64,000 bases of DNA, from NCBI GenBank assembly GCA_963797095.1, contig CAWCNY010000008.1:64001-128000 (forward strand). Reading direction: 5' to 3'. Of the stretch, positions 1 through 64,000 are shown in pieces; positions within the stretch are counted from its first letter, which is position 1; each line of letters begins with the position of its first letter. Source of the DNA: an uncultured Chloroflexia bacterium (GTDB lineage: Bacteria > Chloroflexota > Chloroflexia > QHBQ01 > JADMIH01). Made by a program: the position numbers and the translations under genes. The notes under the pieces are model-generated. The model was given only the letters and a program-made list of their open reading frames with translations, made no database searches and was not told where the DNA came from.

Positions 1-324
1 ATCTTAAGTGGAGGGGATGTGATCAGAGACCCGAGCGACCGCGCTCGGGCCGCAGCCTCCATGGGGGTGCCCCAGCCCGAACTGGCTGTGCGAGCAAATG
101 CCGTCGTCATGATGCTGGCTGGTGCCGCCCTGGCCCTGGGTATCTTCCCGCGCCGGGCAGCTGCTCTGCTTGCCGGTACGCTGGTACCCACAACGCTTGC
201 TGGGCACCCATTCTGGAAGGAACAGGACCCCCAGAAGCGCAAAGGGCAGCTCGCTCACTTCTTGAAGAATCTCTCTATACTTGGCGGGCTTCTCTTCATC
301 GCCGGCGGTGAGGGCCCCAGCTAG
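1..324 (+). CDS. DoxX family membrane protein (5' partial)
   Basis: Frame is open from base 1 (ILSGGDVIRDP...). Motifs 'LVPTTLAGHPFW' and 'HFLKNLSILGGLL' are typical of DoxX/SURF4. Confidence 0.85.
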   Translation: MLSGGDVIRDPSDRARAAASMGVPQPELAVRANAVVMMLAGAALALGIFPRRAAALLAGTLVPTTLAGHPFWKEQDPQKRKGQLAHFLKNLSILGGLLFIAGGEGPS

Positions 325-419
325 GGCCGCAGGCTAGAGCACATTGCACTTTTTGTGGAACACGCTGCCGATGGGCACAGCGTGTTCCACGCGCGATATG
401 TTCGATATGTTACGGTAGA

Positions 420-1340
420 GTGGCAGCAAGGAGTACATCAATGGCACCATCAAATGCAACATCATCGGAATTGACATTGACTAAGACCGACCTAGACGTT
501 CTGCAGACGATCCCACTTTTTCGAGATCTTCCTGAAAATGACCTGCGGCAACTGTTGGGTTTGCTCGCAGAGCGCACTTTCCAGGCGGGAGAGGAGATCG
601 TTTCGCCAAATCACCCCAACGATGGCCTATCAGCAGGGTATCTTGTGGTCAGTGGGCAGGTGCAGCTATCTTTGCGCGACGAGGACGGACGGTATATTCC
701 CCTCGATATAGTGGAGCCTGGCGAGTATTTCGGCGAACAAGTCCTCGGTACCGGCGAGGCAAGGCAGATGACCGCGAAGGCTCTTACTCCGATCAGGGTG
801 GTAGAACTCGACCGGGACATCTTGTTTGACTTCCTTGATAGTCACCCCGCCGCCGCCAGGCATACAATAATGGGGCTGGCTCGTCGCCTGCGAGAGACCG
901 AGCACGTGCTGCAATACAGGGCCAGCCAGAACCCGAACACCGTTGGTGAGAAGCAGGTGAGCCTGGGGCAGCGCATAGCCGACCGCATAGCCGACTTTAG
1001 CGGAAGCCTTGTCTTTCTGAATATCAACGTGCTGCTGTTTGCAACCTGGATAATCGTCAACCAGCCCGCAAGCCCCCTCAGGTTCGATCCGTTCCCTTTT
1101 TCCTTCCTCACGATGATGGTGTCGCTTGAGGCGATACTCCTCTCGATCTTCGTCCTCATCAGCCAGAATCGCCAGGCAGACAGGGATCGCATCAAGGCAG
1201 ACCTGGACTACCAGGTGAACCTCAAGGCCGAGCTTGAGATAGCCCTTATCCTCAAGCAGCTCACCGAGTTGCAAAATCGAGTGGAGATGGTACAGCAGGA
1301 TCAGGCGCACCTGCGGAGCTCGCTGGGCCATCTGAAGTGA
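420..1340 (+). CDS. cyclic-nucleotide-binding domain + DUF1003 membrane protein
   Basis: N-terminal cNMP fold (IPLF..L, GEYFGE). C-terminal 'FDPFPFSFLTMMVSLEAILLSIFVLISQNRQ' is DUF1003. Confidence 0.85.
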   Translation: MAARSTSMAPSNATSSELTLTKTDLDVLQTIPLFRDLPENDLRQLLGLLAERTFQAGEEIVSPNHPNDGLSAGYLVVSGQVQLSLRDEDGRYIPLDIVEPGEYFGEQVLGTGEARQMTAKALTPIRVVELDRDILFDFLDSHPAAARHTIMGLARRLRETEHVLQYRASQNPNTVGEKQVSLGQRIADRIADFSGSLVFLNINVLLFATWIIVNQPASPLRFDPFPFSFLTMMVSLEAILLSIFVLISQNRQADRDRIKADLDYQVNLKAELEIALILKQLTELQNRVEMVQQDQAHLRSSLGHLK

Positions 1341-2442
1341 GGGCGACCGTCTCCTCAGAGGGGTTCAAATAGTCATGAACAAGCTGGATGGTTGGGCGGG
1401 CCAGCATTCCAATCGTAGAGGCTATCGGTATCCCAAAGAACGCACCCCAGAAGCCGCCCAACTGGCCGAATATGAGGATGGAGGCCGTCGTCACAAGCGG
1501 GTGCATCTTCACCGCTTTCGCCATTATCCGAGGGCTTACCACGTTCAGATATATCCCCTGCATGATAGCGAGTACCAGGAACAGGATCAACGTCTCGTCG
1601 GGCCGGGCAACCAGGCAAACCAGCACCGGCGGAATGTACGCCAGGTAATTACCGACCAACGGAATCATGATAAACAGCCCCGCTAGCAGCGATGCTACGG
1701 CCACATTCGGCAGGCCGAAGGCGAGCATTGCCAGGGCGGTAAGGACTCCGTACGCGAGGGCGGCGAGGAGCTGCCCGCGTACAAAGCTGCCGAAACTCGT
1801 TTCGACCGCCTTGACGAGCAGATTAGCCCTCTCCCGCCACCGCTCAGGCAACGCGGCCAGGGCCTTACCCCCCAACTCACCACCGTCCACCAAGAATGAA
1901 ACTGAGAAGACCAGCACAAGGGAGATGCGGAAAAGCTCGTTCGCGATCCCCCCAACTGCGCCAACTCCGCCTGTGAGCACGAACTGGCCGGCGCTCTCGG
2001 CTGCGTCTCTTATCTTATTCTCTGCCTGCTGTATATCCGAGGGGTTTATGCCTAACGAGGCCAGCGCTCCCTTCGCGGAATCGATGAGGCCGTTCAGCTT
2101 ACCCGTGTACTCGTCAAAGTGGTTGCTGATCTGGGCGGCCTGTTCGGTAATGGCAGGGATAAGCAGATAGACAACCAGAAGCCCCAGTACAGGCCCGATG
2201 ATATACACCAGAGACACCGCTACCCCGAACGGCAGCCCGACCCGTGTGATCCTCAGAACCAGGGGCCTTAGCAGATAAGCGAGGAGCCAGGCGAGGAAGA
2301 AGAGCACAAAAGTGCCCAGGAACTGGGACAGGAAGAGCCAGGCAACGCCTATCAGGTAAGTAACGGCGACGAGGATAAGCAGAGAAAGGAGTATCTGCAC
2401 CCGTCGGAATGAATTCGCGGAGCGAAGAAGCTGCGCTTGCAT
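1261..2442 (-). CDS. AI-2E family transporter
   Basis: Multi-TM protein with 'FVRGQL', 'IPLVG', 'SPRIM...MHP', 'GGFWGAFFGIPIA'. Overlaps the convergent gene by 80 bp. Confidence 0.9.
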   Translation of the reverse strand: MQAQLLRSANSFRRVQILLSLLILVAVTYLIGVAWLFLSQFLGTFVLFFLAWLLAYLLRPLVLRITRVGLPFGVAVSLVYIIGPVLGLLVVYLLIPAITEQAAQISNHFDEYTGKLNGLIDSAKGALASLGINPSDIQQAENKIRDAAESAGQFVLTGGVGAVGGIANELFRISLVLVFSVSFLVDGGELGGKALAALPERWRERANLLVKAVETSFGSFVRGQLLAALAYGVLTALAMLAFGLPNVAVASLLAGLFIMIPLVGNYLAYIPPVLVCLVARPDETLILFLVLAIMQGIYLNVVSPRIMAKAVKMHPLVTTASILIFGQLGGFWGAFFGIPIASTIGMLARPTIQLVHDYLNPSEETVALTSDGPASSAGAPDPAVPSPLDFATR

Positions 2443-2445
2443 ATC

Positions 2446-2715
2446 CTAAACGTCCAGCGCCACCAGGGGCACTTCTGCTTCCTCAAATTGCTTGAGACTG
2501 GGGAAGCACTTCATGCATATGTTGGGCAGGGGCACCGGGTAGAAACCCGACCCCCCGCTTCCGCTCATGCCCCCTACCATATCTGCCCACTCCCCTTCCA
2601 TGCCGCCAGGGCTTTCCCCGCACACTGCAACATCGACCGTCGGGTTATCCTCGTCCACAGCCTGTAGATGGACTCTGTTGTCCGTTGGGTTCACAACTAA
2701 TCTGATCTTTGTCAT
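2446..2715 (-). CDS. small hypothetical protein (89 aa; H...C...CxxC, possible Zn binding)
   Basis: AAGGAG RBS before ATG at 2715. Ends 3 bp before the AI-2E start. Confidence 0.6.
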   Translation of the reverse strand: MTKIRLVVNPTDNRVHLQAVDEDNPTVDVAVCGESPGGMEGEWADMVGGMSGSGGSGFYPVPLPNICMKCFPSLKQFEEAEVPLVALDV

Positions 2716-2809
2716 GGCCGTCTCCTTGTGAGTGGGAGGGGCCGGGGTAAACTCGACCTGTCCAACCCCAGCCCATCCATCAGTTGCTATGGCTGCGCGG
2801 CCGCTTCCT

Positions 2810-3374
2810 TTAGCGCCTGCCTGCAAGGACCTGCTGCACCCGATCCTGCTGCTGGGGGGTCAGGTTTGTGCGAATGATAGTGCCTCCCGTTCCACGGAAG
2901 AAGTTGTCAACCTGGTCGGGGTTGAGAACTCTCTACCAGAGCGAAAATGGCTGAGCTGCCAGGCTTTATATTCTGCGACACCTGATAGACGAAATCCTCA
3001 GACAGGCCGAACTCATCCTTGTCAAAAGATGCGGTCGCCGCCCCTGTCAGGCCGCCAAGGGCCCCGCCACCCATGGCACCCGCCGCGATAGTTCCGGCTG
3101 CGGCGGTTGCGCTCATGCCGCCGGTGAAGGGAGCGAACAGCAGGCCACCAATTACGGTGCCCCAAAGGACCCCCCATCCCGCGCCCTCTCCGGTGGTCAT
3201 CTGGTAGCTGTCCAGAACGTTGAACTTGCCGTTCACATTCCTTTCAACCGCTATCGCATCGTGTAGGTCCACTATCCAGTTGTCGTTGAGACTTCGCAGA
3301 ACGTTCATGGTTTCTTGGGCCTTGTACTCGTCGTCGTAGGCCACTACAATCAAGTCTTCCATCAAGTCTTCCAT
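2810..3374 (-). pseudogene. DUF1269 family protein, one frameshift near the 3' end
   Basis: Gly-zipper 'GAGWGVLWGTVIGGLLF'. Removing one base in the G4 run at 2918-2921 restores 'DQVDNFFRGTGGTIIRTNLTPQQQDRVQQVLAGRR*'. Confidence 0.8.
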
Positions 3375-3879
3375 TGTTTTTCTCCTCTCTTATCTTGTTG
3401 CTAATACCGCTATCGCTGTCGCCTGTCGAACCTAAGTTCTCAGTCCTGGCGCTCAGTACGCCGGTTGCCCTCTGCCGCTGTCGAGCAATTGCTCACCGGC
3501 ATATCCAATGTATGTCCAGTGTAGTCATTTCCCACCCGGCCCGTCATGCCCCAAAAGTGCCAAAAGAGCCAGGTGCGCCGCCAGGCGCGACTGATACTTT
3601 CTAGCCAAAACGCTCGACCCCGTATGTTTCTTGCTTGTCCTGCTCTTTTGATACTGTGGACCATGACGTGCGCTACACCCAGCTTCATATTTAGAGTGGA
3701 ATGAGCATACGGCCACGGCGATAGCGGCTGCTATACGGCACATATGGGCACCGCAAGGCGGGCCTTAGATGAGCCTTAGGTGAGGAGGGTATGCGATAGA
3801 TACGCAGCAGAAAACCTCGGCGCAGCAAGCCCGCGACAGATCAACCGGGCAGCAGCAAAACCAACAGAACCAACACAGC

Positions 3880-4023
3880 AACGCCCGGAGGGCACCCACG
3901 GAGGGCGGAACGAGCAGTGTACCGAAGAGCGCCTGCAACAGGTGCAGCTGGCCGATTTGCTGCAGGGCTATTAATGGACTGGAGTTGGATACAGTGATCT
4001 GCGGCGAGGGGGGCCGAGGTCAC
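3880..4023 (-). pseudogene. DUF3368-type PIN protein, N-terminal fragment
   Basis: 'ITVSNSSPLIALQQIGQLHLLQALFGTLLVPPSV' after a frameshift in G6 at 4008-4013. GTG start overlaps the UPF0175 stop. Similarity is then lost. Confidence 0.7.
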
Positions 4024-4280
4024 AGAGCTCCGCTCCGCGCTCGTTCCTCAGCCCACTCATCTTGAGAGAGGGTAAAGTAGGGTACACCTAACCGCGAGGC
4101 GTAGTGGATGAGTTCCCAGCGGCTTATACCGAGTAGCTCGGCGGCTTTACCGCTGGAGACCACACCCCGGCGGTACAGTTCCAGCACGATCAATTCACGC
4201 GCTGACTGCTGCACGGGTTGATTGAACTGGTGAAGCAAGGCCACAGGGTCTTCCTGCAACTCAATATTAACGCTGGCCAT
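4020..4280 (-). CDS. UPF0175 family antitoxin-like protein
   Basis: 'LELYRRGVVSSGKAAELLGISRWELI' HTH signature, paired with the PIN fragment. Confidence 0.85.
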   Translation of the reverse strand: MASVNIELQEDPVALLHQFNQPVQQSARELIVLELYRRGVVSSGKAAELLGISRWELIHYASRLGVPYFTLSQDEWAEERARSGAL

Positions 4281-4330
4281 CCTGATTCCCCCCATGGCAC
4301 TTCTACCCGGCGGCTTATGCACTGTTTACC

Positions 4331-5152
4331 CTATGCCATGCTCAACAGCTCGTTCGTTTCCGTTTTTGCAGACCTGGAAGCAATTGCGGCCATTGCAGAT
4401 GAATTGAAGCCTTTGACAATCAGCCACACCGCCAGAACCATTTCATGCACAGCGATGGGAAGGATCAGGAGCGCGTACCCGGTCACAGGACTATCGCTGA
4501 ACAAGGCCAACAAGCAAGCCGCCAGCATCAGGACACTTGCAGCAATGCCCCAGCCCGACAGCCACCGGGGAATTAGCCGCGATTGGAAGAACAGGTAGTA
4601 GTACATGACGGCACCCAGGCAGAAGGCGAAGACCCCCACCAGAGAGGCGTGTTCGCGCACGCTCAGCAGCAAATCGCCAATGGCCTGAAACGGAGCAAGA
4701 TCGGCAGCTCCTGCATTTCCTGCATTTGCGATGTGTTGGCTGAGTGTCGCCAGGGACAGCAGGCTCACGACTGCGGCTATGTACATGACCGCCTCGATGG
4801 TCCTGAAGACAACAGATCCAAGGGCCACCCCCGCGTTCCACTTCTTCAACACCGGATAGAGCGAAATGGCTATCCCGACGCTGGAGAAAGCAGCGATGAG
4901 ATATAAGAGCGCTCCGCCGGCCAACTGGCTTGCGTTTGCGGCCACTTTGGTAAGGTAATCTGTACCACTCAGAACAGGTGCAACCGCCGCAGCAGCCAGA
5001 GCTGCGACAGTCGCAATTATGAACAGAACGCCCGTAATGACCGCATTCTTTCTACTTGAATTCATCTGTTTGTCTCCTTCAATTGCTGAGGTGTTGTTGA
5101 TCGAATCTATTCTTTCGTTGGTAGCCATCGCGTTGGTAGTTATCGTAGCCAT
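4331..5152 (-). CDS. DUF4386 membrane protein
   Basis: 'LYPVLKK', 'FRTIEA', 'SRLIPRWLSGWG', 'WLIVKGFN'. Second in-frame start with RBS at 5066. Confidence 0.85.
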   Translation of the reverse strand: MATITTNAMATNERIDSINNTSAIEGDKQMNSSRKNAVITGVLFIIATVAALAAAAVAPVLSGTDYLTKVAANASQLAGGALLYLIAAFSSVGIAISLYPVLKKWNAGVALGSVVFRTIEAVMYIAAVVSLLSLATLSQHIANAGNAGAADLAPFQAIGDLLLSVREHASLVGVFAFCLGAVMYYYLFFQSRLIPRWLSGWGIAASVLMLAACLLALFSDSPVTGYALLILPIAVHEMVLAVWLIVKGFNSSAMAAIASRSAKTETNELLSMA

Positions 5153-5224
5153 TGTCTTTCTCCTTTTTGACTATTTCGTATACTGACGAGTTTCGTTGAT
5201 ACGCATCTGCGTGCTCTACCTGCT

Positions 5225-5491
5225 CTACCTGGCCGGGTCTGACACTCCGGCACCAATGACTGAGATCAGTGGCATTCCTAGATCACGCACTTTTCTCAGC
5301 AAGCCATGTAGCGCCGCCTGATCAACCACCCGGCCTGTTAGAAGCATATCGCCGTTGTCTGCCAGCTTGAGGGCCATACCTTCAAACCAGGCGGCCCACC
5401 GGTTATCAAGGTGTCCCTTGATACGAATCTCATAAAGTCCAGGCTCGTCTTGGACCTCATGGTCCTCGGGCGCTGTGTATGTTTCACTCAT
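5225..5491 (-). CDS. small conserved protein ('YEIRIKGHL...DQAALHGLL' family), copy 1
   Basis: GGAGG RBS. Paralogs at 37370-37627 and 33811-34116. Confidence 0.85.
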   Translation of the reverse strand: MSETYTAPEDHEVQDEPGLYEIRIKGHLDNRWAAWFEGMALKLADNGDMLLTGRVVDQAALHGLLRKVRDLGMPLISVIGAGVSDPAR

Positions 5492-5608
5492 TTTGCGCCT
5501 CCTGCATTTCCCTCATGTAATGGTTCCCTCCAGGACAGCTGAAGCTCCTCGTGGTTGGATTGCTTCTTGCCTTCCGCCAGAGCATACAAACCAATGCAAT
5601 GAGACAGC

Positions 5609-5638
5609 ATCAACACATGTGTTGATTGATGTGTTGAT
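5609..5638 (-). promoter_or_regulatory. palindromic operator ATCAACACATGTGTTGAT plus a third half-site
   Basis: Perfect 18-bp palindrome at 5609-5626 followed by TGATGTGTTGAT. Homologous site at 37745-37774. Confidence 0.65.
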
Positions 5639-5688
5639 CTATGCAACCGGCACGCTGCGAGCGGCGAGGGACGTGTGATGGCAATATA

Positions 5689-5725
5689 AAGCCCCGGCAG
5701 GCGGTACGACAAACCTGCCGGGGCT
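5689..5725 (-). terminator. intrinsic terminator after MalT-like regulator 1
   Basis: AGCCCCGGCAGG/CCTGCCGGGGCT stem followed by T-run on the minus strand. Conserved at 37812-37848. Confidence 0.65.
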
Positions 5726-5790
5726 ACGAGCTGTGTGTGGTGTTATATGGGTGTTATGCGGTTCTTGTTTGCGCGTTCGTTACGGCAACG

Positions 5791-8700
5791 CTATAACAAA
5801 CCGAGATCCTCAGCCCGGCGAACGGCCGCACGGCGGTTGTTCATCCCGAGCTTGGCGTAAATGTTATTGGTGTGAGTCCTCATGGTGTGCAGGGACACCA
5901 TTAATTCACGGGCAATTTCCGGTCCGGTCAATTCGGTCCTGAGCAGCCGCAGCACCTCAAGCTCACGCACGCTCAACGGCTCGACCAAACCCTGTCTGAC
6001 GGGCGTTCCATCCTGACCGTCCTGGCCCCCAGCTTTGCCGGCCTCCCCAATCTCCTGGGTCTCCCCAGTCTCCCCAAAAGCTGCAAGTAGTCGAAGGACA
6101 TAGCTCTGCGCGACCCTGCGTTTGCCGGCCTCTTCCAGCAGCACGGCCATTGGCATGCCTTCGTCCACGAAGATTCGGACGTAGCCCTCCGGCTCGCCCA
6201 GCGCCAGGGCGCGTTCCAGAGGCACAAGAGCCGCATCGATATCACCTTGCATCCGGTGGGCGAGAGAGAGCAACACCAGGATTTCGATGACGCTTCCCAT
6301 CCTATTACCTTCTTCCGCTGCCTGCAGAAGGCGCTCGAGGAGGCGCAGTGCCTCATGAATGGAGCGGTCTGCATGGTCGCCACCACCCCCACGGTGCTCT
6401 GCATGGTCGCCACGCTCGCTACGGTCGATACTGTACTGGGCCAGGAGCAGCCTCGCCAGGGTGATGTGCTCGAACTCGTGCAGGTAGCTCAGCTTGCCGA
6501 GAGCGTCCTCGACAGACAGGCCCTGTTCACGCACCCAGGCCGCTGCTTCACCCAGCATACCCTGCATACCCTGCATACCCTGCCTACCCTGTGTGACCCA
6601 CACCCGTGCCCGGAGTGCCGGTACTGGGCGCACATTTGGAAAGAAGCCACCCACATACAGGCGCTCTGCCTTCTGGAGCGCTTCGAGAGCGCCGTCCAGG
6701 TCTCCCTGGGCCTCCCTTATTCGAGACATGGCAACCCACCAGCGATAAGGGTTTTGCGGTAACCCGATCTGCGCACCCAATTCCTTGCTTCTCAGCAGGT
6801 ACTGCATGGCGGCATTCAGGTCGTTACGCTCACGGTGGATCTCGCTCATTCCTGCGTACATATCTACCGTTCCCCGGAGCACAGGCGCGCCCTGCTGCTC
6901 GGCAAACTGCGCCGCAAGCTGCAATGCCCGCTCATAGGTGCTAGCTGCCTCGCGGAGGCGACCCTGCGCAATCCGTATATCAGCCAGAGCGGTTGTTGGC
7001 CCGCCTGCGTCAGAGGCGTTCTCGGCCTTCCCGGCTTTCTGCACGCTCGCCATGCCCTCGGCAAGAGACCGGTGGGCCACGTCGAGGTCGCCGCTCGCCC
7101 AGGATGCGAGTCCCAGGAGCGCCGCTGCCGCTCCGCGTAGAAAATAGTCGTCCTCAGGTACCAACTCGAGCACCCGCCGGGCGTATGTCACGGTCTCCGG
7201 CACATGGCCCAGAGCCATGGCGTAGCCGGCACGGTACATAGCGATCGCACCCGGAAGACGGCGAAACTCCTTTTCGTCTATGACGACCATCTCGACCATC
7301 TCACCTGCTGAGTCAGCCGATGGCACTTCCGCTTGCTCACGCATAATGAGCGGGGTGCTGTCAGCAGCTTGCGCTGGGCCGCGAACTACGGTCGTGCCCG
7401 GAGTGTTCACGGTGTCCTGGGTGTCCTGGGTGTCCAGCCACCGTTCGGCATCGCGCAATCGAGCCTCAACGCCTTCGAGTTCGCCGCCGGCCAGTAACGC
7501 CCCAGCATAACCAACGCTGAGCACGGGTCTGAAGTGGACCAACTCATCGGGCAGCGCCTTGAACCAGCCCAGCATCGTGGCCTCCTGGCTACTTCTGCGC
7601 ATGGCCGGCACTGCCAACTCGACCAGGTTCGCTGCTCGCTCGAAATCCCTGGCAGCCAGCGCATGGCGGATCGCACTGGCCATGGCATCGGGCGCCGAAC
7701 CGTTATGCTCGTACCACTCGCTCGCGCGCCGGTGCAGTATAGATACCTGATCGGTCGTCTCAGCCGTTTCTGCAATCAAATGGGTATGGAGAACTTCGGC
7801 AAAGAGGTGGTGGTAGCGATACCACTGGCGCTTGTCATCAAGCGGAACGACAAAGAAGTTGCCTCTCTCCAATGCCATCAGCTGTATATTACTTCCTTCC
7901 TGCCCGGTAACGGCATCGCATAGGGAGCCACTTAACCGGTCGAGAATGGAGATCTGCAGCAAGAAGCTGCGGATGTTCTCGGGCTGGTGCTGCAATACCT
8001 CTTCGACCAGATAGTCCACGATGTAACGGTGGTCTCCGGCGAACGCCCGGATGAAGGCGGGGATATCCTGCTCCTCGCGGCCCCGCATGGAGAGTGCTGC
8101 TAATTGCAGCCCGGCAATCCAGCCTTCAGTGCGCCTTTCCAGAGCGCCGATATCGTCTTCCGAAAGGTTCAGACCCATCGCCTGATTGAAAAATGCCGCG
8201 GTTTCAGAGGGGGTGAAGCGCAAGTCGGCGGCTCGCAACTCGGCCAGTTGGCCTCTCGCACGCAGCCGTGCCAGGGGTAGCTGGGGATCCTCACGGCTGG
8301 CGATGACCAGGTGCATGTGTGGCGGCAGATGGTCGAGCACAAAGGTGATGGCCCTGTCAATGGCCGCGTTGTCAATAACATGGTAGTCATCCATGACAAG
8401 CACGGAATCGGCCGAAAGGGTGGCGATTTCATTGAGCAGAGAAGTCAAGACTACTTCCACCTGAGGAGGCTGGGATGACTGGGAGGACTGAAGCATACTC
8501 AACAGTCTTTCTCCCATATCGGGCGCAACGGTCCGTAAAGCAGCCATGAGATATGTCAGAAAGCGTGCAGGATCGCTATCCTCTTCATCCAGCGACAGCC
8601 AGGCCACTTTGCGACCACCGGGGTTGGAAGTCGCCCATGCACTGACCAGGGTGGACTTGCCGGAGCCTGCGGGGGCCGAGATGAGCGTCAGCTTACGGTG

Positions 8701-8799
8701 CAGACCCTCGTTGAGCCGCTCCATTAACCGGGGACGAAGTACCATCTCAGGGAGAGGTGGTGGGATATATAATTTGGTGGACAAGATTGGTGAAGCCAT
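5791..8799 (-). CDS. MalT-like STAND ATPase / TPR / LuxR transcriptional regulator 1
   Basis: 'TKLYIPP', Walker A 'APAGSGKS', 'VMDDYH', 'TEGWIAGLQL', 'WYRYHHLF', C-terminal LuxR HTH. Confidence 0.95.
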   Translation of the reverse strand: MASPILSTKLYIPPPLPEMVLRPRLMERLNEGLHRKLTLISAPAGSGKSTLVSAWATSNPGGRKVAWLSLDEEDSDPARFLTYLMAALRTVAPDMGERLLSMLQSSQSSQPPQVEVVLTSLLNEIATLSADSVLVMDDYHVIDNAAIDRAITFVLDHLPPHMHLVIASREDPQLPLARLRARGQLAELRAADLRFTPSETAAFFNQAMGLNLSEDDIGALERRTEGWIAGLQLAALSMRGREEQDIPAFIRAFAGDHRYIVDYLVEEVLQHQPENIRSFLLQISILDRLSGSLCDAVTGQEGSNIQLMALERGNFFVVPLDDKRQWYRYHHLFAEVLHTHLIAETAETTDQVSILHRRASEWYEHNGSAPDAMASAIRHALAARDFERAANLVELAVPAMRRSSQEATMLGWFKALPDELVHFRPVLSVGYAGALLAGGELEGVEARLRDAERWLDTQDTQDTVNTPGTTVVRGPAQAADSTPLIMREQAEVPSADSAGEMVEMVVIDEKEFRRLPGAIAMYRAGYAMALGHVPETVTYARRVLELVPEDDYFLRGAAAALLGLASWASGDLDVAHRSLAEGMASVQKAGKAENASDAGGPTTALADIRIAQGRLREAASTYERALQLAAQFAEQQGAPVLRGTVDMYAGMSEIHRERNDLNAAMQYLLRSKELGAQIGLPQNPYRWWVAMSRIREAQGDLDGALEALQKAERLYVGGFFPNVRPVPALRARVWVTQGRQGMQGMQGMLGEAAAWVREQGLSVEDALGKLSYLHEFEHITLARLLLAQYSIDRSERGDHAEHRGGGGDHADRSIHEALRLLERLLQAAEEGNRMGSVIEILVLLSLAHRMQGDIDAALVPLERALALGEPEGYVRIFVDEGMPMAVLLEEAGKRRVAQSYVLRLLAAFGETGETQEIGEAGKAGGQDGQDGTPVRQGLVEPLSVRELEVLRLLRTELTGPEIARELMVSLHTMRTHTNNIYAKLGMNNRRAAVRRAEDLGLL

Positions 8800-8950
8800 G
8801 TATCAATTATATACGCATCTATAGCTACCCAAGCTCTGAAGCCCTGCCATTGCTTCAACTGCCTGAGCCTCCGGAGAAATAGGCAAAGGGTAAAGGTGCG
8901 ATCCACGATATCTGCTACGACACGAGAAGTATTACAATACAGCTCAGGTG

Positions 8951-9004
8951 CAATAAAGAGTACAAGGAGCGCACAGTCAATAAAGAGTACAAGGAGCGCA
9001 CAGT
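8951..9004. repeat. 27-bp perfect tandem duplication
   Basis: CAATAAAGAGTACAAGGAGCGCACAGT x2. Confidence 0.9.
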
Positions 9005-9375
9005 ATAGTAAAGACTCTGACTATTGAGCTACCGGACAACATCCACGCGTTTGGCGGGCGTTCCGGCATTCGGGCTTTTTGTTTGGGTTTGACGGCCAGA
9101 CTCCAAAATCTGTCCAAATCATGCGGTCCGCCAAACTCTCGCCAGGCACGTACCGGCTCACTTTTGCAGCCACCCGCATTCCCGGCGAAGCGATAGACGG
9201 TCGCTTCTCGTTTCCAGATCCGATGAATGACCGAGGAATAAGCATGAGGGTAGAGTGATATAAATGCTGATATACGGAGTTTGCATATCACGGAATCTGC
9301 AGTTATGAACGAGGGATATGCCAGGTCTCGAGCACACCGGGCGATTACTCATGGAGGGTACGAAAGGTAAGGGCA

Positions 9376-9630
9376 ATGGAAATCACTCTCACCGGTGACA
9401 TTGAGAAAGCATTGCTAGCTGAGGCCAAAGAGCATGGAACCTCACCGGAACAATTGGCTCTAGATAGCCTGCGCCGCGAATTCGCGTATACTCTGCAGGG
9501 CAACAACTCGTCAGATGGTCTGTCGGCTCAGGGAAGCGACGGAGCTCCGGGGACGCTGGCTGAATATCTCGCTGATTATGTCGGGATTGTGCACAGTCGC
9601 GAGCATGTGCAGGTCGCCCGGCATCGCTGA
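9376..9630 (+). CDS. small hypothetical protein, antitoxin-like (RHH-like N-terminus)
   Basis: 'MEITLTGDIEKALLAEAKEHGTSPEQLALDSLRR'. No toxin follows. Confidence 0.6.
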   Translation: MEITLTGDIEKALLAEAKEHGTSPEQLALDSLRREFAYTLQGNNSSDGLSAQGSDGAPGTLAEYLADYVGIVHSREHVQVARHR

Positions 9631-9650
9631 GAGCGTAGAGATTACACCGC

Positions 9651-10348
9651 ATGGATATCTATATTGCCGACAACTTCCGGCAAACTTACCCACATGCAAG
9701 CATCGGAATACTGGCGATGGAGGGCGTCGATAATCCCCCGGATAGCACCGCGCTTGCTGAGTACGTGCAAGAGTTGGAGGCCGACCTTCGTAGCCGGTGG
9801 GCTGGTGCTGCCAGGGCTGACTTGAACAGGCTTCCTGAATTTGAGGCTTATCGCAACTACTATAAGCGCTTCGACAAGACATACCATGTCCAGGGCAGTT
9901 CGAGTCGGTCGCGCTCAAGGGAAAGACGCTCCGCAGTAGCGGCTCACTCGTCCTGGCGATGTTCGCCGCCGAACTGCACAACCGGCTTCTCACAGCCGGG
10001 CACGATCTTGACGCGATCGAAGGTGGCATCAGGGTCGACGTGGCACGGGGCGGCGAGCAGTACATAGGCCTCGGAGGTCGCGACCTGACCCTGCAAGCAG
10101 GCGATATGCATATGCGGGACGAGGCGGGAATCATTTCCAGCGTGCTGTATGGTCCCGACAATCGGACCCAGGTCAGAGCGAACACCCAGCGTGTGGTCTT
10201 CTGCGTGTACGCACCCGCCGGCATCCAATCAGAGTCGGTCGAGAGCCACCTGGCTGATGTCACACGCAATGTGCGACTTGTTGTGCCAAATGCCTCTGTT
10301 ATTCAGCAGCAAGTCTACCCTTCCACACATCAAGCCGGAGCCCTATAG
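9651..10348 (+). pseudogene. free-standing B3/B4 (PheRS editing-like) domain protein, frameshifted
   Basis: 'AYRNYYKRF..TYHV' joins 'QFESVALKGK...LAMFAAEL...TAGHDLD' if one G is added at 9893-9895. Confidence 0.8.
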
Positions 10349-10435
10349 CTGTTCAACTTTTGGCTATCGACGGAAGTCAACAACCCTGCTGACACCGGCG
10401 ATATCAGGGCAAAACAATCTATCGTGCCTGAAGTG

Positions 10436-11612
10436 ATACCGCTGGCGAACCCATGCTCAAAGGCCACCTGCGGCGGAAACAGGCATAAGTGCGAGTCCCA
10501 GTCTGCTTGCCGGTGCCGCAAATGCCGATATGCATGTGCGAGCCATCGGACGATCCTCGAACCACTCCACTAATCGCAGCAAGTTTATCCCCACTGCTAT
10601 CAAGATGTTTTGCAGAGCAGTCTTCGCCGCTCCGATATAACGGCTCTGGCGTAGCCCGCCAACCCTCACACCTCGACTGAGCGTGCCTTCTACCCCTGCC
10701 CGTCGCTTGTACTCTTCCTTGAATTGAGTGCTCTGCTGCTCCACTCATTGCGCCAATATAGCAAAATGCTCTGCTCTTGGTCGCAATGTCAGCCCTCTTC
10801 CTGCCCGTGCCGATTTGGTACATTCTTGCCGTGCTGCACAACCCCGGCATGTTGCCGCTGCGAAATGCACGTGGATCGCCTCCTTACCGCGGGCTGTATG
10901 CGCTGGCGTCCAACTACTGCTTTGTTTGCCTGCTGGACATGTTACCTTCTGCCCCTCCCAGTCCACTACGAAACAGTGCGGCGAATACCCCTTACCAGCC
11001 TGCGTTTGCCAGCTATTGTCATCAGGTAGCGGTCCCACCAATCGCACCTCGTACTGCTCCTTGCTCTCTGTCAGTCGTGCCGCGTCAACATATCCGGCAT
11101 CAACCAAGTGTTCTGCTGGTAATAGATCGCGCTCTTTCAACGCCTCGTGAATCGGCTCTAACGCGGCTTCATCGGTGGCGGTAGCCGTGGTAGTTTCCAC
11201 ATGAGTTATCAGATGTGGACCATCGTCATCACACGTCTCGGTGACATGCACCTTGTAGCCGATCCAACGATGCTCTCTTTTCTTGCCGGTGCGTGCCTCC
11301 ACATCATACGGAGAGATAATTAGCTGAGGCATGGTCATAATTCATTTTTCACGCGTGGCGACGGATCAAATAGTGAGCCGAACCGCGTATTTTGGCTCTA
11401 TTCAGACCACATCGTGAGCGTCAAATTGTGCGTAATTGGTATTTATGACCATGCCTCAATTAGCTGCCTAACAGGTGGCAGATCACCCGCTTCCCGCCAA
11501 TGGATGGATCCATCCTCGGCAGGCGCATAAAATTGCTGTAGCCACACCTTTCGTAGAACCTGCACCTGCGGCAACAGTCTCAAGTTTGGTGGGGCATCTT
11601 CGTCATAGACCG
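10436..11612 (-). mobile_element. IS1182-family transposase remnant (5'-deleted, in-frame stop, MITE insertion)
   Basis: 'QVLRKVWLQQF', 'ISPYDVEAR', 'WIGYKVHVTETCD', 'HLVDAGY', 'YKRRAGVEGTLS', 'RQSRYIG'. TGA at 10745-10747. Confidence 0.85.
11326..11457. mobile_element. 132-bp MITE, 15-bp TIRs, 8-bp target duplication
   Basis: GAGGCATGGTCATAA...TTATGACCATGCCTC flanked by AATTAGCT at 11318-11325 and 11458-11465. Confidence 0.9.
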
Positions 11613-11876
11613 CTGTCGCAAGGTCTCGACGAACAGATCGTCTTCTGCGATCTGTCGATCTACCTCGTCGCGATTGTCAAAATAGTAAGCCAAAGCGGCG
11701 TAGACATCGCTGAGAGTCAGGTTGTATTCAACCGTAATCTCAGCGACGCTCATTCCCATGCGCTCATGCCAGATAGCTATGTCGTGCACGGTGATGCGGT
11801 GCCCGGTGATGTGCGGCTTGCCTCCGGCTATGCCAGGTGTTATCTCTATATGCCCATCAAGGACCTTAACGATCAT
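11580..11876 (-). CDS. DUF433 antitoxin-like protein (3' end fused to IS1182 remnant)
   Basis: 'IEITPGIAGGKPHITGHRITV', 'DVYAALAYY'. Confidence 0.85.
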   Translation of the reverse strand: MIVKVLDGHIEITPGIAGGKPHITGHRITVHDIAIWHERMGMSVAEITVEYNLTLSDVYAALAYYFDNRDEVDRQIAEDDLFVETLRQRSMTKMPHQT

Positions 11877-11956
11877 ATACTGTCCCCGATTCGCTTGCTT
11901 GCTCCCTGGATCGATCATAGCACATACAGGTGGAAGCGATAGCATTGAAGAACTGT

Positions 11957-14206
11957 TCAATCCTTCAATACAATGCGATGTAATTCCTCCACAAGGGCCT
12001 CGGAAGCACGTTCCATCCGCAAGTCCGCTACGGCACGAATAAAGCGCGGCACATCAAACTGCTCGACCACGGCCCGGCGTCGCAGCTCCACAGGAACCAG
12101 GTGGTGATATGCTCCGAGCGCCAGCATAGGCTCGTAAGCGCGATAATGCTCACGAAGGTATCGTTCGACCTGTGCAGGCGTAATTGTGGGGATGGAGCGA
12201 GGCTCGTCCCGCAACAGCAAGCACAACCCGACCTGAGACGCCGGCGCTATTGGCAAGGTATAAGCCAGGAGGTCCAGGATCGCCCGCCCGTAGACATCTC
12301 CCAACCAGTGGTACCATATCCACCCGCCGTCGTTCGGGACCAGCGGCGCTGTCCCGGGAGAAAGCCCAAGCTGGGACGGAAATCGCCTGGCAAGGTCGTA
12401 ACTCAGGGTCTGCCTTGTCGAGAGATATCGCAAGGGTGTCGAGTAGGCCGCCTCTGCGCTTTCTCCCGCCTTGTTATCTCGATTGACCGACACCCACAGC
12501 GACTCCCCATCGTACCATTCGACGTTCAGAGGGCGTCCTTCCAGGGTCAGTATGTCCCCATCAAACCCCTGGCGATCAATGCTTGCAACCACACGCTGGC
12601 TATCGCGATCGCGGATCTTGATGGGCGCACCTCCCATCTCTATATTACTGTGCAGGCTCAACGTGCTGTACTCAGCCGCCTGCAGATCGACCAACCGGTT
12701 CAGGCGCTCGCCCGCACGCCATTCCCCAGGCCGGCCACTCGTCAGGTATCCCAGGGCCTGCAGAGTGCCTAAGAGAAGGCGCAAGTCTGTGGTTGAAAGC
12801 ATTCCCTCGAACAAACGGGACAGGGGATTGAGGCGTACAGCGCCTGTGGGACTTTGTTTCAAGAGGCTGAATATCTGCTGGATAGCAACTGATGGGCGGA
12901 AGCTAATCGCTGCCGTCTGTGCCTCAGTCCAGTCCGCTGCCTCTGAGGCCTCGGAGATATCAGGGAGATCGGTAGCACTGTTGACAGCATCGAGTATCGC
13001 GCCGAAAGTGATGCGTTCCAGCGGCGTGCGATAGAAGCAGGCTACGCGGGCGAATTTCCGGCGTCGATTGGCACGCCCTACTCGCTGGACGAACGAGTGG
13101 GTGCTGCCGGGCGGGCCGATGAGCAGCGTCACATCAATGTTGCCCACGTCTATGCCAAGCTCAAGAGTGCTGCTGGCGAAGCAGAGGGCCGCTTCGGCTT
13201 GCGCGAACCCGTGCTCAATCTCGCGCCGCCTCTCCCAATCGAGATTGGAGTAGTGCACGTACACGGCGTCTCCGAAGGGTGACCCTCCACTCCGAGCGTT
13301 GCGTATGGCGGCGGCATACCTCTCTACCTCGGCGCGTGTGTTGCAGAAAGCCAGGGCCTTTCTCCAGCCGCGCTCACGGAAAGTGCTCAGGTAGTCGAGC
13401 AGCGCTCCGACGGTGTCTGCTTCGAGAGCGATTAGCTCGGACTCAATAGCTCTCGCGCTCGTCAGATTCCCCTGGTTCCCTTGCTCGCCCGTAGTTTGCA
13501 GTCGTGTCACCTCGACCACTCGTGCATTCTCGAAATATCGCCCGGCAACCCCAGCCGGTTCCGAGAGCGTCGCCGACAAAGCTACCACTTGCACGTGTGC
13601 ACCGGTCGCCTCGGTTGTATCACCGGCACCGGCATCACCCGCTTTGGCTGCGTGAGCGCGCACCTCTCGCAGGCGATTGAGCAGGACGCGCAACTGGTCG
13701 CCGCGCACCGTGCCGTCGGACGTGTGCAGTTCGTCCAGCACTACCGCCCGCACTCTCGCCAGCGACTTCGTCCGGTTTGACATGAGAGCGTCCAGCGACT
13801 CGGGCGTGGTCAACAGAATGTCGGCCGGGCGCTCAGGGTCGAAGGTATTGAAGTCGTGCGTCTTGACGGCACATGACACCCGCAAGGTTTCCAAAGGCAC
13901 GTGGATGCGTGCCCACAGGTCACTTATCAGGGCTCGCGTGGGCAGAAGATAAAGGATAGTCAAGCCGGGAGTGACGCGCTCTGCCGGAAGGTATCGCTCG
14001 ATCAGGGGGGCGAGGGCGGCTTCCGTTTTACCGCTGGCGGTCGGCGCGCAAAGGATGACGTTCTCTCCCTCCAGTACAGAGGGGATAGAGGCAAGCTGGG
14101 CGGGAGTGAAGTTGCCGTGCCTGCGAAAGAAGGCTCCCCACGTGCGTGGCAAGGCAGCCTTTAGCGCGTGCCCATAAGTCCGAGTTTGCTTTGGAGAAGC
14201 TTTCAA
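11957..14206 (-). CDS. Lhr-like DEAD/DEAH SF2 helicase (BrxHI/SngC-like)
   Basis: Q motif FTPAQ, APTASGKTE, PTRAL, TTPESL, DELH, SAT, STLELGID, QRVGRANRR. Confidence 0.9.
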   Translation of the reverse strand: MKASPKQTRTYGHALKAALPRTWGAFFRRHGNFTPAQLASIPSVLEGENVILCAPTASGKTEAALAPLIERYLPAERVTPGLTILYLLPTRALISDLWARIHVPLETLRVSCAVKTHDFNTFDPERPADILLTTPESLDALMSNRTKSLARVRAVVLDELHTSDGTVRGDQLRVLLNRLREVRAHAAKAGDAGAGDTTEATGAHVQVVALSATLSEPAGVAGRYFENARVVEVTRLQTTGEQGNQGNLTSARAIESELIALEADTVGALLDYLSTFRERGWRKALAFCNTRAEVERYAAAIRNARSGGSPFGDAVYVHYSNLDWERRREIEHGFAQAEAALCFASSTLELGIDVGNIDVTLLIGPPGSTHSFVQRVGRANRRRKFARVACFYRTPLERITFGAILDAVNSATDLPDISEASEAADWTEAQTAAISFRPSVAIQQIFSLLKQSPTGAVRLNPLSRLFEGMLSTTDLRLLLGTLQALGYLTSGRPGEWRAGERLNRLVDLQAAEYSTLSLHSNIEMGGAPIKIRDRDSQRVVASIDRQGFDGDILTLEGRPLNVEWYDGESLWVSVNRDNKAGESAEAAYSTPLRYLSTRQTLSYDLARRFPSQLGLSPGTAPLVPNDGGWIWYHWLGDVYGRAILDLLAYTLPIAPASQVGLCLLLRDEPRSIPTITPAQVERYLREHYRAYEPMLALGAYHHLVPVELRRRAVVEQFDVPRFIRAVADLRMERASEALVEELHRIVLKD

Positions 14207-14347
14207 GCGTCACGCTCCCGGTCAGCGATCCGACACGTGGCTCAGGCTTTCCTCTCCGGGCCTAAGCAGTGAATTATAGCAGATTGGCGGATTGCTCTAT
14301 TCAGGCAGAGGGTCTACAATGAGGGCGGATAATGAAAGGAGAGGAGA

Positions 14348-14650
14348 ATGATATCTACAACAGAGCCGGTTGATATAGGTAAGCTTATCTCCAGGGTGCC
14401 GGAAATCTGGCATGGTTTGCCCATTATTGCGGGTACCCGGATAACGGTGGCGGGCATCATTAGCTTGTATGACGAAGGAGTAACAGCAGAGGACATAGCA
14501 CATCGCAAGCACTTGACACTGGCCCAGGTGTATGCTGCCCTGGCTTACTACCATGCCAACCGGCAGCAGATAGAGACAGAAAACACTAAGGAACAGGCTG
14601 AATACGACAAGCTGGCGGAAGGGGCACAGCGCGCTGAGAGCCGTACATGA
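14348..14650 (+). CDS. DUF433 antitoxin
   Basis: 'GLPIIAGTRITV', 'QVYAALAYYHAN'. ATGA overlap with the next gene. Confidence 0.9.
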   Translation: MISTTEPVDIGKLISRVPEIWHGLPIIAGTRITVAGIISLYDEGVTAEDIAHRKHLTLAQVYAALAYYHANRQQIETENTKEQAEYDKLAEGAQRAESRT

Positions 14651-15006
14651 GGCTACGCCTCTACCTTGACGAAGATGCAATGGATGACGGGTTTAGGGAC
14701 GCTCTTCGCGCTCAAGGAATTGATGTAAGAACGGCTGGAGAAGAAGGAACCGAAGGCTACTCTGACGAGCAACAACTGCTTTATGCAAAGGCTTTGGGTA
14801 GGGTAATATACAGTTTCAACCGGGGAGGCTTTATGGCTTTGCACACTCGGTTTCTCACAGAGGGTACGTCCCACGGCGGGATAATTCTTGCGCCTCAGAG
14901 ACGCTTTTCAGTGGGTGAACAATTGCGCCGACTCTTGTTGATCATTGATGCCAAACAGGCTGAGGAGATGGAAGACCAGGTCATATTTCTCAGCAATTGG
15001 GGGTAG
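14647..15006 (+). CDS. DUF5615 PIN-like toxin
   Basis: 'LYLDED', 'SDEQQL', 'RVIYSFN', 'HGGII'. Confidence 0.9.
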   Translation: MRLRLYLDEDAMDDGFRDALRAQGIDVRTAGEEGTEGYSDEQQLLYAKALGRVIYSFNRGGFMALHTRFLTEGTSHGGIILAPQRRFSVGEQLRRLLLIIDAKQAEEMEDQVIFLSNWG

Positions 15007-15023
15007 TTTGCAGGGCGCACACC

Positions 15024-15269
15024 CTAAGCCATTGCCTTTGATGCGAACTTGGTCTCGTCCACCTCCACGAATCCTGCCTGGGTGGCGCTCATCGGAGGCA
15101 ACGGTTGCCCGCGCTCAAGAGCTACCTCAAAGTAGAGTTCGAGTGCTTCCTGCATGTTCTCCAAAGTGCCGGCAACAGTGTCGCCGACGGTGCCCACGCC
15201 TGGCACATCCGGAGCATAGGCTGAATACCCGTCCAGCGTCTTCTCTATTACCACGGGATATTTGTGCGT
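15024..15269 (-). CDS. hicB: HicB family antitoxin (start codon reads ACG)
   Basis: 'KYPVVIEK...YSAYAPDVPGVGTVGDT...MQEALELY'. AGGAGG RBS precedes ACG at 15267-15269. Confidence 0.8.
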   Translation of the reverse strand, partial: THKYPVVIEKTLDGYSAYAPDVPGVGTVGDTVAGTLENMQEALELYFEVALERGQPLPPMSATQAGFVEVDETKFASKAMA

Positions 15270-15301
15270 ACCTGCCTCCTGAATGTTGGCACCTTTTCGG
15301 A

Positions 15302-15487
15302 CTACTCGCCAAGCTTCGCAATATCAGGTAATATCTTCAGTGTGCAAGTTGCCAGTTCTTTATTCTGCCTGGGGATGACTAACTGGCTCGGCTTCGCTGG
15401 GTGAACATAGACATCGTGCTTCTTGCCATGCCGATAAAGTACCCAACCGTCTGCCTTCACTTTGCGAACCAACTCACTCGCTTTCAC
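15302..15487 (-). CDS. hicA: HicA family toxin
   Basis: 'DGWVLYRHGKKHDVYVHPAKP...VIPR', upstream of hicB. Confidence 0.8.
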   Translation of the reverse strand: MKASELVRKVKADGWVLYRHGKKHDVYVHPAKPSQLVIPRQNKELATCTLKILPDIAKLGE

Positions 15488-15490
15488 TTA

Positions 15491-16987
15491 TTATAACTTT
15501 AACCCGCGCTTCAACTCCTCCAGCATCTCGCTCGGCGGGTAGTCGGGGTGGAGGTAGAGCAGGTCGCACACGGTTACAGCAGTGCGGATCAGTTGGCGCA
15601 GGTTGATGCGATGCTGCGAGAGGGCGCGTGACAGCATCCCAGGCACGGTGGAGGATACCTCAGTGTAGCGTTCAGGCGTGGAAGACCCGTTCTGATCATA
15701 GTCATAGGCCAGCGCGTGGTAGCGCTGCAGCGTGCCGAAGAACTCTCGGATATCCTTCTCGATGAAGCGGTCGTCCAGCCGCACAATCTGGGAGGGGGCT
15801 AGCCACGAGCCTACAGGCATCCGGTCAGCGCTTTCTGTAAGGGCGAATAGAAAGAGGAGATGCGGCTCGGATACGTAGCTTACAGGGTATTCGGAACGGG
15901 GATTGTCCGGGATCGTGCGGGCATCGATGCGCCCGTTGTTCAGGCCCAGCGCCGACACGGTCATCGCCTTGAAGAAGGAGTCGGCCCGCTCTCGCTGCGT
16001 CGCCCGCAGCAACGAGTAGTGCTCGGACTCGTCTATCAACACCCCAAGCCCGCTGTATCCGAGCAGGGTCGCCAGCGTGCTGATACCGGTGAGCATGTAG
16101 CTGTACTGGCGCGCCGTTTCGCGGGTCACGTACAGGGGCGGTGGCTTTTTCAGACAGCTTCTCATTTCTGCCTGCGGTTTAGCCTGCCCGCTCAACCACT
16201 GCACGATCTGGTCGAAGGCCAGCTGGCTGGAACAGTCCTGCAAAGCCAGCAGCGCCGACGCCAGGGGACAGTTCTTCGGCTCGCGTGGGCACGCCTCAAC
16301 GAGCCTGGCAATCACCGAGGGGTTGTCAAGCGCCTTGTTGATCAGGGGAAGAAGGCCGCGCTCCTCGGTGTCTGGGTAGCGCAGTGAGGTTACCAGTGCC
16401 TCGTAAATCTTGTGGGCTTTGCCGGGAGGTACCTCCACCAGATCGAGGCTGGCCGAGGCAACCAGGAAGTTCTCGCGCAGGCCGCGCCTGGCCGCAAGCT
16501 CGATGAAGTGGCTCTTGCCGAAGCCGTAATCGCCTATCACGGCAAGCGCGTCGCCGCTGCGCTCGCGGCTCCTTGCGAGCGCCCTATCCAGCGTCACCTG
16601 CTCGGCTTCCAGCCCTATGGTGAGGGTCTCGGCGTCCTGCACGGGTACCACACCCACGCGCAGCGCCTCCAGTGTTTGCTGGGCGCGGAATTGATCGCCT
16701 TCCAGCACCATAGTGCGCGCAGGCCTGAATTGGCCTTCGGCCAAGAACCGATGTGCCTTCATCGCAGGCGCATGGGGCGACTCGTCGAACTCTCTTGAAG
16801 GCAAGCGGAAACGTCTGCCGGACTCGAACTGAACCTCCCATTCGAACCCGCCCATGAAGGTTCGCAGGAGCGTGCCAGGGCCGAACTGCGGGTGATGCAC
16901 CCGGTTGGTTTCTTTGGCCTCTACAGAGCCTGCAGGCTCTGCAGGGTCCATGAGGTCCATACGGTCGCGGTTGTCCAATTGATCCAA
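15491..16987 (-). CDS. BrxD/DUF2791-like P-loop ATPase with N-terminal Tudor-like domain
   Basis: 'LEALRVGVVP', Walker A GDYGFGKSH, Walker B VLIDESE, N-terminal 'RVHHPQFGPG...VQF'. Confidence 0.8.
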   Translation of the reverse strand: MDQLDNRDRMDLMDPAEPAGSVEAKETNRVHHPQFGPGTLLRTFMGGFEWEVQFESGRRFRLPSREFDESPHAPAMKAHRFLAEGQFRPARTMVLEGDQFRAQQTLEALRVGVVPVQDAETLTIGLEAEQVTLDRALARSRERSGDALAVIGDYGFGKSHFIELAARRGLRENFLVASASLDLVEVPPGKAHKIYEALVTSLRYPDTEERGLLPLINKALDNPSVIARLVEACPREPKNCPLASALLALQDCSSQLAFDQIVQWLSGQAKPQAEMRSCLKKPPPLYVTRETARQYSYMLTGISTLATLLGYSGLGVLIDESEHYSLLRATQRERADSFFKAMTVSALGLNNGRIDARTIPDNPRSEYPVSYVSEPHLLFLFALTESADRMPVGSWLAPSQIVRLDDRFIEKDIREFFGTLQRYHALAYDYDQNGSSTPERYTEVSSTVPGMLSRALSQHRINLRQLIRTAVTVCDLLYLHPDYPPSEMLEELKRGLKL

Positions 16988-17001
16988 TAAGGGCCTCCGA
17001 C

Positions 17002-18300
17002 CTAATATGGACGCTGCTGCTCGTCGGCCAGCAGGTCGAGGGCGTTACTCTCCCCTCTGATGCGAGCGTCGGCGTACTCCGAGTTGATGGCTGTCTGCCC
17101 CTCCTCTTTCTGGCGGAACCACTCTGTTACGAGCGCTTTCACGAAGAGGCGGCGGTGACTTACCGCCAGGTAAGAGTTGACCGCCGCTTCCGCCAGCACG
17201 CGGATGTTCTGGCTCTGCATCTCTCCATCAAGCTTCACGTCGTACGCCGTCTCGAAGATTGGCATGAGGCGGTAGCCGATCTGCACCAGCAACTCCTCGT
17301 CGGGCATGTCGAGGTGGTCCAGGTCGATCTGGGGGCTGAAAGGGTTGGTGCGAGAGAAGTAGTCGGCGGCCTGCACCCTCTGCTGCAGAGCGGGGTACTT
17401 TGGCACGACCGTATGGAGGAAATCGGGTGGCACCGCGTACATGAAGAGTGCGCCCGGAAGGTCCTCGCGGCAGCGGTCGATCACCTCGCGCAGGTTATCG
17501 GTGGCGGTCTTCTCGGCCTTGCCGCCGATGCTCAGCATCCGGTCGCCTTCGTCGAAGAGGAGAGCGAGCCCGGTGTAGCCCAGGGCGCGTACCGCCTGGC
17601 ACAGGGAGCGGAGCATCTTGAAAGCGTTGTTGCGGTTGATCTTCTCGGTCACGCCGATTGAGCGCAGGTCGCGCATATCTTCGGGGGTGACTTCCTCGCC
17701 CTGAAACCAGCGCTCTAGCGAATCTTCGCGGCGCTCCTGCCCTCGGAGGAGGGCGGTGAAATACCCCTGCACGGCTTTGTGGAAGCTGAGGCTATCTATG
17801 TGAGTTGAGGCGATAGTGCTCAGGAAAGCGCGCACTTCGGGGATCTCTTCCGCGCCCTCGTCCTGCAAGTCGAGGCCGTGCGGGCTGACAATGCGCCGCA
17901 GGGTGCCTTCGAGAAAGCGCCCCAGGCCGTACTCGTCTTCGGCCAGCCCGCCCAATTCATGCCATACTATGGATGACGCCACTGCCCCATACACCCGCCT
18001 CTGGTCGTCGTATGGGCTTTCCTTGGGACTGAGGTCCACTTTGCTCACGGCGAAGTCGCGCTGCCAGGCGCGGTCGCGCACACAGTAGAGGAAGTGCGAC
18101 TTGCCGCTGCCGTAGTCGCCCACCACCAGCTTGAACACGGCACCACCATCGGCCAGGTATGAACCGAGGTAATGGGTGTCGATGGCGTTGAGGAGCGATT
18201 CATTGCCCACGTTGTAGTAGCTTACGCCTCTGGGCATGGGAGTGCCGGATTGCCCCAATGTCTCGATGATCTGGCGGGCCAGGCGCGGTTCAGGTAACAT
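17002..18300 (-). CDS. BrxD/DUF2791-like P-loop ATPase
   Basis: 'FKLVVGDYGSGKSHFL', 'GYTGLALLFDE', 'YPALQQRV', 'PQIDL'. Confidence 0.85.
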   Translation of the reverse strand: MLPEPRLARQIIETLGQSGTPMPRGVSYYNVGNESLLNAIDTHYLGSYLADGGAVFKLVVGDYGSGKSHFLYCVRDRAWQRDFAVSKVDLSPKESPYDDQRRVYGAVASSIVWHELGGLAEDEYGLGRFLEGTLRRIVSPHGLDLQDEGAEEIPEVRAFLSTIASTHIDSLSFHKAVQGYFTALLRGQERREDSLERWFQGEEVTPEDMRDLRSIGVTEKINRNNAFKMLRSLCQAVRALGYTGLALLFDEGDRMLSIGGKAEKTATDNLREVIDRCREDLPGALFMYAVPPDFLHTVVPKYPALQQRVQAADYFSRTNPFSPQIDLDHLDMPDEELLVQIGYRLMPIFETAYDVKLDGEMQSQNIRVLAEAAVNSYLAVSHRRLFVKALVTEWFRQKEEGQTAINSEYADARIRGESNALDLLADEQQRPY

Positions 18301-18392
18301 AATTCGTCCTCCGGTGTGAAACTCCTATCTCGGAGTTGCGCCAAATGTGCAGTTATCATCAAGGCGCTCATAGCGAAGTGGTACAGGGGCAT

Positions 18393-18683
18393 TTAGCGGC
18401 GGTCCTCGATGACCATTTGCGACATAGGCTTGCCTTTGACCTTTATTGGTCTGCGGTTCCCCTTTGGCTCAACGTGCGATTGGTGCTTGATTTCCAGGAT
18501 CAAACCTCTTTCAAGTAGGTGTTGCCTGAAAGCCTCTTCTGCTGCCTCAAGTGCTCCGGGCAACATGAACTCATCGACGGCAGTAGGTACAACCGTGACC
18601 TCGACCTTCGTGCCGTCTTGAAGGTGCACGTCCTCGGGTAGCAATACGACATTGTCCTTTACAACGCCTTCATATACGGTCAT
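18393..18683 (-). CDS. antitoxin-like protein (AF2212-like N-terminus, VapB-like C-terminus)
   Basis: 'YEGVVKDNVVLLPEDVHLQDGTKVEV' and 'PIKVKGKPMSQMVIEDRR'. Followed by a decayed PIN-like start 'MPLYHFAMSAL'. Confidence 0.75.
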   Translation of the reverse strand: MTVYEGVVKDNVVLLPEDVHLQDGTKVEVTVVPTAVDEFMLPGALEAAEEAFRQHLLERGLILEIKHQSHVEPKGNRRPIKVKGKPMSQMVIEDRR

Positions 18684-18692
18684 GAAGCCTCC

Positions 18693-19752
18693 TTACTCCC
18701 TCACAAACTCGACGTCCGCGATGTACCGCCCATCGTAAGGCGTGTCTCCTTCCACAATCCACATGCTCTTTGTGGGGCTGTCGGTCTGCGATTTGACGGC
18801 GCTGTGGGCCTTCACGACGTGACTATCATATACGAGGCGCTGGCGGCTGGAGAACTCGTAGAAGTCGTATTCGAATTGCGCCCGCAAGTAATCGGTGAAA
18901 GTGTGCTTGCTCGGCTGGCTGGCGAAGGCTCGGCCCTGGCGCAGCAGCACCATCTCTATGTAGCAGTCCACGATATTCACCCGTGCCGATCCCGATGACT
19001 GTGTCTGCGTGCCTCGTTTGCGGCGGGCAGTCTGGTACGCTTCATGGAACTGGGCAATCCAGGCTTTGCCATCCTGGTTCCGTCCCATTATAGCCTTTGA
19101 TGCGCTCGCGTAGGCTTTTATGGTGGCTTCCACAGTGATGGGGGCATGGGGCACCACGACGTCCTTACCGTAACGCAGCACTACGAAGCGTTTGGCGAAG
19201 TTGGCCTCAAGCTCGAAGCGCCCGATCTCGAACCGAGGTGCGCGCCCTCCTATATGTATCCCCTGTTCCGCCAGGGCCGAGCGGAGCCTGTGGCCGAATT
19301 CGTCGCCGAGTACACGCTGGGCAACATCCAGCTCTTCGCGCAGAAGGGGGAGCGTCTCGCGCACGTTCTCTTGCTTTGCCAATTCCAGTGTGGCAAGAGC
19401 TTTGTCCAGCCGCACCACGTCCACAGGCTCGGTGCGTAGCGCCGACGACGCATCTTTCAGCGCGCCGGTGAGGGTGGCCAGAACTCTTTAGCTCGCGCCG
19501 TATGTCGGGCAGCAGCGGGTCCACGGCATCTTCTTTCAGCCTGCTCGCAGAGAACGCTTCTTGAGCACCATTGAGGCCGTCAGCGGAAACGCCTGAATTC
19601 AGCATACTGAGGTCTCGCAACGCCTTCTGCGCTTTGCTATGGGCGTTCGTGACTCCCTTGAATGCCGCCTGCAATCCGGCAACAGCTTTCTGCTGCTGAG
19701 AATAGGTCTCACGCAACGTATCGAGTTGGGTAACTAGGGTTTCGTTGGTCAT
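18693..19752 (-). CDS. hypothetical coiled-coil protein (~350 aa), first gene of the ATPase/helicase operon, single frameshift
   Basis: ORFs 19207-19761 and 18693-19424 join as '...RRELK|VLATLTGALKDASSALRTEPVDVVRLDK' on removing one base near 19486. Confidence 0.75.
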
Positions 19753-19984
19753 GATGATCACTTACCTGGCAATAAATATTCGAAGTGTCAAGCAGCAGCT
19801 ATTTTACCTTATTAGAGTGAGACAGCCAATCGAGAGTGCGTGGCGTCTGAGCACTTCTCCGGGGCTGCTTCTTGCGTGATCCTGGACGCGAGGCCAGCTT
19901 GCTGCAAGTTGAGGGCCATAACGGGGGTCACAACGGAGATCCTGTCCTGTTCCTCCGCTTTCGGCGGGATTGACCTGACCTGTG

Positions 19985-20263
19985 TCAGTAGTGGAACCGC
20001 GCCTGCAGGAAATCGATCCTATCCTCGCGCACCAGGTAGACGAGACGGTGCTCTTGCGTGATTCGCCTCGACCAGACGTTTGGCCCCAGATACTTCAACG
20101 GCACAGGCTTCCCTATGCCTTCGAAAGGATCTCGCAACACAACCTCCACCAGGCTTAGCACTCTCAACGCTGTGCGGCGATCGGTTTCTACCCGGTGGCG
20201 TTCAGCCCAATGGCGTAGGTCTTCTCGAAACTCCGGCTGAAAGACCGCCTGACGCTCACTCAC
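19985..20263 (-). CDS. yoeB: Txe/YoeB family toxin
   Basis: 'RDPFEGIGKP.PLKY...WSRRITQEHRLVY...QARFHY'. Confidence 0.92.
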   Translation of the reverse strand: MSERQAVFQPEFREDLRHWAERHRVETDRRTALRVLSLVEVVLRDPFEGIGKPVPLKYLGPNVWSRRITQEHRLVYLVREDRIDFLQARFHY

Positions 20264-20648
20264 GTTCCGGTGTGTCCTGGTTATCCTGCTCCGAAGTAGC
20301 TCGCTTTGATCTCGGCTCCGATTCCAGCCCCATCTCTTTGCGAAGTTCGTCCACCGTGCCCGGCTTCTCGCTCCCCTCAAGGACACGACTCAAGGCTGCC
20401 ACCAGCCTTTGTGCGTTATGAGGCGAACTTAACAGGTGCGCGGTTTCCATCAGGCTCTCCAACTCCTCCGCCGACACTATGGCGACGTCTCTGGCGCTGC
20501 CGCCTTTGCCGCCTTTGCCGCCTTTGCCGCCTTTGCGCCTGCGCACGATGATAATTTCACGGTCATCGACAGCCCTATCAAAATAGGATGCCAGATGCTC
20601 CCGGGCCTCTGTGTAGGTAGTTTCCACTGTCAACTTCACGTCCCTCAT
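20256..20648 (-). CDS. yefM: Phd/YefM family antitoxin
   Basis: 'TYTEAREHLA', 'SLMETAHLLSSPHNAQRL'. Confidence 0.92.
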   Translation of the reverse strand: MRDVKLTVETTYTEAREHLASYFDRAVDDREIIIVRRRKGGKGGKGGKGGSARDVAIVSAEELESLMETAHLLSSPHNAQRLVAALSRVLEGSEKPGTVDELRKEMGLESEPRSKRATSEQDNQDTPERE

Positions 20649-20649
20649 G

Positions 20650-20690
20650 TATAATCATCACGTACAGCCTTCCTGTACGTGATGATTATA
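20650..20690. promoter_or_regulatory. 18-bp perfect inverted repeat, probable yefM-yoeB operator/promoter
   Basis: TATAATCATCACGTACAG-ccttc-CTGTACGTGATGATTATA, with TATAAT on both strands. Confidence 0.75.
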
Positions 20691-20751
20691 GCTCAAAGGC
20701 ACCATTCAGTCCAGCCCTGATCCGTCAAGCCGGCCGAATCGAGCAGTAAGC

Positions 20752-21004
20752 CTACGCTTCGCCTTCGCCCAACTGCTCGCGCATCCATGCTGCCAGCCCT
20801 TCCTCCAGCGCACGCAGCATGTCACCCATTGTCGCGTACTCGCCCTGTTCTCGGCCCTCCCAGACCATCCCACCGGTATCCAGCGCCCTGACAAACGAAC
20901 GGCTGTAATCGTCCTCCCCAAACTCAATCCAGCCATGGGTCTTCACCCAGCTAGTGATGTGGGGGTACGAGCGCTCGAAAGTACGCGAATTGCTTGCGCT
21001 TCAT
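20752..21004 (-). CDS. small hypothetical protein (probable frameshift just after ATG)
   Basis: 'FERSYPHITSWVKTHGWIEFGEDDYSRSFVRALDTGGMVWEG'. ATG at 21004 is one base out of frame. Confidence 0.6.
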
Positions 21005-21329
21005 TGGCTCCATGGGGTATCTCGGGCTGCTCAGATAGCTCGTGTATCCGCTGATCGGGTCTAAATGTACAGCAATCGATTCTGTATTTCGTCTGCGGTC
21101 AGATTATTGATAATGGTGAGCAGCCTGAGCATGATCTCGTACGGCGAGCGGCGCACTGCCAGAATGATGCTATAGTGTCTGGGCTACCGGGAGCGGCAGG
21201 TCATCAACCCGCTCCGTCATAACAGTGAGATTCTCGGTCATGCCGGGAGCTTACCGCAATTCGCTCAACTCGTCCAGATTCGAGCGAAAGGCATGTCTTC
21301 AGGCCAGGTTTGCTTAAATGTTCGCTCGG

Positions 21330-21640
21330 GCGGCGTTGAAACTCCGGCCACGTCGCGTCCGCGGGGGCGCCATCGGCAGGCTGCCCTCGATAAGCCGCGG
21401 TGAACTGCTTGCCCAAATGCTTTGCCAACGCGGCGGCGAGGCCAGTCTGCTTGCGCACCCATTGCGCCAGGTCGTAGACCGACTTCTCGGCCTGTAGCGG
21501 CACGCCGTCGAAGCCGAGCACCAAGTGAGCGCGGCCGGGTCATTACGGCGCTTGATAAGCCTGTCGTACGCCCGTGTGAACGGCGCCTCGCTCGGGTAGG
21601 TGGTAGGCAGGATGCTGATCTGCACCGCGGCGCAGTATTG
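21330..21640 (-). pseudogene. internal fragment of PEP-utilising enzyme (PEP synthase / rifamycin phosphotransferase-like)
   Basis: Frameshifted 'FTRAYDRLIKRRNDPAALT / LGFDGVPLQAEKSVYDLAQW...WPEFQRR'. Recognised by recall only. Confidence 0.5.
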
Positions 21641-21687
21641 ATCTGGCATGCAAAGCTCGCTTCCTGCGAAGTCCCGACGTCCAGAGG

Positions 21688-24273
21688 TCATGGCGTTTCA
21701 CTTTCGTAGGCACCTATGTCGAAGCCCTTTCCTTGTGGGCGCGGGTATCCCAGATAGTCAAGCTGCATGTTTGTATCGGCCCCAGCGTCTATCGCTGGGC
21801 TGTTTGCTCCGGGGCGATAATTCCCCGTCTCTATATCCAGGAGAGCCGGGTCCGCGCTGAGGCTGTTGGAGTCCCAATCTGGGCAGTCGCCCGCACCGAA
21901 GCAGAGGTTATTGCTTGCGTTGAGCGACGAGGATTGTGCACCCCATTCCTCGAGACTGTAATATAACTGGTCGGAGCGCGCGTACAGGATGTTGTTTTGT
22001 ACGGTTACTCTCCTGTTACCCGCCCTCTCAAGGTATATTTGCGCGGTGCTGTTGTCATAGAAGGTGTTGTTCTGAACATAAACCGTTCCCTGAGGGTCGT
22101 TGACGCGCAAGCCTGGCTCTCCCGAGCCTTCGATAATGTTGTTATAGACATAGATAGTGCCGAGCACCTCTGTGCCGCCATCGCTACCGCCGAGGACGAC
22201 GTTGTTTAGCTCGGCTCCTGAGAGGAGGTTGTCATGAATGCGTATATCCTCGATCCGATCGTTCGCCAGATGGCCGTAAAGCTGTATGCTGCGCCCACCC
22301 TCTTGATTCTGAATCTGGTTCCACCCGAATTCGATATCGCTGTTGGTTCCATATCCGCCTATGTAGAAAGCGTGACCGCGCAGCTTTTCGCCTGGCGTGC
22401 CATTGTTGCTGAGTAAGTTGCCCAGGACTTTGATCTGCGAACTGTCGGTATTGATGCTGAGTGCTCCGCTATCGTCCAATGCGCTGTCATGCAGGTAGTT
22501 ACCTATCACTCTGTGCCCGACCCCTGACAAACTAATAGGATTCATGGATGCTACGAAAGTCAAGTTAGCGATAATGTAATAAGATTGAGCCAGATCGGAG
22601 GTGAGAGTGAGGATTCCGCGCCTTGCGGCAAGGTTACCCAACACAGGGCTTTCTCCGGGATAACCAATGTAGGCTACAGGGCGGTCGGGTGTGCCGGTCG
22701 CCGCGCCGGTGTCGGGATCGAGCATCAAGATGGCATCCCAACCTGGACCTGTGGGGTCCATTTCGCTAAGAGTGCCGCCCCTGATGTAAACGATGTCACC
22801 AGCCTTGAGAAAGTCTCTGGCTTTGTATGGCGTCTTGAACGGCTCATCGAACGTCCCCGGGTTGGAGTCGTCGGCGTTCCCGGCCCCTGGCGCTACGAAG
22901 TATATCTGCCCATCTCTGACAGTGAATGGTAGGGAGTTGCTGGCCTTACCGTTTACCGTGACGCTGATATTTCCCGTACGCGCATTGCCACCCAACTGCA
23001 CGACGATCATATCCAGCTCGCGGGCAAATGCATTGTCCTCTCCCCAGATGATGTACTTTGCCACTTCCTGCCCGCCTATAGTGACTGTAGAGTCGCCACG
23101 GTTCACCCCAAACCCCTCTCCCCACAAAGTGATAAATACCCCCAGGTTGTCCTGCCCGCCGCTATTCGGCCCCGATTCGATGTCACTGAAGAAGAGTCTG
23201 GGCCCTCCCGGGTCGCCGGGCTGGGAAGGATTCAAGGCTATAGCGGTCGGAACTACGCCGGAGGTGGCAGTGGCGTGGGACATCGGCGGCTGAGGAGTGG
23301 GCGGGTCGACCGGCGGGAGCTGAGCTACTGGCTGGAGTTGAGAGCGAATCGCGTCGAACCAGATCCGGGCGATGATTTCATAGCCGCTGGGATTAGGGTG
23401 GTTACCGTCGTAGGACAGCGTTGCCTGGTTGGTGAAGATGGTGGTATTGAAGAAGTCAACGGTGATAGCGCCATGCTCGGCCGCTTTGGCGGTGATCGCT
23501 TCGTTGTAGGCTCTGACTCGGCGCGACATCCTGGCCAGACCGGCTGCGGTAATGTTACCTCCGTCGGGGTTCCTGGCGAATGGGCGCAGCGACTGGTCAT
23601 CGAGCAGTGCAATGAAGGTAAGGGCTCCCGCTCCTCTTAGTGCGCGAAGAGTTGCATCAATATTGATGGTGTAGTTGCCCAGATCCCATTCTTCCTGCTC
23701 AAGGGCGTTGTTGTACCACAGGTCGTTGGAGCCGATCCAGACGAGGGCGATGTGCGGCGTCGACTGAAGAGCGGCGGGGAGTTGTTCAGCCAGTAACTGG
23801 CCCGAATCCCAGCCCGACTTACCGAGGTTGATGACGCGAGAAGCTGGGCGTAGAGTGTTCATCATCTCGCCCAAGCGCCCCGGATAGCCGCCACGACCGC
23901 CGGGATCGTCACCGTCGCCCTCGGTGAGGCTGTCACCGAGGGCGACGATGGTCAAAGGGCCGGCGGGCAGTGGCTGAGGGATTGCCCCTGCATTGGTGGT
24001 AGGAAGGGGAGCAGGCGTGCTAAGTTGAGTAGGCGCCTCCTGAGCGGTCGTCTCGCCGGTTGCTTCAGTTGTAGGTTGCGGGATGGCCTCTTGCGTAGGT
24101 AGCACGCCGGTAGCCTGCGCCACGTCGGTCGGAGGCGCGATCACGCTGCCGCCGGTTGGCAGAGGGGTAGGTGATGTTGGAGCCGCACCGTTATCACAGC
24201 TAGCAACCACCCCAGCGAGGATCACGAGGGCCAGGCTGAGCGCTGTCGTGCCCCTCGTTCGAAGGCGAAGCAT
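21688..24273 (-). CDS. lipoprotein: SGNH/GDSL esterase + IPT/TIG + right-handed beta-helix + choice-of-anchor Q
   Basis: Lipobox 'VASC', P/T linker, 'LGDSLT', 'GSND', 'DGNHP', Asn-rich beta-helix repeats, 'SPAIDAG...RPQG.GFDIGAYE'. Confidence 0.85.
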   Translation of the reverse strand: MLRLRTRGTTALSLALVILAGVVASCDNGAAPTSPTPLPTGGSVIAPPTDVAQATGVLPTQEAIPQPTTEATGETTAQEAPTQLSTPAPLPTTNAGAIPQPLPAGPLTIVALGDSLTEGDGDDPGGRGGYPGRLGEMMNTLRPASRVINLGKSGWDSGQLLAEQLPAALQSTPHIALVWIGSNDLWYNNALEQEEWDLGNYTINIDATLRALRGAGALTFIALLDDQSLRPFARNPDGGNITAAGLARMSRRVRAYNEAITAKAAEHGAITVDFFNTTIFTNQATLSYDGNHPNPSGYEIIARIWFDAIRSQLQPVAQLPPVDPPTPQPPMSHATATSGVVPTAIALNPSQPGDPGGPRLFFSDIESGPNSGGQDNLGVFITLWGEGFGVNRGDSTVTIGGQEVAKYIIWGEDNAFARELDMIVVQLGGNARTGNISVTVNGKASNSLPFTVRDGQIYFVAPGAGNADDSNPGTFDEPFKTPYKARDFLKAGDIVYIRGGTLSEMDPTGPGWDAILMLDPDTGAATGTPDRPVAYIGYPGESPVLGNLAARRGILTLTSDLAQSYYIIANLTFVASMNPISLSGVGHRVIGNYLHDSALDDSGALSINTDSSQIKVLGNLLSNNGTPGEKLRGHAFYIGGYGTNSDIEFGWNQIQNQEGGRSIQLYGHLANDRIEDIRIHDNLLSGAELNNVVLGGSDGGTEVLGTIYVYNNIIEGSGEPGLRVNDPQGTVYVQNNTFYDNSTAQIYLERAGNRRVTVQNNILYARSDQLYYSLEEWGAQSSSLNASNNLCFGAGDCPDWDSNSLSADPALLDIETGNYRPGANSPAIDAGADTNMQLDYLGYPRPQGKGFDIGAYESETP

Positions 24274-24401
24274 GGTAACCTCCTTGTTCGCCCGAGTACC
24301 CGGTCAGTACCCGGTACATGGGTACAGGCATAAGCCGGATTAGGACACTTGCACAAGGGAACAATGAGCATCGGATGCCCTTCTTCGCGCTTTGCCGACG
24401 C

Positions 24402-25085
24402 CTAGCGAGTGCGGGTCAGCGTATATACTGCTGTGTACTTGCTCCCGTCGCCCTGCACCTGGGCCACAGCCGAGGTGGACTGGCCAGGCACCAGGCTATC
24501 GAAGCGTCCCAGGGTGAGCAGGAGGCGATTGGGAGAACCAATCGGGTCATCGTCGGTCGCCTGAACCGCATCATAGATGGAGTTGGCAACTACACCGCCC
24601 AGGGCCATTGGGTCAACGATCCCGGCGGCAAGAGCGTCGGCGAAGTCGACATTAGCGTTCACCATGGCATTACCGATCGCCAGGGGAGCATCTCCATCGC
24701 TTTCAACTACTTGAGTAACGAGTGCTACTACTCCCTGCACATTGCCATTCAGAACGTCCAGATTGGGGACACGACCCTCACCCGCGTCAACGCCATTGTA
24801 AACATCAGTATGCCACATGGTGAGGCTGGGAGGGTCAGCCAGCGTCGCAGCCCTGACCATACCAACTATAACATAGGGTTCGTCGCTGGAAAATAGCAGG
24901 CCGCTATCTTGTTCATTCTGGCAGAATAGCATGGTCAGCCGGATGCGGAACTGCTCCCAGGGCTGTATCTGCGCCAGTGGTGCTGAGCCGGGGCTGCCTA
25001 CAGAGGCCGATGTTGATGCTGGTGCAAGCAGGCCCAGGACCAGCAAAGCCAGTGCTGCTAAGGTGAAAAACCTGCGTCCATTCAT
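24402..25085 (-). CDS. secreted hypothetical protein (paralog A)
   Basis: AAGGAG RBS, signal peptide 'MNGRRFFTLAALALL', 'RIRLT..C..E.D....SDEPYVI'. Confidence 0.75.
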   Translation of the reverse strand: MNGRRFFTLAALALLVLGLLAPASTSASVGSPGSAPLAQIQPWEQFRIRLTMLFCQNEQDSGLLFSSDEPYVIVGMVRAATLADPPSLTMWHTDVYNGVDAGEGRVPNLDVLNGNVQGVVALVTQVVESDGDAPLAIGNAMVNANVDFADALAAGIVDPMALGGVVANSIYDAVQATDDDPIGSPNRLLLTLGRFDSLVPGQSTSAVAQVQGDGSKYTAVYTLTRTR

Positions 25086-25156
25086 TTCTTTTCTCCTTTC
25101 TTTGATACATTTGACAGGGTAGGTAGGGGCGGGCCACAACCCGCCCCACGGATCTT

Positions 25157-25876
25157 CTAGTGCGTGCGCTCGATCTCGAAGGTCAGGGTGTAATCCGCAC
25201 CCTTGCCTACGAAGTTGCGCGTCACAGTGCTGGCTCCGTTCAGGGCCAGGTCATCGAACGTCGTATAGCTAGCGATAAAGCGTGCTGCAGGCCCGATAAC
25301 GTCGTCGTCATCTACCAGAGGTAGCGCGGCGGCATCCACTGCGTCATGAATGGACGTGGCGACGATACCACCCAGTGTCCAGCGATCCCGGGTTCCTCCC
25401 GTCACTGCGCGCACAAAGTCGGCCGTCGCGGCCACTCTTGCCGACTCATAGATCAGGTTTTTCTCGCTGTCGTCGTGTTCGACCACCTGGGCTACAACTA
25501 CCATCGAACTCTCGATATGGCCGTTCAGTACGTCCAGGTTGGGGTATCTGTTATCATGGGGGTCAAAACCGTTGTAGATCCTGGTAATGAAGAAGCTGAG
25601 TCTCGGCGTATTCAGGAGACCGCCAGGCCCTATTGTCGCCAGAATCACATAGATTTCGTCGCTATTGAACACGCCATCCTCGTTGGTATCGGAGCAGTGT
25701 ATCTTGGTCAGCCTGATGCGATGCTGCTCGCCCGGTGTGATGAAGGCTGTGGCCATACCTGGCCCGAGTATGGAGGCCAGACCCCGGGCGTTGGCCCGGA
25801 GCGCAGACCCAGGAGCCAACATACATATAGCCAGTAATGCGAGCGCACACAGCGCGTGAACCTTGTGGGCTTTCAT
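25157..25876 (-). CDS. secreted hypothetical protein (paralog B)
   Basis: Signal peptide. Shares 'RIRLT', 'SDE.YVI', 'PNLDVLNG', 'QVVE.D', 'DDxIG' with paralog A. Confidence 0.75.
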   Translation of the reverse strand: MKAHKVHALCALALLAICMLAPGSALRANARGLASILGPGMATAFITPGEQHRIRLTKIHCSDTNEDGVFNSDEIYVILATIGPGGLLNTPRLSFFITRIYNGFDPHDNRYPNLDVLNGHIESSMVVVAQVVEHDDSEKNLIYESARVAATADFVRAVTGGTRDRWTLGGIVATSIHDAVDAAALPLVDDDDVIGPAARFIASYTTFDDLALNGASTVTRNFVGKGADYTLTFEIERTH

Positions 25877-26115
25877 CTTATTCTCCTTCCAGTACTTGGA
25901 CTGCTGTGGTTAGTTCGATTGTTGTTGCCGTCTTCACGATATCGGATCAGTTGGCGCATCGGCTGGCCGCCTTTGCGCTTGCTGTTCCCTGCCTTTCTCA
26001 TCTCATAAGCCTTCGCCTCCTGTAACGGCTGCCGTCCGACGTTGTCCTGCTCGAATCCTCGTGGTTAGCCGGTACCGTTCGCAATGATAAATCGGGGCCT
26101 TGTGCTATAATTTGG

Positions 26116-28245
26116 GTGCGGTTTCGGTACAGTTCCGGTAGTATTCTTGGGAAACTGGCCCGGAAAGGGGCGGTTTGGATGGGTCGGAGGCATACTCGCT
26201 CGGACGAATTGCACGCTGCGCAGGCCGAAAGATTCGCAGCGCTTCTGGCGGATCTGCTCTACCAGGTCGGCCTCACCCACAAGGAAGTCGCCCAGATGCT
26301 CGGAGTGCCGGTTGGCACGGTTGATTCTTGGACTCGCGGCTCAGATCCCAAAATCCCGTCCGAGACCAACTTGTCGGCGCTGTGTGTCATGCTCAACGAG
26401 CACAAGCCCGGCGCTGGGGTGGAACTTGCCAGCGCCGCGGGCCGTTCCTGGTCGCCCCCTAACCCCGCCCCTAACTCAGCCATTGAAACCGGTCATGAAG
26501 TCCCAACAGAACCTCTCGCTGCTGACGTAACCACAACCTCGCTCGAAGCCAGGGCGGCCTCGGATACGGTCAATCTCTCGCCTATTCAGAGCGCCGTCGT
26601 GAGGGCAAAGCAGGAGGGCAAGACGTTTCTTGCGCCCGCAGCCCTCGTGATGGTCCTGTTGGCACTGTTGGCTGGTGGAGCTATTCTGATGCAGAGCCGC
26701 AACTCGAGCCCTGGCGGAGACCCAACCACCACGCCCAGTGTCAATCCAACGCCTCCATCCGAAGGCGTACAACTGGGAGATCGCCTGTTGGCAGAGCGCA
26801 AGCCCGATCAGGCGTTGAGCGCATATGAGCTGGTGCTGGCCAGCGAATCAAGCAATGCCCAGGCGCTGCTGGGCAAGGGGCGGGCGTTAACCGACTTGGA
26901 ACGGTACGGAGAAGCCGTTGGGGCGCTGACTGACGCATTGGCCGCAAAGCCAGGCGATTTCCAGACTTTACTGGCTCGCGCTCATGTTTATCTCAGGATG
27001 AAATACTGGGGTTACGCCCGTGATGATGCCAACCGGGCGCTTGAACTGGACGAGGCTTCGCTGGACGCTTTGCTGGCAAGGGGACACGCCGCTGCCGGAA
27101 GTAACGCGTGGGCGGAGGCGCTTGCAGACTACGATGCCGCGTTGAAGACTCACTCCAACGACCCCTCTGTTTACCTGGATCGTGGGGAAGCGTACCTGGA
27201 ACACGGGGATGCTGCACAGGCAACCGCCGACTTCAATAAAGCTTTGTCGCTAAATCCCGGGCCCTCGCGCGCATTGGTCGCCCTGGGCCGCACCTACCTC
27301 ACGGGCGATCTGATTCAGCCCAACAGGGCGCTCGAATACTTTAGCCAGGCCATTGAAGCCGAACCAGATAGCAGCGATGCATATTACTGGAGGGGCTACA
27401 CTTACATGGATCAAATAGGGGTGCCTGCAAGCGCACGTGATGACCTTACAAAGGCCATCGACATCGGCCCGGCCAATTCACGACTATACCATGCGCGTGC
27501 TAAAAGTGAGGAGTTGTTGGACGACAGAGAAGCACAACTTGCCGACCTGGACCGGGCGGTGGCTCTCGATCCCAGAAATCCGCAGGTCTACCATTGGAGA
27601 TACGAGTATTCCTACTGGAACCGAGATTACACTCATGCACTCAGCGACCTAAACACCGAGTTGGGAAGCGACAGAAATAACCCGCTGCTACATATCTACA
27701 GGAGCGAGTTGTACCTTCTGCTCGAGAACCCGGTCCAGGCCGAGGTCGACGCACGCCAGGCCGTGGTTCTAGGCCATGAATATGCTCTCACTTATGTCGC
27801 CCTGGCTCAGGCGCTGTCCATACAGCAGAAATACACAGATGCTCTTGCCGAGGCCAACCGGGCTGTGCGCGCCAGCGATCCAGACAACCACGTTGCCGCT
27901 CTTGCCGCAAGAGGATGGGTTGAATTGAAAATGGGGCAGATTAGCCAGGCCACCGCCGATTTTGAGGAGGCGCTCAAGTCCGATGGCTTCAACAGGATAG
28001 CGCTCTTCGGTCGTGCCAGCATCTCTATTGACAACAACCAGTTTGAATCCGCTCTGAATGATATCGAACTCGGTATAAACCAGTATGATCGCTACGGCCT
28101 TGGCTATTTGTTGCGCGCCCGCGTGGCGATGGCCCAGGATAAGCCCGACAAAGCTCGTGCGGATCTATCAGAGGCCCAAGACCGAATCCTGTATCCAGAC
28201 GAGTCTTCTCAGGTCAAAGCGTTACTGGGAGAACTCAATCCTTAG
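26116..28245 (+). CDS. XRE-type HTH + single TM + long TPR protein
   Basis: 'GLTHKEVAQMLGVPVGTVDSWTRG', TM 'ALVMVLLALLAGGAILM', many TPRs. True start may be ATG 26179. Confidence 0.85.
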   Translation: MRFRYSSGSILGKLARKGAVWMGRRHTRSDELHAAQAERFAALLADLLYQVGLTHKEVAQMLGVPVGTVDSWTRGSDPKIPSETNLSALCVMLNEHKPGAGVELASAAGRSWSPPNPAPNSAIETGHEVPTEPLAADVTTTSLEARAASDTVNLSPIQSAVVRAKQEGKTFLAPAALVMVLLALLAGGAILMQSRNSSPGGDPTTTPSVNPTPPSEGVQLGDRLLAERKPDQALSAYELVLASESSNAQALLGKGRALTDLERYGEAVGALTDALAAKPGDFQTLLARAHVYLRMKYWGYARDDANRALELDEASLDALLARGHAAAGSNAWAEALADYDAALKTHSNDPSVYLDRGEAYLEHGDAAQATADFNKALSLNPGPSRALVALGRTYLTGDLIQPNRALEYFSQAIEAEPDSSDAYYWRGYTYMDQIGVPASARDDLTKAIDIGPANSRLYHARAKSEELLDDREAQLADLDRAVALDPRNPQVYHWRYEYSYWNRDYTHALSDLNTELGSDRNNPLLHIYRSELYLLLENPVQAEVDARQAVVLGHEYALTYVALAQALSIQQKYTDALAEANRAVRASDPDNHVAALAARGWVELKMGQISQATADFEEALKSDGFNRIALFGRASISIDNNQFESALNDIELGINQYDRYGLGYLLRARVAMAQDKPDKARADLSEAQDRILYPDESSQVKALLGELNP

Positions 28246-28263
28246 GCATCCATGCCATCAGGC

Positions 28264-28359
28264 TCATAGTAGGAGCAATATCATGGTGCAAGTAAACTCG
28301 TAAGCGCCAATGTCGTAGGCCTTGCCACGTGGCCTGGGCACTCCCTTATAGTCCAACCG
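28264..28359 (-). pseudogene. orphan choice-of-anchor Q C-terminal fragment
   Basis: Translates 'LDYKGVPRPRGKAYDIGAYEF', matching the C-terminus of 21688-24273. Confidence 0.7.
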
Positions 28360-28532
28360 ACTTCGATTTGCTTGTTACTTCCAGAGCCTCCAAGATAGAA
28401 ACCGTGATCTATATGGGTAATGGTTTGCCAAAACATTCATGATCGCGTAAGCGGTCAGAGTAAGCCATGGCCCTACAGGCCACCATTACCGATGAAAATG
28501 GATATACTGGTTCAAGGAGGTTGCCAAGGCTA

Positions 28533-28670
28533 AAGGTCGGCCCCAACCTGGTGCCCCGAGCCTGTTTCAGAGTATGACCTGGGTATCTTCAGGCACCATT
28601 GTCTGTCGCTCCTTCTTGAGTTCTTGAGAAGGAAGCACGTAGAGGAGAATCTTCGCATAATGGATACCCG
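28533..28670 (+). ncRNA. putative IS110 bridge RNA 1
   Basis: Stems AGGTC/GACCT and GGTATC/GATACC. Variable loops match the element's own flank and end. TATACT at 28503. Confidence 0.7.
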
Positions 28671-28730
28671 CTTGGCCTACCTCCTGTCTCCGCCTGTCTG
28701 CTGATTACGCGAAAGGAGGTACAGGCAGCA

Positions 28731-29954
28731 ATGAACATACTTTATGAGCGATGCTGTGGGTTGGATGTTCACAAGAAGAGTGTGGTGGCTTGCTTACTCA
28801 CCCCACAGGGCAAGCAGGTAAGGACGTTCGGCACCATGACTGGCGATATCCTTCAGATGGCAGACTGGCTCCAGCAAGAAGGGTGTACTCATGTGGCGAT
28901 GGAATCGACCGGCGTCTATTGGAAACCGATCTACAACCTATTGGAGGGGGAGTTTGAACTGCTCTTGGTCAATGCCCAGCACATCAAAGCAGTGCTTGGT
29001 CGCAAGACCGATGTACGCGATTGTGAGTGGATCGCCGACTTGCTCAGACACGGCCTGCTGAGAGGCAGTTTCGTACCTGATCGCCCCCAACGGGAGTTAA
29101 GGGAACTAACACGATACCGCACGCAATTGATAAGAGAACGCTCTACTGAGGTCGACCGGTTGCAGAAGACGTTGGAGGGAGCCAATATCAAGCTGGCAAG
29201 TGTTGCCACCGACATCATGGGAGTATCGGGGAGGCAGATCCTTTCGGCGTTGCTGGACGGACAGGTCGATGAGCGAGCGATGGCAGAACTTGCCAGGGGG
29301 CGGATGAGGGAGAAGATACCCCAACTGCAAGAGGCACTCCGAGGATGCTTTGGTGCCCATCAACGCTTCATGCTAGCTCACCAGTTAGCCTTGATCGACG
29401 TGCTAGACGCATCGATTGAGGGGTTGAGCCGCGAGATAGAAGAGAGGGTGAGCCCTTTTCAGTTGGCGTTGGACTTGTTGGTGACGATCAGGGGAGTGGG
29501 GCAGCGCACAGCGGAGGTGATCGTCTCTGAGGTAGGAGTTGATATGAGCCGATTTCCCACATCTCGGCATCTGGCCTCGTGGGCAGGGATGTGTCCTGGC
29601 AACAACGAGAGTGCAGGTAAACGCAAGAGCGGTAGGACCCGTAAAGCTAATCCGTGGCTGAGAACGGCATTAGTGGAGGCCGCTCAAGCAGCTGCTCACT
29701 GCAAACAGAGTTACCTGTCAGCACAATACCACCGGATAGCCAGGCGTGGAGGTGCCAACAAAGCTGCAGTAGCTGTAGGTCATACTATTCTCGTTATTGC
29801 TTATGAGATGCTGACGCATCAAACCACCTACAATGAGTTGGGAGGAAACTACTTCCATGAGCGAGACCGCAAGGCCAAAGAGCGGCGTCTGATCCATAGC
29901 CTGGAGCGACTTGGATACAAGGTTTCACTTGAGCCGGTTGCTTCGGCTGCATGA
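28731..29954 (+). CDS. IS110 family transposase/recombinase
   Basis: DEDD motifs GLDVHK, MESTG, KTDVRD; C-terminal 'ESAGK'. Confidence 0.97.
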   Translation: MNILYERCCGLDVHKKSVVACLLTPQGKQVRTFGTMTGDILQMADWLQQEGCTHVAMESTGVYWKPIYNLLEGEFELLLVNAQHIKAVLGRKTDVRDCEWIADLLRHGLLRGSFVPDRPQRELRELTRYRTQLIRERSTEVDRLQKTLEGANIKLASVATDIMGVSGRQILSALLDGQVDERAMAELARGRMREKIPQLQEALRGCFGAHQRFMLAHQLALIDVLDASIEGLSREIEERVSPFQLALDLLVTIRGVGQRTAEVIVSEVGVDMSRFPTSRHLASWAGMCPGNNESAGKRKSGRTRKANPWLRTALVEAAQAAAHCKQSYLSAQYHRIARRGGANKAAVAVGHTILVIAYEMLTHQTTYNELGGNYFHERDRKAKERRLIHSLERLGYKVSLEPVASAA

Positions 29955-30078
29955 ATTCCAGTTATTTTCAGAGGAGAGGAGTTTGTCATGTCGCTGGGGA
30001 CACCAGCGTATGAATGAAAATGGTTGAGCCACCCCTTGACCATGTGCTATGCTACTCGTTAGGCACTCTGAGCGCAAC

Positions 30079-30252
30079 AAGGTCGGGCTTGGTCTGGTGC
30101 TGCGAGCCCGTAAGAGCAGTTTGACCTGGGTGTCCCGAGGCACCACGTATTGTTGCTCCCATGCCTGTCCAGGCATCACCACTGTTGTGGGTCGGTGATT
30201 GGGTTGGGGATGGGAAGCACGCACAGCAGAATCTGTGATCAGGTGGACACCT
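30079..30252 (+). ncRNA. putative IS110 bridge RNA 2
   Basis: Same scaffold as RNA 1 with compensatory GGTGTC/GACACC. Confidence 0.7.
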
Positions 30253-30296
30253 CGCTCAGTGTCATGGTAAGTGTCATTTGTCTTAGCAATCTGAAC

Positions 30297-30354
30297 GAAC
30301 GCGAACGCGAACGCGAACGCGAACGCGAACGCGAACGCGAACGCGAACGCGAAC
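30297..30354. repeat. (GAACGC)9 microsatellite
   Basis: Nine perfect hexamers between RNA 2 and the transposase RBS. Confidence 0.95.
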
Positions 30355-30375
30355 AGGGCATAGGAGGTGGCTACG

Positions 30376-31644
30376 ATGCAAGTGGTTTATGAGAGATGCT
30401 GCGGGTTGGACATTCACAAGAGGACAGTAGTGGCTTGTATAATCTTGCCAGGAACGCTGGGACCCACCGGCCAACCCACCGGCCAACCCACCAAGGAAGT
30501 CAAGAGCTTTGGCACCATGACCGATGATCTGCTCCACCTGTCCGACTGGCTCCTCTCCCATCGAGTGACCCATGTGGCCATGGAGTCGACAGGGGTCTTT
30601 TGGAAACCCATTTACAACCTGTTGGAAGGGCAGTTCGAGCTTTTGTTGGTCAACCCCCAACACATCAAGGCGGTGCCTGGTCGCAAGACTGACGTGCGAG
30701 ACTGTGAGTGGATTGCCGATCTTTTGCGTCACGGGCTGTTGGCTGGGAGTTTTGTGCCTGACCAGGGACAGCGAGAGCTTCGGGAATTGACGCGCTACCG
30801 CACCCAGTTGATAAGGGAGCGTGCTTCTGAGGTCAACCGACTGCAGAAGACGTTGGAGGGGGCCAACATCAAGCTGGCAAGTGTCGCTACTGACATTACG
30901 GGAGTATCGGGGCGTCAGATACTGCAAGCTTTGTTGGAGGGGCAGAGCGATGAGCGAGCAATGGCCGAGCTTGCCAGGGGGCGCATGAGGGAGAAGATAC
31001 CGCAGTTGGAGGCGGCTCTCAAAGGGAGGTTCAGAGCACATCAGCGCTTTATGGTAGCCCAGCAGTTGGCCCACATAGACTTCCTGGACGAGGCCATTGA
31101 GAAGGTGAACATAGAGATAGAGGCAAGAATGGCCCCTTTTGGGTGGGCGCTGGACCTGTTGGAGACGATCCGGGGAGTGGGCCAGCGCACGGCTGAGGTG
31201 ATCATCGCAGAGATAGGGGTTGATATGGAGCGTTTCCCCACCTCCCGCCATTTGGCATCGTGGGCTGGGATGTGTCCTGGGAACCATGAGAGTGCGGGTA
31301 AGCGTAAGAGTGGCAAGACACGTAAAGGCAATGTGTGGTTGCGAACGGCGTTGGTGGAGGCCGCTCAAGCGGCGGGGCGGTGCAAAGGGAGCAAGGAGAG
31401 CTACTTGTCTGCTCAGTATCGGAGGATAGCCCGCAGTGGTGGGTCCAACAAAGCGGCGGTGGCTGTGGGCCACTCTATTCTGGTAATTGCCTATGAGATG
31501 TTGAAGCATCAAACCACCTACAACGATTTAGGTAATGGTTACTTTGATGAGCGAGACCGGCAAGCAAAAGAGCGGCGGCTGATACATAGTTTGGAGAAGC
31601 TGGGATACAGGGTCTCTCTTGAGCCTCTCCCTTCAGCTGCCTGA
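30376..31644 (+). CDS. IS110 family transposase/recombinase
   Basis: AGGAGG RBS; GLDIHK, MESTG, KTDVRD, ESAGK. Confidence 0.97.
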   Translation: MQVVYERCCGLDIHKRTVVACIILPGTLGPTGQPTGQPTKEVKSFGTMTDDLLHLSDWLLSHRVTHVAMESTGVFWKPIYNLLEGQFELLLVNPQHIKAVPGRKTDVRDCEWIADLLRHGLLAGSFVPDQGQRELRELTRYRTQLIRERASEVNRLQKTLEGANIKLASVATDITGVSGRQILQALLEGQSDERAMAELARGRMREKIPQLEAALKGRFRAHQRFMVAQQLAHIDFLDEAIEKVNIEIEARMAPFGWALDLLETIRGVGQRTAEVIIAEIGVDMERFPTSRHLASWAGMCPGNHESAGKRKSGKTRKGNVWLRTALVEAAQAAGRCKGSKESYLSAQYRRIARSGGSNKAAVAVGHSILVIAYEMLKHQTTYNDLGNGYFDERDRQAKERRLIHSLEKLGYRVSLEPLPSAA

Positions 31645-31833
31645 TCCTGAGTTATTTTCACAGCAGCAGAGCAGAGCAGAGCAGAGCAGTTGAGGTGGAG
31701 CAATTTCCACGATATGCTTGGGGCATGACGGGGCAGACCCTTGAAGAGGAAGTAATCGCATTACGGGCAGAGGTAGCCAGCCTCGACTGACCTGATTTTC
31801 AAATGCCAACCTCATTTCTGACACTACCCGGGA

Positions 31834-32711
31834 GCTATTCTTGTACCTGGCCATTCAGGAGTCTCCCTGACAGGCCCTCAAGGCTCTTTGGTATGTTGGA
31901 GATTGGTGATGGCATTGCGCGAGCTAATATAGCCGCAGTCTCGCCTCTTGCTGCCTCAGTGTCCATCATGAATGCGCTATGCTATCGCTACATCTGTGAG
32001 TAGGCCATACGCATTGGCTGTCTCAATGTATGGATAGAGTGCAGAGTCGACGCCCACATCGGTAAAGGTCGGTATCTCAGGCTTGACAAGCTCCCACCCC
32101 GCTGCCTGCACGACCACTTTCACGATAGAGCCGCGTGTGATCCCTTGCTCCGGCTTGAAGGTGCCGTCCTTGTATCCTATCACCAGGCCCTTCTGGTAGG
32201 CGGCTTCGACGTAGGGGCAGTACGGTGAGCCGGGCGGTACGTCGCTGAAGTGCGACACTTTGCCAGCTTCGAGTGATATGTTGAAGGCTTGTACGAGCAT
32301 TTTCAAAGCCGACCCACGGGCCATGCTCGCGTCGGGCTTGAAGAGCGTACCCGGAGCGGAGTGAAGGCAAGCATCTTCGTACCCGGAAACTATCCCAAGT
32401 GCCTCGAGAGACATGACCTCGTTATAGAACTTATTATCGGGCTGCATGTCTGGAAAGGAGGCGGGGCAGGCAGGCGTCACCGGGCATCGAGCCATCGAAG
32501 GTGAGACGGCGCCATCAAGGCAGGAGTTAGTCAGCATGGCGAAGTAAGCCTGCAAGCTCTGCGTTGCTAGCGTGAACTGGTAGCAGAAGTCGCCCTGCAT
32601 CAGGTTCCCGGTTGGAATGTCATTGTGCTTGCCAGGCAGGAATGCGCTCTCGTCCAATTCCGCGCCCAAGTAGCGCGCGTGAGGATCGCTGATCACTTGA
32701 TGTGGGTCCAA
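31834..32711 (-). pseudogene. S-layer homology (SLH) domain protein, truncated by IS982 and frameshifted
   Basis: 'GIVSGY', 'FSDVPPGSPY', 'GYKDGTFKPEQGITRG'. The last SLH continues in another frame ('AARGETAAILARA'). Confidence 0.75.
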
Positions 32712-32720
32712 TTTACTATT

Positions 32721-33839
32721 AGGCCATTATGCTAGATGAGGGAAGGCAAGCTCCTTGATATTGAGGAACTCGGCCTTACCCAACAAACGATTGATATAGA
32801 TGCACAAGGTATGAGCAGCCAATTTGGAGTACAAACGGGTACACAAACCCCAGAATGTGTGAGCATGGTTTTGCTGCACCGAGAATTGCTCGGCCAATTG
32901 GCCGTTCACTGTCTCGATTATCTGTCTCGTCCGACAGATGCACTCGGACACTGCTTCAGGGAGTTGCCTTTTCTGGTTGGCTCTAGGCACGGTCATCAAG
33001 CAGATACGGTTGCCCTCCAAAAGAGCATCGGCAACAGGCTCAGACAACAGGCTCAGACAACAGCCTCAGACAACAGGCTCAGACAACAGGCTCAGACAAC
33101 AGGCTCAGACAACAGCCTCAGACAACAGGCTCAGACAACAGCCTCAGATATGCACCCTTTGTCAGCCACAGCATGAAGGTCTGTGTGCTCCTCAAGCAAT
33201 TCATAGCCGCCTTGCAGGTCGCCTATGTTGGCAGGCATAAGGGCAGATCACTCCTCCCAACGTGACGAGCAGTTGCATCTTGTAGCCGAAGAAGGTCTGC
33301 TTCTTGGAAGCGACCCTGCCAAAGGTAGCTCCGTTAGCAGTCCAATCTCTAGAGGCCCCAGGAGCCAGGTGAAACTGCACCACCGGCACCGGCAACGAGT
33401 TTACGAGTTTATGCAGCATTGCCTATCCTCAGCAATATCAAGTGCTCGCAGGACCACCTGCCTGACCAGGTTGAAAGCATGCCAAAGCCCTCTTCTGCGC
33501 CTGTTGAAGCGGCTTTGCGAAGGGATGTGAGGGAACAAGTCACGATGTCGGTGCCACTCCGAAACGAGGGTCAACTCCGTATCCCATCCTTTGCACTCTC
33601 CAACCAGGCACATCGTCATCAACTCCTGGTCGGAGCGTTGGAGGATGGCCCTGGTCGAGGGAACAGATGGCTAACTTGTCTGTAAGTATCTTCCACGATG
33701 CAATACATCCACAAGCTAAAATCGTCGAAGTTGGTTATCACCGGGTATCCTCCGTGTTTGGGCAGGGTTGGTCTTGTAGCCGCTTCCTTACCAAACCGGA
33801 GGTTTCATTGTCAACCGTTTCTATCTAGCATAATGGCCT
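32721..33839 (-). mobile_element. IS982-family element, transposase pseudogene
   Basis: 17-bp perfect TIR AGGCCATTATGCTAGAT (32721-32737 / 33823-33839). 'ITNFDDF.LWMY', 'SQSRFNRRRR', 'FFGYKMQL', 'RQIIETVNGQL'. Confidence 0.9.
33032..33148. repeat. 13-bp tandem repeat x9 inside IS982
   Basis: CAACAG(G/C)CTCAGA x9. Confidence 0.95.
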
Positions 33840-34116
33840 TTTTGACTTCTGGCCCATCTGCATGGCCAGTTTGAACGCGAATGACTGAGAGCAACGGCAT
33901 TCCTAAGTCACGCACTTGTCTTAGCAATCCATGCAACGCTGCCTGATCGACCACCGGGCCAACTAAAAGCGTATCGCCGTTGTCTTCCTGCGTGATGGAC
34001 AGACCCCCAAACCAGTCTGTCCACTCACGACCGAGATGACCTTTGACCCTGATTTCATAGACCACTGGTTGGCCTACCTCACCTGGGTCCGGTGTTGGGT
34101 TGAGTTTGTTTAGCAT
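33811..34116 (-). CDS. small 'YEIRVKGHL' family protein, copy 3 (3' end clipped by IS982)
   Basis: 'YEIRVKGHLG..W..WFGGL...DQAALHGLL'. Confidence 0.85.
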   Translation of the reverse strand: MLNKLNPTPDPGEVGQPVVYEIRVKGHLGREWTDWFGGLSITQEDNGDTLLVGPVVDQAALHGLLRQVRDLGMPLLSVIRVQTGHADGPEVKKAIMLDRNG

Positions 34117-34189
34117 GATCTTGTACCTGTCTCTACCGGCGGTGGCCGAACCTGATGCGGTGCACCGGTGCACCGCATCTCTCCTTCAT

Positions 34190-35041
34190 CTACCGCGCAG
34201 TCAGCACTTGGCGAACGGTTGGAGCCGGCGCTGTCTGTACCGGTACATCTACCGCCTCGCCGGCGATCGATGTACCGGTGCCGTAAGCTTCGGGCTGGAA
34301 ACCTTTAATGATTAGCCAGACGGGTAGCACGAGTTCAAAGAACATACCGGGGATCGTGAGCTGCGTGCCGATGTGGACCCCAAAGATTTCAGCTATGCAC
34401 CCCACCATCAGAATTGGGTAGCCGATCAAGCCTGAAACCGCCAGCCATCGGGGGATCAGTCGGGTCCGGAACAGCAACATACAAAGGAATACGCACCCGA
34501 CTGCGAGCGTAATCTGGCCGATGTTGTAGGCCATGGCATTCGACTGGACCGCCAGTGATCCGAGGGTGTCGGCCAGACCCGCCGAACTCGCGCTCGCCTG
34601 CCCTGCGTCAACTGCCTGTTGAGCCAGGGGAACGATCATCAGAAGAGCGAGCACCCCGACGGTCAGCATGACCACCTCAACAATCATGGCGGCCAGGTAG
34701 GCCAGCGCGATTCTCTTGCCGTGCCTCTCCAGGATTGGGAAGAACAAAACCCCCTTCGCCACGTCTACCAGGGTGTTCAATAACATCAGAAAGGCTCCGA
34801 TGATGAAGACGGTCTGGTTTGCGGCAATCGCTGAAAGAAAGTCGGGGGCGCCTGTAAAGGAAGCCACCAGAGCGAAGCCCCCTCCGTAAGAGAGAAACCC
34901 CAGGAGAAATAGCGCTCCTATCACCCGCGAATACGTCATGCGAGAACCCACCAACGCTTTCCTCTTCTGTGTAGCTTTGGCTACCTCCTGGATCTGAAGA
35001 ACACCAGGTGATCCGTATTGTGTACCTGCAATCGCTTTCAT
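34190..35041 (-). CDS. DUF4386 membrane protein with an N-terminal remnant of an MDR dehydrogenase
   Basis: AAGGAG RBS, 'MKAIAGTQYGSPGVLQIQEVAK', then DUF4386 ('RLIPRWL', 'WLIIKGF'). Confidence 0.8.
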   Translation of the reverse strand: MKAIAGTQYGSPGVLQIQEVAKATQKRKALVGSRMTYSRVIGALFLLGFLSYGGGFALVASFTGAPDFLSAIAANQTVFIIGAFLMLLNTLVDVAKGVLFFPILERHGKRIALAYLAAMIVEVVMLTVGVLALLMIVPLAQQAVDAGQASASSAGLADTLGSLAVQSNAMAYNIGQITLAVGCVFLCMLLFRTRLIPRWLAVSGLIGYPILMVGCIAEIFGVHIGTQLTIPGMFFELVLPVWLIIKGFQPEAYGTGTSIAGEAVDVPVQTAPAPTVRQVLTAR

Positions 35042-35323
35042 GATTATGCTCCTTGAGCTAAGTTCAACTGTTCGACGCCCCGGAGGGGACCCCGTATGTC
35101 GAGGTTGGCGAGATCGATGCCACTTGATCGATGTACAAGGAGCATAGCTGTATGGAGGTATTGTCGTATAGCTACTAAAGTATTGTCGGAGGTATTGCTC
35201 TGGGAATTGCTGTGCGGGTAGGTGCGTTGTTATCGTTGTGTACGACACAAAATCGAAAGTGAGCGGAGTGGGGACGGTTTTAGGGAGGGCTGAAGGCCCT
35301 CCCTTACCGCCCATATTACATTT

Positions 35324-36130
35324 CTATGCCCGCTGTGCCGCGCTCAGCAGCTCGTTCGATTGCGTTCTTGCAGACTCGGGAGCGATTGCAGATGAATTGA
35401 ACCCCTTGACGATGAGCCAGAGGGCAAGGCTGACCTCCCAGGCGAACACTGGGAGACCAGCGATCACCCCCAATGTAGAGACCTGCGTGTAGAACCCGAA
35501 CATCACGGCGGTCCCCGAGACGAAGATCAGCGACCCTCCGGTGAGTCCCAACACCGCAATGAACCGTGGAACCAGTCTGGAGCTGTACATCAGGTACGCC
35601 AGCATCAGCGTGTTCAATCCCAAGATGAGGTTCGGCCCGAACAGGAACGTCCAGTTATGTATCCCGACCAAAGCCGTGCCGACAGTGCTAAGGGCGGCTG
35701 CGTTTGCGCTCGATGCCAATCCTCCCGCAAGATCCTGCCGTAGCGTCACTACTGCAAGCAGGCTGATAATGCCGACGACGATGACGAGGCCTTCAGCAAG
35801 ACGACCGCACACATAGCCAAGAGCTATGCCCTCGTTCTGTCTCTTTACGACTCGAAACAGCGTGACCGCTGTGCCGACGTTTGCGATTGCGAGGAGCAAC
35901 TCAGAGAGCGCCCCCAAGAACACGCCGTTGTCACCGCTGACGGAGCCCGTGAGGATATAGTTGGGGTCGCTCACAACTGCGCCATAGAGAAAGATTGCGC
36001 CGATCGCGGTGATCTCGGTGAGCAGGAAGAATATGCCCGCAACTACTGCTGTCTTTCGATATGAACCCGCCTTGAAATCCTTCATGTCATTTCTCGAATT
36101 CGTTCTTTCGTTGGTAGTCATGGTTGCCAT
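35324..36130 (-). CDS. DUF4386 membrane protein
   Basis: 'GTAVTLFRVVKRQ', 'SRLVPRFI', 'WLIVKGFN'. Confidence 0.88.
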   Translation of the reverse strand: MATMTTNERTNSRNDMKDFKAGSYRKTAVVAGIFFLLTEITAIGAIFLYGAVVSDPNYILTGSVSGDNGVFLGALSELLLAIANVGTAVTLFRVVKRQNEGIALGYVCGRLAEGLVIVVGIISLLAVVTLRQDLAGGLASSANAAALSTVGTALVGIHNWTFLFGPNLILGLNTLMLAYLMYSSRLVPRFIAVLGLTGGSLIFVSGTAVMFGFYTQVSTLGVIAGLPVFAWEVSLALWLIVKGFNSSAIAPESARTQSNELLSAAQRA

Positions 36131-36352
36131 CGTTTTTCTCCTTTTTGACTATTTCCGGTGCTGTTCCATCGCTTGCGTGGCTGAAGCTCAGGCCTTCGAA
36201 CTGGCCGGCCCAACAATGATTGAGGTGTCCTCTTATGCGAAGCTCACGTCGCCGGGCCTTGACGTGCTGGGTTGCCGTTACGCTGTTACCTGTGCTTCGC
36301 TGTGACAAACGGCCGCTTGGCCGCTTGTCACTACAATAGCTTTCCAGCGAGC

Positions 36353-37180
36353 TCACTCGGCTGCGGTTTGGAGGAGTTGGGGACTTACCGTGCCGGGCAC
36401 GGGTTCCGTGGTGGGCACGGAACCCGTGGCGGGAGCACGCCGTTCCGACCAGAGAGAATAGCCAAGCCAGGCCACAGCTAGTCCCACCGGCACCGCCACG
36501 AGTGCCTTGTGCTCCTCCGGAAGCAGCGAAGCCAGGGGGGACAACACGACCCCGACGGCAAGCAGCCCTGCCGCCCAGCGCGACAGGATGCCGGCGCGGA
36601 TCGTCGCGATGCCGAACAGCCCGCCGCCAAGGATATACACGACCCCTGACAGCGAATAAAGCGTTGCGAGGATGTCGAGGTTCATCTCGCCGGCGTGCCC
36701 ATTGAACATCCCTAAGAAGCTCTCCACAAACGTCGGAGCCTTGATTGCCAACGGCTGCAAGATCAGAGCTTCAGTGAAGGTAAAGGGCGCTGTGAGCGCA
36801 TAGAAGAGGCTGAACAGGAGAAAGCCTGCCAGACCAAGCCACCCGGCCGCTTTCACTTGCCTGGCGTAGAGCCCAGCCATGCCGAGCACGCCGAAGAAGC
36901 ACATGGCGGTGGCCAGGACGTGGACGATTATCCACTGGGTGGTTGTGACTGTCGAAAGAGTTTCGACTGGATGGAACAGCCCGACGGCTACATAAAAGAT
37001 CCCTGCCACCATAGCCGATAGCCCTGCCCAACGGATCAGCTTTGAGGTTGTTATCTTCATTTTGCTCTCCTTATTGACTGCGATCTGGCGATTGGTATGG
37101 GTATTCACCTGTTTGTCTCCTTCAATTGTTGCGGTCTTCGCGACCGAATTTATTCTTTCATTGGTAGTCATGGTAGCCAT
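36353..37180 (-). CDS. multi-TM hypothetical membrane protein
   Basis: About 6 TM segments; three in-frame RBS/start sites (37180, 37108, 37060). Confidence 0.8.
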   Translation of the reverse strand: MATMTTNERINSVAKTATIEGDKQVNTHTNRQIAVNKESKMKITTSKLIRWAGLSAMVAGIFYVAVGLFHPVETLSTVTTTQWIIVHVLATAMCFFGVLGMAGLYARQVKAAGWLGLAGFLLFSLFYALTAPFTFTEALILQPLAIKAPTFVESFLGMFNGHAGEMNLDILATLYSLSGVVYILGGGLFGIATIRAGILSRWAAGLLAVGVVLSPLASLLPEEHKALVAVPVGLAVAWLGYSLWSERRAPATGSVPTTEPVPGTVSPQLLQTAAE

Positions 37181-37369
37181 TGTTTTTCTCCTCTTTGACT
37201 ATTTCCGGTGCTGACAAGCCCTATGCAATTGAGCTTGGATAGAGCTGTGGCCACCTGGCCACCGATCCCGTTCCTGTTCCGGGTTTGAGATGGCTAGAAG
37301 TTCGTCAAAGGCAATTCTCCTTTCTGAGCAACTTGCATAGCACTCTATCTAGACTCGGTGATTGGCATC

Positions 37370-37627
37370 TTACGCATCTGCCTTGTCGGGTCTGATGGTG
37401 GTTACCGAGATTAGTGGCATTCCCAAATCGCGCACTTTTCTCAATAAGCCGTGCAACGCCGCCTGATCGACCACCATGCCGGCTAGAAGCGTATCGCCGT
37501 TGCCCTCCAGCGTAAGGGTCATGCCCTCGAACCTAGCAGCCCATCTAGCATCAAGGTGTCCCTTGATGCGAATCTCATAAAGTCCGGGCTCGTCATAGTC
37601 CTCAGGTGCCGTGTATGTTTCACTCAT
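37370..37627 (-). CDS. small 'YEIRIKGHL' family protein, copy 2
   Basis: Close paralog of 5225-5491. Confidence 0.85.
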   Translation of the reverse strand: MSETYTAPEDYDEPGLYEIRIKGHLDARWAARFEGMTLTLEGNGDTLLAGMVVDQAALHGLLRKVRDLGMPLISVTTIRPDKADA

Positions 37628-37885
37628 TCTGCGCCTCCCGCATTTGCCTCATGTAAGGGTTCCCTCCAGGACAGCTGAAGCTCCTCGTGGTTGGATTGCT
37701 TCTTGCCTTCCACCAGAGCATACAAACCAATGTGATGAGATCGCGTCGTCACATGTGATGATTGATGTGATGATCTATTTAGTGGCATACCGGTATGCCA
37801 CGGGGAATCAAAAGCCCCGGCAGGTGGCTTAGCAGACCTGCCGGGGTTGGGGTGCCTTTTTGTTCGGATATACGTTATGCCAACG

Positions 37886-40639
37886 TTACAACAAATGGAG
37901 TTCTTCAGCCCGGCGGACGGCTGCCCGGCGGTTGTCGACCCCAAGCTTGTTGTAGATGTTGCTGGTGTGAGTGCGCATGGTGCTCAGGGACACCATCAAT
38001 TCGCTGGCAACTTCAGGGCCGCTCAATTCGGTTCCGAGCAGTCTGAGTACTTCAAGTTCACGTTCACTCAGAGGCTCGATCAAAGGGTGTGTGACGGGCA
38101 TGACGAGCGTTCTGCCTTCAGCCTCCCCGGCCTCTCCAGGTGCTGACAGTAATCGATGAGGATAGTTGGGGGTGATACCCCGTTTGGAGGCCTCTGTCAG
38201 CAGTGCTATCATAGGTGAGCCTTCGTCCACAAACATTCGGACGTAGCCCTCCGGCTCAGCCAGCGTCAGGGCCCGCTGTAGTGGCGTGAGAGCAGCAGGA
38301 ATGTTGCCTTGCGCCTGGTAAACAAGTGCCTGCAGCACCAGGATTTCGATCACGCTTCCCACCCTCCCGCCTTCTTCCGCCGCTTGCAAGAGGCGCTTGA
38401 GGAGTCCCAGTGCCTCAGAAATGAAGCGCCCAGTACGCTCGCTCCTATATCGGGCCAGGAGCAGTCTGGCCAGGGTGATGTGCTCGAACTCACGCAGGTA
38501 GCTGAGGTCGTCCTCAGGCGACAGAGCTCGCGCGCGCACCCAGCCGAGGGCGTCCTCAAACCTGCCCTGCACAACCCATACCCTTGTCATCCATGCCGCT
38601 ACAGGACGCACATTTGGGGAGAAGTCGCCTACGTACGCGCGCTCTGCTTCGTGGAGCAGGTCCAGAGCGCCGTCCAGGTCTCCCCCGACCTCCCGTATTC
38701 GTGACATGGCAACGCACCAGCGATACCGGTTCTGCGGTAACCCATTGTGCTCGCCCAGTTCCTTGCTTCTCAGTAGGTGCTGCGTAGCGGCATTCAGATC
38801 GTCGCGCTCGCGGTAGAGCGCGCTCATTCCGACATACATGTCTGCGGTCCCGCGCATTACAGGCTCGCCTTGCTTCGTTTGCTCGGTCGCCAGCTGCAAT
38901 CCCCGTTCATAGATCCGCATCGCCTCGTGGAGACGACCTTGCGCAATGCGGATATCAGCCAGGGCGATGGAGCAACCGAGAATGTCCGAGATGTTCCCGG
39001 CCCTCTGCAAACTCGCCATGCCTTCGGCATACGACCGGTGCGCTGCCTCGAGGTCCCCGCTCGTCCAGGATGCGAGCCCCAACAGCACCGCTGCCGATCC
39101 GCGCCTGAGATGGTCGTCCTCAGGTACGAGGTCGAGCGCTAACCTGGCGTATTTCAGGGTGGCTGCCACATCGCCCAGATATAGGGCCAGTCCCGCGCGC
39201 GCAACCGCGATCGCACCTGAGAGATGGCGAAATGCCTCTTCGTCCACAACAAGCATCTCACTCCTGCCTGCTGTCGTGTCAATGGTATTCGGCGGGTCCA
39301 GCCACCGTTCGGCGGCCCGTAACCGGTCCTCAACCTTATCGAGTTCGCCGCTGGCTAGTAACACATGGGCATACCAGACGCAGAGCACGGGCCTGCATTG
39401 GATCAGCTCGTCGGGTAGTGCCTTCATCCAGCCAAGCAACGCAGCCTCCTGTCTACTCCTGAGCATGGCCGGCACTGCCCGCTCGACCAGATTGGCCGCT
39501 CGCTCGAAATCCTCGACCGCCAACGCATGGCGAATAGCATCGGCTGCAGACCCATGGTGCTCGTACCACACGCTTGCACGCCGGTGCAGAGTAGCTATCA
39601 GATCTGGTTGACCCGCGGTCTCCGCGACCAAATGCGCATGGAGAACTTCAGCAAAGAGGTGGTGATAGCGGTACCAGTGGCGTTTGTCATCCAGCGGAGT
39701 TACAAAGAAGTTGCCCCTCTCCAGAGCTGCCAGGCGTGCATGCCCTTCCTGCTGGCCGGTGACGGCATCACAAAGCGGGCCATTCAACCGGTCGAGAATG
39801 GAGGTCTGGAGTAAAAAGCTGCGGACGCTTTCGGGCTGGCGCTGCAATACCTCTTCTACGAGATAGTCCACGATGTACCGGTTGTCTCCGGCGAATACCC
39901 GGACAAAGGCGGGAATATCCTCTCGCCCGCGCATCGAGAGTGCTGCCAGTTGGAGTCCCGCAATCCAGCCTTCAGTACGCGTCTCCAGCGCGGTAACGTC
40001 CACGGCTGCGAGACCCGGGCCAATTACCCGGTTGAGGAAAGTCGCCGCTTCATCCGGAGTAAAGCGAAGGTTGGTGGCACGCAGTTCGGTCAACTGGTCT
40101 CGGGCGCGGAAGCGTGCAAGAGGCAGCTGGGGGTCCTCACGCGTGGTAATGACCAGGTGCCCCTGTGGCGGCAGGTGCTCAAGCAGAAAGGTGAGGGCAT
40201 CGTCAACCGCCCTGGCATCAATAACGTGATAGTCGTCGAGGATTAGCACGAAATTGTCCGGGATGGTGGCGATTTCATTAAGCAGAGCGGTCAGGACTGC
40301 TTCGGCTGGGGGTGGTTGCGGAGACTGAAGCGCAACCACGACCCCTTCGCTGATATTCGGGGCAATCGTTCGTAAAGCAGCGACCAGATAGCTTATAAAG
40401 CGTGTAGGGTCGCTATCCCCCTCGTCCAGCGACAGCCATGCCACCTGCCGGTCGCTGGCCTGCAAACCGGCCACCCATTCACTGATCAGAGTGGTCTTGC
40501 CAAAACCTGCAGGGGCAGAGACGAGAGTCAGCTTACGGTGCAGACCTTCGTTCAGCCGCTCGACGAGGCGTGGACGGAGCACCACTTTCGGCGGAGGTGG
40601 GGGGATATAGAGTTTAGTGGCTAAAACCGGCACAACCAT
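37886..40639 (-). CDS. MalT-like STAND/TPR/LuxR regulator 2
   Basis: APAGFGKT, ILDDYH, TEGWIAGL, LuxR HTH. Confidence 0.95.
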   Translation of the reverse strand: MVVPVLATKLYIPPPPPKVVLRPRLVERLNEGLHRKLTLVSAPAGFGKTTLISEWVAGLQASDRQVAWLSLDEGDSDPTRFISYLVAALRTIAPNISEGVVVALQSPQPPPAEAVLTALLNEIATIPDNFVLILDDYHVIDARAVDDALTFLLEHLPPQGHLVITTREDPQLPLARFRARDQLTELRATNLRFTPDEAATFLNRVIGPGLAAVDVTALETRTEGWIAGLQLAALSMRGREDIPAFVRVFAGDNRYIVDYLVEEVLQRQPESVRSFLLQTSILDRLNGPLCDAVTGQQEGHARLAALERGNFFVTPLDDKRHWYRYHHLFAEVLHAHLVAETAGQPDLIATLHRRASVWYEHHGSAADAIRHALAVEDFERAANLVERAVPAMLRSRQEAALLGWMKALPDELIQCRPVLCVWYAHVLLASGELDKVEDRLRAAERWLDPPNTIDTTAGRSEMLVVDEEAFRHLSGAIAVARAGLALYLGDVAATLKYARLALDLVPEDDHLRRGSAAVLLGLASWTSGDLEAAHRSYAEGMASLQRAGNISDILGCSIALADIRIAQGRLHEAMRIYERGLQLATEQTKQGEPVMRGTADMYVGMSALYRERDDLNAATQHLLRSKELGEHNGLPQNRYRWCVAMSRIREVGGDLDGALDLLHEAERAYVGDFSPNVRPVAAWMTRVWVVQGRFEDALGWVRARALSPEDDLSYLREFEHITLARLLLARYRSERTGRFISEALGLLKRLLQAAEEGGRVGSVIEILVLQALVYQAQGNIPAALTPLQRALTLAEPEGYVRMFVDEGSPMIALLTEASKRGITPNYPHRLLSAPGEAGEAEGRTLVMPVTHPLIEPLSERELEVLRLLGTELSGPEVASELMVSLSTMRTHTSNIYNKLGVDNRRAAVRRAEELHLL

Positions 40640-40730
40640 AGGTCAATTATAGAAGATGTCGCCTACCTCAAGCAGCGTCGCCACGTGCGCAAATCGCCGA
40701 AGCGGGTCGCGTTCCCGCGCATGAGGAGAA

Positions 40731-42164
40731 TTAATGAACCGCGGCGAGCGCCGCGTCAATCTCCTGGCAGGCCTGGTCGAGCGCCTGCTGACCGGTCTGC
40801 GTTCCAGCAAGCGCGCGCTCGGTGGCATCATTTAGAGCCTGCTGGATCTCAGGGTTGGCCTCCCCACCCCAAACGCCCGGAACGCTGTAACTCGCGCCGT
40901 CGTAGAGCACCTTGGAGATGTTGTTCAGTGTGCCGGAACCCTGGAAGAAGGGGTCGTTCTCCATACCCTTGAGCGACGGTAGAGCGAAGCCGGTCTGCAG
41001 GATCGCGTCTTCGTTCTCGCGGCTGGTGAGGAAGAGCACGAGCGCAGCAGCGGCTTTGGGGAACTTGCTCCTCGCCGAGGCTCCCCACCCGGCGAAGCCC
41101 ACCATAGTGGCCCTGGCCCCAGTCTTTCCCAGCGGCAGTGGTACCGCATCGTAGTGCATGTCGAAGGCGGTATTGGGGTCATTCAGGAGAGGATTGACCC
41201 AACCCCCCACCACGATGCTGGCTACTTGCTTCCTGGCGAAGGCTTCACCCTCCCAGGTGGCGCCGACTTCCGAAGAGAGCGTGAGGAACTTATTCTTGTA
41301 CAGGCTGGACAGCCAGTCAAGGGTAGAGACTCCCTCCGGGCTGTTGATAGCGCACTTGCCATTGTCGTCGATGACAGTGGCGCCGTTCGCGAGGGCGAAG
41401 TTGCCCCAGTAGGGAAAGAACACGGGATCGGTCGCGAAGCCGAAGACCCGCCTCCGGCCATCTCCATGACTGTTCTCCTCGATCCAAGCCGTGAAGTCGT
41501 CCTGGTTCCAGCCGACCTTGGGCGGGGCCTTGACCAGGTCGGTGTTGTAGAAGACGGCAAGACTGGTGAAGTCCTTGGGCAGGCCGTAGACCTTACCATC
41601 ATTGCCGAGGAAGGCGCTGGTGAGACTGGAGAAATAGTCGTCCTTGCCGCGCCCGACCTCCGTCAGGGCCGGAGTGAGGTTCAGCAGATCGTTACCGCGA
41701 ATGAGCCTGTAGGGCAGATCCACATCCAGGTAGAAGACGTCCGGCTCCGAGTTACTCAGGAGCTGAGCCAACAACTTAGGCCCATAGGATGCCGGCTGTG
41801 GTTCATAGGTGATCGTGACGTCGGGGTAGACCTGGTTGAACCGCGCGAGTGCATCTCTGACAACATTTTGCTCGGACGAATCGCCCCAACTGGAGACGCG
41901 CAACTCGGCACCGGGCTCGACCACATTCTTCTTATAGGCTGCCGGATCAAACTTAAATGTGCCAGAGCTCCCGCTGCCACTACCACCGCCGCTGGTGTCG
42001 CCGGGCGCGGACATGGCTGCAGTCGTGTTGGTAGGCGCGACTCCGGTGCCCGTCGCTGGTGTCTCATTTTCACTGCCGCAGGCGCTCAATAAGAGCGAGC
42101 CAATAAGCAGAAGCGCTGCCGGCAATCGCCATCGAAGTATCACAGACATTTCATGTGCTTTCAC
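40731..42164 (-). CDS. ABC carbohydrate-binding lipoprotein (SBP family 1), no adjacent permeases
   Basis: Lipobox 'LSAC', 'PDVFY', 'GKVYGLPKDF..AVFYNTDL'. GTGA overlap with regulator 3. Confidence 0.9.
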   Translation of the reverse strand: MKAHEMSVILRWRLPAALLLIGSLLLSACGSENETPATGTGVAPTNTTAAMSAPGDTSGGGSGSGSSGTFKFDPAAYKKNVVEPGAELRVSSWGDSSEQNVVRDALARFNQVYPDVTITYEPQPASYGPKLLAQLLSNSEPDVFYLDVDLPYRLIRGNDLLNLTPALTEVGRGKDDYFSSLTSAFLGNDGKVYGLPKDFTSLAVFYNTDLVKAPPKVGWNQDDFTAWIEENSHGDGRRRVFGFATDPVFFPYWGNFALANGATVIDDNGKCAINSPEGVSTLDWLSSLYKNKFLTLSSEVGATWEGEAFARKQVASIVVGGWVNPLLNDPNTAFDMHYDAVPLPLGKTGARATMVGFAGWGASARSKFPKAAAALVLFLTSRENEDAILQTGFALPSLKGMENDPFFQGSGTLNNISKVLYDGASYSVPGVWGGEANPEIQQALNDATERALAGTQTGQQALDQACQEIDAALAAVH

Positions 42165-45100
42165 CCCCGACCCAGTAGATCCAACTCGCGCGCACGTGCC
42201 ACTGCTTCGGTGCGCCTTTGGACCTGTAGTTTGCTGAAGATAATCCGATTGTGCCCTTTAACGGTGCTCAAGGCGAGGAAAAGCCGCTGGCTGATCTCAT
42301 GATTCGAGAGTCCCTGGGTAATGAGTTGCAGGATTTCTAACTCGCGTTGGCTCAATGGCTCAATGAGGAGCTGGGCAGATGTGGCAGGGGCGACCGGAGC
42401 GGCCGGAGCGGCAGGGGACAGATACGACTTTTCCTCAATCTTCCGCTTCTCAGTTCTAAATGCAGCCGACAACTTCCCGATATAGTCCGGCATCATCCCG
42501 CGAGTGACTGCTTCGGCCAACAATTGAGACATCGGAGTACCTTCGTCGACGAAGATACGGATGAAGCCGTCCGGCTCGGCCAGCGCCAGCGCCTCGCCCA
42601 GCACTTGTGCTGCCCCGTCCTTGTCGCCTTGCGCCTGGAGAGCGACCGCCTGTAGAACCATCACCTTGAGCCGTTCGTCCGCCCAATCCTTTACCTCCAC
42701 ATGCTGGCGCCATGGTTCCAGCACCGACATGGCTGTAGTCGGGTGCTCCTGGGCAAGCTCTACACGAGCCTGGCTTATCGGGAGATCGTGGGTATGGGCG
42801 AGATGAGCAGCCTGGGGCAGCTTGCCCTGGCGAAGCAGAGCAAGCACCTGTGCGGCCACAACATCGGGCATCAAATGCACAAAGTTATGCTGGCGCACGA
42901 AGTGCTCGGCCTCATCCAGAAGAGCGACCGCGCCGGTCAAGTCTCCTCGGGCAAGCCTCAGGCGGGCGAGAAGCACCCCGCAGACGGCGAAGGTATCGAC
43001 GCTGTCCATCTGCTGTGTCAGTTGGATGCATCGTTGCGCATGCTCCTGGGCGGCATCCAGGTCGTTCCATTGGTAGTAAATACGGGCCAGACCAAGGTGC
43101 GCTTCGCAGGCAATGGGCCGCGGTGGATCACCTGCCAGGAGGATGACATGCCGGTAGGTATCGGCCGCCAGATGGAGTTGGTTGTCTGTTTCCTGTACCT
43201 GCCCGAGACAGAGTGTAGCCGCTGTCGTGTAGATTGAAGGCCCAAACGACTTGCCGATAGATATGACTTCGGCATAGGCTCTTCGGGCCGCAGCACGGTT
43301 TCCCTGCAGCTGGTAGGCATGCCCCAGCGTAAAGTTAGCGGCGGTGCGCAGAGGAAGGTTGCCGGGGTCCAGGTACTCCAGGGCGAGAAGCGACTGGGCA
43401 AGCAGGGTTTCCGTATCGTGCTGAGTGACAGCTACAGTGGCGCGCATGGAGGCAATACGTCCCACGAGGTCTCGGGTCTCCTCGTCAGGCTCGACCCTTT
43501 GTAGAATGCTTTGCTGATGGTGCAAGGCGGCTTCAGCAGCTTTCAGCTTCTCTTCAACGGCGGTATGTTGACCGGTCATCATTAGTGCCGAGGCATATGT
43601 CAGCCACAACGAGGGCCTCGCATTCAGCACCGCAGACGGCAGCGACCCAAGCCAGTTTCTTACCGGGGCACCCGCGCCACGGAAATGCAGGGGCACACCT
43701 TTCGCTTCAATAATGCGCTCCGCCCGTTCGACATCATTGGCAGCAACTGCATGGTGAAACGCTTCAAGCTCAAGACCATGATCCTCATACCACTGGCTGG
43801 CACATTTGTGTAATTCGGCTATGCCACCCTCTGCAGAGGAGGCGATTCTCTGCTGGAGTCGCTGCTGTAGCCGCTGCCGCAGCAAATCGGCGAAGAGATG
43901 GTGATAACGGTACCAGCGCCGCTCGTTGTCCAGGGGGACGATGAACAGGTTCGACCTTTCGAGGTGCTCTAGTATTGCTTGCGAAGTTGCCTGCGACGTT
44001 ACGGGGTGAAGTACTTGCGGTAGTCGCGGTGAGCCAGACACAGGCAAGGACGCAGGTTCGCTGTTCAGGTTCAGGTTGGCGTTGAGCACCTCGTCGCATA
44101 ACGGTGCGCACATTCGGTCGAGAATAGAGGTCTGCAACAGGAATGCGAGAACCTCTTCAGGCTGGCGCTCAAGCACTTCTTCGGCAAGGTAATCTATTAT
44201 GAAGCGGCTGCTGCCCGTAAATGTCCGGATGAAGCCGATGCGTTCGTCGGCGCCGTTGCGATCGCGAAGAGCCATGGCAGCCAGATGCAGTCCAGCAATC
44301 CAGCCTTCGGTGCGCGTTTCCAGGGCGTCGACATCTTCCGCTGAGAGGTCCAGCCCCATTACCTGGTTGAGAAATCGGGCGGCTTCAGAGGGGGTAAAAC
44401 GCAAGTCTTGGGCGCGCAGCTCGGCCAACTGGTCTCGGGCGCGCAACCGTGCAAGTGGCAGTTGTGGGTCCTCACGGGTGGTGATGACCAGGTGCATCTG
44501 TGATGGTAGGTGCTCTACGAGGAAGGCGAGGGCCTGGCTAACGACCGGTGCATCAATAACGTGGTAGTCGTCTAGAACGAGGACGAAACTATCCGGGATA
44601 ATCGGGTTAGTGGCGATTTCATTGAGCAGAGCAGTGAGAATCATTTCGATTGGCGGCGGCTGTGGGGACTGGAGCAAGTTCAGGGCAGACGTGGCGGCTC
44701 CCGGCGCTACGGCATCAATGGCGGCCAGGACATATCTCCAGAATAAGGGCGGATCATTATCTCCAGGATCAAGCGATATCCAGGCGACCGGAATCTTGCT
44801 GCCGGCCTCTGTCGTGCGCCATGCATTAAGCAGAGTTGTCTTACCAAAACCAGCAGGGGCAGCAATCAAAATCAGTTTGCCATGCAGGCCACCTGTTAGC
44901 CGTTCGAACAGACGTGGCCTGGAAACCAGTTGGGCGCGCGCGGTAGGCAAATTGAGTTTGGTGGCGAGCAGGTTGGGTGGGGCGACCGATATGGCCGTCG
45001 CGGTTGAGCGAGTTGCGGGTGTAGGTATGGGTTTGGCTGGGCTTGTGGGAGCAGATGCAGTGCTAGCAGCGCTGAGTGTTGCCGCCGTACTGATCAGACG

Positions 45101-45382
45101 GTCAAGAGTCAGCTCAGACGCCTTGCCGAGATAAGCTCTATGCAGAGTGCCGTGGGCTGTGTGATAGGCTTTCCAGTACATCCCACCGCGGGTGCGTGCC
45201 TCCTTACGGGCGGTGAACTTTCCGGAAGAGCAGGTAAATGCGAAGGTCGTAGCACTCTCCAGCCAGGCAAACCAGCCGGGCGTGCCCACCATGATTGAGT
45301 TCTCGACATTAGAGGCGAGGACCAATCTGTCTCCGTCCACTCGGGAGCTCGTGTGCGCGATGCCTGTGCCTTTACCTTTCAC
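42161..45382 (-). CDS. MalT-like STAND/TPR/LuxR regulator 3 with extra N-terminal domain
   Basis: 'VGTPGWFAWLE...FTARKE...YWKAY...YLGK' domain, then APAGFGKT and LuxR 'LALSTVKGHNR'. Confidence 0.93.
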   Translation of the reverse strand: MKGKGTGIAHTSSRVDGDRLVLASNVENSIMVGTPGWFAWLESATTFAFTCSSGKFTARKEARTRGGMYWKAYHTAHGTLHRAYLGKASELTLDRLISTAATLSAASTASAPTSPAKPIPTPATRSTATAISVAPPNLLATKLNLPTARAQLVSRPRLFERLTGGLHGKLILIAAPAGFGKTTLLNAWRTTEAGSKIPVAWISLDPGDNDPPLFWRYVLAAIDAVAPGAATSALNLLQSPQPPPIEMILTALLNEIATNPIIPDSFVLVLDDYHVIDAPVVSQALAFLVEHLPSQMHLVITTREDPQLPLARLRARDQLAELRAQDLRFTPSEAARFLNQVMGLDLSAEDVDALETRTEGWIAGLHLAAMALRDRNGADERIGFIRTFTGSSRFIIDYLAEEVLERQPEEVLAFLLQTSILDRMCAPLCDEVLNANLNLNSEPASLPVSGSPRLPQVLHPVTSQATSQAILEHLERSNLFIVPLDNERRWYRYHHLFADLLRQRLQQRLQQRIASSAEGGIAELHKCASQWYEDHGLELEAFHHAVAANDVERAERIIEAKGVPLHFRGAGAPVRNWLGSLPSAVLNARPSLWLTYASALMMTGQHTAVEEKLKAAEAALHHQQSILQRVEPDEETRDLVGRIASMRATVAVTQHDTETLLAQSLLALEYLDPGNLPLRTAANFTLGHAYQLQGNRAAARRAYAEVISIGKSFGPSIYTTAATLCLGQVQETDNQLHLAADTYRHVILLAGDPPRPIACEAHLGLARIYYQWNDLDAAQEHAQRCIQLTQQMDSVDTFAVCGVLLARLRLARGDLTGAVALLDEAEHFVRQHNFVHLMPDVVAAQVLALLRQGKLPQAAHLAHTHDLPISQARVELAQEHPTTAMSVLEPWRQHVEVKDWADERLKVMVLQAVALQAQGDKDGAAQVLGEALALAEPDGFIRIFVDEGTPMSQLLAEAVTRGMMPDYIGKLSAAFRTEKRKIEEKSYLSPAAPAAPVAPATSAQLLIEPLSQRELEILQLITQGLSNHEISQRLFLALSTVKGHNRIIFSKLQVQRRTEAVARARELDLLGRG

Positions 45383-46119
45383 GTTCCGATGTGTTGGTGA
45401 TTGTTGGGGATGTTTTCGTAGGAGTTGATACCACTATACGTGACTTGGGATCCCTATACAAGCCTCAAGATTGTGATGCATGGGCCGTTGAGTTCGGATT
45501 GCAGCCGGCAATACAGCACTTGCTGGACCCTACAGGATTCTTAGAGGGTAGATATTGCATTTCGATACATCCTTTGATTAGGTACTGCTTTGACCTGGCC
45601 TTCACAAGTATGAGCCAAAGTAGCAGAAAGAGGATGTATCGCATGGTGGATTCAGCCCTGGCCCCAGGTTGGAACGAGCCTGTGGATTCCAACGCGCATT
45701 AATGTCTCGGAAACTTCACACTTTTGACACGGTTCCGCCGGGAGAACGCGACATACGGCGGGTAGACCCAGATATCTAGCCCGTAACCAAGAACAATCAC
45801 GCTGTTGCCAATGTAGATGAACATGAAACAGGTTGGGTGTTAGGAGCGTGGCGCGCCCGCCACACTCCTCCGATTCTCGCGCTGAGTGAGGTGGTGCCAA
45901 AAACCCTCCATCCCGCAATTCTATTTGGCTGACCCCATCTGTAGGACCTACCTTGCGCTCAGGAGCTAACCTGTGCCAATCCCAAAAGCCCATGCCAAAA
46001 TCAACGTCTCATTTGTTTAGTGCTGTACAGAGTTATGGCACTTTGCCGGGCAGACACTTTGTGGATGGCTATCTGTCTCCCAACTCCCGAATTTCTGCCA
46101 TTGGCATGAATAGTCGCAC

Positions 46120-46347
46120 CTACGGGGTCTGGTGGATGCAGCCTCTGAGAAAGCGCTGCGAAATGCGATGCGGCGCGGGAAGGTTGTGCCTTTCAGCACG
46201 AGCCTGCTGCTTGAGGCTCTGCAAAAGACGCGGCCAGGCACGCTTGAGTGGCTGAACACTGCCCGAAACTATGCCGTCTACAACAACGAAGGTGGGCTGT
46301 ATGACGAGGTTGCTGATTATCTAAAGATGCGCAAGCTGATGCGGTGA
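46120..46347 (+). pseudogene. C-terminal fragment of an AAA+ ATPase
   Basis: 'RPGTLEWLNTARNYAVYNNEGGLYDEV'. No P-loop part upstream. Confidence 0.6.
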
Positions 46348-46482
46348 AATCTCCTGCTAAAGGCAACAAAGTTTCGAACCTAAAACGAAAGAGTTCGCTA
46401 GCAGTTGCAGTCGATCTGGTGCCAACCAGCTACCACTGGTGTCATCCATAATCAGGGTTCCCGCAGAACCAGATCATTGTGC

Positions 46483-48324
46483 TCAAGTGGCTTCTGGACT
46501 TGGACTTTGGCCCTCCCCCGCCCACAGGCGACGCATCTCATCGCTGGTCGCAAGCAGTTGATCAAGCTTACCGGTCGCAACTATTGAGCCGTCTTTGAGC
46601 ACGATGATCTGATCGGCACGCCGCAACGCGGCGCGACGATGCGACACAACCAGCACCGTTGGCCGGTCGCCCGAAGCGTCATTGGGCTGGCCCAGCACGC
46701 GCTCCCACAGCGCCTTCTCGGTCTCGACATCAAGCGCGCTCGAAAGGTCGTCGCAAACCAGCAGCGCCGGTCGCCGCACTAGCATACGCGCCGCCGCTGC
46801 GCGCTGCACCTGGCCCCCAGACAGCCTCACACCGCGCGGGCCAACGATTGTATCGAGCTTCTTCTCCAGCACGGCCACATCAGGTTCGAGCACGGCGCGG
46901 TGAATAGCGTCCTCCAGCGCGGCGCCATCGGCAGTCACGCCGAGTAGAATGTTCTCGCGCAACGTCTCGCTGAAGAGGCGCGGCACCTGAGGCGTGTAGG
47001 CGCAACGCGGCGCGATGAGCAAGCCGGAGCTACCGACAATCGGCTGGCCGTTCCAGAGAATTTCGCCGCCGTCGCGAGGTAGCAAACCAAGCATGGCGCG
47101 CAACAGCGTCGTCTTGCCGGAACCTATGCGCCCGGTGATCACGGTGAACGAGCCGCCGTGCACATTCAGGTCGGCGGCGCGGATGCCGTTGGTTGTGCCA
47201 GGATAGTGGTAGGTCAGCCCGCGCACCTTGAGTGTATCGAGGTGGTCGCCGGGTGTGGCGACCGGGACCGCGACGGGCGGTTCGCCACCCTTCTCGTACA
47301 CTTGGTGGGGTTCGAGCAGGACCTGCGGCGGCTCGTCGGGCATCAACGCCACCATGCGGTCGATCGACACCTCCTGCGCCTTATAGTCGCCGATGAAGTT
47401 GCCGAGGAGCGACGGCACGTCGGCGGCAAAGGCCAGGTAATAAGTGAAGAGCGCGAAGTCGCCTACGGTGAAACTGCCGGAGGCCATCGCCTGCCCGGCC
47501 AGCAGTAGCATGACGCCCAGGCCGAAATCGATCGAGCCGCCCTCGAGGGCGCTGATCACCGCATTGATCAAGCTCACACGCACTTTCGCTTTGCGCCGTG
47601 TGTCGTTCAGTGCGTCAAAGTGGCCGATCACTTTGCTCTCGGCATTGGCAACCTTGACCGCCTGGACTGCCCCGAAAAGCTCGCCCAGGAAGCCTGTCAC
47701 CGCGTCGGTGGTTTGACCGACCGCGGCCCAGGCGAGGCGGATGCGCGCCCAGGCGAAGTAGCCCGTCAAGATCGAGACGACTAACGGCAGGAAGATGATC
47801 AGCGTGATCGGCAGGTTGATGCTTGCCATAATAACGACGGCGACGATGAACGCGGCGAGATGGCCGGCCATATAGGGCAACCAGGTAGGGAAGTCGCCGG
47901 TCTCGTCCACGTCGTCGCGGTAGCGGTTGACAGCTTCGCCCGACGATGTCGGTGGCGTAAGGGCACCAGGGCGGCGTAGCGCGGAGGCAAGCAGGTTGCG
48001 CCTCATCAAGGCACCCACCACGCCGCGGAAGGTCCAGGAGCACCAGTTGTCCCCGACGTTGACAACCGCTCGGCCAAGCTCCACCGAGATGTAGAGGGCG
48101 ATCAAGGCCCAGATGTCGAGCTGCACGGGCGCTGCCCCCGTGAGCTTATCGAAGGCGACCTTCTCGATCAGGCCCGGCACGACGCGCGAGCCGAAGTAGA
48201 GCGAGTTACTGATGAGCAGCAGCAGAAACGGCACAGGAGCATACCGGATCAGCAACCAGTTGAAGAATGCCGTGCTGATTTTGCGGCTTTTAGGGACTGA
48301 ATTGGCGTTCGTGTTGGTGCTCAT
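46483..48324 (-). CDS. ABC exporter, TMD+NBD subunit 2
   Basis: [13 protein letters not shown], degenerate Walker B VCDD. Confidence 0.93.
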
Positions 48325-50126
48325 GCCAGCGCCTCCTCAAGCCCGGTTTGCAGCAGGCTGTAGAAACGAGACCCGGCGTCGGCGCTCAGCTTTTCGCGTG
48401 GTCCATATTCAACTATGCGTCCGCCCTCAAGTATCAGGATATCGTCGGCCTGCTGTACTGTGTGCAAGCGGTGGGCGATAATGATTGCGCTGCGACTACC
48501 GCCCCCAGCCGGGTGTAGCAGAAGGTTGATGGCCCGCTCCAGCCGCTGTTCGGTGATCGGGTCGAGCCGCGAGGCGGCCTCGTCCAGAATGATCAACCCT
48601 GGGTCCCTAAGCAGCAGGCGTGTAAAAGCGAGCATTTGCGCTTCGCCCGCCGACATACCGCCGCCGCCGACCGTCAGGCGCGTATCGAGGCCCTGCGGCA
48701 TCGCGCCGATCCAGTCGCTCAGGCCCAGTGCGTCGAGCGCTGCAGCGATGCGCTCCTCGCTCACCGTGCGGTCGAAGAAAGCGATGTTGTCGCGCAGGGT
48801 GGCGCTGAAAAGCTGCACATCCTGCGTGACCATGCCGACGCTGGCGCGTAGATCATCGAGCGCGACATCGCGTATATCGACATCGCCTAACCGGACCGCG
48901 CCGCGCGAGGGGTCGTAGAGGCGAAACAGGAGGCGCGTGAGCGTCGTCTTGCCTGAGCCGGTGCGCCCCAGCACGCCAAGCACGCGCCCGGCAGGCAGGT
49001 TGAATGTTACATCGCGCAACACCAGCCCGGCCTCCTTGTCCTCCTCTGTTTCGGCTGAAACCGGCTCATTGTCAGCATAGGCGAATGAGACGCCATCGAA
49101 CCCGACCGCCAGCGCGCCCTGCGGCAGCGTCGCCGTTCCCCGGAAGTGCACGACCGGCTGTTTGCGTAACAACTCGCTGATGCGGTTTATGCCGGCGGTA
49201 GAGCGTTGCAGATTGGCGCTCTGGATGCGCAGGTTGTCGAGCGGTCCGGCCAGCATGCTGATATAGGCGACAATCAGAAAGACCGCGCCGATGGTGATCT
49301 GCCCCTGCGTGTAGAGGTAAGCCCCGATGCCAAGCCCCAGCGCCCAACCGATTGCAAAGAGGAGGCTTGTGATGCTCCAGGAGATGTATTCAACCATCTC
49401 GACCGAGCGGCGGGTGTTGAGCGCACGCCGCGTGAAGCCAAATAGCTTCGCGAGCACATAAGGAGTAGCGCCTATTCCTTGAATATCTTCGACACCGGAT
49501 ATGCGTTCCTCGATATAGCCGAACTGCTCAGCCGACGCCTGGCGCGCGAGGGTCCAGCGCCGCACGCCCAACCCTTGAACGGCGACTGAGGCAGCGATAG
49601 CGACGGCAGTATAGAGGGTGAGCGCCAGGCCGGCCAGCCAATCCTCGAAGAAGAGGAGGGCCAGCACCCCGATGATAAGAAGGCAATTGGTAACCACTCG
49701 GATGAGAAGTTGCGAGAAGAAGTCGGCCAGGCCGGTAACGTCGCCGTCGACGCGTTCGATCAACTCGCCTGGGGTGTGCGTCTTATGAAAAGGCATATCG
49801 AGCCGCAGGAGATGCTCGGTCAACGCCGAGCGGAGGGCGTTGGTGGCGCTCCAGCCGACGTTAGTGCTGATGTAGGCGGTGGTGACCGCGAGCAGCCGTT
49901 GGGCCAGGCTGATGGCGATAAAGGCGATGCCTGAGTAGATCAGCGGCGCAATATCGCTTTGGCGCTGCGTCGCGTCGATGAAATAGCGGATGATCTGCGG
50001 ATTGATGAGCTGCAAAGCTACGCTGCCGAACAGGAGGGCAGCCATGGCTATTACGCGCCCATGCTGGGGCCTTAGATAGGTACCAAGCAACCGGCGATAA
50101 TCGGCCAGTGGGAGGGTCAAATGCAT
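48321..50126 (-). CDS. ABC exporter, TMD+NBD subunit 1
   Basis: GRTGSGKT, degenerate signature MSAGE, ILDEA, IAHRL. Confidence 0.93.
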
Positions 50127-50139
50127 TTGTGCTCCTTAA

Positions 50140-50519
50140 GAAAGATAGACCACGGATCGATCCGTGGCCCTACTCACCTTCTGATATGGTGCGGCCACGA
50201 ACAGGAGCGCGCCCATGGCCGTTCTTTACTCTACGGCATATCTTCCGCCAATAACCGGCGTTGCAGCGATGCAGGCCACGCGAACAACGCAAACCGATCT
50301 TCCAAATAAGGTATGGAAGGGCGCTATCGCGAATCGCCGGATCGCTGGCCGTAATCTTTAGCTTTTTACTGCCAGGCGCTCTCCTAGAGATGCTCTCCTG
50401 TAACAGGGATAGAGCATCGTATAGTTTGCAGCATGGTCTTTGACATGTTGAGGCCTCCTTGGCAGAGGTTATAGCGTCGCAATAGGCGCTATAGCCTGAC
50501 TTGTATGCTTGCAAGTATA
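50140..50519 (-). promoter_or_regulatory. long 5' leader with uORF and alternative hairpins (putative attenuator)
   Basis: TATACT at 50514-50519; AAGGAGG + uORF 50446-50384; four mutually complementary GGCCA(C/T)GG-type segments. Confidence 0.55.
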
Positions 50520-50663
50520 GCCGCCTTCGCCTGATGCCGTATCGGTCGTTGGTCGTAAATCGCGGCGCAAATGAGGGCGCAGAATCTTGTAGGGGTGCTA
50601 CCAGGCGCAAACGCCAGATAGAAGGAGAAGGGTTCACGGTTGATTTCAAGGTACAAGTTCTTG

Positions 50664-50788
50664 GCTGCTTGCGCAGGGAGCGCTACGCGCTGCTTGCGCA
50701 GGGAGCGCTACGCGCTGCTTGCGCAGGGAGCGCTACGCGCTGCTTGCGCAGGGAGCGCTACGCGCTGCTTGCGCAGGGAGCGCTACGC
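50664..50788. repeat. 25-bp perfect tandem repeat x5
   Basis: GCTGCTTGCGCAGGGAGCGCTACGC x5, no spacers. Confidence 0.97.
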
Positions 50789-50877
50789 CCTGCTGTGATA
50801 GTGCGACTGCCCGGCCTATGGCATCCTTCGATGCATCGCACATCGAACAAGAAATGGAGATAAGCTATACTTAAAGC

Positions 50878-51564
50878 ATGGATCTTGAGCTGAATAAGCA
50901 CCATCAACATGTGTTAGGGTTGGAACAACTGAGACGCAAACGCGGTTACAAAGAAGGCTGGCTGTACCATCTCTGCCTGGAAAAAGGTTTACTGAGAGAG
51001 CTTCAGGAATTGCAACTGGCCGGGCTGGTAGGTGACCGGGCGGACACTATCGGGGGCCATGCACTCAGGAGCGCGACCTCAATGGAGGTTGGTGGCGAAG
51101 GTGAGATCCTTTCGCCCCGCACGTTGCTCACCGTTGAGCTTGTGCCCAGCACCTGCTGGTTCTCCAACCTGCGCTCCGAACTAAGCAAAGATCAATGGGA
51201 CCAGCTAAGACGCCCCATCTTCAAGAGAGCAGGCAACCGGTGCGAAGTGTGCGGAGGAAAAGGCACCCACCACCCGGTGGAATGCCATGAAGTATGGCAG
51301 TATAACGATGAGCAGCATATACAGCGCCTGGTCGGGTTGGTGGCTCTATGTCCAGCGTGTCACGAAGCCAAACATATGGGCTTCGCCTCAAGCACGGGTA
51401 GAGGAGGGCAAGCACGCGCCCACCTGGCGCGTATGAACGGCTGGAGCATGGACGACGTGGAGCTTTACCTGGAGGCGCAGTTCGAGCAATGGTCGCGCCG
51501 TTCGCAGCATGAATGGTCGCTCGATCTTTCCTGGCTGCACCAGTTCGGCATAAACACCGAGTGA
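50878..51564 (+). CDS. HNH endonuclease-like protein
   Basis: 'ELVPSTCWFSNLR', CEVC, 'ECHEVW', 'LCPACHEAKH'. Confidence 0.85.
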   Translation: MDLELNKHHQHVLGLEQLRRKRGYKEGWLYHLCLEKGLLRELQELQLAGLVGDRADTIGGHALRSATSMEVGGEGEILSPRTLLTVELVPSTCWFSNLRSELSKDQWDQLRRPIFKRAGNRCEVCGGKGTHHPVECHEVWQYNDEQHIQRLVGLVALCPACHEAKHMGFASSTGRGGQARAHLARMNGWSMDDVELYLEAQFEQWSRRSQHEWSLDLSWLHQFGINTE

Positions 51565-51615
51565 CGAGTAACGAGTAACGAGTGACGAGTAACGAGACGC
51601 TACGATCTTATGTAT

Positions 51616-53115
51616 CTATGTAAGCGGTCGCGGGTGGGCGGTCCCTATCTCGGCAGCGAGCCTGTATTGTGCGGCTGCCTTCTGATACTCGCCCCTGGCC
51701 CTCAGTATATTCCCGTATGCAAAGGCCACTATGTGCGCTAGCTCCACCAGCCCTCTTCCTTGCACAAGTTGATGTGCCTTTTCGAACAGCGCATCGGCCT
51801 CACCCCTATGCCCGCGCTCCTCCTCGATCAGGCCACCTATATGCAATGCTTCCACCTATGCTGTTGTGATATCTATCGGTGGATGGCCTGCGGCAAGCTC
51901 CCAGTTCCGAGTCCCGATTTTGCTCCCCCTCTCCCTCCCTCATCACACATAGACCCAGCGTCGCGTGCTCGGCAGCCTTATCCAGTTCCCCCTTCTGCGG
52001 TACAGATCCGCGTAATCGTACTGCAAATTACTCAGCAACACCCGATCGTCCGTCGCTTCCAGCATACCGGCGGCCTTTGCCAGCAACTCCTCCGCCTCAT
52101 CATATCCGGTATGGCGCACAAGAAGTTCCGCCAGGTGCATACACACAGCAACTGCTCCCACTATATCATCGAGCGCCTCATAAATATGCAGCGCCCGAGC
52201 GGCATATACTTTCGCCTGGGGCCAGTCGTTGTCAGCCTTGTATGCCACAGCCAGCGCCCACAAGAGGCTGGCCTCCCTTTCCACTCCGTTCAGGTCCGCT
52301 ATCAGCGCTAGGGCTTCTTTATAAGTGGCTATGGCCTGGGGCACATCGCGCAGCGCCCAATTGTCGTTTGCCAGATTGTGCAGGATACTGAGGCGCGGGC
52401 TGCGGTCTTTCACCACGCCCTTTTCAATGGAATAGAGGCATTGCGGGTGGTGATGGAGCGCCGCAACCGGCTGTTCCATGAGATAGTATGCCACTCCAAG
52501 CATATTACGCACGATCGTGAGCGAGTCCTCGTCACCGCCAGCCGCCCCCTGGGCTTCCTCCAGGTGAACCTGAGCCAAGTGTGGTTGTGAACGTTGGAGA
52601 TATGCCAGCCCTCGCAAGAAGTGGGGCCTGTAGAGTAGGCGTGGGGGCAGTTTCTTGCTGAAGATAGCGGCGCTTTGCTCCGCACACTCAACAAGAGCCA
52701 GCGCCATAGATTTCGCCTACCCCACCACCCGTATTTGATACGCAGCATTGGCTTCGTCGCCACTGCGTATCAACATTCGAGCGTAGTTGTACTGGTAATT
52801 GAGGCCCTCCTGTAATGTCTCCAACTCCGGCTCTCGAAACGCACCACCTATCCCACTACCCTGATCCTGGTAGCAGCTACCTGTGCCTACCGCTATCCCT
52901 ACCAGGAAGTGCGATAGCGGTAATGCGAGGCGAGAGGAGATCTACTCCAGCACCTTCAGAGAAGGGCGCACAGCGCCGCGCTCGATCGCGCTCACATACC
53001 CCTCGGTGAAACGGGGGCCTGCCAATTGCTCTTGTGTCAGCCCTTGCTCCTTTCTCGCTTTGCGGATACGAGCGCCGACAACAGACCCAATATTGTGTCG
53101 AAACCCTGTGCGCAT
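51616..53115 (-). pseudogene. XRE-HTH + TPR (RRNPP-like) regulator, multiply disrupted
   Basis: 'GARIRKARKEQGLTQEQLAG...YVSAIERG.VRPS' ends in a stop. TPR pieces lie in different frames (51943-52707, 51616-51855). Confidence 0.8.
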
Positions 53116-53397
53116 GGTTTGCCTTCGCTTATCTCTTTCGATCTTGATGCCCCGCCAACCGTGCACATCCACCCGCTAAAGAGCAATTCACCCCTGTCAT
53201 ATCTAGCCAATGCACGTAAAATGCTCAACAGCGTACTGATTACATGGTAGCACAGGCATTCAAGGCAACACAAGACACACAGCTCGTCACTCGTCACTCG
53301 TCACTCGCTACTCGGTGGTTATGCCGGCTTTTGCTGCTTGAGCGTTATGTGATACAATTCATAGGAAGAGTCAAGATTACGCTAATGGGGTATCAGG

Positions 53398-54966
53398 ATG
53401 GAGCCAATCCTCCGATGTATCACCGTTTCTAAGAGATTCGGCTCATTGTCCGTTCTCAGGCAACTTAGTTTTGAAGTTGCGCCAGGCGAGATCGTAGGGC
53501 TGGCGGCAGGGCATGGCGACGGTAAGTCGGTGCTGGCAGCGATCCTGGCGGGTACCGAGGCTCCCAGCGAAGGTGAAGTGTTCATAGCAGGTCAGCGTAT
53601 GCGCTGGCCCTTCAGAGCGCGCTCGGTGGGCGTTGAAGTGATCCACCAGGAGCCGGAGTTTGTCGAGCACCTGGACATTACCGCCAACATCTTTCTCGGC
53701 CACGAATTGGGCTGGCTAAAAGGATCGCTTTTGCGACGGCCTGACGAAGCCCGAATGAACCAACTGGCAACCGATGCCCTCGCCCAACTTGACGCTCATG
53801 TAGCACCGCTACATGAACCTGTGGTCAACCTATCGAGCGAGCAACGCCAGCTTATCGAGATCGCTCGCGCGCTGGTGCACCCGGCACGGCTGGTGATCGT
53901 AGACGACCCCGCGCTCCCCCTGAGCTATACCTACCAGCAAAAACTGCTGTCGGTGGTGCGCTCGTGGCAACAGCAGGGCACAGCGGTGCTCTTTATCAGC
54001 AACAATCTCGATCACCTGTTCGCCCTGGCCGACCGCATTATCGTGTTGCGGCAGGGCACCTGTGTGGCGAACCTGCGCACCGAGGCCACCGACCGCGAGG
54101 ACGTGGTAGCAGCCCTGGTCGGCACGACAGATCGACAGCAGCTTACGCCTATCATCTGGGCTTTGAGCAGCTACTATCGCGCCCGCGAAGAGGCCGAGAA
54201 GCTGGGCAACCGCCAGACCCTGCTGAAGCAAAATCTCGCCGAGCAGATCGCGGCTCTCGACAGCGCCAACCTGGCACTCCAGGATGCCCACCGCCGCTTG
54301 CTTACCGAGCGCGAGCAGGAACGAAAGGCTCTCGCCCGCGAATTGCACGACCAGGTCATCCAGGACCTGTTGAGTATGAACTACCAGCTAGAAGAGGTCG
54401 AAGCGGAGAGCCTTCCTGGGCGCGCCGACCATTTCGCCGATGGACTGTCAGAGGTACGCGCCGGAATCAGGGGTCTGGTGGACGATTTGCGCCGCATTTG
54501 CGGCAATCTGCGCCCGCCCACCATAGACAGCCTGGGGGTTGGCGCGGCTCTACAATCGTATACTCGCGACTGGTCCGTGCGCACTGGAATCCCCTTGCGC
54601 TTTGAACTGGACGAGCGGCTTGGACGCCTTCCGGAAGCTCTTGAGCTATCGATCTTCCGGATAGTGCAGGAGGGCTTGAACAACATTCGGAACCATGCAG
54701 GGGCTACCGCAGTGCAGGTAGCGCTACGCCGTACTTCGCCCACCGCCGTGACAATCATCGTGTCGGACAACGGTCGTGGGCTTCCCGAGGATTTCGACCT
54801 GGCTATGCTGGCCGAGGGGGGTCATTATGGCGTGCTGGGGATCAGCGAGCGGGTGGCGCTGGTGGATGGGCGGTGGCAGTTCCAGAACCAGCTTGGGGGT
54901 GGCACCCTGCTTCAGGTGGAGATACCCCTCAAGCGAACAAGGGTGAAAGCTGCGAAAGAAAGATAA
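53398..54966 (+). CDS. ABC-ATPase-domain / HisKA_3 histidine kinase fusion
   Basis: N-terminal sugar-ABC NBD, coiled coil, H-box 'ARELHDQVIQ', N-box 'EGLNNIRNHA', 'DNGRG', 'GVLGISERV'. No TM segment. Confidence 0.92.
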   Translation: MEPILRCITVSKRFGSLSVLRQLSFEVAPGEIVGLAAGHGDGKSVLAAILAGTEAPSEGEVFIAGQRMRWPFRARSVGVEVIHQEPEFVEHLDITANIFLGHELGWLKGSLLRRPDEARMNQLATDALAQLDAHVAPLHEPVVNLSSEQRQLIEIARALVHPARLVIVDDPALPLSYTYQQKLLSVVRSWQQQGTAVLFISNNLDHLFALADRIIVLRQGTCVANLRTEATDREDVVAALVGTTDRQQLTPIIWALSSYYRAREEAEKLGNRQTLLKQNLAEQIAALDSANLALQDAHRRLLTEREQERKALARELHDQVIQDLLSMNYQLEEVEAESLPGRADHFADGLSEVRAGIRGLVDDLRRICGNLRPPTIDSLGVGAALQSYTRDWSVRTGIPLRFELDERLGRLPEALELSIFRIVQEGLNNIRNHAGATAVQVALRRTSPTAVTIIVSDNGRGLPEDFDLAMLAEGGHYGVLGISERVALVDGRWQFQNQLGGGTLLQVEIPLKRTRVKAAKER

Positions 54967-55024
54967 AGCATAATAGAGATAAAGCATAATAAGGAAGTCA
55001 AATATGGTTGTTAGGAGTTCAACG

Positions 55025-56074
55025 ATGAACACGGCGCGAATAGTGGTTGCCGACGACCACGCGGTAGTGCGGGCGGGGATCGCTAATGCTCTACGGGGTC
55101 TATCCAATATTAAGATCGTGGGAGATGCAAGCGATGGTGAAACGCTGTTGTCCATCCTGGACAAGACACAGCCTGACTTGCTCGTAACCGACATCACTAT
55201 GCCCAACTTCGAGCCGATTGAGGGTATCGGTAGCATCCGTGCGAGGTTCCCGAACCTCAAGATCCTCATTGTAAGCGCCTATGACGACGATATGTACATA
55301 CAGGGACTGCTGAGGGCAGGCGTGAACGGCTATCATCTAAAAGACCAACCTCTCAGCGACCTGCGATTGGCCGTGCAGCAGGTGTTGGAAGGCAAGATGT
55401 GGGTAACAAGTCGCCTCGTTGAGAAACTGGTGCAAGAGCATAGTACGCCAACACCGGCCCGGGCCCTGACCGCCCGGCAGCGTGATATGCTACAACTGCT
55501 CAAACAGGGCCTGGACAATTATGCTATCGCACGCCGCACGGGCTTGAGCGTCAAGACCGTAGAAAACCATCTGACGCGCCTCTACCGGCATTTAGATGTC
55601 CAGAGTCGCCTTGAAGCTGTCAATTACTGTATGCAGCACCCGGAGGTGCTGGGCGATGCGAAGTTGGCTGCCAACCACTTCCAGGCTCTCACTGTGCAAG
55701 CTTCCCTCCAGCCGACCATCCTGATCGTAGACGATAATACTCGCTATCGCACCCAGATGCGCCGAATGGTGGGCAAGAACTACCCCGAAGCAATGGTGTA
55801 TGAGGCGGAGAACACCGCCCTCGCGCTGCGCTTCGTGGGCGAAGTCAAGCCTCGTCTGGTATTCGCCGACGTGGTGCTTGGCGACGAGAATGGCATTGAG
55901 TGTGCATCGCAAATTAAGGCCCTTTCGCCTGCCACCAGGGTCGTCTTGATCAGCGCGTACCCCGACCGTGAATTTCACCGCGCAGGACTCGAAGCAGGGG
56001 CGGTGGCCTTCCTGGACAAGAAGGACCTCAACAACGCCACACTACGCGAGGTAATAGCTGATCTAGCAGGTTGA
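55025..56074 (+). CDS. response regulator REC-LuxR HTH-REC
   Basis: 'VADDH..TDITMP', 'LTARQ...SVKTVENHL', second REC 'IVDDN..ADVVL..FLDK'. Confidence 0.92.
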   Translation: MNTARIVVADDHAVVRAGIANALRGLSNIKIVGDASDGETLLSILDKTQPDLLVTDITMPNFEPIEGIGSIRARFPNLKILIVSAYDDDMYIQGLLRAGVNGYHLKDQPLSDLRLAVQQVLEGKMWVTSRLVEKLVQEHSTPTPARALTARQRDMLQLLKQGLDNYAIARRTGLSVKTVENHLTRLYRHLDVQSRLEAVNYCMQHPEVLGDAKLAANHFQALTVQASLQPTILIVDDNTRYRTQMRRMVGKNYPEAMVYEAENTALALRFVGEVKPRLVFADVVLGDENGIECASQIKALSPATRVVLISAYPDREFHRAGLEAGAVAFLDKKDLNNATLREVIADLAG

Positions 56075-56080
56075 TCTTAT

Positions 56081-56096
56081 TAGGGGATTTCCCCTA
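56081..56096. promoter_or_regulatory. 7-2-7 inverted repeat, NarL/LuxR-type site
   Basis: TAGGGGA-tt-TCCCCTA, with another GGGGGAAA just downstream. Confidence 0.55.
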
Positions 56097-56113
56097 TTCA
56101 TTTTGGGGGAAAC

Positions 56114-56152
56114 AAGGGTAGCCAAGTTACTTCAACTTGGCTACCCTTTATT
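56114..56152 (+). terminator. 15-bp hairpin after the response regulator
   Basis: AAGGGTAGCCAAGTT-acttc-AACTTGGCTACCCTT. Confidence 0.6.
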
Positions 56153-56421
56153 CGACGTACAGGAATTTTATCCCGTGCGGTTTGATGACCGTAGCTATCG
56201 CCCTGTTTTCATGCTCCGTTTATCGCGTAGCGAGCAAGGATCCCGCGCCAACGAGCATCGTCGCAACTCGCCGGAACGGTCAAGAAGGAGGTGAGTCGCC
56301 GGAGACACGATGTTTGAAGCCCTATCTATAGCCCTATCTATATAGGTAGGCATGAGCATGGCCTTGTGACGGCCATTTTGGCAAGAACGAATTTCGATGA
56401 AGAAAAACAGGAGGAAAGTTT

Positions 56422-58617
56422 ATGAAACGGACAACATCGTTGTTGGCGCTATTGATAATTGTATCTATGCTCCTATCGGCCTGTGGCGCAAATTCGACCC
56501 CCACCCCGCTCCCTGCTCCCACAAATACGGCCGCGCCGGTGGTAGTGCCAACAGACACCACAGCCCCCGCAGCCACAGCCACTACAGCACCTGTGGCCAC
56601 GGCCACCACCCCGGCGGCGGCAGGAGGCAAGATAGCCATCCTGCTCCCTGAGACCAAGACAGCCAGGTATGAGAGCCAGGACCTCCCCAACTTCAAGGCC
56701 GAGCTCACGGCTCTAGGTTTCGACGTAGACAACAATCTGATCTACAGCAACGCGAACCAGGACGCAGCCGCCCAGCAGCAGCAGGCTGAAGCTGCCCTCA
56801 CTAACGGCGCGAAAGTGCTGGTGCTCGACCCTGTCGACTCCGATGCCGCTGCCGTGATTGCTGATGCAGCCAAAGCTAAGGGTGTGCCGGTCATCTCTTA
56901 TGACCGCCTGATCAAGAACACGGATGCTGTGAATTACTACATCTCCTTCGACAACGAGCAGGTTGGCAAGCTCCAGGGTGAGAGCTTACTGACTGCTCTT
57001 GCCGGGGTTACGAACCCAAGCATCGTGATGATCAACGGCTCGCCTACTGATAACAACGCTACCCTCTTCAAGCAAGGTGCTCACTCGGTGCTCGATGGCA
57101 AAGTAACCATCGCCAAAGAGTACGATACCCCCGACTGGTCCCCTGACAAGGCCCAGGAGGAGATGACCCAGGCTCTCACCGCCCTTGGCAACAAAGTAGA
57201 TGGGGTGTATGCCGCCAATGACGGCACCGGTGGTGGCGCTATCGCTGCCATGAAGGCTGCTGGCATCTCCCCACTTCCTCCAGTCACAGGGCAGGATGCA
57301 GAGTTGGCAGCAATCCAGCGTATCCTGGCAGGTGAGCAGTACATGACCGTCTACAAGGCCATCAAGCCTGAGGCCGAAACTGCTGCCCAACTTGCCTTCA
57401 TCCTGCTGGGTGGCGGCACCCCTAATACATCGAGGATCAACGGCCAGGTCGACAACGGCAAGATCAATGTACCCTCCGTGCTGCTCGTGCCGGTAGCCGT
57501 GACTAAAGACAACGTCGCCAGCACCGTCATAGCTGACGGTTTCTGGACAGCCGACCAGGTCTGCACAGCCGATTACGCCCAGGCGTGCACGGACGCTGGT
57601 ATCGGTGGCGGGGGCTCAACAACAGTGCCATCAGGCAAGATAGCCATCCTGCTCCCTGAGACCAAGACAGCCAGGTATGAGAGCCAGGACCTCCCCAACT
57701 TCAAGGCCAAGCTCACGGCTCTAGGTTTCGACGTAGACAACAATCTGATCTACAGCAACGCGAACCAGGACGCAGCCGCCCAGCAGCAGCAGGCTGAAGC
57801 TGCCCTCACTAACGGCGCGAAAGTGCTGGTGCTCGACCCTGTCGACTCCGATGCCGCTGCCGTGATTGCTGATGCAGCCAAAGCTAAGGGTGTGCCGGTC
57901 ATCTCTTATGACCGCCTGATCAAGAACACGGATGCTGTGAATTACTACATCTCCTTCGACAACGAGCAGGTTGGCAAGCTCCAGGGTGAGAGCTTACTGA
58001 CTGCTCTTGCCGGGGTTACGAACCCAAGCATCGTGATGATCAACGGCTCGCCTACTGATAACAACGCTACCCTCTTCAAGCAAGGTGCTCACTCGGTGCT
58101 CGATGGCAAAGTAACCATCGCCAAAGAGTACGATACCCCCGACTGGTCCCCTGACAAGGCCCAGGAGGAGATGACCCAGGCTCTCACCGCCCTTGGCAAC
58201 AAAGTAGATGGGGTGTATGCCGCCAATGACGGCACCGGTGGTGGCGCTATCGCTGCCATGAAGGCTGCTGGCATCTCCCCACTTCCTCCAGTCACAGGGC
58301 AGGATGCAGAGTTGGCAGCAATCCAGCGTATCCTGGCAGGTGAGCAGTACATGACCGTCTACAAGGCCATCAAGCCTGAGGCCGAAACTGCTGCCCAACT
58401 TGCCTTTACCCTGCTGGGTGGCGGCACTCCCGACGCATCTATGGTCAACGGCCAGGTCGACAACGGCAAGATCAACGTCCCGTCCATTCTGCTCGTGCCG
58501 GTAGCCGTGACTAAAGACAACGTCGCCAGCACCGTCATAGCTGACGGTTTCTGGACAGCCGACCAGGTCTGCACAGCCGATTACGCCCAGGCGTGCACGG
58601 ACGCTGGCATCAAGTAA
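56422..58617 (+). CDS. XylF/ChvE-like sugar-binding lipoprotein with two tandem binding domains
   Basis: Lipobox LSAC; 'ISYDRLI', 'SFDNEQVG', 'AANDG', 'TGQDA', 'MTVYK' each occur twice, 1008 bp apart. Confidence 0.93.
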   Translation: MKRTTSLLALLIIVSMLLSACGANSTPTPLPAPTNTAAPVVVPTDTTAPAATATTAPVATATTPAAAGGKIAILLPETKTARYESQDLPNFKAELTALGFDVDNNLIYSNANQDAAAQQQQAEAALTNGAKVLVLDPVDSDAAAVIADAAKAKGVPVISYDRLIKNTDAVNYYISFDNEQVGKLQGESLLTALAGVTNPSIVMINGSPTDNNATLFKQGAHSVLDGKVTIAKEYDTPDWSPDKAQEEMTQALTALGNKVDGVYAANDGTGGGAIAAMKAAGISPLPPVTGQDAELAAIQRILAGEQYMTVYKAIKPEAETAAQLAFILLGGGTPNTSRINGQVDNGKINVPSVLLVPVAVTKDNVASTVIADGFWTADQVCTADYAQACTDAGIGGGGSTTVPSGKIAILLPETKTARYESQDLPNFKAKLTALGFDVDNNLIYSNANQDAAAQQQQAEAALTNGAKVLVLDPVDSDAAAVIADAAKAKGVPVISYDRLIKNTDAVNYYISFDNEQVGKLQGESLLTALAGVTNPSIVMINGSPTDNNATLFKQGAHSVLDGKVTIAKEYDTPDWSPDKAQEEMTQALTALGNKVDGVYAANDGTGGGAIAAMKAAGISPLPPVTGQDAELAAIQRILAGEQYMTVYKAIKPEAETAAQLAFTLLGGGTPDASMVNGQVDNGKINVPSILLVPVAVTKDNVASTVIADGFWTADQVCTADYAQACTDAGIK

Positions 58618-58697
58618 GTAGATCCTAGTATAATAGGGGACCGGGGCGGGCTAACACCCTCCCTGGTTCCCTATTGTTCCCTATAGGAGGAACGTCA

Positions 58698-59528
58698 ATG
58701 GCGACATCGGAACGCACGCCAGTGCTCGAATTACGCGGTATCAGCAAGCGTTTCGGCGCTGTGCAGGCGCTTACCGACGTAAACTTCGACGTATACGCAG
58801 CCGAGGTGGTGGGACTTGTGGGCGACAATGGCGCGGGCAAGTCTACCCTTATTAAATGCATCGCAGGTATTCATCCAATAGATTCGGGCGAGATCTACTT
58901 TGAAGGACGGCGCGTAACGATCTCAGGCCCTAAGGGCGCGCTGCAACTCGGAATATCTACTGTGTACCAGGACCTTGCTCTGTGTGACAACCTGGACGTA
59001 GTCGCCAACCTCTATCTGGGCCGCGAAGAGTCGCGCCCGATCATCCCCGGCATATTCAGCATCGTTAACGAGACAAAGATGGAGCAACGTGCTATCGACG
59101 TGCTCCGGGGTCTCTCCGTGACAATTCCGAGCGTAAGAACACTGATCGCCTCGTTGTCAGGCGGCCAGCGCCAGTCAGTAGCTGTCGCGAGGTCGGTCAT
59201 GTGGAAGCCCAAGCTGGTTATCCTGGACGAGCCGACAGCCGCGCTGGGTGTTGCCCAAACTCGTCAGGTTCTGGACCTGATCCGCCGCCTGCGCGAGCAG
59301 GGGCTGGCTGTGATCGTGATCAGCCACAATCTTGAAGATGTCTTCTCGGTCGTGGACAGGATTAGCGTATTGCGCCTGGGCCGTAACGCCGGCACATTCG
59401 ATGTCAAGGATGTGAGCTATGAGCAGGTGGTAGCCGCTATCACAGGCGCGGAGTTCGGGACTTGGGAGCAAGGCGCTCACGAGGCTGAAGACGAGGTGGT
59501 TGCCCCGGCAGGAGGTGGAGTGTCATGA
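58698..59528 (+). CDS. sugar ABC transporter ATPase (single NBD)
   Basis: GDNGAGKST, LSGGQ, ILDEPT, ISHN. Confidence 0.95.
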   Translation: MATSERTPVLELRGISKRFGAVQALTDVNFDVYAAEVVGLVGDNGAGKSTLIKCIAGIHPIDSGEIYFEGRRVTISGPKGALQLGISTVYQDLALCDNLDVVANLYLGREESRPIIPGIFSIVNETKMEQRAIDVLRGLSVTIPSVRTLIASLSGGQRQSVAVARSVMWKPKLVILDEPTAALGVAQTRQVLDLIRRLREQGLAVIVISHNLEDVFSVVDRISVLRLGRNAGTFDVKDVSYEQVVAAITGAEFGTWEQGAHEAEDEVVAPAGGGVS

Positions 59529-60739
59529 GCACTATGATCGACGATCCACGCCTGATCAAGCAGGAGGCCGGCGGCAACTTCTTCAGCAACCTGCGCAAGC
59601 GCTTCGCCTATACCGACCTGGGCCAATTGCCCGTTTTGATCGGCCTGGTGCTGATCTGGGTGATCTTCCAGTGGGCCAACGCCAACTTCCTCAGCCCCGT
59701 CAACCTGACCAACCTGCTTTTGCAAAACGTGGCAATAGGGATCACGTCGGTGGGCATCACGTTGGTGCTGCTGCTGGGCGAGATCGACCTGTCGGTAGGT
59801 GCGGTAAGCGGGCTTACGGCCTCCATCATGGCCGTCCAAAATGTTAAGAACGGCATGCCCGGCATAGTGGCTATAGGGTTGGCGCTGCTGGCAGGGGCTG
59901 TAATCGGTCTTATTCATGGCCTCTGGCTCACCAAGTTGCGCGTTCCCGCTTTCGTAGTAACCCTGGCAGGTCTACTTGGCTGGCAGGGAGCGCAATTGCA
60001 GGTGCTGGGCACCACAGGCACGGTCAACTTGCGGGACCCGACCATCACCGGGCTGACGCTCACATTCTTCCCGGCGTTCTGGTCCTGGGTGATTACAATA
60101 GCAGCTGTAGCGCTATACGCAATCGGATCGTTCTGGGAGCGGCAACAACGTGTTTCGGCGGGCCTAGTTTCTATCACCCGCAGCGCCCTTGTAGCGCGAA
60201 TCGCGGCTGTCAGCATTGGCGTGCTGGCGGCCACCGCCATATTCACAGCCGACCGTGGCCTCCCCCTTTCCGTGGTGATCTTCCTTGGGGTCATAGTGGT
60301 CATGAACACGGTGACCAAGCGCACCAAATTCGGGCGGTACATCTATGCCGTGGGCGGTAACGCCGAGGCGTCCAGGCGTGCCAGCATCAACGTGGACAAC
60401 ATCCGCATCGCCGTCTTCACACTCTGTTCGTTACTGGCGGCGTTAGGGGGGGTGATGGCAGGCTCGCGACTCCTTGCGGTGAACCAAAGCTCAGGGGGGA
60501 GCGACTTCCTGCTGAACACTATTGCGGCGGCGGTTATCGGGGGGACGAGCCTGTTCGGTGGGCGGGGCACGGTGTGGGCAGCGCTGCTGGGTGCGCTGGT
60601 GATCGGGTCGATCTCGAATGGTATGGATCTGCTGGCGCTTCCCTCGCCGGTGAAGTTTATGATCACGGGCGGGGTGCTGCTGGCAGCGGTTACTCTGGAC
60701 GCTCTGATCCGCAGGCGCAGAGTGGCCACGGGGCGATAA
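59525..60739 (+). CDS. sugar ABC transporter permease (XylH-like)
   Basis: 'GEIDLSVG', 'PAFVVTL', 'FGRYIYAVGGN.EA', 'IAAAVIGGTSLFGG'. Confidence 0.95.
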   Translation: MSTMIDDPRLIKQEAGGNFFSNLRKRFAYTDLGQLPVLIGLVLIWVIFQWANANFLSPVNLTNLLLQNVAIGITSVGITLVLLLGEIDLSVGAVSGLTASIMAVQNVKNGMPGIVAIGLALLAGAVIGLIHGLWLTKLRVPAFVVTLAGLLGWQGAQLQVLGTTGTVNLRDPTITGLTLTFFPAFWSWVITIAAVALYAIGSFWERQQRVSAGLVSITRSALVARIAAVSIGVLAATAIFTADRGLPLSVVIFLGVIVVMNTVTKRTKFGRYIYAVGGNAEASRRASINVDNIRIAVFTLCSLLAALGGVMAGSRLLAVNQSSGGSDFLLNTIAAAVIGGTSLFGGRGTVWAALLGALVIGSISNGMDLLALPSPVKFMITGGVLLAAVTLDALIRRRRVATGR

Positions 60740-60914
60740 ACTAGCCCAGGCTTCGTCTCAGCGATTGCTGAGGCAGATAATCGAGCCGGAAATGCCCTAT
60801 CTAGAGCGCCCGGCTCTTTCTTTGTCTTTGTGACCCATTCCACTCAGCAGAGAGATCAAACCTGACGCTGTTTCCCCTTCACATAGTTATTAAATATCTA
60901 GCAAAATAATATCT

Positions 60915-61523
60915 ATGCCGAGACAATTCAAACGTTCACCCCTCGCCCTGGCCATACTCGCCCTCTTTCACGAAGCGCCGATGCACCCATATCGAATGCA
61001 GCGGCTGATCAAAGATCGCGGCAAGGACCAGGTTATCAATGTCCAACAGCGTGCCAGTCTCTACCAGACCGTCGGCCAGCTCCTTCGCGCCGGGCTGATC
61101 ACCTTCTGGGAGAATGAACGCAATGAAGGATTTCCGGAGCGTACCGTCTACAAGCTCACCGATAAAGGCCACCACACAGCCGTGAATTGGATGCGGGAGA
61201 TGCTCTCAACACCTGCTCAGGAATACCCGCAGTTCCCGGCGGCGATCTCCCTGCTACCACTTCTGACGACGAAGGACGCTATTCACCGGTTAGAGATACG
61301 GGAAGCCACGCTTGCCGGGCAAATAGCCTCCATTGATGCGGAAATACAAACATATGCGGTTAGCTTACCCAGGATCTTCTTGCTTGAATCAGAATACATG
61401 AGGACCATGCTTGACGCCGAACTGAAATGGGTGCGCTCGGTCATCGCAGACTTGGACAGCGGCCAGCTTACCTGGAACCAGGAATGGATGCAGCCATCTG
61501 AGCCGCCGCGGCCACAAGAGTGA
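60915..61523 (+). CDS. PadR family transcriptional regulator
   Basis: 'PMHPY', 'SLYQ', 'PERTVYKLTDKG'. Confidence 0.9.
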   Translation: MPRQFKRSPLALAILALFHEAPMHPYRMQRLIKDRGKDQVINVQQRASLYQTVGQLLRAGLITFWENERNEGFPERTVYKLTDKGHHTAVNWMREMLSTPAQEYPQFPAAISLLPLLTTKDAIHRLEIREATLAGQIASIDAEIQTYAVSLPRIFLLESEYMRTMLDAELKWVRSVIADLDSGQLTWNQEWMQPSEPPRPQE

Positions 61524-61565
61524 TCGTCTTCCCACGCGAACATAGTCATTGAAAGGAGAATTCAA

Positions 61566-62255
61566 ATGGCAGTCAATACAGCAAACTCCAAAGCCCCAAA
61601 AGCTCACAAGGGATATAAAGGCATCGCCATGGAAGGGCCTATCGCCACCTGGTACGCTCGGAATACTCGCTCCAGGATCGAGGATCAGCGGCGGTTAGCA
61701 CACCTTTTCGCCGAGAGTGTCCCTGTGGGGGGCCGCGTGCTGGAAGTTGCACCTGGCCCGGGCTATCTATCAATTGAGCTTGCCAGGTTGGGGAAGTTTC
61801 GGGTCACGGGCCTCGATATCAGTCAAACCTTTGTCAAAATCGAGCGGCAGAATGCAGCGGAGGCAGGTGTCAACATTGATTTTAACCACGGAGATGCTAC
61901 CAACATGCCGTTTGAGGATAACAGCTTTGACTTTGCCGGGTGCGTAGCTGCTTTCAAGAATTTCGCACAACCTGTCCAGGCCCTCAACGAGTTCTCCCGG
62001 GTCCTCAAACCCGGCGGAACGGCCATGATCGTAGATCTTCGGCGAGATGCCTCCATCGAAGACCTCAATCAGGAAGTAAAGAGGATGAAGCTCAACCCAC
62101 TAAACGCATTCCTCACCAGGTGGACGTTCAGACATGTGCTGCTCAAGAACGCCTACACCCGAGGCGAGTTCGAAGCGCTTGTGGCCGGGACGAACTTCAA
62201 ACAGTGCGATATTCAGAACGACCTGATCGGCATGGAGATAACGCTCAAAAGATAG
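61566..62255 (+). CDS. class I SAM-dependent methyltransferase
   Basis: 'VLEVAPGPG', 'GLDIS', 'PFEDNSFD', 'RVLKPGG'. Confidence 0.92.
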   Translation: MAVNTANSKAPKAHKGYKGIAMEGPIATWYARNTRSRIEDQRRLAHLFAESVPVGGRVLEVAPGPGYLSIELARLGKFRVTGLDISQTFVKIERQNAAEAGVNIDFNHGDATNMPFEDNSFDFAGCVAAFKNFAQPVQALNEFSRVLKPGGTAMIVDLRRDASIEDLNQEVKRMKLNPLNAFLTRWTFRHVLLKNAYTRGEFEALVAGTNFKQCDIQNDLIGMEITLKR

Positions 62256-62286
62256 GCCAACATAAGGCGTAGAATAGAGTCGTTTC

Positions 62287-62325
62287 GGGGCCAGGGATGG
62301 CGATACGGTTGCGATCCCTGGCCCC
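62287..62325. terminator. GC-rich hairpin
   Basis: GGGGCCAGGGAT...ATCCCTGGCCCC. Confidence 0.55.
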
Positions 62326-62633
62326 TCGCTATGCGGCCTATATAGTACGAAAGTTCCGCCTCACCATTACTTAATGCTCAGTCCTACTTCTTGAGATTAA
62401 TTCGCCGGTCACCCTATACTACCATTGATCGTGCCATGCCAGGTACCGGCAGATGGCATATCAAGTATGGGCATTCAGCACCGGGTAACACCTTACCTGA
62501 CCGGCTTATTACCCGGCTTATTCTTCGTTTGTAAATGTTGACCTGGGGCCGGCCAAAACTCGTCACTCGTCACAAATGATCCTTCATGAGCGATATCGCC
62601 GGGACGCTACACTGAAATGAGGGTGCTGCACAT

Positions 62634-63413
62634 ATGGAAGCCATAAACAGACAACTCGACGCCCAGGAGCTTGGAGAGAAACAGGAGCGATCCCTTGCCC
62701 GCATGGAGGAAGCCACAAGCTACCTCATCGGCATGGTCGAAAACCTTCATATAGGGGATATGGCTATGGTCGAAGATATGAAGTACCACCTCCATATCCT
62801 CCAAACCGAGCAGGAAACCTTCAAATCCACTCTCACCAGGCAGAAAATGCAGTTAGCCTTCTACGGTTCATTCGACAAGCTGATTTACGATACCATCCAG
62901 CAGCCTGTATCCCAGGCAATTGACGTGGTACGCTCCATCGTTGAGCAGGCCGAGCGACAGGCCGCCTCCATGGTAGAAGAAGCCCAGCACGAGCGCGACC
63001 TCATCCTGTCCAAAGCTCGTTTGCAGGCGAAGAAGATAAAGAGCAACGCCAACCAGGCTGCAACCAACGGTCCTGCGCAGGCCATGTCTATGTTTCCCAC
63101 CACGCCCCTGCATCACCAGATGGACAAACAGACCGAACTGGTGGTCTCCGGCTTCAAGACATTCAGCCAGACGGTGGAGTTCCAGAAGGCGCTCATGTCC
63201 ATTCCTGAGATCACACACGCCAAGGTACGACTTATACAAAGGGGCCTGGTGAACCTGGAAGTGCGCCACGAGCCGGGCACCGACCTCGCCGAATGCATCG
63301 CTCAGCTTCCGGGCTTCGTATTCCGTACCGTGGCACAGGAGCAAGGTCTGCTCACCCTTGCCCTCGAGTCGGATTTGCCTTCCCACCAATCCCCGCCGGA
63401 ACCGGCAGAGTAA
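62634..63413 (+). CDS. hypothetical coiled-coil protein
   Basis: 259-aa ORF with 'EQAERQA..MVEEAQ.E...I' coil and a small alpha/beta C-terminal domain. Confidence 0.7.
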   Translation: MEAINRQLDAQELGEKQERSLARMEEATSYLIGMVENLHIGDMAMVEDMKYHLHILQTEQETFKSTLTRQKMQLAFYGSFDKLIYDTIQQPVSQAIDVVRSIVEQAERQAASMVEEAQHERDLILSKARLQAKKIKSNANQAATNGPAQAMSMFPTTPLHHQMDKQTELVVSGFKTFSQTVEFQKALMSIPEITHAKVRLIQRGLVNLEVRHEPGTDLAECIAQLPGFVFRTVAQEQGLLTLALESDLPSHQSPPEPAE

Positions 63414-63431
63414 TAAGTCCCAGGACAAAAG

Positions 63432-63641
63432 TTGCAAGAATACTTACTGGCATTACTGGGCAGGATATGGCAGGTAATACACATCTGCGTGATCGTGCTC
63501 GTCTGGTTAGCCGTCTTCCTCGGGGCGTTCCTGGGTTATTTCGGATTGCTCGGAGTGGCGGTGGCTCTGTCGCTCTGTATCACTTACCTTATCGTGGCGC
63601 GCCGCGAGAAACAACGCTCCAAGAGCAACAAGCCCTGGTAA
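63432..63641 (+). CDS. small 2-TM membrane protein
   Basis: Hydrophobic ORF with basic tail, AGGA upstream, fills the operon gap. Confidence 0.6.
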   Translation: MQEYLLALLGRIWQVIHICVIVLVWLAVFLGAFLGYFGLLGVAVALSLCITYLIVARREKQRSKSNKPW

Positions 63642-63658
63642 GTCAATAAGATACCGAG

Positions 63659-64000
63659 ATGATCACCGCACCAGTTTCTACCTCAAAACAAATCATATCG
63701 CTTGCAGGGCTCGTCCCGAACCCTGATGCGTTGCTGTTGCTTCAACCCCACGAAGCCTACGCCTGGAAGGTGCTGCCGCTAGGCTGGGAAAAGGAGAAAC
63801 TGGTCGTCGCCACCCCGCAGCCGCTCGAACCCCTCCAACTGAGTATGCTCAGGTTGAGGACCAGGTGGTCGATCATTCAGCGCGTCTGCTCTGAGATAGA
63901 GCTAAAGATAGCGCTGGACAAGTATTACGGCAAGCCAAGCCAGCCCCGGAACACGCTCCGCTCAATCGATCCGCTAGCCTTGTTGCGCGCCCTCGACATA
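63659..64000 (+). CDS. protein with GspE/PilB N-terminal (T2SSE_N) domain, 3' partial
   Basis: 'EAYAWKVLPL.....LVVATPQP.....L.LRT......CSEIELKIALDKYYG', open to the window end. Confidence 0.7.
   Translation, partial: MITAPVSTSKQIISLAGLVPNPDALLLLQPHEAYAWKVLPLGWEKEKLVVATPQPLEPLQLSMLRLRTRWSIIQRVCSEIELKIALDKYYGKPSQPRNTLRSIDPLALLRALDI

Follow-up and report, generated by a model that had tools for sequence, protein, structure and literature searches.

The 64,000-nt window analyzed here (contig CAWCNY010000008.1 of assembly GCA_963797095.1; coordinates are window positions on the + strand) contains two related IS110-family elements, IS_A and IS_B, which lie in tandem, head to tail, within one end of a third mobile element. 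With a probability of roughly 0.85, both are autonomous RNA-guided insertion sequences whose long left ends each encode a bridge (seek) RNA. The RNA would be made, bound by the recombinase and direct recombination as in IS621, an RNA-guided IS110-group element with a bridge RNA (Durrant 2024, PMC11208160; Hiraizumi 2024, PMC11208158). IS_A and IS_B leave the known RNA-guided principle unchanged. They represent a natural example of two reprogrammed close relatives, whose proteins are 77% identical and whose RNA scaffold is shared, but whose guides for donor and target differ.

Element boundaries and coding regions

Both open reading frames, assigned to the IS110 family in the first-pass annotation, contain the DEDD domain (PF01548; E = 9e-34 and 4e-30) and the Transposase_20 domain (PF02371; E = 5e-24 and 2e-24). 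In addition, they score 290 bits (IS_A) and 294 bits (IS_B) against NCBIfam model NF033542, which bears the name RNA-guided transposase and has a cut-off of 140. The recombinases are 407 and 422 aa long, and the GxD, E(S/A)TG, KTD..D and ES(A/G) serine motifs all fall within their alignment to IS621.

Element boundaries were set without the RNA, taking TTTTC, five nucleotides and the core as the right end, and the core, 4 to 6 nt and CATG as the left end. By this family rule, IS_A covers 28461 to 29974 (1514 nt), comprising a left end (28461-28730), the recombinase coding sequence (28731-29954) and a right end that runs to 29974 and is followed by the right core AG (29975-29976). IS_B, delimited by the same core, covers 29982 to 31664 (1683 nt), with its left end at 29982-30375, its coding sequence at 30376-31644, and a right end up to 31664 that precedes the right core AG (31665-31666). 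The left ends measure 270 nt (IS_A) and 394 nt (IS_B), and in both elements only 20 nt separate the stop codon from the element end. Across the family, equal cores on both sides were resolved at 60 of 86 loci (AG mostly, also AA and AC), with no longer duplication. TTTTC is invariant at positions -12 to -8 in all 58 right ends, and the flanks of multi-copy families diverge exactly at the assigned boundaries.

The left end of IS_A contains a palindrome, TGGCC-CTAC-AGGCCA (28468-28482). Among 40 distinct left ends, which comprise 39 different sequences, 31 have a palindrome that starts 6 to 7 nt inside the element, and the mean perfect stem is 5.35 bp, compared to 3.46 bp after shuffling. In IS_A, the palindrome is followed by the subterminal segment CACCATTACCG (28481-28491) and by TGAAAAT (28493-28499), a candidate subterminal inverted repeat that is an inverted copy of ATTTTCA in the right end (29964-29970). 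ATGAAAATG and ATTTTC are both near-invariant across homologues, and their reverse-complement relation can be read directly from the sequence. A simple sigma-70 promoter scan returned 0 sites. The expected circle or tandem junctions would read TTTTCAGAGG-AG-TAAGCC for IS_A and TTTTCACAGC-AG-TTTGTC for IS_B; no circle junction was seen in the metagenome contigs.

A predicted covarying RNA upstream of both recombinase genes

A shared scaffold had been described for the two upstream leaders, together with a compensatory pair (GGTATC/GATACC versus GGTGTC/GACACC). The scaffold is visible in a pairwise alignment of the leaders, and the pair lies within a 7-bp long-range helix. To analyze the structure, a homologue set of 38 distinct elements (58 insertions) was used, outside which lie approximately 450 other relatives that were found. 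Five helices covary across the 38 sequences (91.6% paired), with 145 cells changed on both sides, versus 39.4 in shuffled data. None of 500 shuffles was as high, and slid controls gave 25 to 40. The long-range helix has both-side changes at all 7 of its 7 bp, and invariant G-U pairs fix the RNA strand.

In IS_A, the predicted bridge-RNA core spans 28534 to 28669. It consists of P1 (28534-38/28576-80), P2 (28549-54/28560-64), the long helix (28581-87/28663-69), P3 (28591-93/28650-52) and P4 (28604-13/28630-39). The corresponding core of IS_B spans 30080 to 30252, with its long helix at 30128-34/30246-52. Folded singly, the two sequences show no unusual stability (z = -1.3 and -0.7), and a search of Rfam matched no curated family, returning two chance-level matches (E = 0.3 and 0.49), both within coding sequences. 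The pseudoknot that the first-pass annotation had suggested between TGGTGC and GCACCA is not supported. It is 76.7% paired with 0 compensatory changes, and 488 of 500 shuffles do as well. The same bases belong to the covarying helices P2 and P3, TGGTGC being part of a small covarying hairpin.

Guide windows track the ends and flanks of their own element

The proposed RNA has two loops. Helix P1 would enclose a target loop containing a 7-nt antisense right-target guide (RTG; core and right target), the small hairpin P2, and an 8- to 9-nt sense guide (LTG) that comprises the left target and the core, followed by 2 nt copying the first bases of the element. The long-range helix and P3 would enclose the donor loop, with on its 3' side a 7-nt sense guide (LDG) made up of the last 5 nt of the element and the core AG. 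For IS_A, these guides are the RTG CCCCAAC + CU (28541-28549; predicting GTTGGGG), the LTG TTTCAGAG, followed by UA (28565-28574), and the LDG AGAGG + AG (28641-28647), while the 5' side of the donor loop is CACCATTGTC (28594-28603). The IS_B counterparts are located at 30087-30095 (RTG), 30111-30119 followed by UUU (LTG), 30141-30150 (donor-loop 5' side) and 30223-30229 (LDG). The guides of the two elements differ, with LDGs AGAGG and ACAGC and different LTGs and RTGs. IS_A and IS_B may form the natural orthogonal pair proposed in the first-pass annotation, but cross-use of RNA and protein between them is also conceivable, since scaffolds and proteins are close.

The matches on which the first-pass annotation had based its guide assignment can all be read directly from the sequence. 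A window of the second loop is identical to the right end in both elements (AGAGGAG, 28641-28647 and 29970-29976; CACAGCAG, 30222-30229 and 31659-31666). The first-loop window of IS_A is identical to its left flank (TCAGAGTA, 28567-28574 and 28455-28462), and that of IS_B agrees at 10 of 11 positions (AGAGCAGTTTG, 30113-30123, versus AGAGGAGTTTG, 29975-29985). As single 7- to 8-mers recur by chance in 64 kb, the register was tested on the homologues, where the expected covariation between guides and ends holds. Loop 2 is identical to the right end at 4.87 of 5 variable positions (permuted mean, 2.14), a value reached by 0 of 5000 permutations, although the homologues are related to one another and the permutation counts, here and below, therefore overstate independence. 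The second variable window tracks the element's own right end, the donor. Per position, LDG identity ranges from 0.93 to 1.0 at 7 positions in the identity and mutual information table of 40 elements. Loop 1 tracks the left flank as proposed (4.11 of 6 positions; permuted, 1.67; 0 of 5000), and its match also crosses the junction, extending over flank, core and the first 2 to 4 nt of the element. Immediately behind the core, two loop-1 nucleotides agree with the first 2 nt of the element at 1.92 of 2 positions (permuted, 0.81; 0 of 5000). The 5' side of the donor loop is a same-sense copy of the subterminal left-end segment, with which it shares a mean longest common substring of 6.67 nt (permuted, 4.67; 0 of 3000).

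The opposite-strand guides had been left unassigned. On the target side, the variable 7-nt segment 5' of TGGTGC can now be assigned as the RTG, which in the family forms 4.03 of 7 pairs, compared to 2.90 after permutation (0 of 2000 permutations reached). On the donor side, an antisense right-donor guide (RDG; core and first bases of the element) was not found. No run of complementary columns for RD+1 to RD+8 appeared in 40 elements, and by-eye checks were also negative. A single column of the long helix paired with RD+4 (0.82 complementary; mutual information, 0.59) was discarded as spurious, as it has no neighboring columns and IS_A misfits. At the present insertion sites, the LTG fits the left target at 6 of 8 positions in IS_A and 6 of 7 in IS_B. 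The right-target fit of both elements is poor. For the IS_A RTG, the best fit to the present flank is 3 of 7, only with a 2-nt shift; by eye, 1 of 7 positions agrees in register and 3 of 7 with the IS66 sequence TTGAGGT. The best right-target fit of the IS_B RTG is 5 of 7, only out of register.

Insertion site and tandem junction

The left target of IS_A is the outer part of an IS66-family left terminal repeat (GTAAGCGGTCAGAG, 28447-28460; core AG, 28459-28460), and the end continues beyond IS_B at 31690-31800 (TTGAGGTGGAGCAATTTCCAC...), on the right side of the interrupted site. Eight other ends of this repeat family in the genome read GTAA(G/A)TGT(T/C)CAGA(C/G/T) followed directly by T(T)G(A/C/G)GGTGG, and a full copy of the repeat-family element encodes a DDE_Tnp_IS66 protein. 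The empty-site comparison suggested previously yielded paralogous, unoccupied IS66-family ends; an orthologous empty site was not found among 40 relatives.

Between the elements lies AGGAG (29977-29981), in which the right end and core of IS_A are repeated as a 5-nt tandem duplication; the last AG of this repeat (29980-29981) is the left core of IS_B. The junction is bridged with 0 differences by contigs of runs X1 and X2. IS_B itself contains three microsatellites, including (CGAACG) x 9.8 (30296-30354) between its RNA and its ribosome-binding site, of which 25 nt are absent in a contig of run X2. At its right end, an (AGCAG) x 5 array (31665-31689) begins with the right core. Such arrays occur at only two places in the genome, one per IS_B copy.

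The second of these places, on contig C5, is a near-identical tandem with an identical IS_A/IS_B-type junction. Window positions 28960 to 31689 are identical to it except for 2 substitutions and a 6-nt CAG indel, the C5 array having two extra CAG, while the 5' part differs. In that copy the left element is mismatched, with an LDG of AGAGC beside a right end of AGAGG. On contig C2, a truncated, independent IS_B-type copy shares the IS_B right end (TTTTCACAGC + AG), is followed by an unrelated flank, and sits after ...ATCAGAGCAG, a 7 of 7 match to the IS_B LTG. Diverged elements with the same LTG (L045 and L088) directly follow another IS110-family recombinase gene and right end; these heterotandems belong to two other phyla-level MAG records.

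These observations point to an order of events. IS_A would have inserted first, into the IS66-family terminal repeat that its LTG fits at 6 of 8 positions, and IS_B, with an LTG (AGAGCAG) that fits the right end of A-type elements, would then have landed at the IS_A right end. This order is suggested because the IS_B LTG, compared by eye, fits the IS_A right end (6-7 of 9 positions) and not the IS66 flank (2 of 9); the LDG of A2 is likewise AGAGCAG. The 5-nt repeats (AGGAG once, AGCAG five times) are most likely later slippage products, given the three IS_B microsatellites and a repeat number that varies from copy to copy and in a metagenome contig. However, the AGCAG array is common to both IS_B copies up to its last base, which slippage after insertion does not alone explain. 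The second tandem would have arisen by a second IS_B insertion beside an A2-type element, followed by gene conversion.

Alternative explanations

The shared array end is also where a different account of the tandem begins, namely that it forms one composite unit, moving whole from the A-type left end through the end of the AGCAG array, whose terminal AGAGC-AG an A2-type donor guide would recognize as the right end. The block common to both loci ends exactly at the last AGCAG, the A2 LDG (AGAGCAG) is identical to the final 7 nt of the array, and large expanded IS110 loci arising from half-matches are described in the abstract of a recent preprint (bioRxiv 10.64898/2026.08.14.744561). Nevertheless, we consider this improbable: the left border of the common block, at approximately 28960, falls inside the recombinase gene instead of at a left end, the otherwise invariant TTTTC is missing from the array end, and the left element in the window is IS_A, with an LDG that corresponds to the IS_A right end rather than to the array. 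Even less probable is that IS_B did not target IS_A at all and that the tandem reflects duplication and divergence, or chance adjacency. Head-to-tail homotandems with a single shared core do exist among the homologues (L064/L067 and L094), yet the guides, left ends and right ends of IS_A and IS_B differ at 77% protein identity, IS_B-type elements insert independently after AGAGCAG, as in the C2 copy, and same-LTG heterotandems recur in the two other MAG records.

The RNA-guided reading of the two leaders has its own competitor, in which they are conventional 5' untranslated regions with a regulatory role (control of translation, or antisense regulation) and the matches reflect conservation of the ends. 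Recombinase-modulating small RNAs have been proposed for an IS110-family member, as cited in Durrant 2024 (PMC11208160). The matching windows, however, are the most variable parts of the leader and still track their own flank or end across 38 elements, an antisense window follows the right flank, a sequence external to the element, and the NCBIfam model of the family is itself named for RNA guidance. Regulatory leaders are the least credible of the explanations considered.

Comparison with known bridge and seek RNA systems

IS_A and IS_B resemble IS621, as far as it is described in the two 2024 reports, in their DEDD and Tnp recombinase, the (here predicted) RNA encoded in a long left end that precedes the gene, the division into one target loop and one donor loop, 7- to 9-nt sense guides including the 2-nt core, an antisense right-target guide, and a core present at both junctions. 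In contrast, the proteins are distant (phmmer E = 3e-12; 407/422 aa versus 328 aa in IS621) and AG takes the place of CT as the core. Here, the RTG lies 5' of P2, the LTG 3' of it and the LDG on the 3' side of the donor loop, the reverse of the order reported for IS621. Also unlike the reported IS621 arrangement, no antisense right-donor guide was found here, and the 2-nt "handshake" stands beside the sense target guide, copying the first bases of the donor, whereas in IS621 it is described beside the antisense guides.

Taken together, these differences allow a bolder but doubtful reading, which we regard as slightly less improbable than a composite unit, that in this clade the bridge RNA mirrors the wiring of IS621 and recognizes a single donor strand. 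Its first guide would be the antisense target guide, and the sense target guide would contain the 2-nt handshake for the first bases of the donor. Instead of an antisense right-donor guide, the 5' side of the donor loop would copy, in the same sense, a 10-nt subterminal left-end segment behind the conserved DNA palindrome and next to the 7-bp inverted repeat. With this layout, the bottom strand would be the pairing partner of both donor-loop strands, as expected for a single-stranded circle donor. The same reading would have IS_B-type elements (LTG AGAGCAG) programmed for sibling right ends, building heterotandems, with 5-nt AG-N3 arrays left behind when the register slips between overlapping AG...AG sites.

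The order of a top-strand complement followed by a bottom-strand match is shared with IS1111-type seekRNAs such as that of ISEc11, according to Siddiquee 2024 (PMC11187229). Other points of comparison from the same source are a conserved inverted motif near both ends (ATTTTCA/TGAAAAT here), which in our elements is 7 bp long and asymmetric, at 5 nt from the core on the right and 32 nt on the left (IS1111 group, 7-17 bp). Unlike in IS1111, where the non-coding region lies downstream of the recombinase gene, it lies upstream here, and the recombinase lengths of 407 and 422 aa fall in the range given for the IS110-containing subgroup (395-455 aa) rather than for IS1111 (330-350 aa). A total of 86 covariance models covering 32,190 bridge RNAs, many deviating from IS621, has been reported in a 2026 preprint, so the IS_A/IS_B clade may already be catalogued.

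For bridge-recombinase engineering, the two elements provide a clade of long recombinases (407-422 aa) that uses AG as its core and orders its guides differently from IS621, a candidate for an additional contact with the donor, and a natural case in which one element homes to the end of another. The side-by-side elements, the paralogous unoccupied sites and the second tandem provide material for comparison. ISEc21 (IS110 type, with a seekRNA), IS4321 and IS5075, all of the IS110/IS1111 family, are described as homing to conserved sequences in other mobile elements, at an IS3-family transposase gene or Tn21-family terminal repeats (PMC11187229; see also Partridge and Hall 2003). IS_A and IS_B likewise sit in mobile-element sequences, but their sites, an IS66-family terminal repeat and a sibling IS110 right end, differ from the targets of those elements, and the reported guide order of ISEc21 is IS621-like.

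Recombinases and neighboring genes

The two head-to-tail IS110-family elements, IS_A and IS_B, encode recombinases of 407 aa (28731-29954, plus strand) and 422 aa (30376-31644, plus strand) that are 77% identical. Both ORFs contain DEDD_Tnp_IS110 and Transposase_20 domains and score 290 and 294 bits against NF033542 ("IS110 family RNA-guided transposase"), whose cut-off is 140. The recombinase of IS621, whose structure is solved, is a distant relative (E = 3e-12), with which their acidic motifs and ES(A/G) serine motif align. The neighboring gene on one side (26116-28245, plus strand) encodes 709 aa, with a helix-turn-helix at the N terminus and numerous TPR repeats; that on the other side (31977-32711, minus strand) encodes 244 aa, including an S-layer homology domain.

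Element boundaries and terminal motifs

A scan of genome contigs matched 587 stretches, 533 of which encode a relative. The best 80 of these 533 were retained (53 to 69% identity; mostly from Chloroflexota, other soil and sediment MAGs, and Alicyclobacillus). Flank divergence points are visible in multi-copy families within single genomes, and the boundary rule was set without reference to the RNA. The right end consists of ATTTTC, five variable nucleotides and a 2-nt core, and the element begins directly after the same core, with a palindrome-opening CATG 4 to 6 nt further in. Equal cores were resolved at 60 of 86 loci (80 public and 6 from the window's genome), being AG in most and AA or AC in some; the other 26 were left out (no resolvable anchor, ORF or contig end). 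L053, with a divergent right end, and A2, a chimeric A-type relative in the window's genome, were dropped before counting.

According to this rule, IS_A spans 28461-29974 (plus strand; cores 28459-60 and 29975-76) and IS_B spans 29982-31664 (plus strand; cores 29980-81 and 31665-66). The AGG and AG that lie between them are a 5-nt tandem copy of the last bases of IS_A. With these limits, the circle junctions would read TTTTCAGAGG-AG-TAAGCC for IS_A and TTTTCACAGC-AG-TTTGTC for IS_B.

Both left ends carry a plus-strand palindrome (28468-28482 in IS_A, 29989-30004 in IS_B) that covaries among the homologues. In 31 of 40 distinct elements the palindrome begins 6 to 7 nt inside the left end; it occurs as 39 different sequences and has a mean stem of 5.35 bp versus 3.46 bp when shuffled. 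The recombination site lies on one side of it and the segment copied in the donor loop on the other. In addition, a 7-bp subterminal inverted motif, TGAAAAT/ATTTTCA, is found at 28493-28499 and 29964-29970 in IS_A and at 30015-30021 and 31654-31660 in IS_B. This repeat is asymmetric: its left copy is separated from the core by 32 nt and its right copy by 5 nt. The left copy lies within the near-invariant motif ATGAAAATGG, and the right-end ATTTTCA, of which it is the reverse complement, is invariant. By eye, a conserved TAnnnT box follows ATGAAAATGG.

Predicted bridge RNA structure

The leaders of IS_A and IS_B share the common scaffold described in the first-pass annotation, as seen in their pairwise alignment, and a structure was derived here from an alignment of 38 distinct leaders. 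The RNAs would cover about 28530-28670 in IS_A and 30080-30255 in IS_B. In this model, 91.6% of cells pair and 21 of the 29 pairs vary in both partners; such changes occupy 145 cells, compared to 39.4 in shuffles (0/500 as high) and 25 to 40 in slid controls. The predicted helices are P1 (AGGUC/GACCU), the small hairpin P2 (UGG-GC/GC-CYG), P3 (AGG/UCU), the P4 hairpin (GCUCC...GGAAGC, extended by UGU/ACG) and a 7-bp long-range helix. The latter incorporates the GGTATC/GATACC pair that had been called compensatory between the two leaders, and all seven of its pairs covary. G-U pairs that never vary in P2, P3 and P4 show that the RNA is read from the plus strand. This covariation supports reading the leaders as bridge RNAs.

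Single-sequence folds recover the long helix and P4, with weak z-scores. An Rfam search of 27000-33000 gave two chance-level matches only, and a sigma-70 promoter scan gave 0 consensus sites. The TGGTGC/GCACCA pseudoknot suggested by the first-pass annotation was rejected: as TGGTGCC/GGCACCA, it shows 0 both-sided changes and 488/500 shuffles are as good. The bases involved form part of P2, P3 and the donor loop.

Guides covary with element ends and flanks

The four exact matches initially noted between leaders and DNA are present where they were placed. Their generality was assessed in a mutual-information table of 40 elements and in permutation tests of 38 elements with 58 insertions (A2 and L053 excluded), whose figures overstate independence because the homologues are related. 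The left donor guide (LDG), the 7 nt following GGAAGCACG-N, equals the last 5 nt of the element together with the core, with an identity of 0.93 to 1.0 per position. It scores 4.87/5 versus 2.14 permuted (0/5000 permutations as high), so that the loop-2 window indeed tracks each element's own right end. Similarly, the proposed link between the loop-1 window and the left flank holds. The left target guide (LTG), 8 to 9 nt located 5' of the 3' strand of P1, matches the left flank and core, scoring 4.11/6 versus 1.67 (0/5000). The covariation with ends and flanks thus persists across the 38 homologous elements. The 2 nt after the LTG (28573-74 in IS_A) copy the element's first 2 nt (1.92/2 versus 0.81; 0/5000) and not the right flank, for which the control extension gives 0.82 versus 0.55.

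Of the opposite-strand guides, which had been left unplaced, only the target guide could be located. This right target guide (RTG) is the variable "n7" of the scaffold, ends in the core complement just 5' of GGUGC and pairs with the core and right flank (4.03/7 versus 2.90 permuted; 0/2000 as high), with fits of 7/7 at the homologous loci L047 and L066 and 6/7 in C6b, an intact copy in the window's genome. No antisense donor guide for the element's first bases was found in the 40-element table or by eye. On the donor loop's 5' side, CACC plus 6 nt (28594-28603 in IS_A) resembles, in the same sense, the left-end segment just before ATGAAAATGG (28481-28491 in IS_A), with a longest common substring of 6.67 versus 4.67 (0/3000 permutations). 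For a complementary RNA partner of either segment, own pairings did not exceed permuted ones in six comparisons, and there was no wobble-direction bias toward bottom-strand pairing (21 versus 17 transitions).

Comparison with known systems

IS_A and IS_B belong to a known RNA-guided system, and their layout differs from that of its best-studied example. In IS621, the handshake bases adjoin the antisense guides (Hiraizumi 2024, PMC11208158). The target-loop guide order of IS621 is opposite to that of the IS_A/IS_B clade, which also differs in having the sense donor guide on the 3' side of the donor loop. The clade's guide order is like that reported for IS1111-type seekRNAs (Siddiquee 2024, PMC11187229), alongside which its conserved 7-bp inverted motif ATTTTCA/TGAAAAT is noted. 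The non-coding region lies upstream, and the recombinase length of 407 to 422 aa falls in the range given for the subgroup containing IS110 itself (Siddiquee 2024, PMC11187229). This subgroup comparison rests on published protein lengths, since tblastn against plasmids returned generic "IS110 family" names that do not separate IS110 from IS1111. Departures from the IS621 structure are reported for many bridge RNAs (Durrant 2024, PMC11208160; also a 2026 preprint), and the clade's layout may already be displayed in Durrant 2024 (Fig. 6d or Supplementary Data) or in Fig. S12 of the 2026 preprint.

Insertion site and order of insertion

The tandem interrupts the end of an IS66-family element, between GTAAGCGGTCAGAG and TTGAGGTGGAGCAATTTCC. 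Eight other copies of this end in the genome are uninterrupted and serve as paralogous empty sites; apart from the fragment in the window, the element has at least 8 copies, and an IS66-family transposase is encoded by a full one. The fragment at 31690-31800 contains a short reading frame that breaks off after 21 codons; an IS66-family element also lies at 109-1563 of locus L120. No orthologous empty site was found among 40 relatives searched, in none of which the left flank was found, and the IS_B leader gave weak partial matches only, in 4 of 25 genomes of the genus.

By eye, the IS_A LTG fits the IS66-family flank at 6/8 positions. The IS_B LTG fits this flank at 2/9 positions, versus 6 to 7 of 9 on the IS_A right end. 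From these relative fits, we infer that IS_A arrived first and that IS_B then landed on its right end. This order is further supported by contig C2 of the same genome, where a truncated copy of IS_B type stands after ATCAGAGCAG, by the A2-type donor guide AGAGCAG, which is identical to the IS_B target guide, and by the diverged loci L045 and L088, which have the same LTG and immediately follow the gene and right end of another IS110-family element. Candidate target sites of IS_B would be TTTTCAGAGC-AG and TTTTCAGAGG-AG. Even without an upstream element, as at L089 and L103, targets look like right ends, because TTC occupies the same place: it is found at -10 to -8 of the left flank in 14 of 58 insertions (12 of 38 elements), and every right end has TTC there.

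Tandems in other genomes and in metagenomes

Other genomes also contain tandem IS110-family elements joined via one core, both as heterotandems (L045, L088) and as homotandems (L064/L067, L094). L086 follows TTTTTCAGAAG-AG-AAGAG, a 5-nt duplication of the kind seen at the IS_A/IS_B junction.

The window's genome (G000) harbors a second tandem at C5:605980-609340 (L121). Its left element is chimeric: the left end, RNA and approximately the first 70 codons are A2-type, followed by the 3' part of IS_A, and its LDG AGAGC is mismatched to its own right end AGAGG. The tandem matches the window from ~28960 to 31689, the differences being 2 substitutions and two additional CAG, and its IS_B copy has Leu in place of Ser in the MESTG motif. 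The preferred reading is that IS_B inserted a second time and that gene conversion then took place; the rival explanation is that the tandem moved as one composite unit. Other copies in this genome include an internally deleted IS_B-type copy (C2:669316-670325, minus strand) and a truncated A2-type copy (C5:63119-63740, minus strand). A third type is represented by the intact copies C6a and C6b (C6:821277-822815 and 792481-794019, minus strand), which occupy two different sites with flanks that fit their guides, and by a further right end at C1:492579.

None of the sequencing runs found to contain the locus is an RNA run; low-depth contigs of four DNA runs were examined. Those of two soil runs span the A-B junction without differences, and the sample may be the assembly's own. 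No circle junction or empty site was present in these low-depth contigs, and the joints listed in them derive from relatives at <95% likeness. In a soil metagenome contig of run X4, the sequence in front of a ~95% relative of the IS_B left end, before window position 29980, is GTATTTTCAAAGT-AG. Because right-end-like sequence joins through one core, this is a tandem or circle junction of a relative.

Repeats in IS_B

IS_B contains three perfect repeat arrays: CGAACG repeated 9.8 times in the leader (30296-30354), a 12-nt unit repeated 2.6 times in the coding sequence (30462-30492), which introduces a PTGQ repeat into the protein, and (AGCAG)x5 at 31665-31689, which begins with the right core. 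The last base of the AGCAG array is the exact border of the block common to both tandems, and arrays of this type occur in the genome only at these two tandems. The only candidate origin we can offer is slippage in an element rich in repeats. A contig of metagenome run X2 lacks 25 nt at 30295.

Follow-up and report, generated by a model that had tools for sequence, protein, structure and literature searches.

Outside signals usually reach a sensor kinase through its own membrane-spanning or periplasmic parts or by way of a membrane transporter that it touches. The locus described here raises the question of how a kinase that has neither a membrane segment nor a periplasmic domain could be informed about a sugar. 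It lies in the window, a stretch of 64,000 nt from an uncultured Chloroflexia bacterium (contig CAWCNY010000008.1, positions 64,001–128,000, assembly GCA_963797095.1). An open reading frame (ORF) at 53398–54966 (+) encodes a 522–amino acid (aa) histidine kinase that begins with a degenerate ABC ATPase domain (NBD). In the initial annotation, the kinase was proposed to dock on the permease of the downstream sugar importer or to pair with its active ATPase, converting the transport cycle into phosphosignaling. The features of the locus are as follows:

53398..54132, + strand: degenerate CUT2-type ABC NBD, putative sensor/docking module, kinase residues 1–245 (Pfam, motifs, NBD tree)
54133..54312, + strand: conserved helical linker with TPxxWAxxSY at its start, kinase residues 246–305 (spacing, dN, absence of Pro)
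54313..54966, + strand: HisKA_3 dimerization/phospho-acceptor domain (His317) and HATPase_c catalytic domain, kinase residues 306–522 (Pfam)
55004..56074, + strand: putative cognate response regulator, REC, LuxR/GerE HTH, and second REC (Pfam Response_reg and GerE)
56088..56148, + strand: two strong hairpins 3′ of the regulator gene, with TTTATT after the second (RNA fold)
56321..56341, + strand: direct repeat of CCTATCTAT with 12-nt spacing, about 85 nt 5′ of the binding-protein gene
56422..58617, + strand: secreted XylF/ChvE-like sugar-binding protein, internally duplicated, with two Peripla_BP_4 domains (profile matches)
58674..59528, + strand: canonical single-NBD CUT2 ATPase of the importer, 284 aa (one ABC_tran domain, 105.9 bits)
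59525..60739, + strand: GguB/XylH-like CUT2 permease, proposed docking partner (BPD_transp_2, 99.5 bits; GguB, 251 bits)

Domain composition of the kinase

The only Pfam matches in the kinase were ABC_tran (PF00005, residues 20–172, 69.7 bits against a cutoff of 25), HisKA_3 (PF07730, residues 308–374, 48.7 bits against 24), and HATPase_c (PF02518, residues 416–512, 36.5 bits against 26.4). As first proposed, the Pfam search of the 522-aa protein revealed neither PAS nor GAF, and Pfam and hydropathy together revealed neither a signal peptide nor a periplasmic domain or membrane helix; among 19-residue Kyte-Doolittle windows, the highest score was 1.21, which argues against a membrane helix. 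The kinase half behind the NBD is intact, also as proposed: H317, N429, D457, G459, G461, and G478 are invariant in an alignment of 69 kinase sequences, and the His317-Asp318 pair is unchanged across them. With the acceptor His in HisKA_3, the Asn and Gly boxes in HATPase_c, and a NarL/LuxR-type regulator encoded next to it, the protein is classified as a HisKA_3 (NarL-class) histidine kinase, for which autophosphorylation and phosphotransfer are predicted. UhpB was found among the NCBIfam matches to this half.

The two halves had been described as joined by a coiled coil. Residues 255–316, a candidate coiled coil, contain no Pro and one Gly and are highly conserved, but a crude heptad score was ambiguous. 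Measured from Trp254 to His317, 156 of 161 family members have a spacing of 78 residues and 3 have one of 77; a spacing of 64 is confined to the window and its closest relative, locus L091, whose kinase is 73% identical. The 14-residue deletion in these two corresponds to exactly two heptads. The linker is also the most conserved stretch of the window kinase (dN of 0.085; 89.5% identity).

Motifs and relationships of the NBD

The resemblance of the N-terminal half to the operon’s own ATPase was confirmed: residues 1–245 are 33% identical to it (E 2e-46), and it is the top match to the kinase NBD in the whole genome, self excepted. Re-reading also confirmed the motifs GHGDGKSV, LSSEQ, IVDDP, and ISNN; the window NBD has AGHGDGKS in the Walker A region, LSSEQ as signature, VIVDDP at Walker B, and ISNN at the H-switch, where the operon ATPase reads ISHN. 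The operon ATPase is canonical (GDNGAGKS, LSGGQ, LDEP, and SHN) and has a single NBD, as had been noted. The statement that every catalytic motif of the kinase NBD is altered holds for the signature, the Walker B Glu, and the H-switch but not for Walker A, which fits the classical consensus [AG]x4GK[ST] and keeps K43, nor for Q84 of the Q-loop and D169 of Walker B, both of which are present.

Among 81 family NBDs, the Walker A Lys is kept in 78 and the Q-loop Gln in 79; signature position 4 is Glu in all 81, and the H-switch His is found in just 1. Walker B reads DE in 40, DD in 39, and DN in 2, and its Asp169 is invariant in the 69-sequence alignment. The degeneracy is thus conserved family-wide as far as the signature Glu and the loss of the H-switch His are concerned, but the catalytic Glu is optional, and its replacement by Asp is not a family trait. 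This pattern fits ATP binding without efficient hydrolysis. Since the window NBD has LSSEQ, DD, and Asn in place of the catalytic set (LSGGQ, Walker B Glu, and H-switch His), we regard it as an NBD by fold and leave it outside the active transport ATPases.

In NCBIfam, residues 2–243 matched tandem-NBD CUT2 ATPases (RbsA, XylG, AraG, and MglA) best. With one NBD and scores far below the cutoffs (150.9 bits against 689 for AraG and 144.6 against 699 for XylG), the kinase does not belong to these equivalogs. One of the two NBDs of tandem CUT2 ATPases is naturally degenerate; the degeneracy of the kinase NBD differs from theirs in that Walker A is kept, signature position 4 is Glu, and the H-switch His is missing. 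In the NBD tree, kinase NBDs form one clade (SH-aLRT 100) beside the single-NBD CUT2 ATPases (support 98) and group with neither tandem half.

Distribution and gene context of the kinase family

All of the best 120 database matches to the kinase carried PF00005, PF07730, and PF02518. Two-gene homologs were looked for, and the kinase was one fused ORF in 161 of 161 loci examined; the fusion is therefore genuine and not an artifact. In a phylum sample of 401 genomes, 26 carried the kinase, one copy each, and by these counts it belongs to a conserved, single-copy Chloroflexota family. Several of the 26 genomes are assemblies in 1 to 4 contigs. Permease-NBD-kinase triple fusions were absent among 16 long matches, which counts against docking on a permease.

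The expected linkage to sugar ABC permease genes was observed wherever flanks permit: CUT2 genes were present at every locus flanked by 3 kb or more on each side, and each of the 30 loci with nothing in view has one flank shorter than 3 kb. In 63 of 161 loci, the gene directly 5′ of the kinase belongs to a dedicated CUT2 permease unit, ordered permease>kinase (32), permease>binding protein>kinase (25), or permease–binding protein fusion>kinase (6); 10 additional loci are cut off at a binding-protein gene. A full CUT2 transporter adjoins the kinase in 46 loci, and CUT2 parts are visible in 12. Most of the gaps that precede the start of the kinase gene lie in the range of −26 to +76 nt. The dedicated permeases often come with a tethered binding protein or are fused to one; the fusions have an extra membrane helix, which places the binding domain outside the cell. 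These sensor permeases retain a distinct coupling loop, SERAL-like instead of GGNxEAA. Of the dedicated-permease loci, 23 are flanked by 5 kb or more on each side, and 7 of these contain no further ABC ATPase-like ORF.

The commonest design comprises a dedicated permease (plus a binding protein) without a transport ATPase, which suggests a receptor and not a pump and lends no support to the proposal that the kinase reads a transport cycle. In view of the dedicated permeases, the ATPase-free loci, and the CUT2 linkage of every locus with sufficient flanks, a CUT2 permease is the most likely docking site of the kinase NBD, which would pass on the occupancy of the binding protein through the fixed-length helical linker. 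Of the two partners proposed initially, the permease is thus the one to which gene context best points.

Partners and ligands other than the permease

If the other initially proposed partner were correct, the kinase NBD would heterodimerize with the importer’s single-NBD ATPase on the permease and read each ATP-driven transport cycle. This ATPase is the nearest NBD in the genome, kinase NBDs are closest to its clade in the tree, and in 27 of 161 loci a single-NBD ATPase transporter accompanies the kinase while a dedicated permease is lacking, 11 of them in one operon (binding protein>ATPase>permease>kinase). However, the 63 dedicated-permease loci have no adjoining single-NBD ATPase of that clade, the 7 well-flanked loci mentioned above have no other ATPase at all, and most family members lack such an ATPase nearby. 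In the phylum sample, the ATPase clade was unmatched in 17 of the 26 kinase-bearing genomes and was present in 118 of 401 genomes, 109 of which lack the kinase; a single-NBD ATPase is thus no sign of a missing half. Both composite ATP sites of the heterodimer would be defective, one by LSSEQ and the other by the missing H-switch His, whereas the tandem ATPases of these loci retain one fully canonical site. Last, histidine kinases form symmetric homodimers, a symmetry that a homodimer of NBDs would match. We consider heterodimerization unlikely.

It is likewise improbable that the NBD is a free cytoplasmic sensor of nucleotides (energy state) or of a metabolite that has no membrane partner and is linked to the transporter as its regulated target. 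Conservation of ATP-binding but not catalytic residues and the missing dedicated permease in the window agree with such a sensor, and ATP-driven NBD dimerization alone could move the linker. Yet it would leave unexplained the ATPase-free dedicated permease genes that overlap or nearly abut the kinase start, the permease–binding protein fusions, and the sensor-specific coupling-loop variant. In ABC systems, the Q-loop Gln couples the NBD with the permease, and its retention in nearly all family NBDs also speaks against a free sensor.

The permease in the window and its closest relative

The window has the features of the proposed group, i.e., the degenerate NBD, the linker (in its two-heptad-shorter variant), HisKA_3, and a CUT2 permease in the locus, but this permease, 4.6 kb downstream of the kinase, is the importer’s and not a dedicated sensor copy. 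L091 has the same gene order (kinase-regulator-binding protein-ATPase-permease), while a further locus, L093, combines a window-type transporter with a dedicated pair. With an RbsC-type query, no sensor-type or other XylH/GguB-like permease was found in the window’s genome; the query matched the window permease, two permeases encoded next to a tandem ATPase on contig C3, and one weak hit. Since the dedicated permease is missing in both the window and L091, the window kinase probably shares the importer’s own permease.

Complex prediction with the permease and kinase residues 1–255, built on self-made alignments, gave a weak pass with a score of 0.44, compared to 0.00 for the best of three controls. 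The runs share at least 77% of contacts, with a partner pLDDT of at least 77. Of 80 solved complexes, 58 passed the mark used for such predictions, as did 2 of 110 mismatched pairs; only 7 of the 80 solved complexes but both passing mismatches did so with a score of 0.60 or under.

Several observations speak against a shared permease. In the tree, the window kinase falls within a clade (support 99) in which every other member has a dedicated sensor permease with a divergent coupling loop. The window permease loop (GGNxEA[AS]RRA) is the canonical form also seen in orthologs whose genomes yielded no kinase, and the L091 loop is identical to that of such orthologs; the permease thus shows no sign of having adapted. 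In the window/L091 lineage, the NBD has kept its Q-loop region unchanged, and the lineage-specific changes are mainly in Walker A (G37A, R38G, and S39H) and after Walker B (T172A). At position 117, the one candidate covarying site, Arg is found in 52 of 63 dedicated-permease loci and 2 of 26 XylH-like loci and Glu in the window, but the site was chosen after the fact and the covariation lacks significance (5 independent pairs, median p 0.25).

We also considered that the window kinase may be an orphan that lost its dedicated permease and binding protein and is constitutive or non-signaling, the regulator being controlled otherwise, e.g., through its second receiver domain. Sister lineages all own a dedicated pair, and the extra Walker A changes and the linker deletion speak for this reading. 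The cluster was not found in 12 same-genus genomes and so may be a recent acquisition. Against this, the arrangement is maintained in L091, all kinase catalytic residues are intact, and the linker is the most conserved part of the protein and shortened by exactly two heptads. The dN of the window NBD (0.173) is on a par with that of the ATPase (0.167) and permease (0.188), with dS saturated, and by this measure the NBD is under purifying selection. An orphan kinase is accordingly quite unlikely. It is most improbable that the kinase docks on the distant RbsC-like pair on C3, which holds the genome’s best matches to a sensor-type permease query (35 to 36% identity; E 4e-49 and 2e-44) but belongs to a complete transporter with its own tandem ATPase, far from the kinase, which in L091 travels with the XylF-like importer.

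Regulator and intergenic elements

A regulator ortholog (at least 45% identity) is present in 113 of 161 kinase loci, and both receiver domains hold the acidic pocket, acceptor Asp, and Lys across 103 orthologs. The hairpin pair 3′ of the regulator gene (−37.3 kcal/mol; z −6.84; 0 of 200 shuffles as good) overlaps a terminator-like site at 56081–56096 and is likely a terminator that divides the kinase-regulator genes from the transporter operon. The two copies of CCTATCTAT in the direct repeat are its only matches in the window, compared to 0.26 expected by chance. A single copy lies 42 to 50 nt upstream of the orthologous gene in L093, and L091 has none. The repeat is a weak lead to an operator for the regulator.

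Discussion

On balance, we favor the view that the 522-aa protein is the cytoplasmic transducer of an ABC importer–like sugar receptor with a docked NBD pair, which in the window borrows the importer’s permease. The kinase NBD would bind ATP and hydrolyze it poorly by design, and the two NBDs of the kinase dimer would occupy the place of the transport ATPase at the cytoplasmic coupling loops of the CUT2 permease dimer. A sugar-loaded binding protein docking on the outer face of the permease would shift the open/closed balance of the NBD pair, and the movement would travel through the rigid fixed-length linker to HisKA_3. Autophosphorylation and phosphotransfer to the REC-HTH-REC regulator would alter in response, and the regulator would govern the adjoining sugar-importer operon. 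Dedicated sensor copies of the permease, and often of the binding protein too, are encoded directly 5′ of the kinase in most relatives; in the window and L091, where these copies are missing, the importer’s permease and binding protein would most likely be shared, the kinase alternating with the importer ATPase dimer.

More generally, and tentatively, an ABC importer scaffold may serve as a receptor in which a binding protein, a permease, and a non-hydrolyzing NBD pair, acting as a reversible ATP-primed switch, are connected to a kinase output. The coupling-helix mechanism of ABC proteins, and not a transmembrane helix of the kinase, would then take the signal across the membrane. The loci would form a graded series, from own permease and own binding protein through own permease and borrowed binding protein to both borrowed, as in the window, where one permease population would act as pump or receptor according to the docked NBD dimer.

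A literature search found no published description of a kinase with an ABC NBD as its sole input, in agreement with the initial annotation. UhpC, a non-transporting transporter paralog of the MFS type, is the receptor for the membrane-bound NarL-class kinase UhpB; the proposed system would resemble this pair, with a CUT2-type receptor and a soluble kinase. MalK, a catalytic ABC NBD, binds the LuxR-type MalT through a separate regulatory domain and is likewise a case of an ABC NBD communicating with a LuxR-type regulator. In the phosphate system, a membrane kinase is reached through the separate adaptor PhoU, and the transporter has a catalytic ATPase; in the window, the degenerate NBD is itself part of the kinase, unlike in PhoR. 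PstSCAB-PhoU-PhoR resembles the proposed system in that the conformational state of an ABC importer reaches a histidine kinase (PMC5775613).

In SLC5/STAC sensor kinases (CbrA, CrbS, and RpuS), the whole membrane domain of a transporter, a secondary symporter, is fused to the kinase. These transceptors have a transporter module as their input and control uptake and metabolism genes (PMC13022988, PMC5715377, PMC9100948, and PMC7096432). The window kinase, by comparison, incorporates just the soluble ATPase subunit of an ABC importer, whose membrane and binding-protein subunits are encoded separately; no membrane segment, SLC5, or STAC match was found in it. BceAB-BceS is an exporter-type system of separate proteins in which BceS, an intramembrane-sensing kinase, touches the permease within the membrane, whereas the window kinase has no membrane segment. 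Sensing by BceS-type kinases is reported to require the ABC transporter (PMC9169098 and PMC3023708). In XylFII-LytS-YesN, as in LuxPQ, TorTS, and ChvE-VirA, the binding protein contacts the kinase’s own periplasmic domain. A Peripla_BP_4-class sugar-binding protein of the XylFII-LytS-YesN system informs a kinase that induces a xylose ABC importer (PMC8050422). The window kinase has no extracytoplasmic domain and is not of the LytS/LuxQ/TorS type; it would therefore fall to a permease to convey the signal through the membrane.

This sensor NBD with its linker is found, too, in front of a MalT-like TPR plus LuxR output and a GAF-HisKA kinase and would therefore be a portable input module. If the proposed mechanism is true, a soluble kinase that plugs an ABC ATPase domain into a permease would be a third sensing route, and its NBD would be a natural one selected for binding and conformational switching without catalysis. 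Such a non-catalytic NBD would bear on how degenerate ATP sites work across ABC proteins. Since the system is modular (binding protein, permease, NBD-kinase, and regulator) and offers mutational handles in Lys43, Gln84, the signature Glu148, linker length, and the permease coupling loop, it would be attractive for work on mechanism and for sugar biosensors.

The kinase gene and its neighbors

The open reading frames of the 53398-60739 block agree with the initial annotation, which had described a kinase in front of a sugar importer with a single-NBD ATPase:

53398-54966, + strand: kinase, 522 aa; ABC_tran at residues 20-172, HisKA_3 at 308-374, and HATPase_c at 416-512, with nothing else found by Pfam
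55004-56074: REC-GerE-REC response regulator, 356 aa (Pfam)
56422-58617: sugar-binding protein, 731 aa, XylF/ChvE-like with two Peripla_BP_4 domains (profile matches)
58674-59528: importer ATPase with one NBD, 284 aa (Pfam)
59525-60739: permease, BPD_transp_2, GguB-like, 404 aa (profile matches)

The kinase had been described as lacking transmembrane segments, and its most hydrophobic 19-residue window (1.21) is indeed too low to span a membrane. The reported likeness of its NBD to the operon ATPase is also real: kinase residues 1-245 are 33% identical to that protein, whose NBD ranks first among the matches in the genome once the kinase itself is set aside. RNA folding predicts two strong hairpins 3′ of the regulator gene (−37.3 kcal/mol, z = −6.84). 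The genes for kinase and regulator are thus probably transcribed together, and the three transporter genes as a separate unit.

The cognate regulator (55004-56074) carries a second receiver after its LuxR-type HTH. The acidic pocket, the acceptor Asp, and the Lys are kept in both receivers across 103 orthologs, and the second could be a phosphate sink or a second input. The binding-protein gene (56422-58617) contains an in-frame internal tandem duplication with a period of 1008 nt, in which a 300-nt stretch is 100% identical between copies (56625-56924 and 57633-57932), yielding two nearly identical Peripla_BP_4 domains. Since the binding protein of L091, the locus of the closest relative, has one domain (420 aa), the duplication is either recent or possibly an assembly effect; binding proteins with two or three domains (562 to 981 aa) recur among related loci. 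Heptanucleotide tandem arrays of the GAGTGAC/GAGTAAC type lie at 51559-51597 and 53282-53315, inverted relative to each other on either side of a TPR gene (51943-52707). The second lies ~85 nt upstream of the kinase start, and genomes of the same genus have near-identical arrays at many sites.

CCTATCTAT is present twice in the binding-protein promoter region (56321-56341), with a spacing of 12 nt. These are the only two matches in the 64 kb, where 0.26 is expected. One copy is also present upstream of the orthologous binding-protein gene in the related locus L093 (3359-3367). Since the sequence is common to the window and L093 only, it is a weak lead to a candidate operator.

Motifs of the kinase NBD

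The window kinase has AGHGDGKS at Walker A, IHQE at the Q-loop, LSSEQ at the signature, VIVDDP at Walker B, and SNN in place of the SHN of the operon ATPase. These motifs were compared in an alignment of 81 kinase NBDs, 21 single-NBD ATPases, and 28 tandem ATPases extracted from related loci. Among the kinase NBDs, the Walker A Lys is present in 78 of 81 and the Q-loop Gln in 79 of 81, while Glu occupies signature position 4 in all 81 and the H-switch His is found in a single sequence. The Walker B Asp169 is invariant in a 69-sequence alignment. The initial annotation had stressed the change of the catalytic Glu to Asp; this change is not family-wide: directly after the Walker B Asp, 40 of the 81 sequences have Glu, 39 have Asp, and 2 have Asn. 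The single-NBD ATPases are canonical (Walker B DE and Q-loop Gln in 21/21, LSGGQ in 18/21). Tandem CUT2 ATPases are known for asymmetry between their NBD halves, and those aligned here have a degenerate signature in the N half and a degenerate Walker A without the His in the C half. H-switch mutants of other ABC proteins bind ATP but hardly hydrolyze it. Judged by its motifs, the signature of the kinase family is predicted retention of ATP binding with loss of the residues for hydrolysis.

Distribution and origin of the fusion

The best 120 matches in a search of 5.8 billion proteins all have the same three Pfam domains (59 to 100% identity, 505 to 555 aa). Clustered at 50%, the full-length family is represented by a few sequences only: P0121, P0122, P0125, P0126, and, at a greater distance, P0157, which keeps the H-switch His and looks like a separate fusion. 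The best 80 loci from species genomes are all, as we take it from their titles, from Chloroflexota, presumably including Roseiflexaceae, Anaerolineae, Caldilineaceae, Ardenticatenaceae, Thermoflexia, and Limnocylindrales. Of 401 genomes sampled evenly across the phylum, 26 carry the kinase, one gene each; all are among the 323 genomes that are at least 90% complete, and they represent 10 of 218 genera.

In a tree of 155 NBDs, the kinase NBDs form a single clade (SH-aLRT 100) that groups with the single-NBD CUT2 ATPases (support 98) and with neither tandem half. This makes a single origin of the fusion in this group, from an ATPase of the window-operon kind, the most likely. NCBIfam matches had hinted at the N half of a tandem ATPase as the source of the NBD; the support of 98 for kinases with single-NBD ATPases rather than with tandem N halves speaks against it. 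The NBD also falls outside the tandem CUT2 ATPase equivalogs, scoring 150.9 bits where the cut-off is 689.

A search of 12 same-genus genomes, of which 5 are at least 90% complete, and of 8 same-order genomes did not find the kinase. In those five, the 53398-60739 block has no DNA match beyond short paralogous stretches, and its nearest relatives are in other families. The block is probably a horizontally acquired five-gene module, as judged from these comparisons; DNA synteny with the same five genomes is too diverged (65 to 75%) to define island borders.

Similar NBDs also precede other outputs: TPR_MalT and GerE in P0260, GAF, HisKA, and HATPase_c in P0209, and PAS domains with HisKA_3 in P0138 and P0172. 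P0260 and P0209 have in common a TPxxWAxxSY-type linker start after the NBD. The protein Atlas contains a cluster of the kinase itself and Bacillota clusters with ABC_tran, HisKA_2, and HATPase_c (scores of 0.85 to 0.86), which are leads only.

CUT2 genes at kinase loci

The gene context was determined at 161 loci, the window and 160 related ones out of more than 500 reported. ORFs were called with our own caller and labeled by BLASTP against the five window proteins and two reference sensor proteins with Pfam-confirmed domains, so errors in start codons and in a few class assignments are possible (one “permease > kinase” locus has a 1191-nt gap).

Gene context of the kinase at 161 loci; the loci are kin, so that counts overstate independence (at least 5 context changes on the kinase tree).
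Permease immediately 5′ of kinase: 32 loci
Permease > binding protein > kinase: 25 loci
Permease-binding protein fusion > kinase: 6 loci
Binding protein upstream, contig ending there: 10 loci
Binding protein > single-NBD ATPase > permease > kinase: 11 loci
Binding protein > tandem ATPase > permease > kinase: 4 loci
Single-NBD-ATPase transporter elsewhere in locus (including the window and L091): 16 loci
Tandem-ATPase transporter elsewhere in locus: 15 loci
CUT2 parts only: 12 loci
Nothing in view: 30 loci, each with less than 3 kb on at least one side

The expected linkage to sugar ABC permeases is borne out: none of the well-flanked loci among the 161 is without CUT2 genes. Many relatives encode a dedicated CUT2 permease or binding protein directly upstream of the kinase, mostly at gaps of −26 to +76 nt; in locus L021, the 3′ end of the permease gene overlaps the start of the kinase gene. 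Of the dedicated proteins, the permease resembles RbsC and the binding protein RhaS/RbsB. The unfused binding protein of L093 starts with a hydrophobic, lipoprotein-like leader, and in the 705-aa permease-binding protein fusion an extra hydrophobic helix (360-392) joins the two parts, which places the binding domain outside the cell. The cytoplasmic loop conserved in this permease family is retained by the dedicated permeases in a SERAL-like form, where transport permeases have GGNxEAA; this would be expected of a permease that continues to dock an NBD, though not the same one.

Of the dedicated-permease loci, 23 are flanked by 5 kb or more on each side; 7 of these have no other ABC ATPase-like ORF, so the sole NBD available to the permease there is the one fused to the kinase. 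The dedicated permease as a second subunit of the neighboring transporter is therefore rejected for these loci, at least 7 of 23, and likewise for loci such as L021, where the divergent transporter carries a 56%-identical permease of its own.

It had also been suggested that the kinase might pair with the active operon ATPase. Such a heterodimer fails as a general rule, and no canonical ATP site would remain in it; we regard it as unlikely. A related idea, that the kinase NBD stands in for the missing second NBD of the importer, is at odds with the closest dedicated-pair relatives, which adjoin tandem-ATPase transporters, and with the single-NBD ATPase clade being common without the kinase (118 of 401 genomes, G000 and the unpublished genome G173 among them; only 9 of the 118 belong to the 26 that carry the kinase). 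Equally improbable is an NBD acting as a free cytoplasmic nucleotide sensor, which would leave the dedicated permeases unexplained.

Two further arrangements were observed. Loci L045, L048, L049, L050, L064, and L070 have a complete transporter plus an extra XylH-like permease/binding-protein pair that has no ATPase gene of its own and adjoins the regulator and kinase; this pair may be another form of dedicated receptor pair. Loci L075, L085, L133, L136, L138, L139, and L146 have a dedicated permease and binding protein 5′ of the kinase, and 3′ of it a divergent single-NBD ATPase (37 to 38% identical to that of the window) and another permease.

Predicted docking of the NBD on the permease

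The complex of the window permease (alignment of 73) and kinase residues 1-255 (alignment of 69) was predicted with a score of 0.44, compared to 0.00 for the best of three controls; in calibration, 58 of 80 solved complexes passed the mark, as against 2 of 110 mismatched pairs, and only 7 of the 80 complexes but both of the mismatches passed with scores of 0.60 or below. The runs agreed in at least 77% of contacts, with partner pLDDT of at least 77. The prediction thus lends weak support to docking; since a permease may accept any NBD in models of this sort, it shows at most that the two are compatible.

No adaptation was seen in the permease coupling loop: the window and L091 match orthologs from eight genomes in which no kinase was found, and the sole window-specific change is Ala to Ser. 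On the NBD side, position 117 is Arg at 52 of 63 dedicated-permease loci versus 2 of 26 XylH-like-permease loci (Gln in 12, Glu in 6), and it changed from Arg to Glu in the window/L091 lineage. As loops of XylH-like permeases contain an Arg-Arg pair that sensor loops are without, a charge match between position 117 and the coupling loop is conceivable. In a co-variation scan of NBD columns against context, only this position stood out, not significantly (picked post hoc; median p of 0.25), and with only five independent context changes a sign test cannot reach significance. No permease-NBD-kinase fusion was present among 16 long matches, a blank that is weak evidence.

The window lineage

The window kinase is nested in a clade (support 99) in which every other member has a dedicated pair. 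L093 (kinase 65% identical) encodes a regulator and a transporter of window type (binding protein 84%, single-NBD ATPase 71%, permease 61%); next come a dedicated permease, a dedicated binding protein, and the kinase. L091 has the gene order and content of the window: kinase (73%), regulator, binding protein (81%), ATPase (83%), and permease (76%). The dedicated pair was not found in the 8.6 kb upstream in L091. A sensor-type permease query of the window genome (93% complete) revealed no dedicated-type permease; it matched two permeases beside a tandem ATPase on another contig, the window permease, and one weak hit.

Compared to L091, dN is 0.173 for the NBD, 0.167 for the ATPase, and 0.188 for the permease (synonymous sites are saturated), values indicating that the window NBD is not decaying. 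The linker has the lowest dN, 0.085. It is fixed across the family: the Trp254-to-His317 spacing is 78 residues in 156 of 161 kinases, 77 in 3, and 64 in the window and L091 only, i.e., exactly two heptads fewer. A crude heptad score of the linker was not clear-cut. An orphaned, non-signaling kinase in this genome is contradicted by the constraint data and is, in our estimate, a little less probable still than the heterodimer. Docking on the distant RbsC-like permeases is possible in principle but unsupported, and we give it very little weight. Loss of the dedicated parts together with a constrained NBD and a kept linker register argues instead for continued signaling, most simply through the sole XylH/GguB-like permease that travels with the kinase.

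Proposed mechanism and relation to known systems

All functional statements made here rest on sequence comparison. We propose that a kinase dimer would present two NBDs to a permease dimer. Docking of the loaded binding protein outside would favor the ATP-bound, closed NBD pair, which, with hydrolysis disabled, would report occupancy reversibly and drive no cycle. The change would reach the HisKA_3 helices through the linker, after which the regulator would act on the importer promoter. In the window, kinase dimers and ATPase dimers would alternate on one permease. This whole mechanism, alternation included, we favor by a small measure; family-level docking of the kinase on a CUT2 permease, taken alone, appears quite likely.

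The kinase half is an ordinary NarL-class kinase, and the NBD is ABC by fold but lacks the catalytic motifs. Relatives bear the generic NCBI name “ATP-binding cassette domain-containing protein,” and the best 60 of 156 solved-structure matches cover the NBD part only. No description of a histidine kinase fused to an ABC NBD was found in the open-access literature searched. The functionally nearest known systems are UhpC-UhpB and MalK-MalT as well as the SLC5/STAC “transceptor” kinases CbrA and CrbS, PstSCAB-PhoU-PhoR, BceAB-BceS, and binding-protein-dependent kinases such as XylFII-LytS. In none of these is an ABC NBD known to be part of the kinase, whereas in the window kinase it is built in. 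The window kinase would thus belong to a known kind, transporter-coupled kinase sensing, and stand apart within it by its fused ABC NBD.
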